From NCBI GenBank assembly GCA_965216465.1, contig CBDCFW010000004.1:224001-288000 (forward strand): DNA of 64,000 nt. The letters run 5' to 3'. The position numbers and the translations under genes were made by a program. This DNA comes from Bacteroidia bacterium. GTDB taxonomy: Bacteria > Bacteroidota > Bacteroidia > NS11-12g > UBA9320. The notes below the pieces were generated by a model. The model had not been told where the DNA came from. It was given only the letters and a program-made list of their open reading frames with translations, and made no database searches. Each line of letters opens with the position of its first letter. Within the stretch, counting starts at the first letter, position 1. Positions 1-64,000 of this stretch are shown piece by piece.

Positions 1-1
1 A

Positions 2-322
2 AATGGCAAGGTAGCCCGAAACTTGATTGATGGTGTTTTGGTCAATGTTAACCTTTGGAGCCTTGCATTCAACCAAAAAAAATGGCTTCATATCTCGATC
101 GTAAACTACAACATCGTAGCGCTTGTTTGAGTTTGGAAGACTTCGTTCTACACTAATTCTTCCCTTCGGGAAATTGTTCTCAATTAGCTGACAAACAACG
201 TGTTGCCGTACCCACTCTTCAGGAGTTAACACAACATATTTATTTCTTATTCGATCAAATATGTGGTTTTTGTTTTTTTGCGTCTTTATTTGAAAACTGA
301 AATCAGGGAAGTTTAATTTCAC
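2..322 (-). CDS. Type I restriction enzyme HsdR N-terminal domain protein (stand-alone type), 3' end runs off the window
   Basis: Manual translation from GTG at 322: MKLNFPDFSFQIKTQKNKNHIFDRIRNKYVVLTPEEWVRQHV, carrying the FDxIRxKxVxLTPEEWVRQ motif of HSDR_N_2 proteins. Absent from the ORF track because it is truncated. Confidence 0.85.
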   Translation of the reverse strand, partial: MKLNFPDFSFQIKTQKNKNHIFDRIRNKYVVLTPEEWVRQHVVCQLIENNFPKGRISVERSLPNSNKRYDVVVYDRDMKPFFLVECKAPKVNIDQNTINQVSGYLAI

Positions 323-334
323 GAGATTATAATA

Positions 335-1357
335 ATGGCCAAAGGTAGCAGTTCATACACTCAATTCAATACTTTAATTGAACAACTCGAGCAAAATATC
401 GTGCAACCGGTTTATTTGCTTCATGGCGAAGAATACTACTTTTTAGAAAAGCTATTGAATAAAATTGAAGAGGTAACACTCGATGAGGCCACCAAAAGTT
501 TTAATCATCAGGTTTTTTATGGCAAAGATTCTAACATTCTCGACATCATAAACGTAGCGAGGCGGTATCCAATGATGGCCGATAAGCAATTGGTCGTGCT
601 TAAAGAGGCACAGCACATTCGCAAGCCCGAACTTATTGTTCCATACCTCGAAAATCCGATTCCAAGTACGGTGCTGGTTTGGTACCACCCCGGAAAGAAA
701 CTTCCGATGAATCGTAAGCCAGGCACTGCATTTAAGAAATTAACAGCTTTTAATGCGGAACCCATTTCAGAGAAAGAAGTTGTTCCGGTAGTGTCAAAGT
801 ATATAGCGGATGAGGGTTATGATATTGAGCCCAAGCCATTACATCTTCTGGTAAGCAACAGCAGTGGAAAGTTCTCACTCATCGTAAGTGAATTGGAAAA
901 AGTATTTTCCAACCTTGAAAAAGGGAATAAGATTAGAGAAGAACACATCCAGAAGTATGTTGGGATTAACAAAGACTACAATATTTTCTCGCTACAAAAA
1001 GCATTGGCACAAAAGAACAAAGTAGGGGTTGTAGAGATTATGAACTACTTCGCAAACAACCTCAACAAGAATCCTTTGGTGGTCATAAACGCGTCACTTT
1101 TTAGCTACTTCAAAAAGGTGGCGATCATGCAATCGATGGCTAGAAACACCGATAAAGAGATTATGAGTGCACTTGGAATTCCATTTTTTGCCATCGGAGA
1201 ATACAGGCAAGCCGCTAGTAATTACCGCGGTACGGCAATCAAAGAAGTAATCAACTGCATTAACGATTGCGATCTTAAGTTTAAGGGGATAAAAGAAAAC
1301 ACAGGCGGTGAACGAGAATTGTTTGAAGAAACGATCTTAAAAATACTGTCATTATAG
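335..1357 (+). CDS. holA: DNA polymerase III subunit delta
   Basis: 340 aa; VYLLHGEEYY, FNHQVFYGKD, ARRYPMMA, SELEK and YNIFSLQKAL motifs typical of Bacteroidota HolA. Confidence 0.93.
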   Translation: MAKGSSSYTQFNTLIEQLEQNIVQPVYLLHGEEYYFLEKLLNKIEEVTLDEATKSFNHQVFYGKDSNILDIINVARRYPMMADKQLVVLKEAQHIRKPELIVPYLENPIPSTVLVWYHPGKKLPMNRKPGTAFKKLTAFNAEPISEKEVVPVVSKYIADEGYDIEPKPLHLLVSNSSGKFSLIVSELEKVFSNLEKGNKIREEHIQKYVGINKDYNIFSLQKALAQKNKVGVVEIMNYFANNLNKNPLVVINASLFSYFKKVAIMQSMARNTDKEIMSALGIPFFAIGEYRQAASNYRGTAIKEVINCINDCDLKFKGIKENTGGERELFEETILKILSL

Positions 1358-1428
1358 GGTTGGTTTTCTTTTGCTTCTTCGAAGAAATTGCTATTTTGGT
1401 CGCCGATTTAAACGTAACTTAATATTAC

Positions 1429-3357
1429 ATGAAAAAAACATTACTAATTGCAATTCTGCTTAGCCCCTTCATTATGCAGGCGCAGCAGAACGTAAATTAC
1501 AGCCATCCGGTAGAAACTACTTTGGATGACGACCATAAGGAGTATAGAACTTCTTCTACAATTACTCCAGGTAAGCAAACAACTGAATTTAAAGACAAAG
1601 CTAAAGGTCACCAGTATGTACAAATCGGAGAAACTTACTACGATTTACAATCAAATGGTTCTCCTGGTGCTCGTGTAATTCTTCACGATGATGGTACTAT
1701 CTCTGCAGTTTGGACTACAAGCCCAAACGATGATTCAGGATGGCCATTAAGAGGAGCTGGTTACAATCACTATGACGGTTCTGACTGGGATGGAGTTATC
1801 TCTGACAGAATTGAAGGTGAGCGCGTAGGTTTCCCTAACATTGTACTTTTAGGTAACGGAAAAGAAGCAGTGATTTCTCACCAAGCTAACACAGTTAACT
1901 TAGGTGGTTATTACATTTCTTCAAACTCTGCTGTGGGTGCTACCGATTGGTCAACTAGCGATAGAGTTTTAGATGACGAATCAGAGCCAGGTACAAACTA
2001 TGTTCCTATCTGGAATAGAAGTGGTGCTGACGATGGATACGTTCACTTACTATCTACCTACTGGTTTAGTGAGGCAGCGAACGTACCATATCCAACTAAG
2101 AATGGTGTTAATCAGCCATTAACTTACTCAAGATCTACCGATAACGGTGCTACTTGGGATAAAGTTCATACTATACTTCCAGGCTACGATTCAACGTTCA
2201 CAAGATTCCAAAGAGTTGGTGCATACGCAATCGACGTTAAAGATTCTGTAGTAGCGATAATCTCTGGTGGTCAATACTCTCAAATCGGACTTTGGAAGTC
2301 TACTGACTACGGTGAAACATTTACCTTCACTGCAGTTGATCAATACCCTTCGGGATTTGATGAATTCATTGAGCCAGGTGATACAATTACAACTAACGAC
2401 GGAGCACTTGATGTGTTAATCGACGATAACGATAAAGTTCACGTATTTTATGGCACATGGCCATTCCTTGATGAGGATACAACTGACGGTACCATAACCA
2501 TCTTTACTGCAAGCTCAATGATTGCTCACTGGATGGAAGGAATGACTGAGCCTCAATTCTGTGGTGGTTTGATCGATATGGACCAAAACCCACAATCATT
2601 TGATATTACAAGAGAAACTTGGAACTCATTAGACGCTAACGATATTCCACAGAACAACTTAGGTGCTGCTGCACGTTATGGTTCTTCTTTCTTAGCTACT
2701 CAGCCAAGTTCTTCAATCGATGCTAACGGAAATATTTATTGTGTGTACTCAGCACCTGTTGAAGGAGTTAAAAACTTCTTGAACGTGAACTATAGAGATA
2801 TTCATGTAGTATTCTCTACAGATGGAGGTGTAACATGGGCTCCAACACAAAACTTAACTCAAGATAGAACTACAGAAAATGCCTTCCCAATGGTGGCTAA
2901 AGATGCAGACAACTTCTTACACGTGGTATTCCAACAAGATGAGTGGCCAGGTACTACCTTGTTAAACAACTCTGTTGATGGAACTCACCCGAACGATGTA
3001 AATGCAATTCAATATACCGCAGTTCCTGTTTCTACCATCTTAAACAATGAGATTGGTCAAAACTTACTAGGAGCAGAAAAGGTTGAGAAAGCTGCTGAAG
3101 TATTTGTTGTTAGCCAAAACCAACCAAATCCATTTACAGGAACTTCTGAAGTAATCATTTACCTACAAAGCGGTTCTGAAGTTACGTTAACAGTAACCGA
3201 CATTTTAGGTAATGTAGTTAACCAAGGAAACTTAGGTGTACTAGGTGCAGGAAACCACGCTATCACGATCGATGGTAATGGTCTTTCAAGTGGAATGTAT
3301 TTCTATACATTGTCTACTGTTGATCACCAAGTTACTCGCAAAATGCAAGTTAACTAA
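1429..3357 (+). CDS. T9SS type A sorting domain protein with Asp-box (BNR) repeats, probable beta-propeller
   Basis: Signal peptide; SRSTDNGATW, KSTDYGETF and FSTDGGVTW Asp-boxes; CTD QNQPNPF...LSSGMYFYTL...TRKMQVN. Confidence 0.85.
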   Translation: MKKTLLIAILLSPFIMQAQQNVNYSHPVETTLDDDHKEYRTSSTITPGKQTTEFKDKAKGHQYVQIGETYYDLQSNGSPGARVILHDDGTISAVWTTSPNDDSGWPLRGAGYNHYDGSDWDGVISDRIEGERVGFPNIVLLGNGKEAVISHQANTVNLGGYYISSNSAVGATDWSTSDRVLDDESEPGTNYVPIWNRSGADDGYVHLLSTYWFSEAANVPYPTKNGVNQPLTYSRSTDNGATWDKVHTILPGYDSTFTRFQRVGAYAIDVKDSVVAIISGGQYSQIGLWKSTDYGETFTFTAVDQYPSGFDEFIEPGDTITTNDGALDVLIDDNDKVHVFYGTWPFLDEDTTDGTITIFTASSMIAHWMEGMTEPQFCGGLIDMDQNPQSFDITRETWNSLDANDIPQNNLGAAARYGSSFLATQPSSSIDANGNIYCVYSAPVEGVKNFLNVNYRDIHVVFSTDGGVTWAPTQNLTQDRTTENAFPMVAKDADNFLHVVFQQDEWPGTTLLNNSVDGTHPNDVNAIQYTAVPVSTILNNEIGQNLLGAEKVEKAAEVFVVSQNQPNPFTGTSEVIIYLQSGSEVTLTVTDILGNVVNQGNLGVLGAGNHAITIDGNGLSSGMYFYTLSTVDHQVTRKMQVN

Positions 3358-3374
3358 TTGATAAAAAAGTCTTT

Positions 3375-3410
3375 AAAAATCCGAGGCAGAAATGTCTCGG
3401 ATTTTTTTTT
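3375..3410 (+). terminator. Intrinsic terminator
   Basis: AAAAATCCGAGGCA-GAAA-TGTCTCGGATTTTT hairpin followed by a T run. Confidence 0.85.
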
Positions 3411-3440
3411 GAAAAAAATTGATACAATTTAAAAAAGAAT

Positions 3441-3448
3441 TACTTTTG
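3441..3448 (+). promoter_or_regulatory. Bacteroidota sigmaA -7 box upstream of tRNA-Leu
   Basis: TACTTTTG matches TAnnTTTG, 22 nt before the tRNA. Confidence 0.7.
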
Positions 3449-3470
3449 CAGCCCTTTTGAAGGAAACATT

Positions 3471-3552
3471 GCGGGCGTGGTGAAATTGGTAGACACGCTA
3501 GACTTAGGATCTAGTGCCGCAAGGTGTGAAGGTTCGAGTCCTTTCGCCCGCA
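3471..3552 (+). tRNA. tRNA-Leu (anticodon TAG), CCA not encoded
   Basis: Acceptor stem GCGGGCG/CGCCCGC, D-loop GAAATTGGTAGAC, anticodon arm CTAGA-CTTAGGA-TCTAG, long variable arm, T-loop GGTTCGAGTCC. Confidence 0.96.
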
Positions 3553-3567
3553 CAAGTCGAAAATTAC

Positions 3568-3598
3568 AAAGCCCTGGTAAAACAGGGTTTTGTTTTTT
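3568..3598 (+). terminator. Intrinsic terminator after tRNA-Leu
   Basis: AAAGCCCTG-GTAAAA-CAGGGTTTT followed by GTTTTTT. Confidence 0.65.
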
Positions 3599-3649
3599 AA
3601 GACGATTTCTGACCAAGAGGATTTAACATAACATAAAAAGAATAGAACC

Positions 3650-5029
3650 GTGAACGTTACACTCGAGAAAAAAGATGCATTAAACGCTTTAATCACTATT
3701 GAGATTAGCAAAGATGACTATCAGGAAAAACTAGACGCACAGTTTAAAGATTACCGTAAAAAAGCTAAAATTCCAGGTTTTAGACCTGGGCAAGTTCCTC
3801 TAGGAATGGTTAAAAGCATGATCGGTAAAAGTGTACTTTACGAAGAAGTGAACAAGCTTACATCTTCAAGCTTATACGACTACCTTCAAGAAAATAAAAT
3901 TGACATTCTTGGGCAACCAATGGAAAGCGTTGATAAAGAAAGCCAAATCGATTTCGATAGCTATGGTGACTTTGTATTTCATTTTGATATTGGACTTGCA
4001 CCAGAATTCGAATTGAACATCGATACGAAAGACAAGCTAACCCGCTTTGAAGTTGAGATGGACAAAGAAGAAGTTCAAACTGAAATCAAAAACCTAAGAA
4101 GACAAAACGGTAAAATTGAAAACATTGAGAAGTCTGAGACGGACAATGACTCAATTGTGATGTTGATGACCGAATTGGATAAGAAAGGTGGTGAGCATAA
4201 AGATGGAGGCGTTTTCGAACAAGAAGTAACTGTTCTTCCTGAAGTAGTAAAAAGTAAAAAAGTTGTTAAGCAATTAATCGGTGTTTCAGTTGATGATGAA
4301 ATCGATTTAAATGTATTCGACCTTTTCAACGATAACGAAATGGTAATTGCTCACTCTTTGGGAATAGAAAAAGAGGCGGTTGCCGGTTTAAACAAAACGT
4401 TTAAAGGTAAAGTTAAGGAAATCCGTAAGGTGATTCCTGCTGCTTTAGATCAAGCATTTTACGATTTAGTTTTAGGACCAAAAGCTGTAGAAAACCAAGA
4501 AGACTTCGAGCAGAAAATTGAAGAAAACTTGGGACAATACTACGTTGCAGAAGCTGAAAAGCAATTGGAAGCTGAAGTGAATGCAATGCTTGAGAAAAAG
4601 CACCAGTTAGACCTTCCAGATGAGTTCTTGAAACGTTGGTTAACAGAAACCAAGCCAGAAACATACAACACTGAGAATATTGAAGAGTTGTATGGCAATG
4701 AGTCTAAGGTACTTAGAAAGCAATTGATTCGTGAAAAGATTGCTGAACAACAAAATGTAGAGGTTTCTGACGAAGATATCAACCAAACATCTTTTGCCTA
4801 TACTGCTCAAGTGCTAAGACAATATGGAATCAACAACCCTGATCCAGCGATGATCCAAAACTTCGAAGCTAAGAACAGAGAAGATCAAGGATACCTGTTG
4901 AGAATTAGAGATGTTGTCGTTGAGAAGAAGGTTCTTGACAAGGTGAAAGAACTTATCACTATCAAGCCTAAGAAAATCTCAGTAGAGAAATTCTACGACG
5001 AAGTAAAAAAGTTTAGCGAGAAGGCTTAG
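3650..5029 (+). CDS. tig: Trigger factor
   Basis: Ribosome-binding signature IPGFRPGQVP; upstream of clpP-clpX; GTG start. Confidence 0.95.
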   Translation: MNVTLEKKDALNALITIEISKDDYQEKLDAQFKDYRKKAKIPGFRPGQVPLGMVKSMIGKSVLYEEVNKLTSSSLYDYLQENKIDILGQPMESVDKESQIDFDSYGDFVFHFDIGLAPEFELNIDTKDKLTRFEVEMDKEEVQTEIKNLRRQNGKIENIEKSETDNDSIVMLMTELDKKGGEHKDGGVFEQEVTVLPEVVKSKKVVKQLIGVSVDDEIDLNVFDLFNDNEMVIAHSLGIEKEAVAGLNKTFKGKVKEIRKVIPAALDQAFYDLVLGPKAVENQEDFEQKIEENLGQYYVAEAEKQLEAEVNAMLEKKHQLDLPDEFLKRWLTETKPETYNTENIEELYGNESKVLRKQLIREKIAEQQNVEVSDEDINQTSFAYTAQVLRQYGINNPDPAMIQNFEAKNREDQGYLLRIRDVVVEKKVLDKVKELITIKPKKISVEKFYDEVKKFSEKA

Positions 5030-5111
5030 CTTTATTTCTTAGACAGTTGTGTTTACGATGTACATAACTGAACTTATTTCTGATGTAATTGTTTAATTTT
5101 GACCTATAATT

Positions 5112-5792
5112 ATGGATTACGGAAAAGAATTTAGAAACTATGCTATTAAGCATCAAGGAATAAGCAGTCTCAAAGTAGATCACTATATAAGCAGTTCAAT
5201 TGCGACGCCCCAAGACATGACCAGAACCGTTATTGAAGAGCGCCAAATGCCATTTAGAGAAGTTGATGTTTTCTCACGATTGATGGCTGATAGAATTATC
5301 TTCTTGGGAACCGGAATTGATGATTACATCGCTAATGTGATACAAGCTCAGATGCTTTTCTTAGAAAGTACTGACGCTAAAAGAGATATTCAAGTTTATA
5401 TAAACAGTCCTGGTGGTTCGGTGTATGCTGGATTAGGTATTTACGATACCATGCAGTACATCGCTCCTGATGTTGCAACTATTTGTACGGGTATGGCGGC
5501 TAGCATGGGTGCTGTATTAATGTGTGCAGGTGCCAAAGGAAAAAGAACCGCACTTAAGCATAGTAGAGTAATGATTCACCAGCCTTTAGGAGGTGCTCAA
5601 GGTCAGGCAACTGATATGGAGATAACGGTGAAAGAAATATTGAAATTGAAAAGAGAACTTTATGAGATTATCGCTCATCACTCTGGTCAGAAATTGGCTA
5701 AAGTTGAGAAAGATAGCGAAAGAGATTACTGGATGACTTCTACTGAAGCGAAGGCATACGGTATGATCGACGAAGTTCTTGAGAAAAAATAA
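5112..5792 (+). CDS. clpP: ATP-dependent Clp protease proteolytic subunit
   Basis: [28 protein letters not shown] (catalytic Ser), MIHQP (catalytic His). Confidence 0.97.
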
Positions 5793-5794
5793 TT

Positions 5795-7003
5795 ATGCAG
5801 TTAACATGTTCATTTTGCGGGCGTAGCAAGGGTGATGTAGGCTTACTGATCTCTGGAATTGATGCACACATCTGTGAAGATTGCATCTTGCAAGGCAATG
5901 AAATTCTTCTTTCTGAAGGAAAAGGAAAAGCAAAAGAAAATGCGTTCGATCTTAAGCTCAAAACACCTAAAGAGGTCAAAGAGAGTTTAGATGAATATGT
6001 AATCGGACAAGACAAGGCCAAAAAAACATTAAGCGTAGCGGTTTACAACCATTATAAACGTTTGACCTATGAAACTTCAAAAGACGAAGTGGAGTTAGAG
6101 AAATCAAATGTTTTGCTTATTGGTGAAACAGGTACAGGGAAGACTTTGCTTGCAAAGACATTGGCTAGAACATTAGAAGTTCCGTTTTGTATAGCAGATG
6201 CAACTGTTTTAACTGAAGCAGGTTATGTAGGAGAAGATGTTGAGTCAATCATTTCGCGATTGTTTCAGGCATCGGATTACGATAAAGCTGCCACGGAAAG
6301 AGGTATTATTTATATCGATGAGATAGACAAGATTGCTCGTAAATCTGACAATCCTTCTATCACTCGCGATGTAAGTGGTGAAGGAGTACAACAAGGCTTA
6401 CTAAAAATTCTTGAAGGCACGGTGGCAAATGTGGCTCCTCAAGGTGGAAGAAAACATCCAGACCAAAAAATGGTTCAGATTGATACATCTAACATTCTTT
6501 TCATATGTGGAGGGGCATTTGACGGTATCGAAAAAATTATTTCAAGAAGAATGCAAGCCAACGCTCTTGGATTTAAAGCTCAGGCGGAAGAAGATATCAC
6601 CGCTGAAGAATGTTTGGAGTATGCAACACCTGCAGACTTAAAACAATTTGGATTAATCCCTGAAATTATTGGTCGTGTTCCAATTCTAACAGCATTAAAA
6701 CCATTAAACGCAGAGACCTTAAAAGCGATTCTTTTGGAACCAAAAAATGCATTGATTCGTCAATACAAAAAACTCTTCGAAATGGAAGGTGTTAAATTGA
6801 CTATTGCCGAGCCCGTAGTTGATTACATTGTGGCCAAAGCAGTTGAGTTTAAACTTGGAGCAAGAGGTTTAAGGTCTATCTGTGAGGCGGTTTTGAGCGA
6901 TTACATGTACGAAACTCCATCCGATGATTCAGTTAAAGAAATTACCATCGGAATTGAAGAAGCTGAAAAAGTGATTGAGAAACTTCGCTTGAAAGCAGCG
7001 TAA
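5795..7003 (+). CDS. clpX: ATP-dependent Clp protease ATP-binding subunit
   Basis: Zn finger CSFC...CEDC, Walker [38 protein letters not shown] loop, LGF loop. Confidence 0.97.
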
Positions 7004-7059
7004 TTATTCTAAAAAATTTCTTGCACATCCTATTATTTTGGCTTGTTTTGAGGTAAGCT

Positions 7060-8415
7060 TTGAGAAATAGATTTACCAAAAACGACCCCAAAGTTATAAA
7101 AGCGTGGACTTTCTATGATTGGGCCAACTCGGTTTATAACTTAATTATTTCGACAGCGATTTTTCCAATTTTCTATGAAGGGATAACGGCTAATAACGGT
7201 AAGCAACAAGTGATTAATGGTGAAACAGTTGATGTTGTTCGCTTCTTTGGTCGAGAGTTTGTCAATACGGAGTTATACTCCTATGTATATTCGGCTTCTT
7301 TTTTCGTAGTTGTGCTTATGGTCCCAATACTTTCAGGCATAGCTGATTATTCGGGAACCAAAAAGCGTTTCTTACAGTTCTTTTGCTATCTGGGTGCACT
7401 TTCTTGCATGTCGCTTTACTTTTTTGACGTAGAAAGGTTAGAACTCAGCATGCTTTCTGTGTTTATGGCGAGTATTGGCTTTTGGGGCAGCTTAGTTTAT
7501 TACAATTCATTTTTGCTAGAAATTGCTGATAAATCACAACACGATAGAATAAGTGCTAAAGGTTTTTCGATGGGTTATATCGGTAGTGTAATTCTGCTGG
7601 TGACAATCTTGGTACTTAGTCAGTTTACTAATATCATGCCGATAAGAGGAGGATTCTTGTTGGTTGGAATTTGGTGGGCGGGCTTTGCTCAATATACTTA
7701 CTATTATCTTCCTGGGAAGTCATATTATCCCAAAAAAGAGAAAAACAGTCACGGCATATTATGGCACGGATACAAAGAGTTACGTAAGGTTTGGAGAGAG
7801 ATTCAAGGCATTAAAAGACTTAAGGCCTTTTTGGCAAGCTATTTCGTATACAACATGGGTGTTCAGACTGTAATGCTTTTGGCTGTATTATTTGCTTCAA
7901 AAGAAATTGATTGGGTTGCTGACTCGCCTATTTGGTGGCAGACCAAAGAAACAGGCCTAATTGTGAGCATTATTTTGATTCAGCTGATTGCTATTGCGGG
8001 TGCCTATGCCATGTCGAATTTATCAAAACGCTTTGGAAACATCAGAACCTTAATGGTTGCCACGCTGATTTGGGTGTTGTGTACAATCATAGCCTACTTC
8101 ATTCATATGCCGCTAGAGTTTTACGGCTTAGCTGTATTGGTGGGATTTGTAATGGGAGGCATTCAGTCGCTCAGTCGTTCAACCTATTCAAAGATGTTGC
8201 CACCAACCGAAGATACCGCTTCATATTTTAGCTTTTATGACGTAATGGAGAAGATTGGTTTAATAATCGGACCGTTCTTATTTGGCTTCTTAGAGGGCAT
8301 TAGCGGAAGCATGAGAACATCTGTTTTGATGTTGATGTCATTCTTTATTTTAGGATTCATTTTGTTGGTAATAACACGCAGAATTCACATTAAGGAAACA
8401 GCCAATGCTGCGTAA
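7060..8415 (+). CDS. MFS transporter, UMF1/ATG22 family
   Basis: AWTFYDWANS motif, about 12 TM segments, GGIQSLSRS motif; TTG start. Confidence 0.85.
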   Translation: MRNRFTKNDPKVIKAWTFYDWANSVYNLIISTAIFPIFYEGITANNGKQQVINGETVDVVRFFGREFVNTELYSYVYSASFFVVVLMVPILSGIADYSGTKKRFLQFFCYLGALSCMSLYFFDVERLELSMLSVFMASIGFWGSLVYYNSFLLEIADKSQHDRISAKGFSMGYIGSVILLVTILVLSQFTNIMPIRGGFLLVGIWWAGFAQYTYYYLPGKSYYPKKEKNSHGILWHGYKELRKVWREIQGIKRLKAFLASYFVYNMGVQTVMLLAVLFASKEIDWVADSPIWWQTKETGLIVSIILIQLIAIAGAYAMSNLSKRFGNIRTLMVATLIWVLCTIIAYFIHMPLEFYGLAVLVGFVMGGIQSLSRSTYSKMLPPTEDTASYFSFYDVMEKIGLIIGPFLFGFLEGISGSMRTSVLMLMSFFILGFILLVITRRIHIKETANAA

Positions 8416-9838
8416 ATTTTTATCTGACATTGCTTTCATGCAACTGGTTAATCTACTGATTAAGCCAATTTGGATTTTTGTGATTGATAGAAAGGTACAA
8501 GACATGCTCCCTGCCGAGGTTTATGGAAACTACTTTGCCTTGTTTAATTTTAGTTTGATTTTCTTCATTGTATTAGACCTCGGATTGAATAATTTCAATA
8601 TCACACAAGTTGCACGTGACGAGAAAAAGATTCGGGTTTTAACTGGTGGCATTTTAGGACTTAAAATCTTGCTAAGCTTTGTATATGTTGTTCTTGCATT
8701 TGTTGTTGGTTCGATGATAGGCTACGATGTGCAAGAATTTCAATTGTTAATTTTACTCTGTGTACTTCAAATTATTACTTCATTCAATCAATATTTAAGA
8801 AGCATAGTAGCTAGCCTCCAAAAGTTCAAATGGGACGGCGTCTTTATGGTACTCGATCGTGCCATAATGGTAATACTTTGTTCGCTATTGATATGGGGAG
8901 GGATAAGTGGATTTGATTTATCAATTGACCGCTTCGTATATGCACAAATAATTGGAGTCGCTTCAGTCTTTGTTGTGCTGTTGTTGTTTCTAAAAAATCG
9001 CCTGATCGGAGTTAAGCTTTCGTTCAATTTAAAGACTGTTTTTCCACTGTTAAAGCGTTCTTGGCCCTTTGCTTTGCTCATCGCCTTTATGGGGATGTAC
9101 AATTATCTTGATGGTGTAATGCTAAAGAGTTTAGTCGGGGATGAAGAAGCCGGAACTTATGCGTTAGGCTATCGACTGTTTTATGCACTGTTGATGTTTG
9201 CCCAAATATTTAGTGGGGTCTTGCTTCCATTTTTTAGTAAGAACATTTCAAATGCATATATCATCAATCGAATCTCAAATTATACGGCTAAGCTTTTATT
9301 GTTTATTGGTTTCACAGTTGCTTTCGTCAGCTTTGCATTCAGCAATGAGATAATTGAATTGTTATACCCCCAGAAAGCGTCCGTTTCTAGTTCAGAATCT
9401 TATGGATTATTAATGTTTGGATTTATAGGCTCAGCTTTAATCTTAGTTTATGGAACCTTGTTAACCGCGGGGTTACAACTAAAACAAATGAACTTCGCCG
9501 CCTTGTTTACGTTGATTTTGAACGTGATACTTAACCTGTGGTTGATTCCTATCTATGGTGCAAAAGGAGCAGCCATTGCCACTGTATCAAGTCAGTTAGT
9601 GTTTGGATTAAGTTGCTTCTTTGTTAGCTACCGAAGATTTAAATTTCCGATGAAGACTATCCAAGTTTTACTGCAATTCGTCGGTTTATCTCTTCTTTTT
9701 GTCATGACCGTAATTCTCAAACAATATTTAGAATCTCTAGTCGTTCATCTTGTGATGATCACACTTACGGTAATAATTTCAGCCTATCTATTCAAGTTGT
9801 TTGAACGAAAACATCTTAAGACGGTACTTAGAAAGTGA
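8405..9838 (+). CDS. Oligosaccharide flippase (Wzx/MATE-like polysaccharide export protein)
   Basis: About 12-14 TM segments, LDLGL motif, LIPIYGAKGAAIAT C-terminal motif. Confidence 0.82.
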   Translation: MLRKFLSDIAFMQLVNLLIKPIWIFVIDRKVQDMLPAEVYGNYFALFNFSLIFFIVLDLGLNNFNITQVARDEKKIRVLTGGILGLKILLSFVYVVLAFVVGSMIGYDVQEFQLLILLCVLQIITSFNQYLRSIVASLQKFKWDGVFMVLDRAIMVILCSLLIWGGISGFDLSIDRFVYAQIIGVASVFVVLLLFLKNRLIGVKLSFNLKTVFPLLKRSWPFALLIAFMGMYNYLDGVMLKSLVGDEEAGTYALGYRLFYALLMFAQIFSGVLLPFFSKNISNAYIINRISNYTAKLLLFIGFTVAFVSFAFSNEIIELLYPQKASVSSSESYGLLMFGFIGSALILVYGTLLTAGLQLKQMNFAALFTLILNVILNLWLIPIYGAKGAAIATVSSQLVFGLSCFFVSYRRFKFPMKTIQVLLQFVGLSLLFVMTVILKQYLESLVVHLVMITLTVIISAYLFKLFERKHLKTVLRK

Positions 9839-9888
9839 GTTATTTCTCACTATTAATGTACCTTTGCACACTTTATTAAATTTACCGA

Positions 9889-10896
9889 ATGAACGAAAAC
9901 AAAGAGTTTGATTTCAACTTTGTAGATATAGTCTCTCTAATTTGGAAGTATCGCAAGCACCTTATAATCATAGGGCTATCCGCGGCGATTTTGACGTCTA
10001 TTTTTACTGCACCTTTTTTTATTAAACCCAAGTACAAGTCTGAAGTAGTATTTTATCCAACTACGATTAATTCTATTGGTAATGCAATGTTTACTGACCT
10101 CAATAAACGAGAAGCCGATCCTTTGGCTTTTGGTGAGGAGGAAGAGGCAGAGAATGCGTTACAGTTATTGAATTCTTCTGCCTTACAGGAAAGAATTGTA
10201 AAAAACTTCAACTTAATGGAGCATTACAATATCAATAAAGAGGGAAGAAGTCCACGTACCGATCTTGCTGAGAAGATGGCAAAAAATATCAACTTCTCGC
10301 GTACAAGACACCTTGCTGTTGAAATTAGTGTTCTTGACGAAGACCCACAAAAAGCTGCAGATATTGCTAACGGCATTGGACAGATTTATGATTCGGTTAA
10401 AACTGAAATTCAGCATCAAGTTGCACTCGAGGCACTTCAAATTGTTGAGGACCAATTCAGAGCAAAAGAGAAAGAAGTTTGGGATATCCGTACTCAATTG
10501 AAAGAGCTGGGAGACAAAGGTGTTACCAACTACGAAGAGCAGTCTCGTGCAATTTCTGAAGAGATTTATAAAGCAGGAATTAATTCACCAAGAGGCAAGC
10601 GATTAAAAGAAGAGCAAGATAAATTGGCTAAGCATGCCGGTGAGTTTACCTACTTAAACGAAACTTTAATATTAGAATTGGAAACACTAAGTCAGCTTAG
10701 AAAGAAATATTTAAAGTCTAAGGTCGACGTAGAGAAAACGTTGCCACAAAAGTTTATTCTTACCAAAGCCTCTCCTGCAGAGAAAAAATCTTATCCAATT
10801 CGCTCATTATTGGTTTTAATAGTTACTGCAGCCACTGGATTATTAAGTGTGGTAGTTCTATTAATTATGAACCAAATGAGCATGCTTAAAAAGTAA
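9889..10896 (+). CDS. Wzz-like polysaccharide chain-length determinant
   Basis: Two TM helices flanking a coiled-coil periplasmic region; PAEKKSYPIR motif before TM2; own -7 box TACCTTTG at 9859-9866. Confidence 0.8.
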   Translation: MNENKEFDFNFVDIVSLIWKYRKHLIIIGLSAAILTSIFTAPFFIKPKYKSEVVFYPTTINSIGNAMFTDLNKREADPLAFGEEEEAENALQLLNSSALQERIVKNFNLMEHYNINKEGRSPRTDLAEKMAKNINFSRTRHLAVEISVLDEDPQKAADIANGIGQIYDSVKTEIQHQVALEALQIVEDQFRAKEKEVWDIRTQLKELGDKGVTNYEEQSRAISEEIYKAGINSPRGKRLKEEQDKLAKHAGEFTYLNETLILELETLSQLRKKYLKSKVDVEKTLPQKFILTKASPAEKKSYPIRSLLVLIVTAATGLLSVVVLLIMNQMSMLKK

Positions 10897-12339
10897 ATGC
10901 TTTCGAGCGCTAACATAAAAAGCTTGTACGTCTACGCATTTCTATTTATTGCGGCGTGCATCGCTTCGTTGGTGTTTGAGTTTTACTACATTGTACTTGC
11001 TCCAGTTGCTTTAGCTTTTGGGTACACACTCATTACTCAGCCAAGATACATTTTGTACTTTTTGGCTTTTTCTACACCGTTATCGGTGCACCTTATAGAA
11101 GAAAGAGTCTCTACGATAAATTTAAGTTTACCAACTGAACCTTTAATCATCTTGCTGTTTATAGGAGCGTTGTTGCTTTTGGTTAAGAGTAAAAAAATCA
11201 CTCATCCAGAGGTGACTACAATACTTTCTATTTTAGTTCTGGTCGATTTTAGTTGGTTAATTATTACTGCGTTAACCAGTACAATGCCATTAATATCACT
11301 TAAATACGTATTGTCAAAGGCTTGGTATTTGGTTGTTTTTTATTTTCTACTAACGAAAGTATTTAAGAGCAGACATGTAGCCAAAGTGTTTTTATGGTGT
11401 TTTATTGTGGCTTGTGTGATACTGGCATCTTACACCTTGTACAATCACGCTCAGGGGTCATTTACGAGGACCTATGCCTACACCGCTATGCGTCCGTTTC
11501 TTCCTGATCATGGTATGTATGCCGCATGCATATCATTTGTGGTACCTTTGTTATTCATCTTTACTTTTCACGGTAATAAGTTTAACTATTCACTTCCATT
11601 TAGAATATTTTGCTTTGCCTTACTTTGCTTTTTTATACTAGCAGTGGCATTGTCTTTTACCCGTGCATCGTGGTTGTCACTAGTTGTCGCTTTTGGAGTT
11701 TATGTTGTACTGCGGATGCGGGTCAATTTTAAACTGGTGGTGTCGGTAGCTTTGATAGCTGTAGGAATTCTCTTTGCGAACATGGATAGCTTGCTTACAG
11801 ACTTGTCTAGAAACAAGAAAGAGTCAGATGATAACATTGAAAATCACCTTCAATCTGTATCAAATGTGAGCTCCGATCCATCAAACCTAGAAAGACTAAA
11901 TCGCTGGGGTAGTGGAATTCGAATGTGGGAAGAAAAGCCCATTTTAGGGTTTGGTCCAGGTACTTATACATTTCAATACGGTACGTATCAGCTGCCACAC
12001 GAAATGACTATAATAAGCACAAATGCAGGTACGCTTGGTGGAATTCACAGCGAGTATCTTAGGCCTCTTGCAGAAAGTGGAGCTTTAGGAGCAATCTTGA
12101 TCGTTAGTATAGTTGTTGTAGTTTTTTCGATGGGTTTTAAGCACAACCGTTTGTTATCTGGCGAGGCGAAATTTTTAAGTATGGCCGTGTTCTTAGGCTT
12201 GGTCACTTATTTTGCACATGGCGTGCTTAACAATTATTCTGAATTTGATAAAATTGCAGTACCATTGTACAGCTTCATGGCTATTTTGACCGCCATCGAG
12301 GTGAACTCTTTCCATGTTAAAAAAGATAGCAAAGAATAA
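10897..12339 (+). CDS. O-antigen ligase / Wzy_C family membrane protein
   Basis: LSFTRASW, SNLERLNRW, PILGFGPG and HSEYL motifs; multiple TM segments. Confidence 0.85.
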   Translation: MLSSANIKSLYVYAFLFIAACIASLVFEFYYIVLAPVALAFGYTLITQPRYILYFLAFSTPLSVHLIEERVSTINLSLPTEPLIILLFIGALLLLVKSKKITHPEVTTILSILVLVDFSWLIITALTSTMPLISLKYVLSKAWYLVVFYFLLTKVFKSRHVAKVFLWCFIVACVILASYTLYNHAQGSFTRTYAYTAMRPFLPDHGMYAACISFVVPLLFIFTFHGNKFNYSLPFRIFCFALLCFFILAVALSFTRASWLSLVVAFGVYVVLRMRVNFKLVVSVALIAVGILFANMDSLLTDLSRNKKESDDNIENHLQSVSNVSSDPSNLERLNRWGSGIRMWEEKPILGFGPGTYTFQYGTYQLPHEMTIISTNAGTLGGIHSEYLRPLAESGALGAILIVSIVVVVFSMGFKHNRLLSGEAKFLSMAVFLGLVTYFAHGVLNNYSEFDKIAVPLYSFMAILTAIEVNSFHVKKDSKE

Positions 12340-13372
12340 ACTTGGGCTAGGCGGATTGATATTCATATCGATCCTTTTAATTATTTCAAGTTTGGGTTAT
12401 CTGATTACACCAGATTCGTCTCCTAAGGCGAATAACATCAATCTCGAAATCGCTCTTAAAAAGCCTGGATTCAGCGTAGATTTCCTACGCATTTCGGAGA
12501 ATCAAGGAGAAGAGACTGGTTTTTTTACCAGTCTAGTTTCAGGAAGGCCAGATCGATTTAAAACAATTCCTGTTGCGGAAATTGCCTACCCAGATAGCTT
12601 CGCTCGATATAATAAAAATGGACTGCTTATTTGGGAAGAGTTAGAGAAATCTGACCTCTCTGCTTCAGATTGGGAAGAGCAATATGTAACACGAAAAAAG
12701 TTCTGGCTCGGAACCGATCGATACGGCAGAGATGTGCTCAGTCGAATAATTATTGGGGCAAGAATTTCACTGCTTGTTGGATTTATGTCTGTATTAATTA
12801 CCCTTGTTATTGGTACAACGCTGGGCTTATTATCTGGATATTTTGGTGGATGGGTAGATACAACTATACTTTGGCTGATTAATGTGGTTTGGAGTTTGCC
12901 GAGTCTCTTAATTGCAATTGCCATTTCATTCGCATTTCAAGAAAAAGGACTGTATCAAGTATTTCTAGCCATTGGCTTAAGTATGTGGGTAGAATTAGCG
13001 CGCATAGTTCGTGGGCAGGTACTTCAAATTAAAGAAATGGAGTACATTCAGGCCGCCAAAGTTTTGGGTTTTGGTAGCTTGAGAATTTTGTTCAAACATG
13101 TACTGCCCAATATTACTGCTCCAATCATAGTAGTTTGTGCAGCAAATTTTGCTTCTGCCATTTTATTGGAAGCTGGACTTAGTTTTTTAGGGTTGGGCGT
13201 TCAACCTCCAATGCCAAGTTGGGGAAGCATGATTAAAGAGCATTATAACTACATTGTATTCAATGCTGCTTACTTGGCAATTATACCGGGATTATGCATC
13301 ATGTTTCTTGTGATGAGTTTTAACTTTCTTGGAAATGCTTTGAGAGATGCCCTCGACGTTAATCTAAAATAG
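12314..13372 (+). CDS. Peptide ABC transporter permease (DppC/OppC-like)
   Basis: WLGTDRYGRD, EYIQAAKVLG (EAA loop), HVLPN, LSFLGLG, PSWG motifs. Confidence 0.9.
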   Translation: MLKKIAKNKLGLGGLIFISILLIISSLGYLITPDSSPKANNINLEIALKKPGFSVDFLRISENQGEETGFFTSLVSGRPDRFKTIPVAEIAYPDSFARYNKNGLLIWEELEKSDLSASDWEEQYVTRKKFWLGTDRYGRDVLSRIIIGARISLLVGFMSVLITLVIGTTLGLLSGYFGGWVDTTILWLINVVWSLPSLLIAIAISFAFQEKGLYQVFLAIGLSMWVELARIVRGQVLQIKEMEYIQAAKVLGFGSLRILFKHVLPNITAPIIVVCAANFASAILLEAGLSFLGLGVQPPMPSWGSMIKEHYNYIVFNAAYLAIIPGLCIMFLVMSFNFLGNALRDALDVNLK

Positions 13373-13426
13373 AACGTCAAGAATGGGTATATACGAGTTT
13401 TCAAATATACCCATGTTGACTAGTTC
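13372..13426. other. Long imperfect hairpin between convergent genes (terminator or sRNA body)
   Basis: GAAC-GTCAA-ga-ATGGGTATAT / 12-nt loop / ATATACCCAT-g-TTGAC-ta-GTTC. Confidence 0.7.
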
Positions 13427-13448
13427 CACTAATAAATTATAAGGTACG

Positions 13449-13479
13449 CAAATTTACGACTTATCTCCTAAGTTTCAAA
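13449..13479 (-). promoter_or_regulatory. Consensus Bacteroidota sigmaA promoter with no annotated gene downstream
   Basis: Minus strand reads TTTG (13479-13476), 19 nt, TAAATTTG (13456-13449). Confidence 0.55.
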
Positions 13480-13509
13480 AAACGAGGAGTTTACGAGTTT
13501 AATTTAGAA

Positions 13510-14283
13510 TTAGTCAATGCTAACTTCGCCTTGAAACACTAGAACGGCCGGCCCCATTAAATAGATATTCTCAAATCCATTATCGGTCTTGTCGAAACTC
13601 ACAGCAAGGCTGCCTCCTTGGGTTTCTACCTTACGAACGTGATTCGTTGACTGGGTGTCGTTATCTACATATTCAACTATTACCGCAGCAGTTACGCCTG
13701 TACCACAACTTAATGTTTCATCCTCAACACCGCGTTCGTAGGTTCTAATGAAAAGGCTCTCAGTTGTCGATTTTATGTAGTTGACGTTAATACCTTTCTC
13801 TTTAAAAGGAGGTGAATAACGAATTGTTTTTGCATCTTCCACGATGTCAAAATTTAAGTCATCTCGTAATACTATGTAGTGAGGTGAACCTGTATAGGTG
13901 ATGTAATCTTGTCCATTATGAGCCACTTCGCGAACATTGTGCATTTTAAGTTTGACGATGTTATTGTCTACTATCGCACTGTGTTCTCCATCGTTCGAGT
14001 TAAAATTACAAGTGTCGGCAATCCATCCTAAATGCTTGGCGTGCATTACGGCACATCTGCTTCCATTTCCACAAAAGCTTTCTGATCCATCTGCGTTGTA
14101 GTACATCATGTCGAAATCGAGATTGCTATCTTGTTTCATCACAATTAATCCGTCGGCCCCAATTCCAAATTTTCGATCACATAGTTTAACAATGGTTTCG
14201 GTGCTAAGGTTATAGGAGTCGCTGGTAATTACAAAGTCGTTTCCGGTTCCTTGATACTTGTAGAATGAAATTTTATTCCTCAT
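13510..14283 (-). CDS. dapF: Diaminopimelate epimerase
   Basis: KYQGTGNDF, CDRKFGIGADG, FCGNGSRC, RTYERGVEDETLSCGTG. Confidence 0.97.
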   Translation of the reverse strand: MRNKISFYKYQGTGNDFVITSDSYNLSTETIVKLCDRKFGIGADGLIVMKQDSNLDFDMMYYNADGSESFCGNGSRCAVMHAKHLGWIADTCNFNSNDGEHSAIVDNNIVKLKMHNVREVAHNGQDYITYTGSPHYIVLRDDLNFDIVEDAKTIRYSPPFKEKGINVNYIKSTTESLFIRTYERGVEDETLSCGTGVTAAVIVEYVDNDTQSTNHVRKVETQGGSLAVSFDKTDNGFENIYLMGPAVLVFQGEVSID

Positions 14284-15394
14284 TTAATACGTTCAGTAGC
14301 GTAGGATTTACTACTTCAATTAGTCTATTGTAAGAATCGTTGTTTTCGATATAGTATTGTTTGCCTTGTACTTCAACATACAAGCGGTCGTCAAGTTCTT
14401 TAAAGGTCAATTCAGTAGCTTCATCAACTCCGTAAAGTTTAACAGTGTTTCCATCGTAATTGTACCCTTTGTAGTTTACAACAGACTTCCAGTATTCTAC
14501 TTCAATATTTCTATTCTTGACTACATTATCCGTTTTCTCTTCAATTTCCTTATCAGCCTCAACACCAACAGAATCAGGCATTGCAGTTTTATATGACCCA
14601 GATTGATCTTTTCTACGTCGATCACCAAAATTTCGTGCTGGCTTAGTTGCTGTAACTACATCTTCTGATTCTTCAATATTGGTAAACGTGTACGAATTGA
14701 ATTGGATACTATTAACCGCATAAGTTTTGTTGCTAAGCATCTGATCTGTTCGTACTTCAAAATCATCTGTGTTGGTGTATCCGTTGTATGTATCTTCAAT
14801 GCCATCGGCATCGGCAGCAACATCAAGATCAAAGGTTAATTCTTCATCAGATTCCAAATCGTCTTCTACAACTTCTAATTCAGGTGGTGGAGGAGTGGTA
14901 GTCCATTCGGCATCTAGAAGATCTTGTTTTGAATCTTCCATTGTTATTGCCTTTTCCAGAATTTGAGTTTCTGCTAAAGAGTCTGAACCGGTTTCATTTG
15001 ATTCTTCAGACTTTGAAAGTCCAAATTCGCTGTTATCTTCAGTACTGTCTTCTGCTGTTTCTTCAACCGCCATAACACTTTCAGAATTGTTGTATTGCTG
15101 GAAGGCAAAAAACGCAGACACCAAAAGTGTGATTGCAGCCGCTGTCGAAAGTACTGCACGCAAACGAGGAGTTAACTGAATAGTAGAACCTTGATTTAGA
15201 CTTGCCTTGAGATTAGCCTTGAGTTCTTTTTCTCTAGCATCTTGTATCGATTGAATAATTGCAGATTGAAGATTGACAGCCTCCTGCAATTCTTGATCAA
15301 CCTTAAGGTCAGCTTTAAATTTATCCAAGGCTCTGCCCTTGAGTTCACCGTTGAGGTACTCGTTGATTAAATGATATGTTTTCTCGTTCATCAT
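14273..15394 (-). CDS. Putative anti-sigma factor (single TM, acidic periplasmic linker)
   Basis: N-terminal LINEYLNGEL...F..DLK.D.EL motif, AAAITLL TM helix, directly downstream of an ECF sigma. Confidence 0.7.
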   Translation of the reverse strand: MMNEKTYHLINEYLNGELKGRALDKFKADLKVDQELQEAVNLQSAIIQSIQDAREKELKANLKASLNQGSTIQLTPRLRAVLSTAAAITLLVSAFFAFQQYNNSESVMAVEETAEDSTEDNSEFGLSKSEESNETGSDSLAETQILEKAITMEDSKQDLLDAEWTTTPPPPELEVVEDDLESDEELTFDLDVAADADGIEDTYNGYTNTDDFEVRTDQMLSNKTYAVNSIQFNSYTFTNIEESEDVVTATKPARNFGDRRRKDQSGSYKTAMPDSVGVEADKEIEEKTDNVVKNRNIEVEYWKSVVNYKGYNYDGNTVKLYGVDEATELTFKELDDRLYVEVQGKQYYIENNDSYNRLIEVVNPTLLNVLNEE

Positions 15395-15963
15395 CAGAGT
15401 AGATCTTCTTTATTATACTGTTCGGTAACTCGTTTTTGTAGCTTTTTAAAGCATTGGTATTTTTTAGCCTTAACTGTATTTGCATTCGCAAACCCAAGTT
15501 TTTCGGCAATTACCTTATTATTAAATCCATCAAAGTAAAAATAGGAGAGTAACCTTTTGCATGTTTCATCAAGCTCTTCAACCATTTTAACAATTATGGA
15601 CCGGTCGATGTTTACATCAATGTTTTCCGATTCAGTTTTGGTCTCAAATTGCTTGTGTTCATCGACCAAAGTAAATTTTGATCTTTTCTTTAACTCTTTG
15701 AACCACAAATTTTTAGCAACTGCCATAACGTATGTGCTAAGCTTAGACTGCAGCAAAAAATCGGACTTGTTTACATTCCGCCATACGGCGATAACGGTGT
15801 CTTGAAGAATGTCTTCCACCACCGTATCATCTCCGCTATTCTTTAAAACAAAATTTTTAACCATCGTGTAATGTTCTTTATACATATAAACAAGCACTTT
15901 TTCATCGCCTTGTTTAATTCTTTCTAGTACGGTATGGTCAGCGAGCTTACGAATACCGAACAT
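15394..15963 (-). CDS. ECF-family RNA polymerase sigma-70 factor
   Basis: 189 aa; region 2 EDILQDTVIAVW...LSTYV; region 4 IAEKLGF..ANTVK..KYQC. Confidence 0.9.
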   Translation of the reverse strand: MFGIRKLADHTVLERIKQGDEKVLVYMYKEHYTMVKNFVLKNSGDDTVVEDILQDTVIAVWRNVNKSDFLLQSKLSTYVMAVAKNLWFKELKKRSKFTLVDEHKQFETKTESENIDVNIDRSIIVKMVEELDETCKRLLSYFYFDGFNNKVIAEKLGFANANTVKAKKYQCFKKLQKRVTEQYNKEDLL

Positions 15964-16164
15964 TTTGTAGATAGTTAATACGCATTAATCGAGAAAGGTA
16001 AATAAGGCGTGTCCAAATCTGTATTTCAGCCGTTAAATACTTCAAAAGATTTTGTAATTTGCGTTTCAATTTTAGCAAAGATAATAGAGCACGACAAATA
16101 GAAATGCACAGTGCAGGATAGAATTAAGTTTTGAAATTAAATTAGACACAAAATAAGACTAATC

Positions 16165-17625
16165 ATGAGTACAAAAAGAGTATTAGGAATTTTAACTATC
16201 GCTATTGTTGGAGGAGTGGTAGCACTCGGAATTAATAAGTTGTTTGCACCGAATAATCCTCCTCAATCTTTTCAAGAACATCAACATGCAAAATTCACTT
16301 TGTCTGAAGCGTTGGATGATGCTCCAGCATTAGATTTTGTAAGTGTTGCAGAAGTATCAACGCCAGCTGTAGTTCACATCAAATCAACTGTTCAAGTTCA
16401 ATCTGGAGGTCCGGATTTTAGAAGTCCATTCGATGACTTTTTTGGTGGCCCAATGTTCCCACAGGACCGTGGTCCACAATTGGCAACTGGCTCTGGGGTG
16501 ATTATAAAAAAGAATGGATATATTGTAACAAACAATCACGTTGTTGACGGAGCGACAAAGGTAGAAGTGGTGCTAGATGACAAAAGAAGCTATGTAGCAG
16601 AGGTTATGGGAACAGATCCTGAAACCGATTTAGCACTATTGAAAATAGAAGAAGATAATCTGCCTTATTTGAACATGGGCAATAGCGATGAGGTGAAGGT
16701 AGGAGAATGGGTAGTAGCAGTGGGTAACCCATTTAATCTTACTTCAACAGTTACTGCGGGTATTGTAAGCGCAAAGGGCAGAAATATCAATTTACTGCGC
16801 CAGAAAGGTGGAGATTATGCCATTGAAAACTTTATCCAAACCGATGCTGCGGTGAATCCAGGAAATAGTGGAGGAGCCTTAGTAAATACAAAAGGTGAAT
16901 TGGTCGGAATTAACACCGCAATTGCGTCACAAACAGGGTCGTATACTGGGTACTCATTTGCAATTCCAATTAATCTTGCTAAGAAGATTATTAAAGATTT
17001 AAGCGATTATGGTGAAGTAAAAAGGGCAATTTTAGGTGTGCGAATTCAAGACGTTACACAAGAATTAGCAGATGAAAAAGGACTTAATGACCTAAACGGT
17101 GTTTACATTCCGAGTGTAAGTGAAGATGGAGCCGCTGATAAGGCCGGAATAAAAGAAGGCGATGTGATTACAAAAATTAACGATGAGGTAGTGAATAAAT
17201 CTTCAGAACTTCAAGAGCAGATTAGCAAGTATCACCCAGGAGACAAGGTTGATGTGACTGTGATACGTGAAGGGAAAGAAAAGCATCTAACCGCTACTCT
17301 TCTATCAAAAGACGGTGCTAATGAGATTGTGACTACAGTGAATCGCGAAGAACGTAAAGTGCTTGGAGCCGATATAGAGAATATCACTCGAGATGAGCGT
17401 ATAAAGCTTGGAATTCGCAATGGAGTTAAAGTGGCGAAACTTGGAAACGGAGCCATGAAGGATAAGGGAATCCCAGCTGGTTTTGTAATCGTGAAAATTG
17501 ACAAAGTACCTATGTACACTACAGCTGATGTTGAAAAGGCATTGACCGATAAAGAGGGTGCTGTTCTAATTGAAGGTGTAAATGCTTCTGGAGAGAAGGG
17601 TGCGTTTGCTATTCGTCTAGACTAA
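16165..17625 (+). CDS. degP: Do/DegP/DegQ family serine endopeptidase with two PDZ domains
   Basis: GSGVI, TNNHVV, DLALL and TDAAVNPGNSGG catalytic triad motifs. Confidence 0.92.
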   Translation: MSTKRVLGILTIAIVGGVVALGINKLFAPNNPPQSFQEHQHAKFTLSEALDDAPALDFVSVAEVSTPAVVHIKSTVQVQSGGPDFRSPFDDFFGGPMFPQDRGPQLATGSGVIIKKNGYIVTNNHVVDGATKVEVVLDDKRSYVAEVMGTDPETDLALLKIEEDNLPYLNMGNSDEVKVGEWVVAVGNPFNLTSTVTAGIVSAKGRNINLLRQKGGDYAIENFIQTDAAVNPGNSGGALVNTKGELVGINTAIASQTGSYTGYSFAIPINLAKKIIKDLSDYGEVKRAILGVRIQDVTQELADEKGLNDLNGVYIPSVSEDGAADKAGIKEGDVITKINDEVVNKSSELQEQISKYHPGDKVDVTVIREGKEKHLTATLLSKDGANEIVTTVNREERKVLGADIENITRDERIKLGIRNGVKVAKLGNGAMKDKGIPAGFVIVKIDKVPMYTTADVEKALTDKEGAVLIEGVNASGEKGAFAIRLD

Positions 17626-17657
17626 AATATTCATTTAATATTATTGAATTCCTTCCT

Positions 17658-18287
17658 CTATTGGGGAAGGAATTTTTTGTTTAATAGATTGGCGGTTGAT
17701 GTATCTCCAATATGATTATAATATTGGGTTTTATAGTCAATTACTACTTCGTCGTATGGGAACATGAGCAAATGCTTGTTGGCTTGGGGTATGACTTTGT
17801 CGCAGTCTTCGTCAATGGTTCTGCAGCGTTCAAGATAATAGTAAACCATAGCAGCGTTAGCTCTATAGTTTTCCGGACTTCGGTTTAATACCAAGTTTAA
17901 GTCTTTGTAAGCTTCATCGAAATAATGGTTCTCAATGTAATACGGAAGTTGATATGCTATCAGATTATCTGCTTTGGCCACCTCTTCGGCTTTACGTTCT
18001 GCTAGAGTCTTATATTTTTGGTTATAGTGCGGGTCATTTTGAACTTGCTCAACATAACCGTTCCAGTGTCGGATAATCAGAAACAGTCCGAGCAAAATGG
18101 ATAAGATGAGCAATAACGAAGCAATGTTTATTCCTTTGATGTAGAGGCTTTCATGCTTTTGTGGCTGAAAATCTGAATAGCGGACGTGGTCAATTTCAGA
18201 ATGTATGGGTTTTCGGTCTCTGCTAAATGCTTTTCGTGGACGCTGACCGCTGATCCACTTTTTGTAGCCCATTCCCATATATCCCAT
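17658..18287 (-). CDS. Hypothetical membrane protein (basic N-terminus, one TM, helical TPR-like C-terminus)
   Basis: ORF with TM IASLLLILSILLGLFLII. Start moved to ATG 18287 because the -7 box TAAATTTG (18295-18302) abuts the GTG at 18293. Confidence 0.65.
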   Translation of the reverse strand: MGYMGMGYKKWISGQRPRKAFSRDRKPIHSEIDHVRYSDFQPQKHESLYIKGINIASLLLILSILLGLFLIIRHWNGYVEQVQNDPHYNQKYKTLAERKAEEVAKADNLIAYQLPYYIENHYFDEAYKDLNLVLNRSPENYRANAAMVYYYLERCRTIDEDCDKVIPQANKHLLMFPYDEVVIDYKTQYYNHIGDTSTANLLNKKFLPQ

Positions 18288-18321
18288 AGCCACACAAATT
18301 TACTAAAAATGCTATGATTTT

Positions 18322-19029
18322 TTACAGATCAAAACCATTCCAGGTCTCAAACTTCCATATTTCCAAAATTTGAGCAATTGGAAGGGTGTAAGGAGCATAG
18401 GCACTATTCGTACTCACGAGTGTAATGGATTGTTCTTCTTTAATTTTGTTGTACAAGCGTTTAAATACTATTCCCTCATCCTTGGTAACCACAATGTAGT
18501 TCTCTCCATCTTTAATATCGCCCCAATCTTGTAAGTAGCTTGCTGTAACCCAAGAACCTTCACTAACGGGAGGCATACTGTCTCCTTTGATTTGGAAGCT
18601 GCGGTAAGTCCTGTTTTTTGGTAAGAAAGGAAGCTTAAACTTGGGTAAACCACCTATGAATTCAGGGTCGGCATATCCGCCAGTGTATCCTGCTTGAGCC
18701 TTCATGCTAACAATCTCGATGTTCTCATTTTCATCCGCATCAACACTAACAGTAAGCAAGCGAAGTTTTCGTCCGCTAATATCAGCTTCACTTCCCTTTA
18801 AAATTTGACTGAGTTTAAAATGTGTGAGCTTCGAAAGGTCGTGCCTAACCAATCCATCCAAAGTAACATTGAAGTAATCGGCAATGTCGATTTGAATGTC
18901 GAAAGGAGGTTGAACACCTCTTTCGTAACTGTTTAATTTTGAGCGAGAAAGCTCTAATGAATCAGCAAGATCCTGTTGAGATAAGCCCTTCTTGGTACGG
19001 AGTAGTTTTATATTGCGATCGAAAAACAT
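18322..19029 (-). CDS. LexA/CI-like transcriptional regulator (XRE HTH plus peptidase S24 domain)
   Basis: HTH LSQQDLA...YERG; Ala-Gly site KAQAGY; catalytic IKGDSM and VFKR; -7 box TACCTTTG at 19050-19057. Confidence 0.88.
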   Translation of the reverse strand: MFFDRNIKLLRTKKGLSQQDLADSLELSRSKLNSYERGVQPPFDIQIDIADYFNVTLDGLVRHDLSKLTHFKLSQILKGSEADISGRKLRLLTVSVDADENENIEIVSMKAQAGYTGGYADPEFIGGLPKFKLPFLPKNRTYRSFQIKGDSMPPVSEGSWVTASYLQDWGDIKDGENYIVVTKDEGIVFKRLYNKIKEEQSITLVSTNSAYAPYTLPIAQILEIWKFETWNGFDL

Positions 19030-19274
19030 ATATTGACTGAGTTATGTTTCAAAGGTAATTTTAATAGATTAAAAAATTGCCTAAATATTGATAAAAAAAT
19101 TATCAACAAATAGAATTGCTTGATACCCAGTAGGTTTAAGTTTTGTTGTGTATATCAGGTACATAAAAAAATGAGCCTAAACCGCTGAAATTTAAGCCCT
19201 ATCATGCATTATTCAGACCAGTTTTGAATACATTTGCCATCATTTAAATTTAGACTTATCACGTTCCGACTGAA

Positions 19275-20297
19275 ATGGGGATTTTTAACTTTTTAACACA
19301 AGACTTAGCTATCGATTTAGGTACTGCCAACACCTTGATTATTCATAAAGACAAATTGGTGGTAGACGAGCCTTCTATCATTGCAAGAAATAGAACGACA
19401 AAAGAAGTTCTTGCGATTGGAGCGGAAGCTCAAAAGATGCACGGAAAAACGCATGAGGATATCAAAACAATACGTCCACTAAAAGATGGTGTTATTGCTG
19501 ATTTTGAAGCAGCCGAGCAAATGATACGTGGTTTTATCAAGATGATTAACAGCAAAAGTTCATTTGGTAGCCCACAGCTAAGAATGGTGATATGTATTCC
19601 AAGTGGAATCACGGAAGTTGAGAAAAGAGCCGTTAAAGAAAGTGCTGAACGTGCTGGAGGTAAAGAAGTTTATATGATTCCTGAACCAATGGCGGCAGCT
19701 ATCGGTATTGGGATTGACGTAGCTGAACCAATGGGTAATATGATTATTGACATTGGAGGTGGTACTACAGAAATTGCCGTAATTGCTTTGTCTGGTATTG
19801 TTTCTGATGAGTCTATTCGCGTTGCAGGAGATGAATTTACTGACGACATTATCGAATACATGAGACGCCAACACAACCTCATGATTGGTGAGCGTACAGC
19901 AGAATACATTAAAGTAAATGTTGGTGCTGCACTTCCAGAATTAGAAAATCCACCAGAAGATTACGCGGTAAACGGAAGAGACCTCATGACGGGTATTCCG
20001 AAGCAAATAATGGTATCCTATTCTGAGATAGCCTTAGCATTGGATAAATCAATTTCTAAAATTGAGGAAGCAGTAATGAAAGCCCTTGAGCTTACACCAC
20101 CTGAGCTTTCAGCAGATATTTATCAAACTGGACTTTATCTCACTGGAGGAGGTGCTCTTTTACGAGGTTTAGATCGTAGAATTTCAAGTAAGACCAAACT
20201 TCCTGTTTATGTTGCTGAAGATCCATTAAGAGCGGTAGTTAGAGGAACCTCAGTTGCCCTGAAAAATCTAAAAAGTTTTAAAACCATATTGCAATAA
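19275..20297 (+). CDS. mreB: Rod shape-determining protein MreB
   Basis: AIDLGTANT, IRPLKDGVIADF, EPMAAAIG, DIGGGTT, LTGGGALL; -7 box TACATTTG at 19229-19236. Confidence 0.98.
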   Translation: MGIFNFLTQDLAIDLGTANTLIIHKDKLVVDEPSIIARNRTTKEVLAIGAEAQKMHGKTHEDIKTIRPLKDGVIADFEAAEQMIRGFIKMINSKSSFGSPQLRMVICIPSGITEVEKRAVKESAERAGGKEVYMIPEPMAAAIGIGIDVAEPMGNMIIDIGGGTTEIAVIALSGIVSDESIRVAGDEFTDDIIEYMRRQHNLMIGERTAEYIKVNVGAALPELENPPEDYAVNGRDLMTGIPKQIMVSYSEIALALDKSISKIEEAVMKALELTPPELSADIYQTGLYLTGGGALLRGLDRRISSKTKLPVYVAEDPLRAVVRGTSVALKNLKSFKTILQ

Positions 20298-20303
20298 CCC
20301 TAA

Positions 20304-21128
20304 ATGCAGCGCCTATTAGCGTTTATAGAACATAACCTATACCTAATTCTGTTTGTCTTACTACAAACGGTGTGTGCATTTCTACTTTTTAAGCTTAATC
20401 CCTATCAACAAGCAGCATTTACCAATGCCGGAACAACGGTTACAGCTAGGGTAAATGAAACATCAACCAATGTGGTAGATTACCTCGATTTAACTACCCA
20501 AAACAACTACCTGCAAGATCAGATTGCAAGTCAGTTTAAAGAATCTACATCTGGGTATTTAACTTATCTCAACGACACTTTTGTTGTTAATGATAGTTCG
20601 AAACATTACTTGTTTAGTATGATTCCTGCGGAAGTGGTATTTAACACAGTACACAAAGCAGACAATGTGTTTATTATTAACGTTGGAACTAAGCATGGAG
20701 TAAAGAAAAATATGGGCGTCGTTTCATCGCAAGGATTGGCAGGAATAGTGCTAAAATCGAATAAGGATTACAGCACTGTGATGTCGTTACTTAACACCAA
20801 CATGAAGATTATTCCTTCAATCAATGGCCAGGAATATTTTACGGAATTGATATGGAATAACGAATCTCCCTATAACCTATCTATAAATGGAGTAAATAAG
20901 CTGGAAAGTATAGAAGTGGGTGACCCCATCACGACAGGGAAATCATCGCTGTTGTTTCCTAGCGGAATTCCCATTGGTAAGGTTAGCCAACTAAACGAAA
21001 TACCCAACAGCCAATACTTTGATACAAAGCTTGAAACGGCCACTAACTTTCGTGCACTTGAATATGTTTACGTGATAATAAATCACGAGAAAGATAACTT
21101 GGATTTAATGCTTTCTGAAAATGAATAG
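20304..21128 (+). CDS. mreC: Rod shape-determining protein MreC
   Basis: N-terminal TM, INVG...GVKKNMGVV, GD.ITTG.S.LFP.GIPIG; synteny. Confidence 0.92.
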   Translation: MQRLLAFIEHNLYLILFVLLQTVCAFLLFKLNPYQQAAFTNAGTTVTARVNETSTNVVDYLDLTTQNNYLQDQIASQFKESTSGYLTYLNDTFVVNDSSKHYLFSMIPAEVVFNTVHKADNVFIINVGTKHGVKKNMGVVSSQGLAGIVLKSNKDYSTVMSLLNTNMKIIPSINGQEYFTELIWNNESPYNLSINGVNKLESIEVGDPITTGKSSLLFPSGIPIGKVSQLNEIPNSQYFDTKLETATNFRALEYVYVIINHEKDNLDLMLSENE

Positions 21129-21615
21129 AATACTGAGTTGGATTATCATATTTGGATTGCAGGTCGTGGTGTTTAATCATCTCGATTTTTCAAGCTATGT
21201 CTTGCCACAAGTGTTCATTGTATTGTTAATCACACTACCAGTGCATCTTTCGAAGATTAATCAAGTATTAATAGCCTTTGCTTTAGGGCTGTTAGCTGAT
21301 TTTTTTATCTCAACACCAGGAATTCATGCCTCTGCTTGCATGACCTTGGTGCTGCTGAGAATGGGCTTGTTGCAGCGCTTAGATCTCAAAGAGCAAATAG
21401 CCAACAAGCTTAGTTTTAATGTCCGACACGTCGGAATCTCAACCTTCTTCTATATTACCGCAATTTTGGTTGTTATCTACCACTTTTACGTGTTCTCGTT
21501 AGAAAGCATAGGTGCTGTTCATTGGGTTAAAATGTTGTTGACTACCCTAATTAGCTCTTCGCTATCTTTGTTGATTATAGGACTAATTCAATTTGTTTCC
21601 TTACGCGAAAAGTGA
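21121..21615 (+). CDS. mreD: Rod shape-determining protein MreD
   Basis: Small polytopic membrane protein, AFALGLLAD.F..TPGIHA motif; synteny. Confidence 0.85.
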   Translation: MNRILSWIIIFGLQVVVFNHLDFSSYVLPQVFIVLLITLPVHLSKINQVLIAFALGLLADFFISTPGIHASACMTLVLLRMGLLQRLDLKEQIANKLSFNVRHVGISTFFYITAILVVIYHFYVFSLESIGAVHWVKMLLTTLISSSLSLLIIGLIQFVSLREK

Positions 21616-23474
21616 ACAATACTCGATCATACTACATATATGCAGCGGTTATTATTATAGGTTTGATATATATCTTCAAACTGTTACAATTACAGGTTTG
21701 GGACGATAAGTATACCATGATAGCAGAGAAAATATCGCTGCGAAAACAGTCTATTTATCCGCAAAGAGGATTGATTTTTGATCGAAATGAAAAACTGTTG
21801 GTCTACAACGATCCCGTTTACGATTTAATGGTTTCTGTTCCTATTAAATTGGGTGGAATTGATACTGTTGAGTTTTGTAAATTACTTAGGATTGAAGAAG
21901 AGGAATTTGTTTCACGCATTTCTAAATCAAAGCGTAGAGCGTATCGTGGTAAATCTGTATTCAAGAAGAATATATCAAATGAGATGTATGCTCAAATTCA
22001 AGAGCGTCTGTATGAGTTTAAAGGCTTCTTCTTTGAGATTCGTCAAGATAGAAACTACAAGTTCAACAGTTCAGCACATGTACTTGGATATCTAGGAGAG
22101 GTTAATCGTCAAGAACTCTTAGATCAGAAAGAAGGATATTACGAACAGGGAGATTTTAGTGGAAAAAAAGGTGTTGAGCACTTCTACGAAAAGTACCTGC
22201 GTGGTACTAAAGGAGAACGATATTATTACGTCGATAAGTTTGGAGTAAATAAAGGAGTATACAAAGAAGGTAAGCTTGATGTTGAGCCTATTGATGGAAA
22301 CAATCTTGTGCTTTCTTTGGATATAGATTTGCAGCAATATGGTGAGCAACTCTTAAACAACAAAATGGGAAGTGTTGTGGCGATAGAGCCAAAAACTGGT
22401 GAGATTTTAGCTTTAATTTCGAGTCCGTTTTACAATCCTGCTAACTTCAACATCCAACACCGATCAAAGCATTATGGCAAAGCTCTTCAAGATCCGACTA
22501 AACCTATTTTTAATCGGGCTGTATCAGCACCCTATCCTCCAGGTTCAACCTTCAAGCCAGTAATGGCATTGGTTGGTGTACAAGACGGAGCGATAACAAA
22601 GCATACTCATTTCAATTGTCCGGGTCATTTCAGGCTGGGAAGCAGAATTATACGCTGCCATGGGCACCCATCGAATACGAGCTTACAGCGTTCAATTGCG
22701 AGCAGTTGTAACACGTATTATTGTTACACATTTAAAAGCATGATGAACGACGATCAGTATGCCAATACTGAAGATGCTTATAAATCGTGGAGGTCATACC
22801 TACAGAGTTTTGGAATTGGCACTTACTTGGGTTCAGACGTTTCAGGAGAAGCTAAAGGTTGGTTGATGGAACCAGACTTTTATGACAAAATGCACGGTAA
22901 GAACCGATGGAGTTATGCGAGTATTATCTCACTTTCATTTGGCCAGGGGGAGTTGGGTTTAACTCCAATGCACATGGCTAATGTGGCCTCGATTATAGCC
23001 AATAGAGGTCACTACTATACTCCTCATGTGATAAAGCAAATAGAAGGGATGGATCACATTCCTGACAAGTATCTCATGAAGAATTATACCAAGATTCAAC
23101 CACACAACTTTGACGCGATTATCGAAGGTATGCACATGGTAACCACATCCGGAACAGGAACTGCTTCAGCGATTCAAGGGATAAACATAGCGGGTAAGAC
23201 GGGCACCGTTCAAAATCCGCATGGAAAGAACCACTCAGCTTACATGGCATTTGCACCTATCGAAGATCCACAAATTGCTATTGCAGTTGTGGTTGAAGAA
23301 TCGGGATACGGTGCAACTTGGGCCGCACCTATTGCACACTTGATGATTGAGAATTATCTGTCTCATGATACAGCAACAACATCATTACCTCATTTTGAAG
23401 AGCGATTGATGAACTCGGATTTAATTCCAGATAAGTACAAGAAAAAAAGAAGGGAGATTTACGGTGGAAACTAA
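21612..23474 (+). CDS. mrdA: Penicillin-binding protein 2
   Basis: RGLIFDRN, YPPGSTFK (SxxK), SCN (SxN), AGKTGT (KTG). Confidence 0.95.
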   Translation: MNNTRSYYIYAAVIIIGLIYIFKLLQLQVWDDKYTMIAEKISLRKQSIYPQRGLIFDRNEKLLVYNDPVYDLMVSVPIKLGGIDTVEFCKLLRIEEEEFVSRISKSKRRAYRGKSVFKKNISNEMYAQIQERLYEFKGFFFEIRQDRNYKFNSSAHVLGYLGEVNRQELLDQKEGYYEQGDFSGKKGVEHFYEKYLRGTKGERYYYVDKFGVNKGVYKEGKLDVEPIDGNNLVLSLDIDLQQYGEQLLNNKMGSVVAIEPKTGEILALISSPFYNPANFNIQHRSKHYGKALQDPTKPIFNRAVSAPYPPGSTFKPVMALVGVQDGAITKHTHFNCPGHFRLGSRIIRCHGHPSNTSLQRSIASSCNTYYCYTFKSMMNDDQYANTEDAYKSWRSYLQSFGIGTYLGSDVSGEAKGWLMEPDFYDKMHGKNRWSYASIISLSFGQGELGLTPMHMANVASIIANRGHYYTPHVIKQIEGMDHIPDKYLMKNYTKIQPHNFDAIIEGMHMVTTSGTGTASAIQGINIAGKTGTVQNPHGKNHSAYMAFAPIEDPQIAIAVVVEESGYGATWAAPIAHLMIENYLSHDTATTSLPHFEERLMNSDLIPDKYKKKRREIYGGN

Positions 23475-24720
23475 GGCTAGAGTTGACATAGTAAGCATAA
23501 TTCTATTCTTGCTTATTGCGATAATTGGGATATCAAGCGTTTATTCTGCGACATCTGAACAAGGTGCCTACTCATTGTTAGAAGGAAGAAGCGGAAAGCA
23601 AATCATGTGGTTTGGGATTTCCATTTTTGTGGGTGCAGTCATCTTTTTACTTAATTCGAACTTTTTTGAGGTATTCAGTTGGTACTTCTATATTTTGTTG
23701 GTGTTGCTCTTGGTGGCCGTACTACTAATTGGAACAGAAATAAATGGAGCAAAATCTTGGATTAAAATTGGTTCGTTCAGCTTACAACCTGCTGAGTTCG
23801 CCAAGTACGGAACTGCCTTTGCACTAGCGGCTTATGTCAGCAATATTGAGGTGTCGCTCACCAGAATTAAAAATTTGGCCATTATTGGGTTGATAATTCT
23901 GATTCCTATGGCATTGATTGTTTTACAACGTGACACAGGTTCGGCATTAGTGTTTTCAAGCTTTATCTTAGTGCTCTATCGGGAAGGTCTTACGCCTTTG
24001 GTTGTTGTTCTTGGCTTACTAGCAATAGCCATATTTGTGTTAACCATGGTAATTGGGTTCACCGCATTTTCGGTGGCTGTTGGTGTTATTCTTCTGGTGT
24101 TTTATGCTTTTACTTATACCAATAAAAAGCTTTTATTGCCGTCGCTTTACACTGCCGTTGCCATTGTGCTTTTCAGCTTGAGCGTTCAATTCATTTTTAA
24201 AAATGTGCTACAAGAACACCAGCAGAAAAGAATATTGGTTACGCTTAATCTGCTAGAAGACAAAAAGGGAGCAGGTTATAATGTGGATCAGGCCAAAATA
24301 GCGATTGGCTCAGGTGGTTTTAGTGGTAAAGGCTTTCTTAACGGTTCGCATACGAAAGGAGATTTTATTCCAGAACAAACTACCGACTTTATCTTTTGTA
24401 CCATAGGCGAAGAGGGAGGATGGTTACTCAGTAGCGGCACAATCCTGCTCTTTGTTTTGTTCATATTACGACTTTACCACCTTGCAGGGCGAGCAAAGAA
24501 GAAGTACAAACGGATATTTATATTTAGTTTGGCTTCAATCTTATTCTTTCACCTGACCGTTAATGTGGGTATGACTATAGGGTTAATGCCAGTAATTGGA
24601 ATTCCATTACCGTTAATTTCATACGGAGGCTCCTCAATATTGGCGTTTAGCATATTCATATTCACAGCACTTAAAATGGATTCAACCCGAGATCAAGATT
24701 TAAAATCTGTACTTACATGA
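23464..24720 (+). CDS. rodA: Rod shape-determining protein RodA (SEDS glycosyltransferase)
   Basis: GAKSWI, QPAEFAK, QRDTGS, AIGSGG..GKG, PEQTTDFIF, GIPLPLISYGGSS. Confidence 0.95.
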   Translation: METKARVDIVSIILFLLIAIIGISSVYSATSEQGAYSLLEGRSGKQIMWFGISIFVGAVIFLLNSNFFEVFSWYFYILLVLLLVAVLLIGTEINGAKSWIKIGSFSLQPAEFAKYGTAFALAAYVSNIEVSLTRIKNLAIIGLIILIPMALIVLQRDTGSALVFSSFILVLYREGLTPLVVVLGLLAIAIFVLTMVIGFTAFSVAVGVILLVFYAFTYTNKKLLLPSLYTAVAIVLFSLSVQFIFKNVLQEHQQKRILVTLNLLEDKKGAGYNVDQAKIAIGSGGFSGKGFLNGSHTKGDFIPEQTTDFIFCTIGEEGGWLLSSGTILLFVLFILRLYHLAGRAKKKYKRIFIFSLASILFFHLTVNVGMTIGLMPVIGIPLPLISYGGSSILAFSIFIFTALKMDSTRDQDLKSVLT

Positions 24721-25358
24721 TTACAGTTCATCAATTACCCTACAACCCGTTTTCAGAAAATACTTATGTGTTGGCAGATAGCCAAAACAATGCGATCATA
24801 ATTGATCCAGGAATGTACTTCCCTCAAGAGCAATCTCACTTGTTTGAATTCTTGAACCACCATAAACTGAAACCTGTTCACCTATGGTTAACTCATGCAC
24901 ACTTAGATCATGTGTTTGGCGTAAATTGGGTATATAAAACCTATAATCTTGTACCACAGCTGGAGGCAGATGATTTGTTTATCTATGAAAGTGCGGTTGC
25001 AACAGCAAATCAATATGGACTATCAATGGATCCTCTTGTTGATTGCCAAACAAGCTTTAATGATGGAGATATGTTGTCAGTCGATAACACTGAATTGGAG
25101 GTTATTAAGGCTCCCGGACATTCACCAGGCAGTATATGTTTTTATTGTAAAAGAGATGGATTTATTATTTCAGGAGATGTTCTGTTTCAAGGCAGTATAG
25201 GTAGAACCGATTTGCCAGGTGGAAGTTTTGATCAATTGATTACGAGTATTCGGTCAAGGCTATTGACCTTACCTGATGATGTTACGGTCTATTCTGGGCA
25301 TGGTCCGGCAACGACTATTGGACAGGAACGACAGTCAAATCCATTTCTGATTCAATAA
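24717..25358 (+). CDS. MBL-fold metallo-hydrolase (glyoxalase II/YcbL-like)
   Basis: THAHLDH, PGHSPG, SGDVLF.GSIGRTD, YSGHG. Confidence 0.9.
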   Translation: MITVHQLPYNPFSENTYVLADSQNNAIIIDPGMYFPQEQSHLFEFLNHHKLKPVHLWLTHAHLDHVFGVNWVYKTYNLVPQLEADDLFIYESAVATANQYGLSMDPLVDCQTSFNDGDMLSVDNTELEVIKAPGHSPGSICFYCKRDGFIISGDVLFQGSIGRTDLPGGSFDQLITSIRSRLLTLPDDVTVYSGHGPATTIGQERQSNPFLIQ

Positions 25359-25385
25359 AAAAGCCCTTCCAAAAGGAAAGGCTTT
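25357..25385 (-). terminator. Intrinsic terminator between convergent MBL gene and porV
   Basis: AAAAAAGCCCTTCC-AAAA-GGAAAGGCTTT hairpin; U-tract on the minus strand. Confidence 0.7.
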
Positions 25386-25405
25386 ACATTGTGTTTTAAT
25401 TTCTT

Positions 25406-26596
25406 TTAGATATCATCTTGAGCTTTGAATGCGTCGATGTCAAACAAGAGGCTAAATCTGATTGTATTTTGAAGAGGATGTCTTCTAGTAAATGGTTGCA
25501 AATAAGCCGCGTCAATTTGGAACACTTTATACTTCAGTCCAGCTCCAAATGTCACATATTTACGTGCACCTTTCGTATCTGATTCGTTGAAGTAACCCGC
25601 TCTAAGAGCAAATTGCTTATCGTACCAATATTCTACACCAATTGAATAAGTGAACTCTTTTAATTCTTCTTGAAATCCTGCAGGGGCATCACTAAACGAG
25701 GTTAGCATTCCTTGAATTACCGCTTGGTCATCTATTTCTCGGCCGATTATGTTACCCAAAGAATCATAAATGTATTGCGGAGTAGGAACTAATAGTTTGT
25801 TAAAGTCAACTCCAAACCCAATTTCGTTATATTCGTCTAATTGTGTTTTCCAGAAAGTTCCAACGCGAAAATTAACAGGAATAAAATCTCTATTGGCTTC
25901 AGTGGTATAGGTAATTTTGTTTCCAATATTGCTAATGTTTCCACCGATGGTGTAATCAAAGTCTCTGCCACCAATTTCTGCATCATTAACATAAGTCATT
26001 GATACGTCTCCGGCACCAGCAAGTCCAGCCTTAATTTCTGAGCCGCTCACACCTACTTGTCCTCTCGCGAGATCCGACATGATGAAACGTAGGGCTATAC
26101 CCAATGAAAGGTTGTCAGAGAGTTTACGAGCATAAGCTCCATCTAGAGCAAACTCTTTTGGCTCGTAGTTTCCGTTTGGATTACCATTGATGTCTGTGAA
26201 CTGAATATCTCCTAAGGTGAAATATCTCAAAGAAGCTGCGAAAGCACTTTGCTTATCAATTTTTTTGTAGCCAGAAAGGTAGTAGAACCAAATATCTGGA
26301 ACCAGTTGGCGTAGCCAAGGAGCGGCAGATAGCGCAAAACCCGCATCATCTTCAATAAACGCAAGCTTTGAAGGGTTCCAATGTATTGAATTAGCGTCAG
26401 CTGATGTTGCCACACCAAGGTCTCCCATTGCAGCACCTCTCGAATCAGGTGAGATTAGAAGGAAAGGAGCAGCAGTAGTAATCACATTACGTTGACCTAA
26501 AAGATCAGTGTTAGTATTAACCGTAGGAGTAGTCGTTTGTGCCTTAATGCCAAGGGTTGAAATCAGGGCAAGGCCAATTAATAATTTATTCTTCAA
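25406..26596 (-). CDS. porV: T9SS outer-membrane shuttle protein PorV
   Basis: ITTAAPFLLISPDSRGAAMGD, WNPSK, PWLRQL, ALRAGYF.E...KG.RKY.TFGAG; downstream of porU. Start set at TTG 26596 (signal peptide MKNKLLIG...), below the -7 box TACATTTG at 26615-26622. Confidence 0.92.
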   Translation of the reverse strand: MKNKLLIGLALISTLGIKAQTTTPTVNTNTDLLGQRNVITTAAPFLLISPDSRGAAMGDLGVATSADANSIHWNPSKLAFIEDDAGFALSAAPWLRQLVPDIWFYYLSGYKKIDKQSAFAASLRYFTLGDIQFTDINGNPNGNYEPKEFALDGAYARKLSDNLSLGIALRFIMSDLARGQVGVSGSEIKAGLAGAGDVSMTYVNDAEIGGRDFDYTIGGNISNIGNKITYTTEANRDFIPVNFRVGTFWKTQLDEYNEIGFGVDFNKLLVPTPQYIYDSLGNIIGREIDDQAVIQGMLTSFSDAPAGFQEELKEFTYSIGVEYWYDKQFALRAGYFNESDTKGARKYVTFGAGLKYKVFQIDAAYLQPFTRRHPLQNTIRFSLLFDIDAFKAQDDI

Positions 26597-26634
26597 TTTT
26601 AGATTATTTGTTCGCAAATGTATCATTTATTTTT

Positions 26635-29600
26635 TTAGTTAATAATGAATAGTTTTTGAGTTTTTGTTTGGGTTGAGCCATCCTCAGCCTCAACTTTTAG
26701 GGTATATAAATAAACTCCTCGAGCTATTCTGTCTCCATATTGATCGGTACCGTCCCAAGTGAGCTCTTCGATTATTTGTGCAGGTGCGTTTATATGTGCA
26801 GGAGCATTTAAAATATCTGTTGTAATGCTTTTAACTACATTGCCAGCAATTGTTGATATTGTTAAATTAACTGATAAGTTCTGGCCTGACTTATTATGGT
26901 CAAAGTGAAACTCTGTGTATTTGTTAAATGGATTTGGGTAGTTCAAAACATTTTCCACTACAATATCTGCTTCTTCAGTAACTACAAATTCGGTATAATC
27001 TTCCGCAGAATTGTTGTAAACGTCCCAAACTTTAAGCGTAATGGTATGTCTTCCAGGCGTTAATTGTGAGAAAGGATACTCAATCACGCCGCTTTGATAA
27101 CTGTTCAGTTCAGGTGAATAATAATCGTTCAAAATTATCGACTCTTCAAATTCAGTTCCTTCATCGAGAATAGCTTCCATTTCTCTTCCTATACCGCTGC
27201 CAATTGTATTGATTCCATTTTCATCATAGATGTCAGCAATTAACATTGGTGTCTTAGAAGTAGTTCCCCCAAATACCCAACTTCGGTCATCAATAAATAA
27301 GTTCAAGCTTGGTGGTTCTTTATCGTTTTTAAGGCTGTCGCTTGTGCCTCCAATTTTATAGCTAAGCTCTGAGCCTCCGGCATGTTTTAATCCATCCTTG
27401 GCATAGTAAGATAATTTTCCTTCACCTACATTGTATGCAATGTCTTTTGGAACTACAAATTGGAAACTAAACTTACCATTTACGATGGAAGCTTCTCCCT
27501 TGTATATAATTCTATCCTGCATTTCAAACTCAATTGGGATGCTTCGTGGATCATTACCTAACGTTTTATATGTTGAGAATTTATCGTAGAAAGTAGGGTA
27601 GAGGGTTCCATTAAAATCATCAAGCAAATTATTGCCGTTATCTCTAATTTCACCTTCAATCGTAACCAAGCCTAAAGCTTTTAAAGTGTCGTTGAAGTTA
27701 CCAGTTTGAACACCATTAATGTGTGTGGTAACTACATTGTATTCTGGATAGTGCAATCGCATTGCTGGATCACCCAATAGCATAAAGCAACGCTTGTTGA
27801 TTTCTTCATTAGGATCTGCATTTCTTGTATTTCTATAAACTTCACCGAGGGGCTGCAATGCTTGTCCACCGCTCTCAAACAGATTGTTGTTAATGATTTC
27901 AAAGTTCAGATCTGTGTTGGTTCCAATGTATACTACTCGAGTTGTAGCTACCATGCCAATAGCACCTCCATTTGGATTAAGTAACATCAATTCGCCTGGA
28001 GATTCAATGTCGAGGTTGTCAATTTTTGCCAATTCGCAGCTGGCTGTAATGTAAAACGATAGTTTATCTTTATTAGTCCAAGAACTGATTTCAGGACGTG
28101 TAACCACGCGCTCATGAGCCATGCCGTTTTCTCCTCCGTGACCAACATAATTGAAGATTAAGGTTCCTCGGCTGTTTAATGCTTTATTAATTTCTTCATT
28201 TACTTTAGGGTACTTGTTCCCACTACCGAAGGAAACTTGTTCGTAAGCATCAAGCCAAATCTTATTGATATTGTATTCTGGATACTGATTTCTAATAACC
28301 GTTGTCATGCCTTCAGATGGACCAACGTGGTCATTGCCATCTTCATCGTCACCAACAAATGTTAAAGTTTGAATCCAGTTGCCTAAACTTACCTCATCAT
28401 GGTAATGAAGAATTTTATCTACCACAATTGTGGCTTCAGCTAAATTGCTTACTGGAAGTCTACCTACACCAATATCAAGTGCTTCATCTTTGTTTTGAAT
28501 ACCCCAGAAACCTTCAGAATCATCCAAAATTGCATAGTAATCATCTGAACAATATGAATAAGGAGGATTGTATGAATTTCCGCTTTGATAGATAGGGACA
28601 ACATTGGTGTTGTTGGCTTCAATATCTTTATAATCATAGCTAGCATCACCAAATAATAATAGGTATTTGAGTGAATATCCACCGCTGTTACCGCGGTCGT
28701 AAAGCAATTTTACGAAGTCTCTAATGCCAGTAATATCTTGAGATCCAGAAGAAAACTCATTGTAAATCTGTTCTGTTGTTACCACTTCAACTTTCAGGTT
28801 GGAGTAATCGCGATGAAAGTCGGCTAATCGATTTGCTTCAGTTAAAAGGTCTTTTCGTGTAACAATTAAATAATCGATCTCAGTGATAGCATGCAAATTT
28901 TGGTTTTCAACTTGACCGATAAATTCTGGATTGCTTGGAGAATTTTCATCAAAAAGTATAAACTGAGGTGCGTTGTCTGTTGCAACATTTTGGATGATAC
29001 AACTTTGAGCTCCTCCATCTAAATAAGTTTCTTGTGAAGTAGGAGTGTTTAACTCGCTAATGTTCCAAAGGTGATGTTGAGCGGTTAATCCTTGAAAACT
29101 GTAGGCATTATTGCCACCAACCATATGACTGCTGGTTTTAATAACCTGTTGAGGATCTAAAGCACTCATTTGTCTTTGAGGAACAAATAAAAAGTAATCG
29201 ATCCACGCAATAGACTCATTCAGATTTTTGTCGTAATCAAACTCAATAGCGAATTGACCAGAACTTAACGTGAAGTCTTTTCTTGAAGTCTTTGGACCCG
29301 CAATGAAGGGTTGATCATATTCACCAAATACCGTTCCGTGTGGAATCTCATAGGGGGCATTATTTTGAATTGTTAAGTAAATTCTTGAAGAATTAAGTGA
29401 GCGCACTCCTGTAATTGTAGTAAATGGATAATCTCCAGGAACAATCCCACTTATTGAGTATTCAAACGTCTTGGTGGTGTTGTGTTGCATCTTATCACCC
29501 CACCATCTTCTACCTGATTTAATATGATTTTCTTCATTGCTTTCGTGGTAGATAGTATAGTCGTACGTTGAAATATTATTGTCGATGCTGGTGCCTTGAT

Positions 29601-30504
29601 TCGACGATTGGCTAGCGATTCGTTTTCCGGCATCGCCTCCCCAAGTTAGGAAATAGTAAGACTTGGTGTCGTAATGGTTGCCTTTGTATTCATAACGCTG
29701 TTGATCATGATTAAAGTAAACATCAGTTGGGCCTTTAGCATACCACCACACATAGTCTGAAGCATCCCAATCGTTATTACCGTTGGCGTCGTAAACATAA
29801 ATGGCATTTTCAACAAGGTCTTCCGGGCGTTCAGTGATTATTGGTTCTGGTAGCATTGTGCCTCCATTTCCATAAATTTTAAAAGTAGATAAGTCGATAC
29901 TCGAAACATCTATTCCGTTCTGAGTTAAGAAGTTACGGTCAATTTTATAAACTCCATCTTGCGAAATAGCTACTTTATAATGGTTCCCAGTGGTGAGTAC
30001 TGAGGTATAGGTTTGGTCTTTTTTAGACTTGAAATTGCGGCTGACCTCTCGGCTTACTGTTGTTTTATAGTTTATAGTGCAAGATTCGAGTAATTCAGTT
30101 CCGCTATTGAAATTTCGAATTGGTGTAAGTTTAAGATTGATGTATTTAACCCCTTTTATGTATGAATAACTATAATTCAATTCAAATTCACCTGAAATTT
30201 GGTCTTTTAAGCGACTGTTTGGTCTAAAAGTGGTCTTTATATTACTCAGATAAACATCAGCAATATCTACACCCTGTGCTGGAAACTGCTTTGTGATGTA
30301 AGGAATGATAAACTCATTCGCGATAGATTCTTTGCAATTTACACAGGAGTAAACAGAAAGTTTCTGAGTGCCAGATAGTTCTGGATCAAAATCAACATCT
30401 TCGGTAATTGACCATGACAATTGAACGTCAATGTTTTGCCCCCATGAAATTGTTGTCAATCCCAAGAGAATTAAGGTGAACAGGTAGCTTGTTGTCTTAC
30501 GCAT
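26635..30504 (-). CDS. porU: T9SS sortase PorU (peptidase C25 family)
   Basis: YNEFSSG, LLLFGDASYDYK, SDDYY, IGVGRLP, YVGHGGE (His), TASCE (Cys), LLGDP, KVWDVYNN, CTD NYPNPF; start taken as ATG 30504. Confidence 0.94.
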   Translation of the reverse strand: MRKTTSYLFTLILLGLTTISWGQNIDVQLSWSITEDVDFDPELSGTQKLSVYSCVNCKESIANEFIIPYITKQFPAQGVDIADVYLSNIKTTFRPNSRLKDQISGEFELNYSYSYIKGVKYINLKLTPIRNFNSGTELLESCTINYKTTVSREVSRNFKSKKDQTYTSVLTTGNHYKVAISQDGVYKIDRNFLTQNGIDVSSIDLSTFKIYGNGGTMLPEPIITERPEDLVENAIYVYDANGNNDWDASDYVWWYAKGPTDVYFNHDQQRYEYKGNHYDTKSYYFLTWGGDAGKRIASQSSNQGTSIDNNISTYDYTIYHESNEENHIKSGRRWWGDKMQHNTTKTFEYSISGIVPGDYPFTTITGVRSLNSSRIYLTIQNNAPYEIPHGTVFGEYDQPFIAGPKTSRKDFTLSSGQFAIEFDYDKNLNESIAWIDYFLFVPQRQMSALDPQQVIKTSSHMVGGNNAYSFQGLTAQHHLWNISELNTPTSQETYLDGGAQSCIIQNVATDNAPQFILFDENSPSNPEFIGQVENQNLHAITEIDYLIVTRKDLLTEANRLADFHRDYSNLKVEVVTTEQIYNEFSSGSQDITGIRDFVKLLYDRGNSGGYSLKYLLLFGDASYDYKDIEANNTNVVPIYQSGNSYNPPYSYCSDDYYAILDDSEGFWGIQNKDEALDIGVGRLPVSNLAEATIVVDKILHYHDEVSLGNWIQTLTFVGDDEDGNDHVGPSEGMTTVIRNQYPEYNINKIWLDAYEQVSFGSGNKYPKVNEEINKALNSRGTLIFNYVGHGGENGMAHERVVTRPEISSWTNKDKLSFYITASCELAKIDNLDIESPGELMLLNPNGGAIGMVATTRVVYIGTNTDLNFEIINNNLFESGGQALQPLGEVYRNTRNADPNEEINKRCFMLLGDPAMRLHYPEYNVVTTHINGVQTGNFNDTLKALGLVTIEGEIRDNGNNLLDDFNGTLYPTFYDKFSTYKTLGNDPRSIPIEFEMQDRIIYKGEASIVNGKFSFQFVVPKDIAYNVGEGKLSYYAKDGLKHAGGSELSYKIGGTSDSLKNDKEPPSLNLFIDDRSWVFGGTTSKTPMLIADIYDENGINTIGSGIGREMEAILDEGTEFEESIILNDYYSPELNSYQSGVIEYPFSQLTPGRHTITLKVWDVYNNSAEDYTEFVVTEEADIVVENVLNYPNPFNKYTEFHFDHNKSGQNLSVNLTISTIAGNVVKSITTDILNAPAHINAPAQIIEELTWDGTDQYGDRIARGVYLYTLKVEAEDGSTQTKTQKLFIIN

Positions 30505-30659
30505 TTTTCGATTAAACGAATAAACTCTCAATTCTAACATTATTCGGCCGATATTTATTGTATTAACTTTATAAAAAGCCGATTATGACATAATAATTGA
30601 TTTTTTTTATCGTATCTTTACAAATGTTTTATTTTTGTGTGTTTAATTAATTCTCAGAT

Positions 30660-31652
30660 ATGAAAAATACAAAAACTGCTTTACTTTTTCTCCTAGCCTT
30701 GTGCGTTGCTGAGTTTGTTCAGGCTCAAGACCCTGAACTTACACAGTTCTATGCCGCACCTATTTATACCAATCCGGCAATGGCTGGTACTGGTTCTTGT
30801 GATGGAGGAGGAAGAGTAGGACTTAACTACCGTAACCAATGGCCAAGCTTGCCTGGTACCTTTGTGACCACTGCTGCAAGCTACGATCAGCACTTCGACA
30901 AAATCGGAGGTGGAATTGGTGTATTGTTTATGGATGATAAAGCAGGTGAAGGTCTTTTGAAATCAACAACAGTTTCTGCAATTTATTCTTACCAATTGGT
31001 GGTTAATCGTAGATTAGCTATCCGTTTTGGTTTAGAAGGAACTTACGGCCAACGTAGTATTGACTGGAGAAAATTAAGATTTGAAGATCAAATTGATCCA
31101 ACACAAGGATTTACAAGACAAACAGCAGAGCAGTTTAACAATGATGTGGTTGGATACGCAAACTTTGCAGCTGGTGCTGTTGCTTATACTGAAAGATTTT
31201 ATGGAGGTTTAGCGGTTCATAATCTGATTGAGCCGAATCAATCATTCTTCGGAAACCCTAACGCTCCAATTCCGCGTAGATTTACTGCTCACGGTGGTGT
31301 GGTTATACCTTTAGATGGTAGAAAAGTGCCAGAATCAACTTTCTCGCCGAACGTACTATTCATGATGCAAAGCAAGTTTACCCAAATGAACATTGGTTTC
31401 TACTACAACAAAGGACCTTTAGTAATGGGTGCGTGGTTTAGACAGACTTTTGGCGAATATGGTAACTCTGATGCCTTGATGGCCCTTGTTGGATTTAGAA
31501 AGGATAAATTCAAATTTGGGTACAGTTACGACTTTACTGTTTCAGACGCTAGAGCAGCCGCTCCAGGGTCTCATGAAGTGTCTGCAGCTATTGAATGGTG
31601 TGCCCGTACACCAACACGTAAGTACAGAAAAATAAGCTGTCCGGATTTTTAA
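30660..31652 (+). CDS. PorP/SprF family T9SS outer-membrane protein
   Basis: AQDPELTQFY.AP...NPA.AG, NYRNQW, FGYSYD...S, GSHEVS; -7 box TATTTTTG at 30630-30637. Confidence 0.92.
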   Translation: MKNTKTALLFLLALCVAEFVQAQDPELTQFYAAPIYTNPAMAGTGSCDGGGRVGLNYRNQWPSLPGTFVTTAASYDQHFDKIGGGIGVLFMDDKAGEGLLKSTTVSAIYSYQLVVNRRLAIRFGLEGTYGQRSIDWRKLRFEDQIDPTQGFTRQTAEQFNNDVVGYANFAAGAVAYTERFYGGLAVHNLIEPNQSFFGNPNAPIPRRFTAHGGVVIPLDGRKVPESTFSPNVLFMMQSKFTQMNIGFYYNKGPLVMGAWFRQTFGEYGNSDALMALVGFRKDKFKFGYSYDFTVSDARAAAPGSHEVSAAIEWCARTPTRKYRKISCPDF

Positions 31653-31725
31653 TTGAGGTCAAAAAAAATTATTATTGCACAATATTAAAGTTAGAAACTA
31701 GTTATTACTTATAGCTTCTCAGAAT

Positions 31726-33150
31726 ATGAAATTGAATAAATTCACAGTTTACATTCTTGCAGCAGCATTCATGCTGCCTGTAGCTTGTAAGAAAGAAAAA
31801 TCATCAACTACCGGTTGGAATTACAACGATTCTAAGTGGGGTGGTTTTGAAAAACATGAGTATGCTGGTCAGGAAACTGGTCCAGGTTTGGTTTTGGTTC
31901 ATGGTGGTACGTTTACAATGGGGTCATCAGAACAAGATGTTACATACGAACACAACAACATTGAAAGAAAGGTTACAGTTCCGTCATTCTATATGGACGA
32001 AACTGAAGTAACCAACAATCATTATAGAGAATATGTATGGTGGTTGAAGCGTGTATACATTGACTACCCTGAAGTTGCTACAAACGCTCTTCCAGACACC
32101 TTAGTTTGGAGAAACCGCTTGGCTTACAATGAGCCTTATGTAGACTACTACTTCAGACACCCAGCTTATCAAGATTATCCTGTAGTTGGTGTGAACTGGC
32201 AACAAGCTACACAATATGCGGCTTGGAGAACTGACCGTGTTAACGAAATGATTTTGATTAGAGAAGGTATTTTAGAGCCGGATCCAGATCAAATGAATGA
32301 AGCTGGTTTTAACACCGGAGCATATTACGTCGGTCAGCACGACGGTCTTATCTTTGGTAAGCACCAAATGAAAGACTACAGAATTAAGCGTGGTGGTACA
32401 AGAGATGTAAGAATGGAAGACGGTATTATGCTTCCTGACTACAGGCTTCCAACCGAAGCTGAGTGGGAATTTGCTGCTCAAGCTAACATTGGGGCTACAA
32501 CGTACGAAAACGTTAACCAAAAGAAAATCTACTCTTGGGAAGGTTTGACCATCCGTCATACTGGAGGAAAAGAGAAAAACAGAGGTTATATCAATGCTAA
32601 CATCAAAAGAGGTAAGGGTGACCAAGCCGGTGTTGCTGGTAGACTTAATGATAAAGGATTTATTACCGTACCAGTTGGTTCTTACTGGCCAAATGATCAC
32701 GGTTTATATAACATGAGTGGTAACGTATCGGAGTGGGTAATGGATGTTTATCGTCCACTATCTTATGAAGATATGACAGACTTCAACTCATTTAGAGGTA
32801 ACTACTTCACCAAGAAAAAATTAGACGAAGACGGTATTGTTGATGTAAAAGACAGTTTAGGACGTTTAGTTTATGTTCCTGTAACTGAAGATGAGAACGT
32901 AGGTAGAAGAAACTACAAGCGTGCTGATAATATTGGTTACCTTGATGAAGAAGATTACATGGACGGTGAACAAGGTTATGAGTACGGGGTTACAACACTT
33001 GTAGATAACCAAGCAAGAGTATACAAAGGTGGTTCTTGGAACGATCGAGTATACTGGTCTTCTCCTGGTACAAGAAGATACTTAGACGAAGAACAGTCTT
33101 TATCTACTTTAGGATTTAGATGTGCTATGCATCGTGTGGGTGCACCATAA
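31726..33150 (+). CDS. gldJ: Gliding motility lipoprotein GldJ (SUMF1/FGE-sulfatase domain)
   Basis: Lipobox VAC; SSTTGWNYND, GPGLV.V.GGTFTMG, FYMDETEV, YPVVGVNW, RLPTEAEWE, NMSGNVSEW, GFRCAM; adjacent to porU. Confidence 0.88.
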   Translation: MKLNKFTVYILAAAFMLPVACKKEKSSTTGWNYNDSKWGGFEKHEYAGQETGPGLVLVHGGTFTMGSSEQDVTYEHNNIERKVTVPSFYMDETEVTNNHYREYVWWLKRVYIDYPEVATNALPDTLVWRNRLAYNEPYVDYYFRHPAYQDYPVVGVNWQQATQYAAWRTDRVNEMILIREGILEPDPDQMNEAGFNTGAYYVGQHDGLIFGKHQMKDYRIKRGGTRDVRMEDGIMLPDYRLPTEAEWEFAAQANIGATTYENVNQKKIYSWEGLTIRHTGGKEKNRGYINANIKRGKGDQAGVAGRLNDKGFITVPVGSYWPNDHGLYNMSGNVSEWVMDVYRPLSYEDMTDFNSFRGNYFTKKKLDEDGIVDVKDSLGRLVYVPVTEDENVGRRNYKRADNIGYLDEEDYMDGEQGYEYGVTTLVDNQARVYKGGSWNDRVYWSSPGTRRYLDEEQSLSTLGFRCAMHRVGAP

Positions 33151-33170
33151 TTGAATAAAAAAGAAATTTG

Positions 33171-33205
33171 AAATCCCGGCCTTGAAAAAGGCCGGGATTT
33201 TTTTT
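33171..33205 (+). terminator. Intrinsic terminator of porP-gldJ
   Basis: AAATCCCGGCCTT-GAAA-AAGGCCGGGATTT plus T run. Confidence 0.88.
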
Positions 33206-33223
33206 ATCCTTGTATCACACATT

Positions 33224-33577
33224 ATGAAATATTTAAGCCTAATTTTAATCAGTACATTTATCGTTGGATGTTTTGCATCAAAGACGTCTGTAGATACCGC
33301 TGAGCCGTCTGCTCAAGACGTAGTAAACAATGCAATGTCTAAGTTTCCAGGATACTCTGTAGATCAATACAATCAAGGAATGCAATTGTATGAAGCCAAT
33401 TGTACATTGTGTCACGCAGCCAAGGTTCCAGCAGATTATACCGAGGATCAATGGTCAAAGTTGGTTCCTGGAATGTCTGAAAAGGCAAACAACAAAAAAG
33501 GTACATCCATTACTAAGGCTGATGAAGATTTGATTTTCAAATATGTAGTTTCGGTAATGATGAATGATAATAGGTAA
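33224..33577 (+). CDS. Small monoheme cytochrome c lipoprotein
   Basis: Lipobox IVGC; CTLCH heme motif; downstream Met in PGMS as candidate axial ligand. Start moved to ATG 33224 because the ORF-track start lies in the terminator. Confidence 0.8.
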   Translation: MKYLSLILISTFIVGCFASKTSVDTAEPSAQDVVNNAMSKFPGYSVDQYNQGMQLYEANCTLCHAAKVPADYTEDQWSKLVPGMSEKANNKKGTSITKADEDLIFKYVVSVMMNDNR

Positions 33578-33634
33578 CAACCGTTCACCCAAAGCAAAGT
33601 TTTTCTTTAAGGTGCCTTGATTAAAAATTTAAAT

Positions 33635-33670
33635 AAAAAAAAGGTCTCAACATGGTTGAGACCTTTTTTT
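33635..33670. terminator. Bidirectional intrinsic terminator
   Basis: A8-GGTCTCAAC-ATG-GTTGAGACC-T7 between convergent genes. Confidence 0.88.
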
Positions 33671-33687
33671 GTAAAAGCACGCTGTGT

Positions 33688-34101
33688 TTAGCAAAACTCT
33701 TTGTAAACCTGCTTCAAATGATTTGAAATCATGTCTGCAGAACTTCCTTCGATATGGTGACGTTCAATAAAGTGAACTAATTCGCCATCTTTAAATAATC
33801 CAATACTTGGAGATGAAGGAGGATATGGTAATAAGTATTCTCTCGCTTTCGCTGTAGCTTCACCATCTTGACCTGCAAATACCGTATAAAGGTTATCAGG
33901 TTGTTTGTCGCCACTTAAAGAAGCAACAGCTCCTGGACGTGCATTTCCTGCGGCACACCCACATACACTATTTACAACTAATAAAGCCGTTCCTGTTGAC
34001 GAATCTAAAACATCAGTAACAGCGTTTGCGTCTCTTAATTCGGTAAAACCATTATTGGTTAGATCAGCTCTCATTGGAGCAACTAGTTCTTCTGGATACA
34101 T
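33688..34101 (-). CDS. BrxA/BrxB family bacilliredoxin
   Basis: MYPEELVAPMR, NSVCGCAAG (CGC active site), TVFAGQD, PPSSPS..LFKDG. Confidence 0.92.
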   Translation of the reverse strand: MYPEELVAPMRADLTNNGFTELRDANAVTDVLDSSTGTALLVVNSVCGCAAGNARPGAVASLSGDKQPDNLYTVFAGQDGEATAKAREYLLPYPPSSPSIGLFKDGELVHFIERHHIEGSSADMISNHLKQVYKEFC

Positions 34102-34189
34102 CGATGTAATTTAATTTATTGCAAATATGCAACAAATAACCCCATGTGATTGTTTATTAAATGCTAATTTTGCAAACTGTTTTATAAAT

Positions 34190-35500
34190 ATGAATACACA
34201 AACAATGACAAACTACAAGGTTAAGGACATTTCGTTGGCCGATTGGGGACGAAAAGAAATCAGGTTGGCTGAGGCAGAAATGCCAGGTTTAATGTCACTT
34301 AGAGAAGAGTATGGCGATAGTAAACCGCTAAAAGGAGCACGTATCGCAGGTTGTCTTCATATGACCATTCAAACCGCTGTGTTAATCGAAACATTACAAG
34401 CTTTAGGTGCGGAGGTTACTTGGAGTTCATGTAACATCTTTTCTACGCAAGATCAAGCTGCCGCTGCAATTGCTGCTACAGGTACGCCAGTTTTTGCTTG
34501 GAAAGGAATGAACGAGGAAGAGTTCGATTGGTGTATTGAGCAAACGCTTACAGCATTTGAAGGAGGAAAGCCATTGAACATGATTCTTGACGATGGGGGT
34601 GACCTTACCAATATGGTTTTAGATCGCTATCCAGAGTTAGTAGAAGGTATTAAAGGAATTTCAGAAGAGACTACAACTGGAGTATTAAGATTATATGATC
34701 GTGTTAAAGGTGGTACACTTCCTCTTCCAGCGATTAATATCAATGACTCTGTTACTAAGTCAAAATTTGATAACAAATACGGTTGTAAAGAAAGTGCAGT
34801 AGATGCAATTCGTAGAGCAACTGACGTAATGATTGCAGGTAAAGTTGCAGTTGTTGCAGGTTATGGAGATGTAGGAAAAGGTACTGCAGCTTCATTAGCA
34901 GGAGCAGGAGCTCGCGTTATTGTTACTGAAATTGATCCGATTTGTGCTTTACAAGCCGCAATGGACGGATATGAAGTGAAAACCATGGAGAATGCGATTC
35001 CAAGAGCTAACATCGTTGTTACCGCAACAGGTAATAAAGATATCCTAACAGAGAAGCACTTTAAAGCGATGAACGATAAAACTATCGTTTGTAATATTGG
35101 TCACTTCGATAATGAGATTGATGTAGCATACTTAAATAATAACTACGGAGAATCTAAATATGAGGTTAAGCCACAAGTTGATGTTTACAATGTAGATGGA
35201 AATGAAATAATTCTATTGGCAGAAGGTAGATTGGTAAACTTAGGATGTGCTACAGGTCATCCAAGTTTTGTAATGAGTAATTCATTTACAAACCAAACAC
35301 TTGCACAAATGGAATTGTGGAATAACACAGATCAATACGAGAATCAAGTTTACATGTTGCCTAAGCACTTAGATGAGAAAGTAGCAAAATTACACTTGGC
35401 TAAGATTGGTGTTGAATTAGAGCAAATGTCTGAAGAGCAGGCTGCATACATTGGCGTTAATGTAGATGGTCCGTTCAAGCCAGAACATTATAGATACTAA
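34190..35500 (+). CDS. ahcY: Adenosylhomocysteinase
   Basis: [56 protein letters not shown]. Start moved to ATG 34190, downstream of the -7 box TAATTTTG at 34165-34172. Confidence 0.97.
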
Positions 35501-35522
35501 TATCAATTGCAAAAGATAAGAG

Positions 35523-35552
35523 AAAGCCTTTCCGTTTGGGAAGGCTTTTTTT
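35523..35552. terminator. Intrinsic terminator between ahcY and the convergent aminotransferase gene
   Basis: AAAGCCTTTCC-GTTT-GGGAAGGCTTTTTT. Confidence 0.8.
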
Positions 35553-36270
35553 ATTTTATACGAAATACCCCACGAGTGCCTCGCGTTAAAAATACTTTGT
35601 CAGCATTTTCAATATCGTCACGGGTAATTAATTTCTGGTCTAGCTGAAATCCATAGTTCCCTAAAATGTAGCGCTGTGTAGCACCATGAACGCCACCGCA
35701 TTTGGGGTGAGGTACAATAATATCTTCAGTGCCATTCATTAGAATTATGTTGCTGCTAACTTCTTCACAAATTTCGTTTTTGTCGTTGGTTATGAATAAG
35801 TAGTCAAGATTAAGCTCTTCCTTCTTTTTAGACGCTAAAACATAATAGATGCTCGATAGACTTTTTACGGTTAACCAATCAACCATAGGTTTCGGTTTGT
35901 CGTAAAATCCATAATTGCCTTTAAACAAAGGGGCTTTGTTGAGCTCTGCAGCTAGGTCAAGAACAGTGGGAAGAAAGAAATCGTGGCTTGCTTCTTTATA
36001 GGAGTGGTTAAACGCAACTTCATTTTGATCTGGGAGATAGGTGCCAAACCCTTCTCGGAAAAAGTTCATTCTAAAAATACCATTAGCACCATAGTTCTTC
36101 GCGGTTGAAAGAATGAGTTCTTCATCGATGGTAAATTGAGGTTCCATGTCGTAAATTTCAAATCCGTCTAATATTCGTTCAACATGGTAGTAATTAAGTG
36201 GAACGTTCTGATCTACAATGCGTATGGTCTCAAAAAAACCATCGCCATATAAAAAGCCTCGATTCATCAT
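35551..36270 (-). CDS. Aminotransferase class IV (PabC/IlvE-like PLP enzyme)
   Basis: NRGFLYGDGFFETIR, H..R, VKSLS (candidate PLP Lys), ICEE.SSNI, GV.G.. Confidence 0.8.
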   Translation of the reverse strand: MMNRGFLYGDGFFETIRIVDQNVPLNYYHVERILDGFEIYDMEPQFTIDEELILSTAKNYGANGIFRMNFFREGFGTYLPDQNEVAFNHSYKEASHDFFLPTVLDLAAELNKAPLFKGNYGFYDKPKPMVDWLTVKSLSSIYYVLASKKKEELNLDYLFITNDKNEICEEVSSNIILMNGTEDIIVPHPKCGGVHGATQRYILGNYGFQLDQKLITRDDIENADKVFLTRGTRGVFRIK

Positions 36271-36330
36271 GGTGTAGCAATATTAGACAAGATGATTTGA
36301 ATTCAATAAATACAATCAAATAATCGCAAT

Positions 36331-36399
36331 TCCCAAAAACAATAAAAATCCCAAAAAGAGAATGAAATCTCAAAAAAGGACAAATTTCTCATGTTTGGA
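36331..36399. promoter_or_regulatory. Phased palindromic upstream activator sites, copy 1 (TCYC-N5-RRGA)
   Basis: Units start at 36331, 36349, 36368 and 36387 (18-19 bp period): TCCC-AAAAA-CAAT, TCCC-AAAAA-GAGA, TCTC-AAAAA-AGGA, TCTC-ATGTT-TGGA. Confidence 0.6.
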
Positions 36400-36451
36400 T
36401 ATTGTTGGCACGGCTCGGTTAATTTGTTTCTGTTGTTTGTAATACGCAGAA

Positions 36452-36464
36452 AATCAATGTATTG
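36452..36464 (+). promoter_or_regulatory. IHF-like DNA-bending site, copy 1
   Basis: AATCAATGTATTG is an exact match to WATCAANNNNTTR, lying between the upstream sites and the sigma54 promoter. Confidence 0.5.
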
Positions 36465-36503
36465 TGTGCGGTTCGAAGTGCTTATGAAATTGATTTTGCG
36501 GTT

Positions 36504-36520
36504 TTGGCACCGCTATTGGA
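36504..36520 (+). promoter_or_regulatory. Sigma54 (RpoN) -24/-12 promoter, copy 1
   Basis: TTGGCAC-CGCTA-TTGGA; canonical spacing, with GG in place of GC at -12. Confidence 0.75.
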
Positions 36521-36530
36521 TAGTATATGG

Positions 36531-36714
36531 CAGATTAAGTTCTATTGAAATTTGACCATATTAACCATCTGTCGAAAGGCAGAAAATATATAAGAAGTTG
36601 ATAAAACAACAAACTACTACTACTAACTATTTGAATTAAACGAATTTTTTGTTTTTTCATTATTAACCATTACGTTTTACATTAAAAGCTCTGCCGCAAA
36701 GCAGGGCTTTTTTT
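36531..36714 (+). ncRNA. Candidate sigma54-dependent small RNA, copy 1 (~184 nt)
   Basis: Runs from the predicted +1 (CAGATTA) to an intrinsic terminator; GAAA hairpin at 36568-36583; 41-nt block 36592-36632 and 20-nt block 36659-36678 identical to copy 2; no long ORF. Confidence 0.72.
36684..36714 (+). terminator. Intrinsic terminator of sRNA copy 1
   Basis: AAAAGCTCTGC-CGCAAA-GCAGGGC followed by T7. Confidence 0.85.
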
Positions 36715-36757
36715 ATGCTCTGAATTTAAGGATCTCGTAATTACAGAAACGAGAAAA

Positions 36758-36809
36758 GTCTAAAAAAGAGACAAGAATCTAAAAAAGAGACGAAATGTTG
36801 ATTTTTGGA
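36758..36809. promoter_or_regulatory. Phased palindromic upstream activator sites, copy 2
   Basis: GTCTAAAAAAGAGAC (36758-36772) and ATCTAAAAAAGAGAC (36777-36791) 19 bp apart, plus a degenerate third site ending TGGA at 36809; same distance to +1 as copy 1 within 1 bp. Confidence 0.6.
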
Positions 36810-36914
36810 ATAGGGATTCGTGTCTCAAAAATTTCGTTATATATATTTGTAAACTGCACATAATCAGTGGTTAATGATGCAATTTCGGGTAATTGTTACA
36901 CCAATTTTTCTTTT

Positions 36915-36931
36915 TTGGCACTGGTATTGGA
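36915..36931 (+). promoter_or_regulatory. Sigma54 (RpoN) -24/-12 promoter, copy 2
   Basis: TTGGCAC-TGGTA-TTGGA; same spacing and same -12 variant as copy 1. Confidence 0.75.
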
Positions 36932-36941
36932 TACTATATAC

Positions 36942-37130
36942 CAGATTACGTTCTACCGAATTTTGAAATAATTACCTCAGACAACCGAAAGGTTCGACAG
37001 AGTTTATATATAAAGAAGTTGATAAAACAACAAACTACTACTACTAACTATTTTTTGATGAATCTTTAAGATTCGATTATTAACCATTACGTTTTTTAAT
37101 TAAGCCCAGACAGAATCGTCTGGGCTTTTT
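36942..37130 (+). ncRNA. Candidate sigma54-dependent small RNA, copy 2 (~189 nt)
   Basis: Starts CAGATTA at the predicted +1; AACC-GAAA-GGTT hairpin at 36983-36994; identical blocks at 37013-37053 and 37076-37095; GAATCT-TTA-AGATTC hairpin at 37060-37074; own terminator. Confidence 0.72.
37102..37130 (+). terminator. Intrinsic terminator of sRNA copy 2
   Basis: AAGCCCAGAC-AGAATC-GTCTGGGCTT perfect 10-bp stem plus T run. Confidence 0.88.
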
Positions 37131-37172
37131 ATTTGCTCTTATTTTCCAATATTTAATCTTTGGAGTTTCCTT

Positions 37173-37180
37173 TATCTTTG
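37173..37180 (+). promoter_or_regulatory. SigmaA -7 box of icmF
   Basis: TATCTTTG, downstream of the sRNA terminator and 16 nt before the ATG. Confidence 0.7.
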
Positions 37181-37196
37181 CACCCCAATTTATCAT

Positions 37197-40100
37197 ATGG
37201 AAAATACACCAGCTTATACCCCAAATAATAAAGTTAGAGTTGTTACTGCAGCTTCTCTGTTTGATGGACACGATGCCGCTATTAATGTTATGCGTCGTAT
37301 TATTCAAGCAACAGGTTGTGAGGTAATACATCTTGGCCATGATAGAAGTGCTGAAGAAGTAGTGAATACTGCAATTCAGGAAGACGCTAACGCTATCGCC
37401 ATGACTAGCTATCAAGGGGGACATAATGAATATTTTAAATATATGTATGATCTGCTTAAAGAAAAAGGGGCAGGCCATATTAAACTCTTCGGTGGAGGAG
37501 GTGGTACTATTCTTCCTTCAGAAATTGAAGATCTAGAGAACTACGGTATCGCAAAAATCTACCATCCAGACGATGGAAGAGCTATGGGGCTGCAAGGTAT
37601 GATTAACGACCTTGTTCAAAAATCTGATTTTCCAACCGGTTATGGATTGAATGGTGAGGTAGAAAGCTTTAGAGATCGAAATAAGATGTCGATTGCTAAG
37701 GTCATTTCTGCGGCAGAAAACTTTCCTGAAGAGAACAAAGCACTACTTGATGGCATTAAGGCTGAAGCTCAGGCTATTAGCACTCCAGTTTTGGGAATCA
37801 CAGGTACAGGTGGAGCAGGTAAGAGTAGTTTAGTTGATGAATTGGTACGTCGATTTTTATTAGACTTTCCAGAAAAGAACATTGCCATTATTTCTGTTGA
37901 TCCTTCAAAAAGAAAAACGGGTGGGGCACTTTTGGGTGATCGAATTCGAATGAATAGTATTCGTAACGATCGTGTTTATATGCGCTCATTGGCAACGCGT
38001 CAGGCTAATCTAGCACTTTCAGCTCATATCGATACGGCGAAAGACATTCTCAAGGTAGCAGGTTACGATTTGATTATTCTTGAAACATCAGGTATTGGTC
38101 AAAGTGATACGGAAATTACAGACCATAGTGATTTAAGTCTGTATGTGATGACACCTGAGTATGGGGCGGCTACACAGTTGGAGAAAATTGACATGCTTGA
38201 TTTTGCAGATGTCATTGCCATCAACAAGTTTGACAAGCGTGGAGCTCTGGATGCCTTGCGTGATGTAAAAAAACAATTTCAACGCAACCACAAAAGGTTT
38301 GAAGAAGATGCTGATACAATGCCTGTTTATGGCACAATTGCGAGTCAATTTAATGACCCTGGCGTTAATGCATTGTATGCTAAGCTGATTGATACGATTA
38401 ATACAAAAACTGAACATCAGTTTGACACTTCATACTCAACCGAACAAGAGCTCTCTGAGAAGATATACATCATCCCACCGAAGCGTGTTCGATACCTTTC
38501 TGAAATTGCAGAGAATAATAGAGGCTACGACGAGTGGGCTAAAAAACAAAGTGAAATTGCTCAGAAGCTGTATGGACTAAAAAAGACTATCAGCACCATT
38601 CAAGAAACAGCAGTTACAGACGGAGACCGCTTGATTAAAGATCTTGAAGAAACCTATAGCAAGATTGCCTTGGACTTTGATCCAAAGTTGCAAAAATTGA
38701 TTGATGAATGGGATAGTATAAAAGAAGCATATGCCAACGATATTTACACTTACCTGGTACGTAACAAGGAGATAAAGGTTGAAACTAAAACTACTTCATT
38801 ATCGCACCAAAAAATCAGTAAGGTTGCTTTACCAAAATACGAAGCCTGGGGAGATGTATTGCGGTGGAATTTGCAAGAAAATGTTCCTGGGAAGTTTCCG
38901 TTTACAGCAGGTATCTATCCATTTAAGCGACAAGGTGAGGACCCTACTCGAATGTTTGCGGGAGAAGGTGGTCCTGAAAGAACGAATAAACGTTTTCACT
39001 ACCTGAGCAGCGATATGCCTGCAAAGCGATTAAGTACGGCATTTGACTCGGTTACTCTATATGGTAATGACCCAGACTATCGTCCTGATATTTACGGTAA
39101 AATTGGAAATGCAGGTGTAAGTATCTGCTGTTTAGATGATGCTAAAAAACTCTATTCTGGATTCAACTTGGCAAATCCTATGACTTCAGTGTCTATGACG
39201 ATTAATGGTCCAGCTCCAATGTTGTTGGGTTATTTTATGAATGCAGCAATTGACCAGCAATGTGAGATCTACATCAAAGAAAATGGGCTAGAGGATGATG
39301 TCAAAAAGAAAATTGATGCTTACTTCAAGGAACGAAATTCAGAACAACCTAAATACAATGGTGAGCTTCCAGCAGGGAACGATGGTTTAGGATTGATGTT
39401 ACTTGGTTTGACCGGTGATAAAGTATTGCCAGCTGAGGTATATGCCGAAATCAAAAAGAATACCTTAGCTCAAGTGAGAGGAACTGTTCAGGCAGATATT
39501 CTAAAAGAAGACCAAGCTCAAAATACATGCATTTTCTCAACGGAGTTTGCCCTTCGACTAATGGGTGATGTTCAGCAGTATTTCAATCAAAATAATGTAA
39601 GAAACTTCTATTCTGTTTCTATATCAGGTTATCATATAGCAGAAGCTGGAGCAAATCCAATTACTCAATTGGCATTTACTTTAGCTAATGGATTCACTTA
39701 TGTAGAATACTACTTAAGTAGAGGAATGAATATCAACGACTTTGGGCCAAATCTAAGCTTCTTTTTCTCGAATGGAATTGATCCAGAGTATGCAGTAATT
39801 GGTAGAGTTGCTCGTAGAATTTGGGCTAAAGCCATGAAGTTGAAATACGGAGCTAATGAGCGAAGCCAAATGTTGAAATACCACATTCAAACAAGTGGTA
39901 GAAGTTTACACGCTCAAGAAATCGACTTTAACGATATAAGAACTACGTTGCAGGCACTTTATGCAATTTATGACAACTGTAACAGTTTGCATACCAATGC
40001 GTACGACGAGGCAATTACTACACCTACTGAAGAGAGTGTGCGACGAGCGGTAGCCATTCAACTAATTATTAATCGTGAATTGGGTCTTGCTAAAAATGAG

Positions 40101-40577
40101 AACCCATTGCAGGGTTCATTTATTATTGAAGAGTTGACTGATTTAGTTGAAGAAGCTGTGTTGCAAGAGTTTGATCGAATTACTGAAAGAGGGGGGGTGT
40201 TAGGAGCTATGGAAACGATGTACCAACGTAGTAAAATTCAGGAAGAAAGCTTGTATTACGAAACACTTAAACATACTGGCGAATACCCAATTATTGGTGT
40301 AAACACTTTCTTGAGCTCTAAAGGATCACCAACCATCTTACCGAAAGAGGTAATAAGAGCTACAGAAGATGAGAAGAAATTCCAGATCAATACATTGCAG
40401 TCGCTTAATACCCGCAACGAAGAAGAAGCGAATACTCAGCTTAAGAATATACAGCAAGTTGCATTAGACAATGGAAATGTATTTGAAGCTTTGATGGAAG
40501 TTTCGAAGTATTGTTCTCTCGGACAAATTACGAATGCTCTGTTCGAAGTTGGTGGCCAATACCGACGAAATATGTAA
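37197..40577 (+). CDS. icmF: Fused isobutyryl-CoA mutase / MeaB-like GTPase chaperone
   Basis: 1126 aa; B12-binding FDGHDAA, GTPase GTGGAGKSS / VDPS / ETSGIGQ / NKFD, mutase domain with TRMFAG (Phe, ICM-type rather than the Tyr of MCM), ends GQYRRNM. Confidence 0.93.
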
Positions 40578-40580
40578 TTG

Positions 40581-41435
40581 TTAATACGTATTCGTAACAT
40601 CTTCATCAACAACGATGATGAAGTCTGCTTTTCCTTCGTGTGCTGAATCTAAAGTGTTTATATCAGACTGAACAACAGTTGAGATGTTTGCACATTTAAA
40701 CTCAGGATTTAACAAGTTCAAATACCACATTATCCCTTCTTTGTAGTCGCTATGAAATGAACCGTTATAGTGCATAAATAGATGGTCTTTTTGATAATTC
40801 ATTGCAATAAAGTGAGCCATGGTAGCGTCTTTAATAGCCTGTGCCATAACCAACCTTGGAGAACCATGATCACCCATCATTTTTAGTATACTTTGATAAG
40901 TAGGTAATTCAGGGTCAAATGTTATTGGTAAAGGTGCCATCCAGCTTTTTTCGAGGTTGGTGAGCGTATCCAGAGCTTCAAATCCTCCTTTGTATACTTT
41001 ATTAGCATAGCGTCGTGGAATATTAGTGGCAGCAAATCTTAGTCCGTTTTCTTTGGCATAATTAACGAGCGGAGCGTAGTCAGTTTTGTAGTTATTCCAA
41101 AGTCGAGCCAGTGTATCTAATCCTTTTTGGTCAATAGAATCTTTTAAATATAGTTGAAGTGCTTCTGCATTATCTGCTTCAAACATTTCAGCCCCTAATT
41201 GTAAATCCCTTGTTTGGTCTAGATCCTTCGTGAGCTCAAGTTGCAACCAGTGAGCAATGGCATTATTATGTAACTCACCAAAGAATACCACATCTTGCTT
41301 TGCCATGTGCTTCATCATCTTTTTATAAGTTGTTGATTTTCCATTGGACTTATAAATTTTGTATGCAACCTTTTTTTGAGCAAAGGCACTTAAAAGAAAG
41401 AAAAGTGCTGAAAATAAGAGGATTGATCTTTTCAT
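40581..41435 (-). CDS. ChaN family (haem-binding/iron-regulated) exported protein
   Basis: DVVFFGELHNN, LGAEMF, W.NY..DY.PL, ATNIPR, AQAIKDATMA, NGSFHS. Confidence 0.85.
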   Translation of the reverse strand: MKRSILLFSALFFLLSAFAQKKVAYKIYKSNGKSTTYKKMMKHMAKQDVVFFGELHNNAIAHWLQLELTKDLDQTRDLQLGAEMFEADNAEALQLYLKDSIDQKGLDTLARLWNNYKTDYAPLVNYAKENGLRFAATNIPRRYANKVYKGGFEALDTLTNLEKSWMAPLPITFDPELPTYQSILKMMGDHGSPRLVMAQAIKDATMAHFIAMNYQKDHLFMHYNGSFHSDYKEGIMWYLNLLNPEFKCANISTVVQSDINTLDSAHEGKADFIIVVDEDVTNTY

Positions 41436-41564
41436 TTATCGGATTAACTTGAGGTCAAAATTATCCAATAAATTGAGAAGAGAATGGAATCTAGTTTCAT
41501 CATGACATTAATTCAACGCAATGAAACGAGAAATAAACAAAGTCAATAGTATATTTGATAGCCA

Positions 41565-44500
41565 ATGAAATTCAGATTTTTACTCCTTGGCTTTCTGTTT
41601 TCATGCTGTATTTCTGTCAATGCTCAGGTTTCTCAAGTTGGGGAAGGAGCATTTCTGAGAAGCGATATTGGACCAATGTTCAACGATACTGTTGCAAACA
41701 GTTTTGGTCGCTTTGCTTACATCTATAACAATCAAACCTTGCCAGACCTTCGTCACGGCGACACAATTACTGGAATTTCATTTATGCACCCTAAGGGAGA
41801 GGGTCTTGTAGGCAATACAAACCTTAAAATCTATTTAAAATCAACGGACCAGGCCGATTTTGGTGCAGGTAGCTTAAACTGGTTGGCCGAAACTAGAAAT
41901 GGAATGGCCTTGGTTTATGATGGTGATCCAAAAAACGAGTTTTCATCATCATTGGGCTTTTCTACTTTTACATTTAATCAGTTACAATATGAGTTTGACA
42001 CTTCTGGTGGTGCTGTCCATCTTCAAGTATTAGTTGAATACACTCAAGAAGATGCACAGCTAGAACGAAAAATGTGGTTCTGTGAAAGCAGCTTTACTGT
42101 TTCCGAATTTAATTCAACCAACGAATCAAAGTATGTTAGAGGAGTAGGAGCTTTGGATAGCATCTGTAATCTTTCGTCAATTATTAAACCGACTGTTCGC
42201 CTTTATTACCCCCGAGATAGCTTTGATTTATATATAGATCATGCTTTTGGCCTAAAACGTGTTCCTCAGGTAAAGAATAATGGGCGTGATATATCGGCCA
42301 AGGTTTACAACGCTGGTAAAGCTAAATTGTATAATTACCCGGTTTATCTTCAGTCTACAGGTGCCAATAATTTTAGAGATACATTTACGATCGACTCGTT
42401 GAGCATAGGTGAATATGCATACATTCAATTTGAAAACTATAAGCCAGTATTTTTAGGATCTGACCAAATTGTTATTAGTGTTGATGAGCAAGAAGGTTCT
42501 ATGAATTCTAAGTCATTTAATCGTGAAGTTAATTACGACTTGTTTTCATATTCAAATTCAAACAGTGCGGCATCAAGTTTCTTTGGGTCGGATGAAAAGA
42601 AGGTTGGAGTTTTAGCTCGCTACAATACAATAGGCATTGACCAACTTACCGATGTAGAAATAAAATTTAATACCATAGGTCGTAAATTCAAAATTGTGGT
42701 ATGGAGTGCACTTAATGGTGAGCCTGATACGCTGCGGTATGAATCGTTAGTGAAGGAAACAGCTCTAGGAGTGAGCCGTTATACCATTCCTCCTATTGAA
42801 GTTAAAGATGATTTTTTTATTGGCGTGGTGCAAGATGAAGCTCAATCGATTGGATTGGCTTACGAAGACCAACTTCCACTGATTCCAGGAACGTTCTATT
42901 ACAAGGAAAACCCAACAGATACCAATTGGTCTGATTTTTCAACCTTTGAACCCAATGCGTTTAGTATTAATCCGATAATAAAGTCGGCTAACGATATTAA
43001 AGCACTTGAGATAATGGGTGTATCAGATAACGATAGTTTTGCCTTAGACCCTTCCGATTCGATTACTGTAGGCATTAAACTGGCTAATTTAGGAAGCTTC
43101 ATTCAATCTGATTTTGGTATTTCGTTACGCTTAATTAATCGCTTTAATCAGGTGGTTTATAGTGATAGTATTACCGAATCTCTTGGGCTCTCTGACACAT
43201 CAACATTTTGGTTCGACCCAATAAGCCAAAATACGGCTGGGGCTTTTAAACTAGAAATTGAAACTGTATCTCAATTTGACAAAATTGAAGGAAACAATGA
43301 ACTTCAACTCGAATTTACCGTTGCCAAAGAAACGGATGTTGCTATCAGCACAGTGTTTAGTCCAACTCCAACAGATTCTTTTCAAATCAATATGGATGGA
43401 TTTATGCCCAGCATTCGTGTGATTAATTTTGGTTCTAAGAAACAAATCAATATACCAGTTACAGTTCAATTGTTGAAGAATGGAGAAGTACTTTCTTCTG
43501 AAACACAATTCAGTTCACTTCAGCCTAATTTCAGTGAGATTATGGTATTTGATTCTATATATCCTTCAGAACCGGGGGATTTAGATTTTATTGCTTTTAC
43601 CAGTTTAGCTCAAGACAGCTTTAATCTCAACGATACATTCAGAGTACCAATTTTTGGAAAGGTTCAGGATGACATTGCAGTTGATAGTACTTTACTTCCC
43701 AGAGCTGGAGAGCGGTACTTGATAAATCAGAATCATACACCATTTGTTACTCTGGTAAATAATGGAGAAGCTACGCAGATAAATTTTAGTACGAAGTTTC
43801 GCATTTTAAATAAATCAGGGAAGGTTGTATTTCGCGACTCGATAATAACTTCCATTCAAGCGTTAGACTCAAGAACGCTGAGTTTTAATCATTTCAATAT
43901 TTCTACACCGGGCCATTATGTAGCTCGTGTTATCGTTGTAAATCCACAGGATCAGAACAAAAAGAACGACACTTTAGATGTTCCTTTTCAATTAGTGCAG
44001 AACAACAATCTTGAAGTAACGCGGTTAAACTTTCCGAGTTCGGAACAAATTGTGGCGAAGGGCACAGTTGAAACTCAACCTTCGGTGATTTTGACCAATC
44101 CAGGATTTGTTTCAGCAGGAAATGTACCTGTAATACTGTTTGTTACAGACGAGTCTAGTAACCTTCAGTATCGTGATACAATCGAAGTTGATATTGAACA
44201 GGGAAGTTCAAAGACTTATTCTTTCAATAAGCTACTAAGTTTTCACAGCGTTGGAAGCTTTAATATTGAAGTCTATCATAAGTGGCAAAATGAAGCCTTA
44301 TTCAGTTCCAACGATAGCTTAAACTCATCTTATCTGGTTTTGAACAAGAACGATCTAAGTGTTGTACAAAACATTACTCCAATTGATAATGATAGTATTC
44401 TACTAAATGATTTAATCAATGTGAAGGCCAACATTAAAAATATTGGAATTGATACGATTAAAGATATTAAGCTATTTGTTGATGTAATCAATCCGGACTT

Positions 44501-45281
44501 GGATACTGTGCTAAGAGACACGTTGTTCTTTGACGAATTAGCTTATAATGAAGATATTAACTTACAGTCTTCAAAGTTTTATGAGCCGCTAACTACAGGT
44601 AGGTTTACCGTGATATCTTCATATTTAGGTGAAGATGATAGTGCTTCTAATGACCAAGTTACCACTTACTTTAACGTGTATAAGGATTTAGATTTGGCTA
44701 TAGGAAAAGTGGTTTTTCCGCTTGATACGCATAAGGTCTACACCGGATTTACTTACAAACCAGAAGTGGAGATAGTAAACGAAGGTCTATTTTCAGTTGA
44801 ACTAGCGACTATAGGTTGCACGGTTTGGTTTGAAGATGATATTATTTACAGCTCAGCTCGCATTGTTGCAATCGATAGTGGAGAAAGATTAATTGTAGGA
44901 CTTGACAGCTCATTAATGCACGACGAAGTAGGTGAGGCGGTGATTATGTTTAATGTTATAGCACAAGGGGATGACTACTCATTCAACGATACCTTGTTCG
45001 CCACATTTGATTTTTCATCGAATGCACGCATTACAAAAGAATGGTTGCGGAATATTTCTGTTTATCCTAATCCGTTTAAAGATGAAGTTCATATTGAGTC
45101 AGAAGACCGAATAGATGAAGTTCGAGTCTATGATATGAGCGGAAAAGAAGTTTATCTGGATACTCCTCAAGGACAATTTTTTAGCATTAGTCTCAGCTTC
45201 TTACCTCCGGGAATTTATTATTTGGAGATGAGAAGCGGAGAAAATCAAGTTCAACGTAAGTTGCTAAAGCAGAGTAATTAA
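41565..45281 (+). CDS. Large T9SS type A cargo protein with tandem CARDB/Ig-like repeats
   Basis: Signal peptide; repeated D(I/L).(V/I)...P...N.G...NDT modules; CTD VYPNPF...LPPGIYYL...RKLLK. Confidence 0.82.
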   Translation: MKFRFLLLGFLFSCCISVNAQVSQVGEGAFLRSDIGPMFNDTVANSFGRFAYIYNNQTLPDLRHGDTITGISFMHPKGEGLVGNTNLKIYLKSTDQADFGAGSLNWLAETRNGMALVYDGDPKNEFSSSLGFSTFTFNQLQYEFDTSGGAVHLQVLVEYTQEDAQLERKMWFCESSFTVSEFNSTNESKYVRGVGALDSICNLSSIIKPTVRLYYPRDSFDLYIDHAFGLKRVPQVKNNGRDISAKVYNAGKAKLYNYPVYLQSTGANNFRDTFTIDSLSIGEYAYIQFENYKPVFLGSDQIVISVDEQEGSMNSKSFNREVNYDLFSYSNSNSAASSFFGSDEKKVGVLARYNTIGIDQLTDVEIKFNTIGRKFKIVVWSALNGEPDTLRYESLVKETALGVSRYTIPPIEVKDDFFIGVVQDEAQSIGLAYEDQLPLIPGTFYYKENPTDTNWSDFSTFEPNAFSINPIIKSANDIKALEIMGVSDNDSFALDPSDSITVGIKLANLGSFIQSDFGISLRLINRFNQVVYSDSITESLGLSDTSTFWFDPISQNTAGAFKLEIETVSQFDKIEGNNELQLEFTVAKETDVAISTVFSPTPTDSFQINMDGFMPSIRVINFGSKKQINIPVTVQLLKNGEVLSSETQFSSLQPNFSEIMVFDSIYPSEPGDLDFIAFTSLAQDSFNLNDTFRVPIFGKVQDDIAVDSTLLPRAGERYLINQNHTPFVTLVNNGEATQINFSTKFRILNKSGKVVFRDSIITSIQALDSRTLSFNHFNISTPGHYVARVIVVNPQDQNKKNDTLDVPFQLVQNNNLEVTRLNFPSSEQIVAKGTVETQPSVILTNPGFVSAGNVPVILFVTDESSNLQYRDTIEVDIEQGSSKTYSFNKLLSFHSVGSFNIEVYHKWQNEALFSSNDSLNSSYLVLNKNDLSVVQNITPIDNDSILLNDLINVKANIKNIGIDTIKDIKLFVDVINPDLDTVLRDTLFFDELAYNEDINLQSSKFYEPLTTGRFTVISSYLGEDDSASNDQVTTYFNVYKDLDLAIGKVVFPLDTHKVYTGFTYKPEVEIVNEGLFSVELATIGCTVWFEDDIIYSSARIVAIDSGERLIVGLDSSLMHDEVGEAVIMFNVIAQGDDYSFNDTLFATFDFSSNARITKEWLRNISVYPNPFKDEVHIESEDRIDEVRVYDMSGKEVYLDTPQGQFFSISLSFLPPGIYYLEMRSGENQVQRKLLKQSN

Positions 45282-45359
45282 GAAGTTTTTAAGCAGATAA
45301 TTTTAAAATCTGCCACATATTCTCATTTCTTTTTTAATTTTGGCTTAAATTGAAAACCA

Positions 45360-46001
45360 ATGAAATATTTCTTAACGATCTTTCTCCTAACCTCATCTGT
45401 ATTGGTATTTGCTCAGAATAGAGATTTGCCTGAAGTTGACGAAAACTTTGAAAAATATCTAGATGATGGTCAAAATACTGGTGCAGATGGGAATGTACAA
45501 GTTGCTGTTTCAGCATTAATTAATGGATTTATTGACGTTCAGTACGAACAAAAAATTAATCACTCTTTTTCAGTTCAGGCTGGAGGGGCATTGCAAATTG
45601 CACCCGGCTTTGATTTAGTTTCAGCCTTTTTTACCGATTTCGGGTTTAATGATCGAGAGCGGTTTGATGGAGGCTACGGATACAGTGGAACATTTAAATA
45701 TTATGCAGGTCAATCGGCAATCACGCGACTAGGATACGCTTCTTTGACCTATCGAAATAGAACAAGCAACTATGCTGAAGGTGAGTTTCAAGAAAGTGCA
45801 TATAAATATGCTGTAAACGATATTTATTATTCAACAGGTTTGAAGTTCCTTTTCGCTAACTCTGCAAGTGCTGATGTATCAACGGGAGTTGGGGCACGAC
45901 TAAGTAGGATAAACTACGCAGACAAGAATATTGATAGTGAATCAGGTCTTGGCTTGTTTTATGGATTAGAGGTTAAACTAGGATACTACATTAAATATTA
46001 A
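45360..46001 (+). CDS. Hypothetical outer-membrane beta-barrel protein
   Basis: Signal peptide, alternating amphipathic strands, C-terminal VKLGYYIKY; -7 box TAATTTTG at 45335-45342. Confidence 0.6.
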   Translation: MKYFLTIFLLTSSVLVFAQNRDLPEVDENFEKYLDDGQNTGADGNVQVAVSALINGFIDVQYEQKINHSFSVQAGGALQIAPGFDLVSAFFTDFGFNDRERFDGGYGYSGTFKYYAGQSAITRLGYASLTYRNRTSNYAEGEFQESAYKYAVNDIYYSTGLKFLFANSASADVSTGVGARLSRINYADKNIDSESGLGLFYGLEVKLGYYIKY

Positions 46002-46005
46002 GACG

Positions 46006-47718
46006 ATGAAAGCATTATTTACATTTATACTAAGTTTTACGGTTGTTCTTGCTTCGGCACAAAAGATTAAGGTCAGAGAGGAGCACGGGGATGTGTTTAA
46101 GACCAAGGGATTTAACATTGAAGACATTTTTGAACTATCTACAGGAGGATACTGGTCAATCGGTAGCCGATGGGAAGGTTCAGGACTAGGAGGCTTCGTT
46201 TCTTTTGTTAAAGCAAAAAAGATATACTACGTACAAAATTTTGATGAGGACATGAATTTCGCTGGTGAGAAGCGATTGAATCTTACGTTCATGGACAAAG
46301 ATCTTGTAATGAATAAAATTGTAAAGTTTAAAGGTGAGTATTACATCTTTTTAACTTTTGACAATATCGAGAAGAAGAAGACTTACCTGTTTTATGCCCT
46401 TTTTGATCATCACGACTTAAGAATTGATGGTGATTTGACCAAGGTAGCAGAAATTAGTTTAGGGTCTAAGGCAACAAATAGCTATCCGGGTTCTTTTGAT
46501 GTAAGTGTTTCTGATAACGAAAATTTCTTGGTGGTATTTGGAAACGAACCGGTAAAAATAAAGCGCAAGAAACGCAGGTTGTTTGGAAATCGTTCAAGTT
46601 CAAGTGGTTCTGATGTAGGAACTCATACATTTAAGTTTACTTATTGGGTATTAGACCGCGATTTTCAAATTGTAAACTACGAAAAGAAGCATGAATTAGA
46701 GATTGAAAATTCTTCAGATAAATTTTATGTTAGAGACTACGCAGTTGATGAAGAAGGAAGTATTTACATTTTAGGAAAGAATAGTATTGTTGATGAGCTT
46801 TCAAGAAGTGAGCGAAGAAAGAAGAAAACAAGTTCATGGAGGGAGTACAACAAATCAGCATTCATCATCGAGAAGATTGATATAGATGGTTTAACCTACC
46901 AACAAGCAACTCCTGAAGAAGAGTTTTTTATTGATATGGATATACTCTTTGACCAGGATGGAGACGTTAATCTCGTGGGAATAATTGGAGAACAAGTTTA
47001 TAGCCGATTAGTTACGACTGGTGTATACCGTTTACTTCTTGATAAGGACAACTTGGATGTGCTTTCAAGTGTGGGTTCAGAATTCGATGAGGAGGTTCTT
47101 GAGAATATTAATGACATTCAAGAAAGAGAGTCGAATCTTAGCAATAGAAGAAAGAGACGGGTTAAGAGGAGAGAGGCTAAAATGTCGAAGGAAGAGAAGG
47201 CCTATCGCGAAGTTGCCAAACGGGCTGCTCTAAATGCAAACTTCATTGCATTCTCTGGTATCGACGAAAATGGTGATGCCATAATCGTTTTAGAGGAGCA
47301 ACATCTAGAAATTGTTACGACTACCACGACCAACGCAAATGGTGTAACTACAACCACGACAACATATTATTATCACTATGATGATTTAATTATGGCTAAG
47401 TTTATAGAGGATGAAGTAGTACAGAATTACTACAAGAAGAGCTTTGTATCGGTAAACCGTCCTCTAACTAAGAGCATGGATGTAGCCCTTAAAGATGGAG
47501 AGGTAAACATCATGACTCAAGGACACATTGTAAAAGCAGACTACGAGCTTCAAGAGGTTCGTGATTATGAGCTTCAAGCCTTTAAAAGAAAAGATAGAAT
47601 TAAGGGTATGCGACGTAAAATGTTTACTTACCGTAAAACGATTGCCGACCAAAACGTAATTCTAGCTGCAGCACAGAATAAAAGGAAAATAGTTTGGTAC
47701 AAGATCGAAGTGCAATAA
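46006..47718 (+). CDS. Hypothetical exported protein (probable beta-propeller)
   Basis: 570-aa ORF, signal peptide ASA-Q, beta-rich, poly-Thr hairpin. Confidence 0.6.
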   Translation: MKALFTFILSFTVVLASAQKIKVREEHGDVFKTKGFNIEDIFELSTGGYWSIGSRWEGSGLGGFVSFVKAKKIYYVQNFDEDMNFAGEKRLNLTFMDKDLVMNKIVKFKGEYYIFLTFDNIEKKKTYLFYALFDHHDLRIDGDLTKVAEISLGSKATNSYPGSFDVSVSDNENFLVVFGNEPVKIKRKKRRLFGNRSSSSGSDVGTHTFKFTYWVLDRDFQIVNYEKKHELEIENSSDKFYVRDYAVDEEGSIYILGKNSIVDELSRSERRKKKTSSWREYNKSAFIIEKIDIDGLTYQQATPEEEFFIDMDILFDQDGDVNLVGIIGEQVYSRLVTTGVYRLLLDKDNLDVLSSVGSEFDEEVLENINDIQERESNLSNRRKRRVKRREAKMSKEEKAYREVAKRAALNANFIAFSGIDENGDAIIVLEEQHLEIVTTTTTNANGVTTTTTTYYYHYDDLIMAKFIEDEVVQNYYKKSFVSVNRPLTKSMDVALKDGEVNIMTQGHIVKADYELQEVRDYELQAFKRKDRIKGMRRKMFTYRKTIADQNVILAAAQNKRKIVWYKIEVQ

Positions 47719-47740
47719 TTACTTCATAAAAAATAAATTG

Positions 47741-47774
47741 AAAAGCCAGCAAATTAATTTTTGTTGGCTTTTTT
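47741..47774. terminator. Bidirectional intrinsic terminator
   Basis: AAAAGCCAGCAAA...TTTGTTGGCTTTT between convergent genes. Confidence 0.75.
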
Positions 47775-48489
47775 AGTGGATGTGAAAATTCACGGCTAAC
47801 AAAGCTACAATCAGACCAATTGCAATCGCTAGAAGCTTGTGTTTTCCATAGGTGTGACTTTCATTGTTCTCAAATAATATAGTTGTAGAAATGTGTAGGA
47901 AAACACCAATTACAACAGCAATTACAGCTGTAAACGCTTCGCTGTACTCAACAAACTGACGGCCTATTAGCATTCCAATAGGAACCATCAGAGCGTAGAA
48001 TGTGATCCACATATAATTGCGTTTTGCTTTTTCTAAAACACTCTTTAAAACCACTGCAAGTGCAAATGCCGCTGGAATTTCATGTAATCCAATGGCGAAT
48101 ACAAGATTGTTTCTTGTTTCCTCAGAGAACGCATCTCCACCAAGGCTAAACCCTTCTAATACTGCATGTAAGCTTAACGCCAGAAACACGGTGATTGGAA
48201 ATCCTTTCTTTAGTTCGTGAATGTGCAAGTGGCCATGTTCAATTCCTTTGCTGTAAAAATCGGTGACGATTTGCAAGAAGAAACCTGCGAGAATGTAATA
48301 ACCAGCTTTGTGTCCAAGTTTTTCAAATACTTCGGGTAGTAGATTAAGCACCGTGATGGAAATAAGGAAAGCACCACTGAATGCCAAGAATAGTTTCAGT
48401 TGCCGTGTATTTGTTGAATTAATATTCAAGCCAACAACTCCTCCAAGAAATGGAAAGAAAAACAATAGAAATATCCACCAAAATTGCAT
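47773..48489 (-). CDS. ZIP family metal transporter
   Basis: LAFSGAFL, LLPE, His-rich loop EHGHLHIH, LHAVLEG, LHEIP, FLHIST. Confidence 0.9.
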   Translation of the reverse strand: MQFWWIFLLFFFPFLGGVVGLNINSTNTRQLKLFLAFSGAFLISITVLNLLPEVFEKLGHKAGYYILAGFFLQIVTDFYSKGIEHGHLHIHELKKGFPITVFLALSLHAVLEGFSLGGDAFSEETRNNLVFAIGLHEIPAAFALAVVLKSVLEKAKRNYMWITFYALMVPIGMLIGRQFVEYSEAFTAVIAVVIGVFLHISTTILFENNESHTYGKHKLLAIAIGLIVALLAVNFHIH

Positions 48490-48543
48490 GCGGGTGCAAG
48501 TTTAGCGAATAGAATTCAATTTGTGATTTCTAAGTTAAAAAAC

Positions 48544-50247
48544 TTAAATGTCGAGGTAGGCATATGCGAGCTTGATAACTGCATAACTCACCTTACCGTT
48601 AAGTGCATCAAATATTACTTTTGACTTAAGCCTTCCATCAGGGTTAAACATGGATGCATCGGCCGTAGCTTCAGCAGCGGAATAAGCTTTTTGAATGGGT
48701 GCCAAAACCTTTTCTGAAGGTCTGTATGCCGAGATGTCGACTTCAGGAAATTCATCCGCAATCTTTAAAATGTGACCTTGAATTGTGGTATAACCCAATC
48801 CTCTTTCATCGGCTATTTCTTTTAATGATTTTCCGGCTTTAACCAAGTCTATCGTTTGTTGGTAAGTGCTGATTTTTTTCTTTTTAGCTTCTTGCTTTGA
48901 GCGGTGCTTCTTTAATTCTTTGGGATCTGTCGTTCCACCGCTGGCAAGTATATGAGCTTCCCAATTGGCTTCATAATCAGACTCTTCGAGCATATCTGCT
49001 TCATTGCTAAGTTCCATGAAACGTTTATCAGCCTTAGCAGCCAGAGAATCAACCTCAATGGCCATTCGATTTATGCCCAGTAATTTGAGACCATCTAAGT
49101 CTTTTAATCGAGAAAGTGCAACATAACCCTGTCCAGGTTCAAATGTTTTGCTTAAATCAACTTCTGCGGCCTCCAATGTCATCCCCTGACTTTTGTGCAC
49201 TGTGATGGCCCAGGCCAAGCGTAATGGAACTTGAATAAATTCAACAATTGGACGTTCATTATCCATAATTGACCAAACATCAGAAGTAACGGTTACTTTT
49301 CGTCGGTCTGATAATTGAACTACGGGCCAAACCTTTCCTTTGTCGTCTTCGGTAAAATCTATAACTACACCCAAAGTGCCATTCATGTAACCTTTGTCGA
49401 AGTTGTTCTTTAGAAACATCACCTTTGCACCTTTCTTTAAGACTAGTTTTTCCCTAACAATCAGCGATTTAACGAAAGTTTCCATCAACTTTGCATTGCC
49501 TTTACGTTCTGCAAAGAATACCTCTTCTTTTGACTCAATTTCGCTAAGTTCTTTATCGTTTATAGCATCAACATCGGCGTTGTGTGAATACAGTCGAGTT
49601 GGTTCAATACTGTGCTCGTTATATGCTGTTTCTTGTAATAACTGAACAGCATGTTCGTCAACCTCTTGAGATCGAATTTGATTTAGAATGGTGTTGAGTT
49701 CATTTTTAGTCTGACGATATTGTTCTGTAAGGTAACAAACTACCGGAGCGGCATCTACCCATGCTTTGCTCATAAAAGCAAATTTGTTCTTACTTGGTTC
49801 TTGTTCCTTACTAACTGGTGGTAGCTGAAAAAAGTCTCCAGCAAAAACAACCTGCATCCCTCCAAAAGGCAACGGAGAATTTTTTAAATACTTCAACGCC
49901 TGATTAATCATGTCAATCTGATTGCGATGCAGCATTGAAATCTCATCTATAATTAATACATGAGTTTTCTCAATATTTTTCATGAGGTACTGCTTACCGC
50001 GCATAGTTCTCAAATCGTTATGAGAAAGGCTGTCTTTAATACCAATTCCGCTCCATGAATGAATGGTAGTTCCGTTCATGTGAGTTGCAGCTATACCTGT
50101 GGATGCGGTTATGGCTACTGGAACGCGATGTTCCTTTAACCATTTAATATAGGCGTTTAATGTATATGTTTTTCCTGTTCCTGCACTTCCGGTCAAGAAG
50201 ACATTCTTACCTGATTTTAATATGGCTAAAGCTTTTTCTTGGAACAT
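48544..50247 (-). CDS. PIF1/RecD-like SF1B helicase with C-terminal helix-turn-helix domain
   Basis: GSAGTGKT, ASTGIAA, IIDEISM, FGGMQVVFAGDFFQLPPV, LAWAITVHKSQGMT, GQGYVALSR; IADERGL...TIQGH HTH. Confidence 0.9.
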   Translation of the reverse strand: MFQEKALAILKSGKNVFLTGSAGTGKTYTLNAYIKWLKEHRVPVAITASTGIAATHMNGTTIHSWSGIGIKDSLSHNDLRTMRGKQYLMKNIEKTHVLIIDEISMLHRNQIDMINQALKYLKNSPLPFGGMQVVFAGDFFQLPPVSKEQEPSKNKFAFMSKAWVDAAPVVCYLTEQYRQTKNELNTILNQIRSQEVDEHAVQLLQETAYNEHSIEPTRLYSHNADVDAINDKELSEIESKEEVFFAERKGNAKLMETFVKSLIVREKLVLKKGAKVMFLKNNFDKGYMNGTLGVVIDFTEDDKGKVWPVVQLSDRRKVTVTSDVWSIMDNERPIVEFIQVPLRLAWAITVHKSQGMTLEAAEVDLSKTFEPGQGYVALSRLKDLDGLKLLGINRMAIEVDSLAAKADKRFMELSNEADMLEESDYEANWEAHILASGGTTDPKELKKHRSKQEAKKKKISTYQQTIDLVKAGKSLKEIADERGLGYTTIQGHILKIADEFPEVDISAYRPSEKVLAPIQKAYSAAEATADASMFNPDGRLKSKVIFDALNGKVSYAVIKLAYAYLDI

Positions 50248-50248
50248 G

Positions 50249-50836
50249 CTAATCTGCTATATGCTTTGACTTTATTGGTACGTATTTTTTTAAAAAGGTA
50301 ACGATGAGCCAACCGATGAGCAAACCGGCCAATCCTCCCACGAGAATGTCTGCTGGAAAATGTTTTGCCACATAAACTTGAGCTAGAGAGATGGCTCCAG
50401 CCCAGGTGTAGAACACCCATTGCCATGACTTCCAATTGCTAATTGAATTAAAGAACCAGCTAAATATGACAGCAAGCCCGAAATGATTTGCTGCGTGTGA
50501 CGACACAAACCCGTATTGGCCTCCGCAATCTAGAATTGGTCGGATAATTTCGGTTAAACTGGGGTCGTGACAGGGTCTAAGTCGTTCAAAAAAAGGTTTC
50601 ATAAATCCACTTGCAAATTGATCTGCGAAGAGAACAATTATCCCAGCCGCAGCTAGAATATAAAATCCTGAATATCTGTAGCGATAGAAGGCGAAAAAAG
50701 CGAAAATAAGATAGAGCGGAATCCAAGTTTTTGCTTCACGAAATACAGGAAGAAATTGGTCTAGAAAATCATTGGCCAATCCATTATGAATTTGAATGAA
50801 CAGTTGCTTATCTATTTCAATTAACGACTCTATCAC
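50249..50836 (-). CDS. PAP2 family phosphatase (probable undecaprenyl-PP or lipid phosphatase)
   Basis: KPFFERLRP, FVSSHAAN, QVYVAKHFPAD motifs. Confidence 0.88.
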   Translation of the reverse strand: MIESLIEIDKQLFIQIHNGLANDFLDQFLPVFREAKTWIPLYLIFAFFAFYRYRYSGFYILAAAGIIVLFADQFASGFMKPFFERLRPCHDPSLTEIIRPILDCGGQYGFVSSHAANHFGLAVIFSWFFNSISNWKSWQWVFYTWAGAISLAQVYVAKHFPADILVGGLAGLLIGWLIVTFLKKYVPIKSKHIAD

Positions 50837-51555
50837 TTTTTCAAGATCAAAATTAATCTTTTGGAGTTATCCTCGTTAAATGCTGTAAGATTATAATCCC
50901 CAAAAGTATCTTGAAGTTTAAATCCAGCTTGGTTACACAAGTTTTTAAGGTCACTTTTTGTAAATGCTCTGACGCTTTCTTGGAAACTGTAATCGTTCCC
51001 TTGGTCATGAAATTCAATTCTTTTAATTAGTGTGCCATTTTTAATAGCTCGTGAGATATTAAAAGAAATATTCTCCTGTTTAATTACTTCGAACGGCACC
51101 AGGCTAGACTCGCTATTTGTTCGGTTAAGAAAATCAAGTACAAAGACTCCATCGTCATTGAGCCCGTTATATACGTGCTTTAAGGTGTTTAAATGTTCTT
51201 GATCGCTATCAAAATAACCAAAACTGGTAAATAGATTGACGATGTAATCAAATTTTCGAGAGAATGAATGCCTCATATCGTGAGTGAGAAATTCTAATCC
51301 ATCGGTTTCTAGATGTTTGGCATGTGCAATACTATTTTGGCTATAATCTACACCTAATACATTCATGCCGCACTGGTGTAATTGAACACTATGTCTACCC
51401 TTCCCGCAGGCTAAATCAAGGAAAGTTGAACCCTGAGTAGGTGAGAGGTATGAAATTAGTGTTGTTATAAATTGCTCAGCCTCCTTATGGTCTCTGTTCC
51501 CATAAAGCATGTGATAGTATGGGCTATCGAACCATGTACCGAACCATTCACTCAT
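50833..51555 (-). CDS. Class I SAM-dependent methyltransferase
   Basis: WFDSPYYH, LDLACGKGRH, NLFTSFGYF. Confidence 0.9.
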   Translation of the reverse strand: MSEWFGTWFDSPYYHMLYGNRDHKEAEQFITTLISYLSPTQGSTFLDLACGKGRHSVQLHQCGMNVLGVDYSQNSIAHAKHLETDGLEFLTHDMRHSFSRKFDYIVNLFTSFGYFDSDQEHLNTLKHVYNGLNDDGVFVLDFLNRTNSESSLVPFEVIKQENISFNISRAIKNGTLIKRIEFHDQGNDYSFQESVRAFTKSDLKNLCNQAGFKLQDTFGDYNLTAFNEDNSKRLILILKK

Positions 51556-51658
51556 GTAAGCAAATGTAAGACTTCAACCCAAATTTAGTATCTTTATCCA
51601 ATCAATATCGCAGCTCATCAAAGAGTAAAAGGAGCCACATATTTTTTTTACTACTTTG

Positions 51659-51685
51659 TGTAACTTTCTATATATATGAGCGTAT
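51659..51685 (+). promoter_or_regulatory. Candidate ECF-sigma autoregulatory promoter
   Basis: TGTAAC-N16-CGTAT, fitting the AAC/CGT ECF consensus, 17 nt upstream of the sigma ATG. Confidence 0.55.
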
Positions 51686-51702
51686 AACAATCGAACCAGC
51701 CA

Positions 51703-52188
51703 ATGAACACCCAGCAATACAACGAATGTGTAAAGCTATATTCCGATGGGATATTTCGGTTTATTGTGAAAAATCTGCGGGATGAGTTCGAGGCTGAGAA
51801 TATAGTCCAAAACACGTTTGAAAAGCTTTGGATAAAGCGAGAAAGCGTGGTGATGGAAACGGCAAAGTCCTACCTTTTTAAGGTAGCTTATAACAACATG
51901 ATTGATGTGATACGCAAAAACAAAAAACATACTAGCTTAGAGGATGCAAGACATGTAAGTTCTGAGAGCAGAGAGTATGATGATTTGATTGAACATGTAA
52001 ACAGAGCTGTTGATAAGCTTCCTGAGAAACAGAAAAGTGCAATTACTTTGCGCGATTTTGAGGGACACGATTACAAAAGTATTGGCGATATAACCGGCAT
52101 GAGTGAAAGCCAGGTTAAGGTCAATATTTATAGAGCGAGAAAGTTTATTAAGGAATACATTAGTAAACTAGAGATGATGATGTTTTAA
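51703..52188 (+). CDS. ECF-family RNA polymerase sigma-70 factor
   Basis: 161 aa; AENIVQNTFEKLW, KSYLFKVAYN, LRDFEG.DY..I, VKVNIYRAR. Confidence 0.92.
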   Translation: MNTQQYNECVKLYSDGIFRFIVKNLRDEFEAENIVQNTFEKLWIKRESVVMETAKSYLFKVAYNNMIDVIRKNKKHTSLEDARHVSSESREYDDLIEHVNRAVDKLPEKQKSAITLRDFEGHDYKSIGDITGMSESQVKVNIYRARKFIKEYISKLEMMMF

Positions 52189-52189
52189 G

Positions 52190-53080
52190 ATGAGCAAAAT
52201 GAAATTAACACGAGACAATTATGAACTGGTAATGTTCGACTTGCTAGAAGGCAATTTGACCGAAAGCGATGAGCTTAACGTAATGGCACAAATTGAAGCT
52301 AATGAGTTTTTCTTTAAAGAGTGGAAGCTTTTTAAAACTACAATACTTGTTGCTGATTCTGATGTAGTTTATAAGAATAAAGAAAGTTTGCTGAAGGATG
52401 AACCTTCGGTAATACCAATGTTCCGTTGGGCGTCTGTAGCTGCAGCGGCATGTTTAATTATTGGGTTTATTGCATTCTGGCCTAAAGACACACCAATTGA
52501 TGTGGCTGATACTCCAACAGAGATAATTTCACCAATTGAGCAAGAAGAGCCTACAGTTCCTGTTGTTCAAGCTATAGAAACAGAAGAGATAGAAACACCA
52601 GCTCAGGTTGTAAGAAACGACGCAGAACCAGAATTATTTATTCCAGAATCTATAGATGAAGACCTCGATGTGGCTGATACGAATGAAGAAGTAATTGCAA
52701 TTGAAGCTCCAAATAAAGAAAGTGAAATTAAAGAGGTGCCAAAATTGATCAATGAAGTACAACAAGAAGAGCAACCTAAGTACATTGTTGAAAACCTTGA
52801 GCCAAAAACACTAGAAGATATTTACACTGCACCAGCAACTAATCCTGCTGAATATCAGAAGGATGTGCCGAATTTTATAACTGTTGCAAGTGAATTTGTA
52901 ACTTCTAAACCAAAAGAACGTATAATGAATAAAGCGAATGAGTTTATTGCCAAGGTAAGCAATCCTAAAGTTCGATTTAAACCACAATTTGTAGATAAGA
53001 AACCCGGGCTACAAATAGAGTTTGAAACAACAGGATACCAAGCAATTGCAAGTTTGCAACCGTTTAATAAATCACGATAA
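52190..53080 (+). CDS. Putative anti-sigma factor
   Basis: TRDNYE...D.LEGNL N-terminal motif, WASVAAAAC TM helix, Pro/Glu-rich linker; follows an ECF sigma. Confidence 0.72.
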   Translation: MSKMKLTRDNYELVMFDLLEGNLTESDELNVMAQIEANEFFFKEWKLFKTTILVADSDVVYKNKESLLKDEPSVIPMFRWASVAAAACLIIGFIAFWPKDTPIDVADTPTEIISPIEQEEPTVPVVQAIETEEIETPAQVVRNDAEPELFIPESIDEDLDVADTNEEVIAIEAPNKESEIKEVPKLINEVQQEEQPKYIVENLEPKTLEDIYTAPATNPAEYQKDVPNFITVASEFVTSKPKERIMNKANEFIAKVSNPKVRFKPQFVDKKPGLQIEFETTGYQAIASLQPFNKSR

Positions 53081-53082
53081 AA

Positions 53083-54138
53083 ATGAAAAAATTAATACAA
53101 TATACCCTAGCATTCGGAGCACTGTTCATGGCAGCAACTGCTCAAGCTCAAACCGACACTACTCAGTCTGAGCAAGAAATTGTAATCGACAACGGAAAAG
53201 TAAAGATTGTTCTGAAAGAGAAAAAAATCATTATGGACGGGGTTGACGGTTCAGACACCATTGTCGATCACGATGTTGAACGCGTTGAGATTAAAGTGGG
53301 TGACGAAACGATGGAAATCCATACCAACGGAGACGATATCAGCTTCAGAGACACTGAAGATATGGAAGAACTTAACGAAGAGATGGAAGAGTTAAAAGAA
53401 GAACTCGCTGAATTGGAAGAGGAAATGAAGGTAGAATTCAAAGACTTCGAAAGTCTTGAAGATTTAGAAGACCTTGAAGATCTTAAAGACCTATGTGAAG
53501 ATGACGAACCAGATTTTATTGAAACAGACTGGTTTAACTTCCAACTTGGATTAAATAATCTACTTAACGTAAATGATGAGCTCGTAATGCCTGAAGGCTA
53601 TGAGACTTTAGAATTGTCTACTGGAAAATCAATAAATTTTCAAGTAAATGTTGTGCAACAAGCTGTTAATATTTACCGTGAAAAGATTCGTTTGGTGTAC
53701 GGTGTAGGTGTTGATTTTAATAACTACCGTTTCAAAAATGACATAGACCTTGTAGAAGATTCAGATCCGCTAGAAGTTGAGCTTAGCACTGTAAATTACA
53801 AGAAAAATAAATTAGTGGTACAGTATCTATCAGCACCAGTAAAACTAGATCTTAGAATTGGTAAAGATGCTGACGAAGCCTTAACGCTAGCATTTGGTCC
53901 ACACTTCCAATACCTAATTGGTAGTCACCAACGTAAGAAGTGGAACGATAACGGCAACCACAAAACAAAAATTAGAAACGACTACAACCTCGAAAAATTC
54001 CGCATGGGATGGGAAGCGCAGTTTGGATACGGTTCAGTAGTGCTTTACGGAAAGTACTTTCCTGAGAGCATCTTTAGAGCCGGTAAAGGTCCAGATCTAA
54101 GAACTGTTTCTGTTGGAATTTTAATCGGAGGCGTATAA
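53083..54138 (+). CDS. Outer-membrane beta-barrel protein with acidic coiled N-terminal region
   Basis: Signal peptide; LGLNN, NNYRF, YKKNKL...YL..P beta-strand motifs; third gene of the ECF cassette. Confidence 0.7.
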   Translation: MKKLIQYTLAFGALFMAATAQAQTDTTQSEQEIVIDNGKVKIVLKEKKIIMDGVDGSDTIVDHDVERVEIKVGDETMEIHTNGDDISFRDTEDMEELNEEMEELKEELAELEEEMKVEFKDFESLEDLEDLEDLKDLCEDDEPDFIETDWFNFQLGLNNLLNVNDELVMPEGYETLELSTGKSINFQVNVVQQAVNIYREKIRLVYGVGVDFNNYRFKNDIDLVEDSDPLEVELSTVNYKKNKLVVQYLSAPVKLDLRIGKDADEALTLAFGPHFQYLIGSHQRKKWNDNGNHKTKIRNDYNLEKFRMGWEAQFGYGSVVLYGKYFPESIFRAGKGPDLRTVSVGILIGGV

Positions 54139-54185
54139 AAATATTGCGGGCAACCGCAATTCATACTTAGCTTTTAGTAATGTTT

Positions 54186-54215
54186 AAGCCCATCCAAAGT
54201 GGTTGGGCTTTTTTT
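54186..54215 (+). terminator. Intrinsic terminator
   Basis: AAGCCCA-TCCA-AAG-TGGT-TGGGCTT plus T run. Confidence 0.75.
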
Positions 54216-54216
54216 A

Positions 54217-56031
54217 TTATAGGATATCCATCTTTCTCCAGATCAATTTGTTTTGATCGTAGATGTCGTAACAGAAATGTAGCGTCCAGTCTTTGTCATA
54301 ATATACAGTCCGATAATCCAAATACAACGGTATGGGCTTATGTAAATTAAGCTTAGTTGTTGTATCCAAGGGTTGAATTAAAGCCGTAGTATCTTCAGGA
54401 TCATATTCTTCTAACCTTTCCTCATCTAATGGTTCGTAGCCCATCATAATACGAAAATCATCAGAATCGTATTTTTTAGATCCCTGCATTAGAAATTCAC
54501 CAAACAAAAGTGGGTTCTCTAAACGAACGCATCCATGACTCACTGCACGTTGGGTACGTTCAAACGCCTTTTTATGTGGAGTATCATGTAAGTAAATTGA
54601 AAATGGATTGCTAAACATGTATTTTACCGTTCCCAAAGAGTTTTTTTCTCCAGGTTGTTCTACGATAGTGTAAGGGATTCTATTTCGATTAATTCGACTC
54701 CAGTTAATTGTGTCACCGTTAACTTCCTCTTTTCCGCGATATACTTTGTAGTTATTAGCACTCAAATATTCGGGTTCTCGCACCAGTCTCCACCACATCT
54801 CTCTTCGGATGATACTATAAGGAACCGTCCACGTTGGGTTGACCACAATATAAGTAAACTTACTCGCTATTTGAGGCGTTTCCATATTCCTAGGAAGCTT
54901 ATGTAGCCAGCCGCTGTCTGTATATTGTTTAACCATGGCATCGTAATTGTCAGGAAGGTTTTTTCCGATACATACCTTCATTGATTTGGTGCTATCTTCC
55001 CAATTAAGGTCAACCATGTACTCCGGGAGATTCACATACACAAAAGGTGGTTCAGACCCGGCATTTGTGTACCATCTTTGGCGTTCTAAATTTGCTCGAA
55101 CTTGATCTATTTTGTCGGTAGGTGTGGTGTTTATCAAGCGGTAGGTTTTAAAACCCATGATACCATCCGGAGTTAAACTGTACTTTTCTTGAAGTACCTT
55201 GATCAGCTCAAACAATTCAGCCGTATAGATCGTGGTGTCTTGTATTGCATGAATACGCTCGTCTGGAAGATTTCGAGCTTTAAGTCGAGTAATTATTTCA
55301 GAAATGACAGGAACTGTGTCACCTTTTTCAATTTTAGGGTAGTCTGAGAAATCAATTAGTGTTGATTCGAGTTCATTTTTCTTGTCGAGGTAGTACCTCA
55401 TGACTTTCAACAGCTCGTTATATGTGGTGTCGCCTTTATGAACTTTGTCTATCCATTTAATTTTATTTCGGGCTTTCAAGAACCCTGAATAATTAAGTTC
55501 TTTGACATTATTTCTAGGAAGCATATAGGTATAGCCATATACTTCTTTTGGATCTGTTCTTCCGTTGCTAATGTCTTCGTACATGCGGAGCATGCTATTT
55601 GAAATTATTAGCTCCAACTCAGCCATAAGCCGATAGGCACTGTCTGCATTTTTAAGATTAGCAATACTATCTCTGTAATAGTTTACAAGAGGGAGGTAGT
55701 AGTATCTGTAGTCCATTCCGTGATAAGTGCTGTATCTGAACACTTCTTCCGCTTCTGCATTAGAGGCACTATCGTTGGTAATGAGTCCCCACCAATAGGG
55801 TTTGTTCTTACGCTGGTCATAAATGGTTTTAAGCGTATCTAGATAGGGTAAATTATCTTCACACATCAATGATACTTCAAAATCAAATTTGTTATCGAAG
55901 TAATGGAAGAATGAATCTTTGGTCAGAACCATTTGTGGAGCTACGACCACCTGTTTTGGTTCTTCTTTACACGCATTAAGTAGTACAAAAGGCAATGTAA
56001 TCAGTGCAACAATTAGAGATTGCTTCAACAT
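54217..56031 (-). CDS. L,D-transpeptidase lipoprotein (YcbB/LdtD-like, with PG-binding domain)
   Basis: Lipobox LNAC; L..DGIMG..T PG-binding motif; NLERQRW, VNPTWTVP, PG..N.LG, IYLHDTP, SHGCVR. Confidence 0.9.
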   Translation of the reverse strand: MLKQSLIVALITLPFVLLNACKEEPKQVVVAPQMVLTKDSFFHYFDNKFDFEVSLMCEDNLPYLDTLKTIYDQRKNKPYWWGLITNDSASNAEAEEVFRYSTYHGMDYRYYYLPLVNYYRDSIANLKNADSAYRLMAELELIISNSMLRMYEDISNGRTDPKEVYGYTYMLPRNNVKELNYSGFLKARNKIKWIDKVHKGDTTYNELLKVMRYYLDKKNELESTLIDFSDYPKIEKGDTVPVISEIITRLKARNLPDERIHAIQDTTIYTAELFELIKVLQEKYSLTPDGIMGFKTYRLINTTPTDKIDQVRANLERQRWYTNAGSEPPFVYVNLPEYMVDLNWEDSTKSMKVCIGKNLPDNYDAMVKQYTDSGWLHKLPRNMETPQIASKFTYIVVNPTWTVPYSIIRREMWWRLVREPEYLSANNYKVYRGKEEVNGDTINWSRINRNRIPYTIVEQPGEKNSLGTVKYMFSNPFSIYLHDTPHKKAFERTQRAVSHGCVRLENPLLFGEFLMQGSKKYDSDDFRIMMGYEPLDEERLEEYDPEDTTALIQPLDTTTKLNLHKPIPLYLDYRTVYYDKDWTLHFCYDIYDQNKLIWRKMDIL

Positions 56032-56063
56032 ACGATTACTACAAATATGGTTAAGAAAGCTGA

Positions 56064-56882
56064 TTAAATGCGTAAGTCGTCCACAGTGATGTAGAGATTA
56101 GCATTCAATATATCAGAATTTTCAAGGTAAGAGTTGGTAGGGTGGAAGATAAAAAGACAAGATCCACCTTTTACTGTTTCAATTAGTTGTTTGTTCACGC
56201 TCTGTGAAATAGCCGGACAACCATAACTTCTACCAATGCGCCGATTGTACTTTAGATAATTGTCACCAACATAGTTGGCACCATGAATAACAATGCCTCT
56301 TGAAAAAGCATTTGAGTTAATTCCTTTCTCTAATCCGTTTAATTTTAAAGAGAAACGATTGCTTCCCCAATATGTACTTCCGGTGGTGTAAAAACCTAAT
56401 GAACTTTTGTTCGAACCGTGTGAATTGCTGAAATATTTTGGGTACTCATCACCGGTACGAGCCCCATGGGCAACCATTTCGTTAAAAATAACATGCTGGT
56501 TTTCCATATCAATAACCCACATTCTTTTGTCATTGCAGTACTTTGAAAAGTCAATAACGGTAAGATATTTAGGATTGTCTAAGCCATCAGTATGTTTGAG
56601 ATACATGTAACCTACTAGGGCATGTTTTAGCACGCGTTTAGCAATAGTATCACCACCGTTGTATTGAAGTTTAAAGTGAAATTGGTTTACATATTGGTTA
56701 AACTCATCAGATTTAAGTGTAATGAGTTGCTTTCCAAAGTAACCTTCGTTTTCATGAGTCAAGTTTCCATCTCTCAATTGGAAAGATGAAGAGAAGAAGA
56801 TAAATAAAAGACAAGCTAAACCCTTTACCCAACTTGATGTACGGGCATTAAGTCTAACCTTAATAGCATTTAGCTTGTCCAA
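56064..56882 (-). CDS. Murein L,D-transpeptidase catalytic domain protein (YkuD_2)
   Basis: IDFS....KRMWVID, VAHG, FSN...S..SSLGFY.T, IVIHGA, GRSYGCPA. Confidence 0.9.
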   Translation of the reverse strand: MDKLNAIKVRLNARTSSWVKGLACLLFIFFSSSFQLRDGNLTHENEGYFGKQLITLKSDEFNQYVNQFHFKLQYNGGDTIAKRVLKHALVGYMYLKHTDGLDNPKYLTVIDFSKYCNDKRMWVIDMENQHVIFNEMVAHGARTGDEYPKYFSNSHGSNKSSLGFYTTGSTYWGSNRFSLKLNGLEKGINSNAFSRGIVIHGANYVGDNYLKYNRRIGRSYGCPAISQSVNKQLIETVKGGSCLFIFHPTNSYLENSDILNANLYITVDDLRI

Positions 56883-56890
56883 ATTTTGTT

Positions 56891-59326
56891 TTATTCTAAG
56901 CTTGAGCCTTCTTCTGAAGTCTCAGCTTCTACTTCAACAGCTTCTTCTGTTGCTTCTTCAACTTCTTCAACTTCAGTTGTTACAGTTGTTTCTTCTTCAG
57001 CTGTTTCAGTATTTTCTTTGTTTTTCTTAGCACAGCATTTTTTCTCTGTACCTTCTTCGTATTTACAGTCGGCTTTATCGTGGCCTTCACATGCTTCAAC
57101 GTAAGCTGCTTTGTCTTTATTACAACAAGCTCCTTTTGCTGATGCCTTACCAATCCAATCACCCAAGATTGGAGCGATTACAAGACCAACTAAACATGTA
57201 AGTTTAATCAAAATGTTCATTGATGGTCCTGAAGTATCTTTAAATGGATCTCCAACAGTATCACCAGTTACAGCAGCTTTATGTGCTTCAGAACCTTTGT
57301 AAGTCATTTCGCCGTTAATTTCAACTCCAGCTTCAAATGATTTTTTAGCGTTATCCCAAGCACCACCTGCGTTGTTTTGGAAGATTGCCCAAAGAACACC
57401 ACTCACACAAACACCAGCCATATAACCACCTAGTACTTCGGCAGCAGTTGCCCAATCACCTGTTAGCATACCTGTTCCGAATGCAATGATAAGAGGAGTA
57501 AGAATGGTAAGAGCACCTGGCAACATCATTTCTCTTAATGCTGCTTTAGTTGAAATGTCAACACACTTATCGTACTCTGGAGTACCTGTTCCTTCCATAA
57601 TACCTGGAATTTCTTTGAACTGTCTTCTTACTTCTTGTACCATCGCCATTGCAGCTTTACCAACACTTTGCATAGCAAGTGCTGAGAATACTACAGGTAC
57701 CATACCACCAATAAACAGGGCAGCAAGTACCGGAGCCTTAAAGATGTTAATTCCATCTATTCCTGTAAATGTTACATAGGCTGCAAATAGTGCGAGTGCT
57801 GTAAGTGCAGCAGAAGCAATGGCAAAACCTTTTCCAACAGCTGCGGTTGTATTTCCTACAGAATCTAAGATGTCAGTACGTTCTCTAACTTCTTCTGGAA
57901 GTTCACTCATTTCGGCAACTCCACCTGCGTTGTCTGCAATAGGACCGAATGCATCAATAGCTAACTGCATTGCCGTAGTAGCCATCATTGCACTTGCCGC
58001 AATAGCAACACCATAGAAACCTGCAAGCTCATATGATCCCCAAATCGCAAATGCGAAAAGAAGAACAGAACCAAATGTAGAAATCATACCTGTTGCTAAA
58101 CCAGCAATAATGTTGGTCGCAGCACCAGTAGAAGAGTTTCTAACGATATTAAGAACTGGTTTTTTACCAAGTCCAGTGAAGTGTTCAGTGATTGCACTGA
58201 TTAAACCTCCAACCGCTAATCCGATTAAGGTAGCGTAGAAAACGTTCATATTGCTTACTGATTTCAATCCTTCACCGAAGAAGTTCATGCGAAGTGTTTC
58301 AGGAAGCATCCATTTAATCAAAAAGAATCCAGCAACCGCAGTTATGATGATTGCAGACCAGTTACCTAAGTTCAATGCTTTTTGAACTTCAGCTTCTTTA
58401 GCGTTGTTATCTTTAATTCTGATGAATAAAGTTCCAATGATAGAAGCGATAATACCGATTCCTGCAATAGCTAATGGAAGTAAGATTGGTCCCATTCCGT
58501 CAAATGCATCAGCAAATTGTTCGGTTGCACTCATGTCTTTAATGATGTAGTTACCAAGCACCATTGAAGCCAATACAGTTGCAACGTAAGATCCGAATAA
58601 GTCAGCACCCATTCCTGCAACGTCACCAACATTGTCACCAACGTTATCAGCAATAGTAGCAGGGTTACGTGGATCATCTTCAGGAATACCTGCTTCTACC
58701 TTACCTACAAGGTCAGCTCCAACGTCTGCAGCTTTTGTATAAATACCACCACCAACTCTTGCAAACAATGCAATAGACTCAGCACCAAGTGAGAATCCCG
58801 CAAGTGCTTCAAGCACGTGTGTCATATCATCATAAAAGTTACTATGTCCCATAAAGTGGCTAACGAAGAACAGGAAGAACAAGCTCAATCCTAATACGGC
58901 TAAACCAGCAACACCAAGTCCCATTACAGTTCCTCCGTTGAAAGAAACTTTAAGTGCTTGTGGTAAGCTAGTTCTTGCAGCTTGAGTAGTACGAGCATTT
59001 GCAGAAGTTGCAATTCTCATTCCTACATTACCTGCTACAGCAGAAAAAACAGCTCCTATGATAAATGCTGGAACAATCATCCAAGATGTAGTTTCAACAG
59101 CTAAAGAGATTCCGAATAATGCAATTGAAGCAACAATCACGAAAATCAATAATAATCTGTACTCTGCGTTCAAGAATGCAAGAGCACCTTCTTTAATGCT
59201 CTTAGAAATGCTTTGCATTTTCTCATTTCCTGCGTCTTGTTTGTTTACCCAAGAAGCCTTTATAGCCATGATAATCAGGCCGATAACTCCGAAAATAGGT
59301 AGAATGTAAATTAAATAATTCGACAT
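56891..59326 (-). CDS. hppA: Membrane-bound K+-dependent (probably Na+-translocating) pyrophosphatase
   Basis: [45 protein letters not shown] (Ala marks the K+-dependent class), [14 protein letters not shown]. Start set at ATG 59326, below the -7 box TATTTTTG at 59345-59352. Confidence 0.95.
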
Positions 59327-59538
59327 AGTTTTAATTAAAGGGTGCAAAAATAAAATTTCTAGTAAAACAGGATGTATATTTTACAAGTATTTAGCCCACA
59401 TTATTCAGATTAATTTCACACAAATTTCTCGATCAAAAGCTAGGCTTTATACTCATCTACAAAAGGGTTGATAAATTATCTAGACAAAGCGTTGATAATC
59501 AGGCAACCATTTAGCTAGTTTTGTGTCTAACTCAATAT

Positions 59539-61254
59539 ATGAAGACCATCGTATCGTTTTTAAGCTTTCTGTTATTCTCGGTTTGTTCAAATGCACAGTT
59601 GGATGTTCGAATTGCGCAAGGTGACATTGAAGTCTGCAATGGCCATTTTGCAGACTTAAGTGCAACTACTGTTTCGGGAACTCCTACCTCGTATACATGG
59701 AGCTGCGATAAGGCAACTTTTTCTAGCACTACCAAAAAAAATACTCGGGCTATTTTTTCAACTATCAGTAACACATATGTGACTTATCTCTATCTCGAGG
59801 CTCAAAATGCAACCGAAACATCACTTGACTCCGTTAAAGTGACAATTAAGGCTTTGCCAAGCATTCTCTTATCGGAAGAAACGTGGTGCGACAATGCAGG
59901 AAATATTGATTTGAAAGAAGAAATTGTACTTTCTCCTGCGGTTTACCTGGGCACACCTTCGTGGGACTGCATCGACTGCAACGGGAACAATTTCGATTCA
60001 ATGCTTATCGACGAAGGTGTAGCAGGAATAACCGATTATAAACTGAGAGTTGGCCCTGATCACTACAGCTTCAAAAACTTGCTTAAAGACACAATCTACC
60101 TTGAATTTAAGTATGTTAATGAAAGAAGCTGTACCAATTACGACACTGTGCCTCTTGAAATTGTAAGGACACCTAAATTGACTTTAGATAATACTAACGA
60201 CCTATGTTGGAATGATGGAGAAATTGACCTAAATGATTGGTCTGGAGTGAATTACAAAGGAGGAACATGGTCGTGTGTTGATGAATCGGGGTATGCTTCG
60301 TGCAGCGAGCTCGGTGGATTTGTGGACGACACAATAAATACAATGAATAGCAGGCCAAATGGAGGCGTTTATTTATTACGGTACATCCACACAAGTTCTG
60401 GCTGTCAAGTATCGTTTGACACACCAATTAAAATTAATCCTACTCCAGCGGTTAATATTGATGCACTGAAGCGCAACCCGCCTCATTATTGTGAAGATAT
60501 AAACGCCATCCCATTGGATGCATCTCCGGTAGGAGGAGCATGGACAGCTAGTGAACCCACAGCCCTGGTAAATGGAAATCGCTTCAGCCCTAGTTCAGCT
60601 GGAGTTGTTAATGAAAGAATATATTTTTATTATTCTTATACCAACCCCGTAACTGGTTGCATAGGTGTGGATTCTGTTTGGGCGATTGTTGAGCCTTTTC
60701 CTCAATTAGAGGTGCCTAATGATACCAACTTCTTTAGGCATTATAACCAAAGCCAAGTACAGTTGAATTTTGATATTGAAGCCCAGTATCATGGAGGATT
60801 AGACTACTATAAAACAAATGTGTTCGCTAATAGCGATAAGTATGAGTTTTCGTCGTCAAGTGATTCATCTGTAACTGTTGATCTAAACTTTACGAAGGAT
60901 ACAATTGAAATTTTTAGGGTGATTGTACTTGCAACGTCGACAGGGTCTTGTTCTGACGTTGATAATCACTTTGACATCATCGCATACCCTCCTCATCCTG
61001 TAAGTGTCGAACCAATTCTAATTGCAGACGCTGCAGAAATTTATCCAAATCCCAACAATGGTGCCTTTAAATTAGGCAAGCTCAATCCAAATGATTATAC
61101 CGTCACGGTAGTTAGCAAGCATGGTCAGATACTCGATGAATTGGAAGCAGACGAGTTCAATACCTATCATTGGAATGAAAAAGGACTCTTTGTTTTATGG
61201 ATTCAATCAAAAGAAGGCGATGCGTCCTTTACCCTGCGGATGTTAGTGCTGTAA
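59539..61254 (+). CDS. Cys-rich secreted protein with Ig-like repeats and a T9SS-type CTD
   Basis: Signal peptide from ATG 59539; C...IDL...GG.W and Y.Y....GC repeats; IYPNPNNG CTD start; -7 box TAGTTTTG at 59516-59523. Confidence 0.72.
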   Translation: MKTIVSFLSFLLFSVCSNAQLDVRIAQGDIEVCNGHFADLSATTVSGTPTSYTWSCDKATFSSTTKKNTRAIFSTISNTYVTYLYLEAQNATETSLDSVKVTIKALPSILLSEETWCDNAGNIDLKEEIVLSPAVYLGTPSWDCIDCNGNNFDSMLIDEGVAGITDYKLRVGPDHYSFKNLLKDTIYLEFKYVNERSCTNYDTVPLEIVRTPKLTLDNTNDLCWNDGEIDLNDWSGVNYKGGTWSCVDESGYASCSELGGFVDDTINTMNSRPNGGVYLLRYIHTSSGCQVSFDTPIKINPTPAVNIDALKRNPPHYCEDINAIPLDASPVGGAWTASEPTALVNGNRFSPSSAGVVNERIYFYYSYTNPVTGCIGVDSVWAIVEPFPQLEVPNDTNFFRHYNQSQVQLNFDIEAQYHGGLDYYKTNVFANSDKYEFSSSSDSSVTVDLNFTKDTIEIFRVIVLATSTGSCSDVDNHFDIIAYPPHPVSVEPILIADAAEIYPNPNNGAFKLGKLNPNDYTVTVVSKHGQILDELEADEFNTYHWNEKGLFVLWIQSKEGDASFTLRMLVL

Positions 61255-61308
61255 TGCTTTGAAAAAATAGCTCTGCAAAATGGCTAAAAAAATTACTTTT
61301 GCACCCCA

Positions 61309-63102
61309 ATGGAGCACATCCGGAATTTTTGCATAATTGCCCATATCGACCACGGTAAATCTACCTTGGCAGATAGACTGTTGCACACCACAGGAACGAT
61401 TAGTGATCGAGACCTGAAAGAGCAAACTTTAGACGATATGGATTTGGAACGCGAGCGTGGTATTACCATTAAATCACATGCTATCCAAATGAACTACAAA
61501 CATGAAGGTACGGATTATGTGCTTAACCTCATTGATACTCCTGGTCACGTTGACTTTAGTTATGAAGTGAGTCGATCAATTGCTGCATGTGAAGGGGCAT
61601 TGCTCATTGTTGATGCTGCACAAGGTATTCAAGCTCAGACTATTAGTAATCTGTATCTGGCACTAGAGAACGACTTAGAAATTATTCCGATCCTAAATAA
61701 AATGGACCTTCCGGGTGCTATGCCTGAAGAGGTTAAAGATCAGATTGAAGAGTTAATTCTGTGCGAACGAGATGATATTATTCCAGCAAGTGGTAAAACC
61801 GGTTTAGGGGTTGATAAGATTTTAGAAGCGATTGTAAATCGTGTTCCTGCTCCTAAAGGTGATCCCAAGGCACCACTAAAAGCATTGATCTTTGATTCTG
61901 TTTTTAATCCTTTTAGAGGAATTATCGCATATTTCAGAGTTTTAGATGGAGAAATTAACAAAGGAGATCACGTAAAATTCATCAACACAAAAAAAGACTA
62001 TTACGCTGACGAAATTGGGGTTTTACGACTTAATCAAGAACCTCGAACTTCCATTAAAACGGGAGATGTTGGGTACATCATATCTGGAATTAAAGATGCT
62101 AAAGAAGTTAAGGTTGGTGACACCATTACCTTACTAAAAGAACCTACTGCAGAAGCAATTCAAGGTTTTGAAGATGTTAAACCAATGGTTTTTGCAGGGA
62201 TATATCCTGTTGATACTGAAGATTTCGAAGAGTTAAGAGACTCTATGGGTAAGCTTCAATTGAATGATGCCAGTTTAGTTTTCGAACCAGAATCTTCCGC
62301 TGCACTTGGATTTGGATTCCGTTGCGGATTCTTAGGAATGTTGCATATGGAGATTATTCAAGAGCGATTGGAACGTGAGTTTGGGATGACAGTAATCACC
62401 ACCGTTCCAAACGTTAGTTATCACGCCTTTTTGAAAAAGGAAACGGATATGATTGTGGTAAATAATCCAAGTGATCTTCCTGAGCCAAACTATACCGATA
62501 GAGTAGAGGAGCCTTATATCAATGCTCAAGTCATTACTTCAGCAGATTACGTTGGGGCAATTATGACGCTGTGTATTGAAAAAAGAGGAATCTTAAAGAA
62601 TCAAGTATATCTGACCAGTAATAGGGTAGAGCTAACCTTTGAAATGCCTATGGCTGAAGTTGTTTTTGACTTTTATGATAAGTTGAAAACGGTTTCGAGA
62701 GGTTATGCCAGTTTCGATTATCACCCGATTGGCTATCGTCCGTCAACATTGGTGAAGTTAGATATTCTGCTTAATGGTAAAGTTGTAGATGCATTATCAG
62801 CTGTTATTCACCGCGATAAGGCGTATGAATATGGAAAGAAGATTTGCGAAAAGCTTAAGGATTTGATTCCTCGTCACCAATTTGAGATTCCGATTCAAGC
62901 AGCTATTGGAGCGAAGATTATATCACGCGAAAACATCAGAGCACTTAGAAAAGATGTAACTGCTAAATGTTATGGAGGTGATATTTCACGTAAGCGTAAA
63001 CTCCTCGAGAAGCAGAAAAAAGGAAAGAAGCGTATGCGTCAAGTGGGAAATGTTGAAATCCCTCAAAGTGCGTTTATGGCTGTTCTGAAAATTAACGACT
63101 AG
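61309..63102 (+). CDS. lepA: Translation elongation factor 4
   Basis: [60 protein letters not shown]. Confidence 0.98.
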
Positions 63103-63998
63103 TTTCTAAATTTAGGGATGTGAATTATAAATGTAGATCCCTCTCCGTAAACCGATTCTAAGAACATTTTACCCTTGTTCACACTGAGGTATTCTTTTGA
63201 TAATTTAAGGCCAATTCCAACCCCAAATTTGGTGTCATCTTTGGTATAGATTTCATCGCCTAAAATTTTGTCAAACTCGCTCTTTTCAATTCCTACGCCA
63301 AAATCCTGAACACTAATTACAATAGTCTCGTCTTGGGCAAAAGCACGAACGACTATTTTTTCGCCATAATCGCTGAACTTAACTGCATTGCTGATTATAT
63401 TTCGGATGATAATTTCAAGTTGAGATTGGTCAACAAAAGCTATTAGATCTGAGCCGACAGACTCAGTATCGATGAGCAAATTGCTGTCACTAGCTCGAGT
63501 AGAAACATAGGAAACGGCTTTTAATACAACTTCTTTAACATCAACGGCTTCCCTATTCGCATTTGCCCCTTTAATTTGATTGATAGACCATTTAAGGATG
63601 GAATCAACGTTTCCGCGTAAGTCATCCAATCGATCGTTAATGCTTTTAATAATTTCACTGCGGTCTTCATACGATAGTGCATCCATTTTCATGAGCTCTA
63701 AGATGTTTTCTACATCAGCCAATGGAGATCGAATATCGTGAGTCAGAGTCGTAATAATCTTGTCTTTGTGCTTATTTGAAGTAGCTAGTTTTTCGTTCAG
63801 CACTACACGTTTCTTGTTACCCGTTACCAGAACATAGATGAAGAGTCCGCCAAGTACAAGAGCTAAAATCAACTTTATTATCGTATGGTTGGTTTTATTA
63901 AGCTCAATTTGACTACGAAGCATTTCGCTTTCCAGTTGTTGCATCTTGGCTTCAGATTGCTCTATTTCATTAATAAGGTGAGCGAATTTTATCTTCTC
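63099..63998 (-). CDS. Sensor histidine kinase (5' part outside the window)
   Basis: TM helix, THDIRSPL (H-box), NIISNAVKF (N-box), DFGVGI, GVGIGL, GEGSTF; frame stays open from 63944 to the window edge. Confidence 0.9.
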
Positions 63999-64000
63999 AA

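Follow-up and report, generated by a model that had tools for sequence, protein, structure and literature searches.

Putative small RNA genes between an aminotransferase gene and icmF

The gap between a class IV aminotransferase gene and icmF in a member of the Bacteroidia raises the question of whether it encodes RNAs of its own or only leader sequence for the gene downstream. The window, i.e., the whole stretch of 64,000 nts that was analysed, contains two units in this gap, at 36505-36714 and 36916-37130 (Table 1). A preliminary description had named both flanking genes and reported two diverged units, offset by 411, with separate terminators of different stem sequence. All of this was reproduced, and every coordinate that was checked against the window sequence proved correct. 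The two units share 76% identity over 36503-36678 (BLAST), while their flanks have diverged between the two copies. The RNAs would start in the context CAGATTAAGTTCTA in unit 1 and CAGATTACGTTCTA in unit 2. Inspection of the aligned units revealed no conserved ORF, and the sole recurring ATG in the unit family opens 3 codons and is absent from both units of the window. The gap thus appears to hold two paralogous, independently transcribed genes for putative trans-acting non-coding RNAs of about 185-190 nts. Taken as a whole, the proposal of an RNA gene pair, a sigma-54 circuit and action as a decoy is slightly favoured, if tentatively.

Table 1. Features of the two units and their flanking genes (window positions).
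Feature	Position	Strand	Description
Aminotransferase class IV gene	35551-36270	minus	Flank of the unit pair
Unit 1 putative activator sites	36349-36380	+	A-rich repeats TCCCAAAAAGAGA (36349-36361) and TCTCAAAAAAGGA (36368-36380), 19 bp apart
Unit 1 IHF-like site	36452-36464	+	AATCAATGTATTG, WATCAR-N4-TTR, between repeats and promoter
Unit 1 sigma-54-type promoter	36505-36521	+	TGGCAC-CGCT-ATTGGAT, -24/-12 elements; TTGGCACCGCTATTGGA at 36504-36520
sRNA 1 (putative)	36531-36714	+	About 184 nt; start from promoter geometry, end from T run; CM matches E 2.6e-24 (model R1), 1.6e-23 (model R2)
Hairpin H1 of sRNA 1	36568-36583	+	TCTGTC-GAAA-GGCAGA
Invariant 41-mer, copy 1	36592-36632	+	Small hairpin GTTG-ATAAAA-CAAC, then predicted single-stranded G-free core AAACUACUACUACUAACUAUUU
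Invariant 20-mer (box B), copy 1	36659-36678	+	AUUAUUAACCAUUACGUUUU
Intrinsic terminator of sRNA 1	36684-36714	+	Predicted hairpin 36684-36711
Unit 2 putative activator sites	36759-36790	+	TCTAAAAAAGAGA twice (36759-36771, 36778-36790)
Unit 2 IHF-like site	36862-36874	+	AATCAGTGGTTAA
Unit 2 sigma-54-type promoter	36916-36932	+	TGGCAC-TGGT-ATTGGAT; TTGGCACTGGTATTGGA at 36915-36931
sRNA 2 (putative)	36942-37130	+	About 189 nt; CM matches E 1.2e-25 (model R1), 2.9e-23 (model R2)
Hairpin H1 of sRNA 2	36976-37002	+	Imperfect; ACC-GAAA-GGT at tip
Invariant 41-mer, copy 2	37013-37053	+	Identical to copy 1
Invariant 20-mer (box B), copy 2	37076-37095	+	Identical to copy 1
Intrinsic terminator of sRNA 2	37102-37130	+	Predicted hairpin 37102-37127
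IcmF gene	37197-40577	plus	Flank of the unit pair

Promoters and upstream control region

A sigma-54-like promoter motif had been claimed for each unit and both motifs were found. The pattern TGGCACNNNNATTGNAT has two matches in the 64 kb, both at these promoters, with an expectation of 0.01 from 100 shuffles and at least two matches in 0/100 shuffles. In both units, the -24 element is TGGCAC, with the conserved GG and a fixed spacing to the -12 element. The -12 form TTGC(A/T), with its conserved GC, was not found, the units of the family having TTGG, TTGA or TTGT, hence recognition by sigma-54 rests on the recurrence of the motif and not on the textbook consensus. The absence of the GC would be a lineage trait, because the same deviation is usual at other candidate sites, relatives included. 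A -12 element of the form TTG[A/T/G]A occurs at 22 sites outside ORFs in the organism's own genome, an ORF beginning 20-120 nt downstream of most of these sites, and the promoter pattern gave 43 matches in five relatives against 8 for a reversed control.

Paired A-rich repeats TCYMAAAAAGRGA, the putative activator sites, lie at -156 and -137 in both units; in unit 1, these distances (about 156 and 137 bp) were counted from the -24 element. A genome-wide scan for the A-rich repeat motif gave 16 matches in 3.2 Mb, 7 of which sit 104-165 bp upstream of a TGGCAC-N5-TTG site. In the alignment of homologous promoters, these repeats are kept at the same position across genera, as is the column block GTAA..TGCAGAnAATCAG at the IHF-like site. 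The sequence WATCAR-N4-TTR, which we take to be the IHF consensus, is matched in both units, so that candidate paired repeats are found 100-200 bp upstream with an IHF-like block in between. Each RNA gene would therefore be preceded by a complete enhancer-dependent sigma-54 promoter and followed by its own intrinsic terminator. In this promoter, the activator would bind around -160 and -140, DNA would be bent at the IHF-like site near -75, and TGGCAC-N4-ATTGNA would provide the -24/-12 elements.

Conserved boxes and hairpins of the RNAs

The RNAs consist of invariant G-free boxes, predicted to be single-stranded (5′ AUUACGUUCU, ACUACUACUAACUA and UUAACCAUUACGUUUU), between variable hairpins. 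The hairpin H1, for which a GAAA loop had been claimed and found in both units, occupies the same position in 16/16 units of the family with stem sequences that differ among species (mean z against shuffles -3.16), that of sRNA 2 being the weakest of the 16 (z -0.74). The 41-mer and the 20-mer, described as identical between the units, each occur exactly twice in the window and are not extendable by one base on either side. The core of the 41-mer, ACUACUA(A/C), is conserved in all units and has a predicted unpaired probability of 0.90 against 0.53 for the whole of sRNA 1, while the corresponding values for box A are 0.86 and 0.50 overall. Box B, UUAAC(C/U)AUUACGU(U/C)UU, is conserved in relatives in 1-3 copies. 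Counted by short motif, each RNA carries 2-5 copies of ACUA[AC] and 1-4 copies of ACGYYYU. As a separate observation, the low-depth DNA contigs (depth 2-5) of the four best-matching sequencing runs break at the repeated 41-mer.

In 10 of 16 RNAs there are additional hairpins (1-5 per RNA), whose stems covary and whose loop, NUGAUKA, is conserved. This module cannot be essential, because it is absent from both units of the window. Terminator-like hairpins are enriched around the units (4 found in 1.5 kb, 0.9 expected). In a MAFFT alignment the variable hairpins are out of register, so that RNAalifold found no more than 5 pairs there, all in the terminator; the hairpins were therefore assessed per sequence and both CMs are sequence-only.

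Distribution of the RNA family

Homologues were found with a promoter-free pattern and with the sequence-only CMs R1 and R2, giving 17 units in 11 genomes, the organism's own included. These genomes represent three genera of uncultured Bacteroidia, all from one family. Although the searches left the promoter out, homologues did come with the promoter and terminator context that the preliminary description had anticipated: TGG[CT]A[CT]-N5-TTG stands upstream of 17/17 units and an intrinsic terminator follows 16/16 units analysed. The distance from TGG to the conserved 5′ box is 36-40 nt in the 16/16 units measured. Of 8 new CM matches, 6 have the motif 29-31 nt ahead of where the model begins, the remaining two being a degenerate copy and a false match within a gene, and the motif is present at 6/6 real pattern matches, the seventh pattern match being due to chance. 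A second unit locus exists elsewhere in three genomes (G001, G017 and G021).

At the family level, 11 genomes, among them G080, G071, G025, G083 and G084, gave a best R2 match at E 0.004-0.043, and the matches inspected, in 5 others of the 11, were all false. Weak extra R2 matches also occur in G024, G000 and G008. A weak second R2 match in G074 was found to be false, and a weak third CM match in the organism's own genome (C1:50678-50812) was rejected, as it lies within a gene. At the order level, 5 of 85 sister-family genomes were matched (E 0.001-0.007), none of the 5 with promoter or boxes. A wider search of the class covered 147 sampled genomes from other families, a sample that may or may not include Flavobacterium. 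Matches came from 8 of them (E 4.7e-5 to 8e-3), and none of the best 3, which were inspected, was convincing.

No Rfam 15 family, CrcZ/CrcY and GlmY/GlmZ included, matches either unit at gathering score, in line with the preliminary description, which had not recognised a described family. Below threshold, the region 36250-37250 gave 16 matches at E up to 10, of which STnc370, over the terminator region, scores best (32.9 bits against a cut-off of 54). Judged from sequence, the units are a real RNA family, undescribed in Rfam 15.

Are the units independent, sigma-54-dependent genes?

In 8 genomes of the genus, the organism's own included, the last unit lies 65-120 nt before icmF on the same strand, as would suit a cis-acting icmF leader whose sigma-54 transcript reaches icmF only by terminator read-through (i.e., attenuation). 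However, the gene downstream of the unit in three genomes (G074, G075 and G032) is not icmF but one for a TPR-adenylate cyclase, in convergent orientation, in two others (G001 and G017) the second locus stands in front of an unrelated 326-aa gene, and in the window unit 2 comes between unit 1 and icmF. In addition, icmF keeps its own TAnnTTTG box, which we take to be a promoter consensus, between terminator and ATG (37173-37180 in the window, and in relatives too), and no alternative antiterminator pairing was seen at the units. The convergent downstream genes and the second locus led to the rejection of this very improbable reading. If the units were a silent or decaying element, gene conversion among its tandem copies could also keep blocks invariant in place of selection on a working RNA; the two copies of G008 do not differ in the promoter and 5′ half, which points to a recent conversion or duplication, one G021 copy is truncated and one G019 copy is degenerate. 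Yet these blocks persist across species and genera, beyond the reach of conversion, and in the single-copy genomes G014, G004 and G023, while the stems of H1 and of the terminator change via paired substitutions, making this explanation scarcely credible. With their own promoter and terminator, no conserved ORF and a context not tied to one downstream gene, the units look like independent, trans-encoded sRNA genes.

The RNA could also be real but not dependent on sigma-54, with TGGCAC-N4-ATTG being the site of another regulator or a lineage-specific promoter of a different sigma factor. The -12 element without the canonical GC is compatible with this, as is the second TGGCAC or TGGTAC found 11 or 22 nt upstream in many units. 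On the other hand, the motif reproduces the sigma-54 consensus TGGCAC in full in its -24 half, at an exact spacing to TTG, the distant A-rich repeats and the IHF-like site fit activation from an enhancer, the motif recurs ahead of genes, and no TAnnTTTG box was seen in front of the RNA when the window sequence was inspected. Moreover, a -24/-12 motif was confirmed by mutagenesis in Flavobacterium psychrophilum for one operon (PMC9723704). Overall, an origin of the transcripts outside sigma-54 control is improbable, and the sigma-54-dependent reading is retained below.

Candidate activator and phosphorelay

That the genome would encode rpoN and sigma-54 activators was borne out by one rpoN with AID, CBD and DBD domains and four activator proteins with full PF00158 matches (230-246 bits). 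Hfq and CsrA, presumed to be lacking, were not found in this genome, which is 100% complete by markers. Two RRM_1 proteins are encoded (G000:C3:219962-220171 and C6:93003-93212). One of the activators is a REC-AAA-HTH response regulator (G000:C5:494879-496309), whose adjoining gene encodes a 112-aa Hpt protein; the Hpt gene adjoins the activator in 5/5 genomes looked at.

An orthologue of the REC-AAA-HTH activator is present in 13 of 27 genus relatives and absent from 14. All nine RNA-bearing genomes of the genus are among the 13, the RNA was not detected in 4 genomes with the activator, and no convincing RNA match was found in the 14 genus genomes without it. The activator also occurs, at 63-78% identity, in the majority of the family's other genera, where the RNA is not detectable. 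The PspF-like and NtrX-like activators occur in nearly all 27 genus relatives and the fourth activator has no HTH, leaving the REC-AAA-HTH protein as the only one of the four that tracks the presence of the RNA. In both G000 and G032, such a promoter architecture is also found at a distance of 2 kb from the activator gene. This phyletic correlation, drawn from related and non-independent genomes, and a loose synteny point to the REC-AAA-HTH response regulator as the most likely activator of the RNA promoters. The RNA pair is probably the output of a signalling relay, in which a hybrid kinase would signal via Hpt to the activator. The same promoter architecture is found ahead of two genes for type IX-secreted proteins, and these T9SS cargo genes may be driven by it as well.

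Possible modes of action

A same-sense ACUACUAC motif is found just upstream of the start codons of kinase and secreted-protein genes. Its enrichment in leaders, noticed first and tested afterwards, is modest (10th of 560 same-composition permutations). The 9 annotated genes with a ACUACUAC leader include 4 histidine kinases and 3 T9SS cargo genes. Because the boxes are multi-copy and the motif near the start codons is same-sense, a decoy role is slightly favoured, with base pairing a close second: the RNA would titrate a leader-binding factor, e.g., one of the two RRM proteins, as CrcZ and RsmZ titrate their partners. This is the weakest step of the proposal. In a more specific version, which is unlikely, the RNAs of a LuxU-LuxO-like relay would copy the start-codon-proximal ACUACUAC and UAUUAACCAUU of kinase and T9SS-cargo mRNAs and thereby titrate an RRM-type or other leader-binding protein. 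If true, this would amount to a decoy layer in the manner of CrcZ/RsmZ, assembled from other components and feeding back on the kinases of its own pathway.

With the same genes and the same sigma-54 control, base pairing is quite possible. The 5′ box and the other G-free boxes would then be seeds that change the translation or stability of mRNAs, as for Qrr, GibS or Rfp18. The most conserved box is at the extreme 5′ end in 16/16 units, which is typical of base-pairing seeds, the predicted single-strandedness of the boxes fits this role, and bacteria without Hfq are known to use repeated seeds. Pairing is also the known mode of action of those Bacteroidota sRNAs that have been characterised, GibS being one of them. 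Another is Rfp18 of F. psychrophilum, reported to act on metalloprotease mRNAs (PMC9723704). Against pairing, the best RNAduplex energies of four boxes with 2622 translation-start regions were no better than those of shuffled queries (box A, -21.1 vs -20.4 and -21.7; box B, -18.7 vs -20.1 and -19.0), although the scan was crude, its gene starts being guessed, and its failure is weak evidence. Furthermore, a sequence complementary to the boxes would be rich in G and U, whereas start regions in this phylum are A-rich and SD-less, and the copy number of box B varies (1-3) between lineages.

A third locus with the same promoter architecture (G000:C5:~498190-498421, minus strand) contains a stretch complementary to the ACUACUAC core and was rejected as a pairing partner of the RNAs. 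The duplex has an energy of -18.1 kcal/mol, which 14 of 1500 segments of 211 nt drawn at random from the genome equalled; whole-RNA duplexes did no better than shuffles, of which 21/200 and 72/200 were as good. The stretch is not conserved in the genus, where 2 of 27 genomes gave short terminator-like matches only. In G032, a sigma-54-driven secreted-protein gene occupies the position of this locus, which is read as the relic leader of a lost gene, its complementarity being probably due to chance.

Comparison with known sigma-54-dependent sRNAs

In Vibrio, LuxU-LuxO controls Qrr1-5, i.e., a sigma-54 response-regulator activator encoded beside an Hpt gene drives several redundant sRNA genes, and Qrr needs Hfq. 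The analogy with this circuit, drawn in the preliminary description, gains support from the RNA-tracking activator, which is of the response-regulator type and whose gene adjoins that of a small Hpt protein as luxO is beside luxU. As in Qrr, each gene has a -24/-12 promoter and a terminator, and the paralogues share identical core blocks. However, the units do not match RF00378, either at gathering score or among the 16 sub-threshold matches, Hfq is absent from the genome, and the RNAs have twice the length of Qrr. The activator scores 350.7 bits with the LuxO model, whose cut-off is 800, and is thus not a LuxO orthologue. In addition, we infer the link between activator and promoters, and the sRNA genes are not beside the activator, unlike in the Qrr/LuxO system.

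In Pseudomonas, the two-component sigma-54 activator CbrA-CbrB controls 1-3 paralogous sRNAs, CrcZ/CrcY, which are sometimes close together. Single-stranded motif copies in CrcZ titrate an RNA-binding protein off mRNA leaders with the same motif. The present RNAs are likewise paralogous and carry several copies of a short motif that is predicted to be single-stranded. In contrast, the CrcZ motifs are A-rich and bind Hfq/Crc, both missing here, and there is no Rfam match; titration is a trait of CrcZ and a hypothesis only for the present RNAs. In Enterobacteriaceae, GlrK-GlrR controls GlmY/GlmZ from sigma-54 promoters that have IHF sites and, some 100-200 bp upstream, sites for the activator. 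This is again a homologous sRNA pair with sigma-54-type promoters and upstream sites, of which one member is a protein decoy. Unlike the present pair, GlmY/GlmZ are unlinked, have overlapping sigma-70 promoters and have a known target, glmS, and adaptor, RapZ; their sequences are unrelated to those described here.

In the Bacteroidota, Rfp36 of F. psychrophilum is listed as a putative regulatory RNA downstream of a -24/-12 (SM4) promoter (PMC9723704, Table 2) and shares a co-expression cluster with gliding and exported-protein genes (PMC9723704). This is reminiscent of the present RNAs, whose promoter architecture is shared by T9SS cargo genes, a likeness at the level of the table entry. Rfp36 is hence a listed precedent for a sigma-54-type promoter with a putative sRNA in this phylum. 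The novelty suggested in the preliminary description therefore holds for the RNA family, which has no Rfam match, but not for the arrangement of a sigma-54-type promoter before a putative sRNA.

Significance

Post-transcriptional control in Bacteroidota is poorly mapped, and few sRNAs with a known upstream signal have been described. To our knowledge, the phylum has no classic sRNA chaperones (i.e., Hfq, ProQ-type or CsrA). The distribution of the RNA family is narrow, covering three genera of an uncultured family, and the circuit is one that has been read from DNA sequence. The repeated boxes, predicted to be single-stranded, and the loop-presenting hairpins of relatives may be baits for an RNA-binding partner. 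Together, the RNA family, its conserved and unusually complete control region, the candidate activator with its Hpt protein and the putatively co-regulated secreted-protein genes would make up a whole testable circuit and not an orphan RNA.

The two units and their predicted RNAs

The intergenic region proved to be built as the preliminary description had proposed. Between the aminotransferase gene and icmF lie two units with an offset of 411 bp, each preceded by TTGGCAC-N5-TTGGA and with CAGATTA(A/C)GTTCTA at its predicted start. A 41-mer and a 20-mer (box B) are shared without mismatch, each occurring only twice in the window, while each unit has its own terminator with a different stem. The longer pattern TGGCACNNNNATTGNAT matches only these two units in the 64 kb, where 0.01 matches are expected.

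Location of the sRNA units and of associated features. Plain numbers are window positions; C1, C3, C5 and C6 are contigs of the genome under study (G000), and L059 to L061 are loci.
Feature	Location	Strand	Remark
-24/-12 motifs, units 1 and 2	36504-36520; 36915-36931		
41-mer	36592-36632; 37013-37053		
20-mer (box B)	36659-36678; 37076-37095		
Terminator-like hairpins	36684-36711; 37102-37127		stems differ between units
TATCTTTG (TAnnTTTG)	37173-37180		between second terminator and icmF start
Class IV aminotransferase gene		minus	flanking gene
IcmF gene		plus	flanking gene
T9SS-CTD gene	G000:C1:24225-26042 (L060:3226-5043)	minus	A-rich repeat and -24/-12 motif
T9SS-CTD gene	G000:C5:342088-343110 (L061:3089-4111)	plus	A-rich repeat and -24/-12 motif
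Third promoter of same architecture	G000:C5:~498190-498421 (L059 ~4700-4925)	minus	outside window; A-rich repeat, IHF-like block, TGGCACACGGATTGAAT
Activator and Hpt genes	G000:C5:494517-496309 (L059:1018-2810)	minus	activator C5:494879-496309
Example leaders with ACUACUAC	C3:250866; C6:141072-143708; C6:710195		

Each of the 16 units analysed terminates in a strong hairpin with a T run, and each carries a second hairpin, H1, immediately 5′ of the conserved AUAUAAAAA linker. Stem sequences of both hairpins vary by species; the mean z of H1 versus shuffles is -3.16, the weakest being that of window unit 2 (-0.74). The invariant boxes are single-stranded: AUUACGUUCU at the 5′ end, ACUACUA(A/C) and UUAAC(C/U)AUUACGU(U/C)UU. 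The predicted unpaired probability of the box termed A is 0.86, versus 0.50 over whole RNAs, and box B is found in 2-3 copies in more distant family members. In addition, 10 of the 16 units, all outside the window, contain one to five further hairpins in which the G+C stems covary and the loop NUGAU(G/U)A is conserved; the same sequence occupies the terminator loop of two of these 10. No conserved reading frame was seen on inspecting the units, which almost certainly represent a real conserved RNA gene.

A reading of the units as an icmF leader was rejected. In three relatives (G074, G075 and G032) they adjoin the aminotransferase gene that also flanks the window units, and are followed by a convergent gene encoding a TPR-adenylate cyclase. 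In three others (G001, G017 and G021), one more copy lies at an unrelated locus. Furthermore, the TAnnTTTG sequence beyond the second terminator, which we take to be the Bacteroidota housekeeping -7 box, is kept in relatives, hence icmF has a predicted promoter of its own.

Distribution of the family

The genome under study (3.23 Mb, six contigs, 100% complete by markers) contains only the two copies of the window, as judged by BLAST and covariance model (CM) searches. When 60 relatives were searched by BLAST, G008 and G024 proved to carry tandem pairs and G014 one copy, in each case immediately 5′ of icmF. One genome per species (185,579 species) was scanned for the transcript motifs without the promoter; seven stretches matched, of which one was discarded as a chance match and six were real, every one from uncultured Bacteroidia assemblies. 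Two sequence-only CMs, built from 10 (R1) and 16 (R2) units, enlarged the family, which comprises 17 intact units in 11 genomes including this one, a truncated copy (G021) and a degenerate copy (G019). By genus within one uncultured Bacteroidia family, it is carried by 9 of 27 relatives in g1, two of three in g22 and the single one in g6. Among 85 genomes of the sister family, five weak matches were all noise on inspection. Outside the family, 147 genomes sampled from the class gave eight weak matches, the best three of which were noise on inspection; both searches are samples, so that absence holds for the genomes searched. Related Bacteroidia hold homologues with the promoter motif upstream and terminators.

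The sRNA family is undescribed and has no Rfam match, in line with the first reading of the sequence: the sole match of Rfam 15 at gathering score in the window is a tRNA elsewhere, with none at either unit. A permissive search of 36250-37250 returned 16 sub-threshold matches, the best of which (32.9 bits versus a cut-off of 54) covers a terminator. Searches of the literature on sigma-54-linked sRNAs of Bacteroidota found no account of the family.

A sigma-54-type promoter

The homologue searches were run without promoter sequence. TGG[CT]A[CT]-N5-TTG was present in 6/6 real pattern-scan matches, and the same -24/-12 motif was located 29-31 nt before the model start in six of eight new CM matches, the exceptions being the degenerate G019 copy and a false match within a gene. 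The -12 element of the units is TTGG, TTGA or TTGT, not TTGC. In this genome, 22 of 51 TGGCA[CT]-N5-TTG sites fall outside ORFs of at least 90 aa, most of them 20-120 nt upstream of an ORF and with TTG[A/T/G], and in five relatives TGGCAYNNNNATTGNA gave 43 matches versus 8 with a reversed control. Candidate sigma-54 promoters of these six genomes have TTG[A/T/G]A in place of TTGC(A/T), and a non-TTGC -12 element appears to be the local norm. In an alignment of 15 sRNA promoters, A-rich repeats (consensus GTCTAAAAAAGAGA-N6-TCTCAAAAAGRGAC) occur as a pair between about -160 and -130, and an IHF-like block resembling WATCAR-N4-TTR lies at about -75. One complete rpoN and four sigma-54 activators, on which the proposed circuit depends, are encoded in the genome. 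Transcription of the sRNAs is likely to be sigma-54-dependent.

In many homologous promoters, another TGGCAC, TGGCAT or TGGTAC lies precisely 11 nt (L020, L033, L035, L038) or 22 nt (L047, L049, L050) 5′ of the -24 element, i.e., one or two helical turns away; the window units do not have it. Unit 1 has an additional TTGGCACGGCTCGGTTAATTTG at 36405-36425, ~100 bp upstream of its promoter. The near-identical TTGGCACGGTTGGTTTATTTG is found at the equivalent place before the C5 T9SS cargo gene (L061:2914-2934), and relatives contain elements of related sequence (TGGCAC or GTGCCA).

Probable regulon and candidate activator

The A-rich repeat has 16 matches in this genome, seven of which sit 104-165 bp 5′ of TGGCAC-N5-TTG: four at the two sRNA units, two at T9SS-CTD genes, which probably share a regulon with the sRNAs, and one at a non-coding stretch. 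The third promoter of this architecture, 2.1 kb from an activator gene, precedes a non-coding stretch of ~210 nt and a terminator, with no conservation within the genus. In G032, the equivalent position near the activator holds a sigma-54-type promoter and a secreted-protein gene, suggesting that the stretch is probably what remains of the leader of a gene since lost. In G008 (L098, minus strand, 1292-1501) and G024 (L097), another sigma-54-type promoter precedes ~190 nt of non-coding sequence with ACAACUACUACUCCC and a hairpin; beyond it come a second such promoter and a gene for a secreted protein. The arrangement may represent either an additional sRNA or a long leader belonging to the same regulon.

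The nearby activator has a REC-AAA organization with a Fis-type HTH visible at the C-terminus, and is directly followed by a 112-aa Hpt gene, a pairing kept in 5/5 genomes examined. An orthologue (at least 70% identity) is present in 13 of the 27 relatives of the genus, which include all nine RNA-bearing ones. The 14 relatives from which it is missing gave no convincing RNA match (one had a weak match at E 0.028, another a match that was false on inspection). As for the other activators, the PspF-like one is found in 26/27 relatives, the NtrX-like one apparently in almost all 27, and the fourth, without HTH, in only two. Because the genomes are related, the co-occurrence may stem from one loss event and is a lead to the activator, not proof; on balance, we lean towards the REC-AAA-HTH protein as the driver of the sRNAs.

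Redundant sRNAs under a two-component sigma-54 activator are a well-known design in Proteobacteria. In the LuxU-LuxO-Qrr layout, an Hpt protein is encoded beside an activator of the response-regulator type, whose targets are sRNAs in several copies; here too, Hpt adjoins such an activator, with multi-copy sRNAs as candidate targets. However, the activator scores 350.7 bits against the LuxO model, which has a cut-off of 800, hence it is not a LuxO orthologue. In Flavobacterium psychrophilum, a table of promoters with the -24/-12 motif SM4 includes the “putative regulatory RNA Rfp36” together with a gliding operon and exported proteins (PMC9723704). Compared by this table entry alone, Rfp36 resembles the units as a putative Bacteroidota RNA behind a -24/-12 promoter, and the entry points to the same design in Bacteroidota.

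Mode of action

Neither Hfq nor CsrA was found in this genome, which encodes two RRM_1 proteins. That the sRNA acts by pairing is conceivable, if somewhat doubtful: its conserved 5′-terminal box would be just as typical of a seed for pairing, but a crude scan against 2622 start regions, with guessed starts, found nothing better than shuffled queries. A serious contender, just short of an even chance, is that the sRNA is a decoy titrating a leader-binding factor. Same-sense ACUACUAC occurs at most 45 nt upstream of eight guessed start codons, versus a mean of 1.9 for 560 same-composition permutations (rank 10), although this leader test was made after the motif had been noticed. The nine annotated genes with ACUACUA or CUACUAC leaders include four histidine kinases and three T9SS cargo proteins, and their promoters are of the TAnnTTTG type, not sigma-54. 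The leader of one hybrid kinase additionally has UAUUAACCAUU, which corresponds to 11 nt of box B, and in relatives, three sigma-54-driven secreted-protein leaders finish in ACUACUA...AUG. Taken together, the start-adjacent leader motif, the recurrence of the boxes and the hairpins that present a conserved loop tilt slightly towards a decoy, while some other mode of action is improbable.

The family is of above-average interest in that an entire proposed circuit is laid out, and the question that it raises is which RNA-binding protein serves as partner in a phylum without Hfq.
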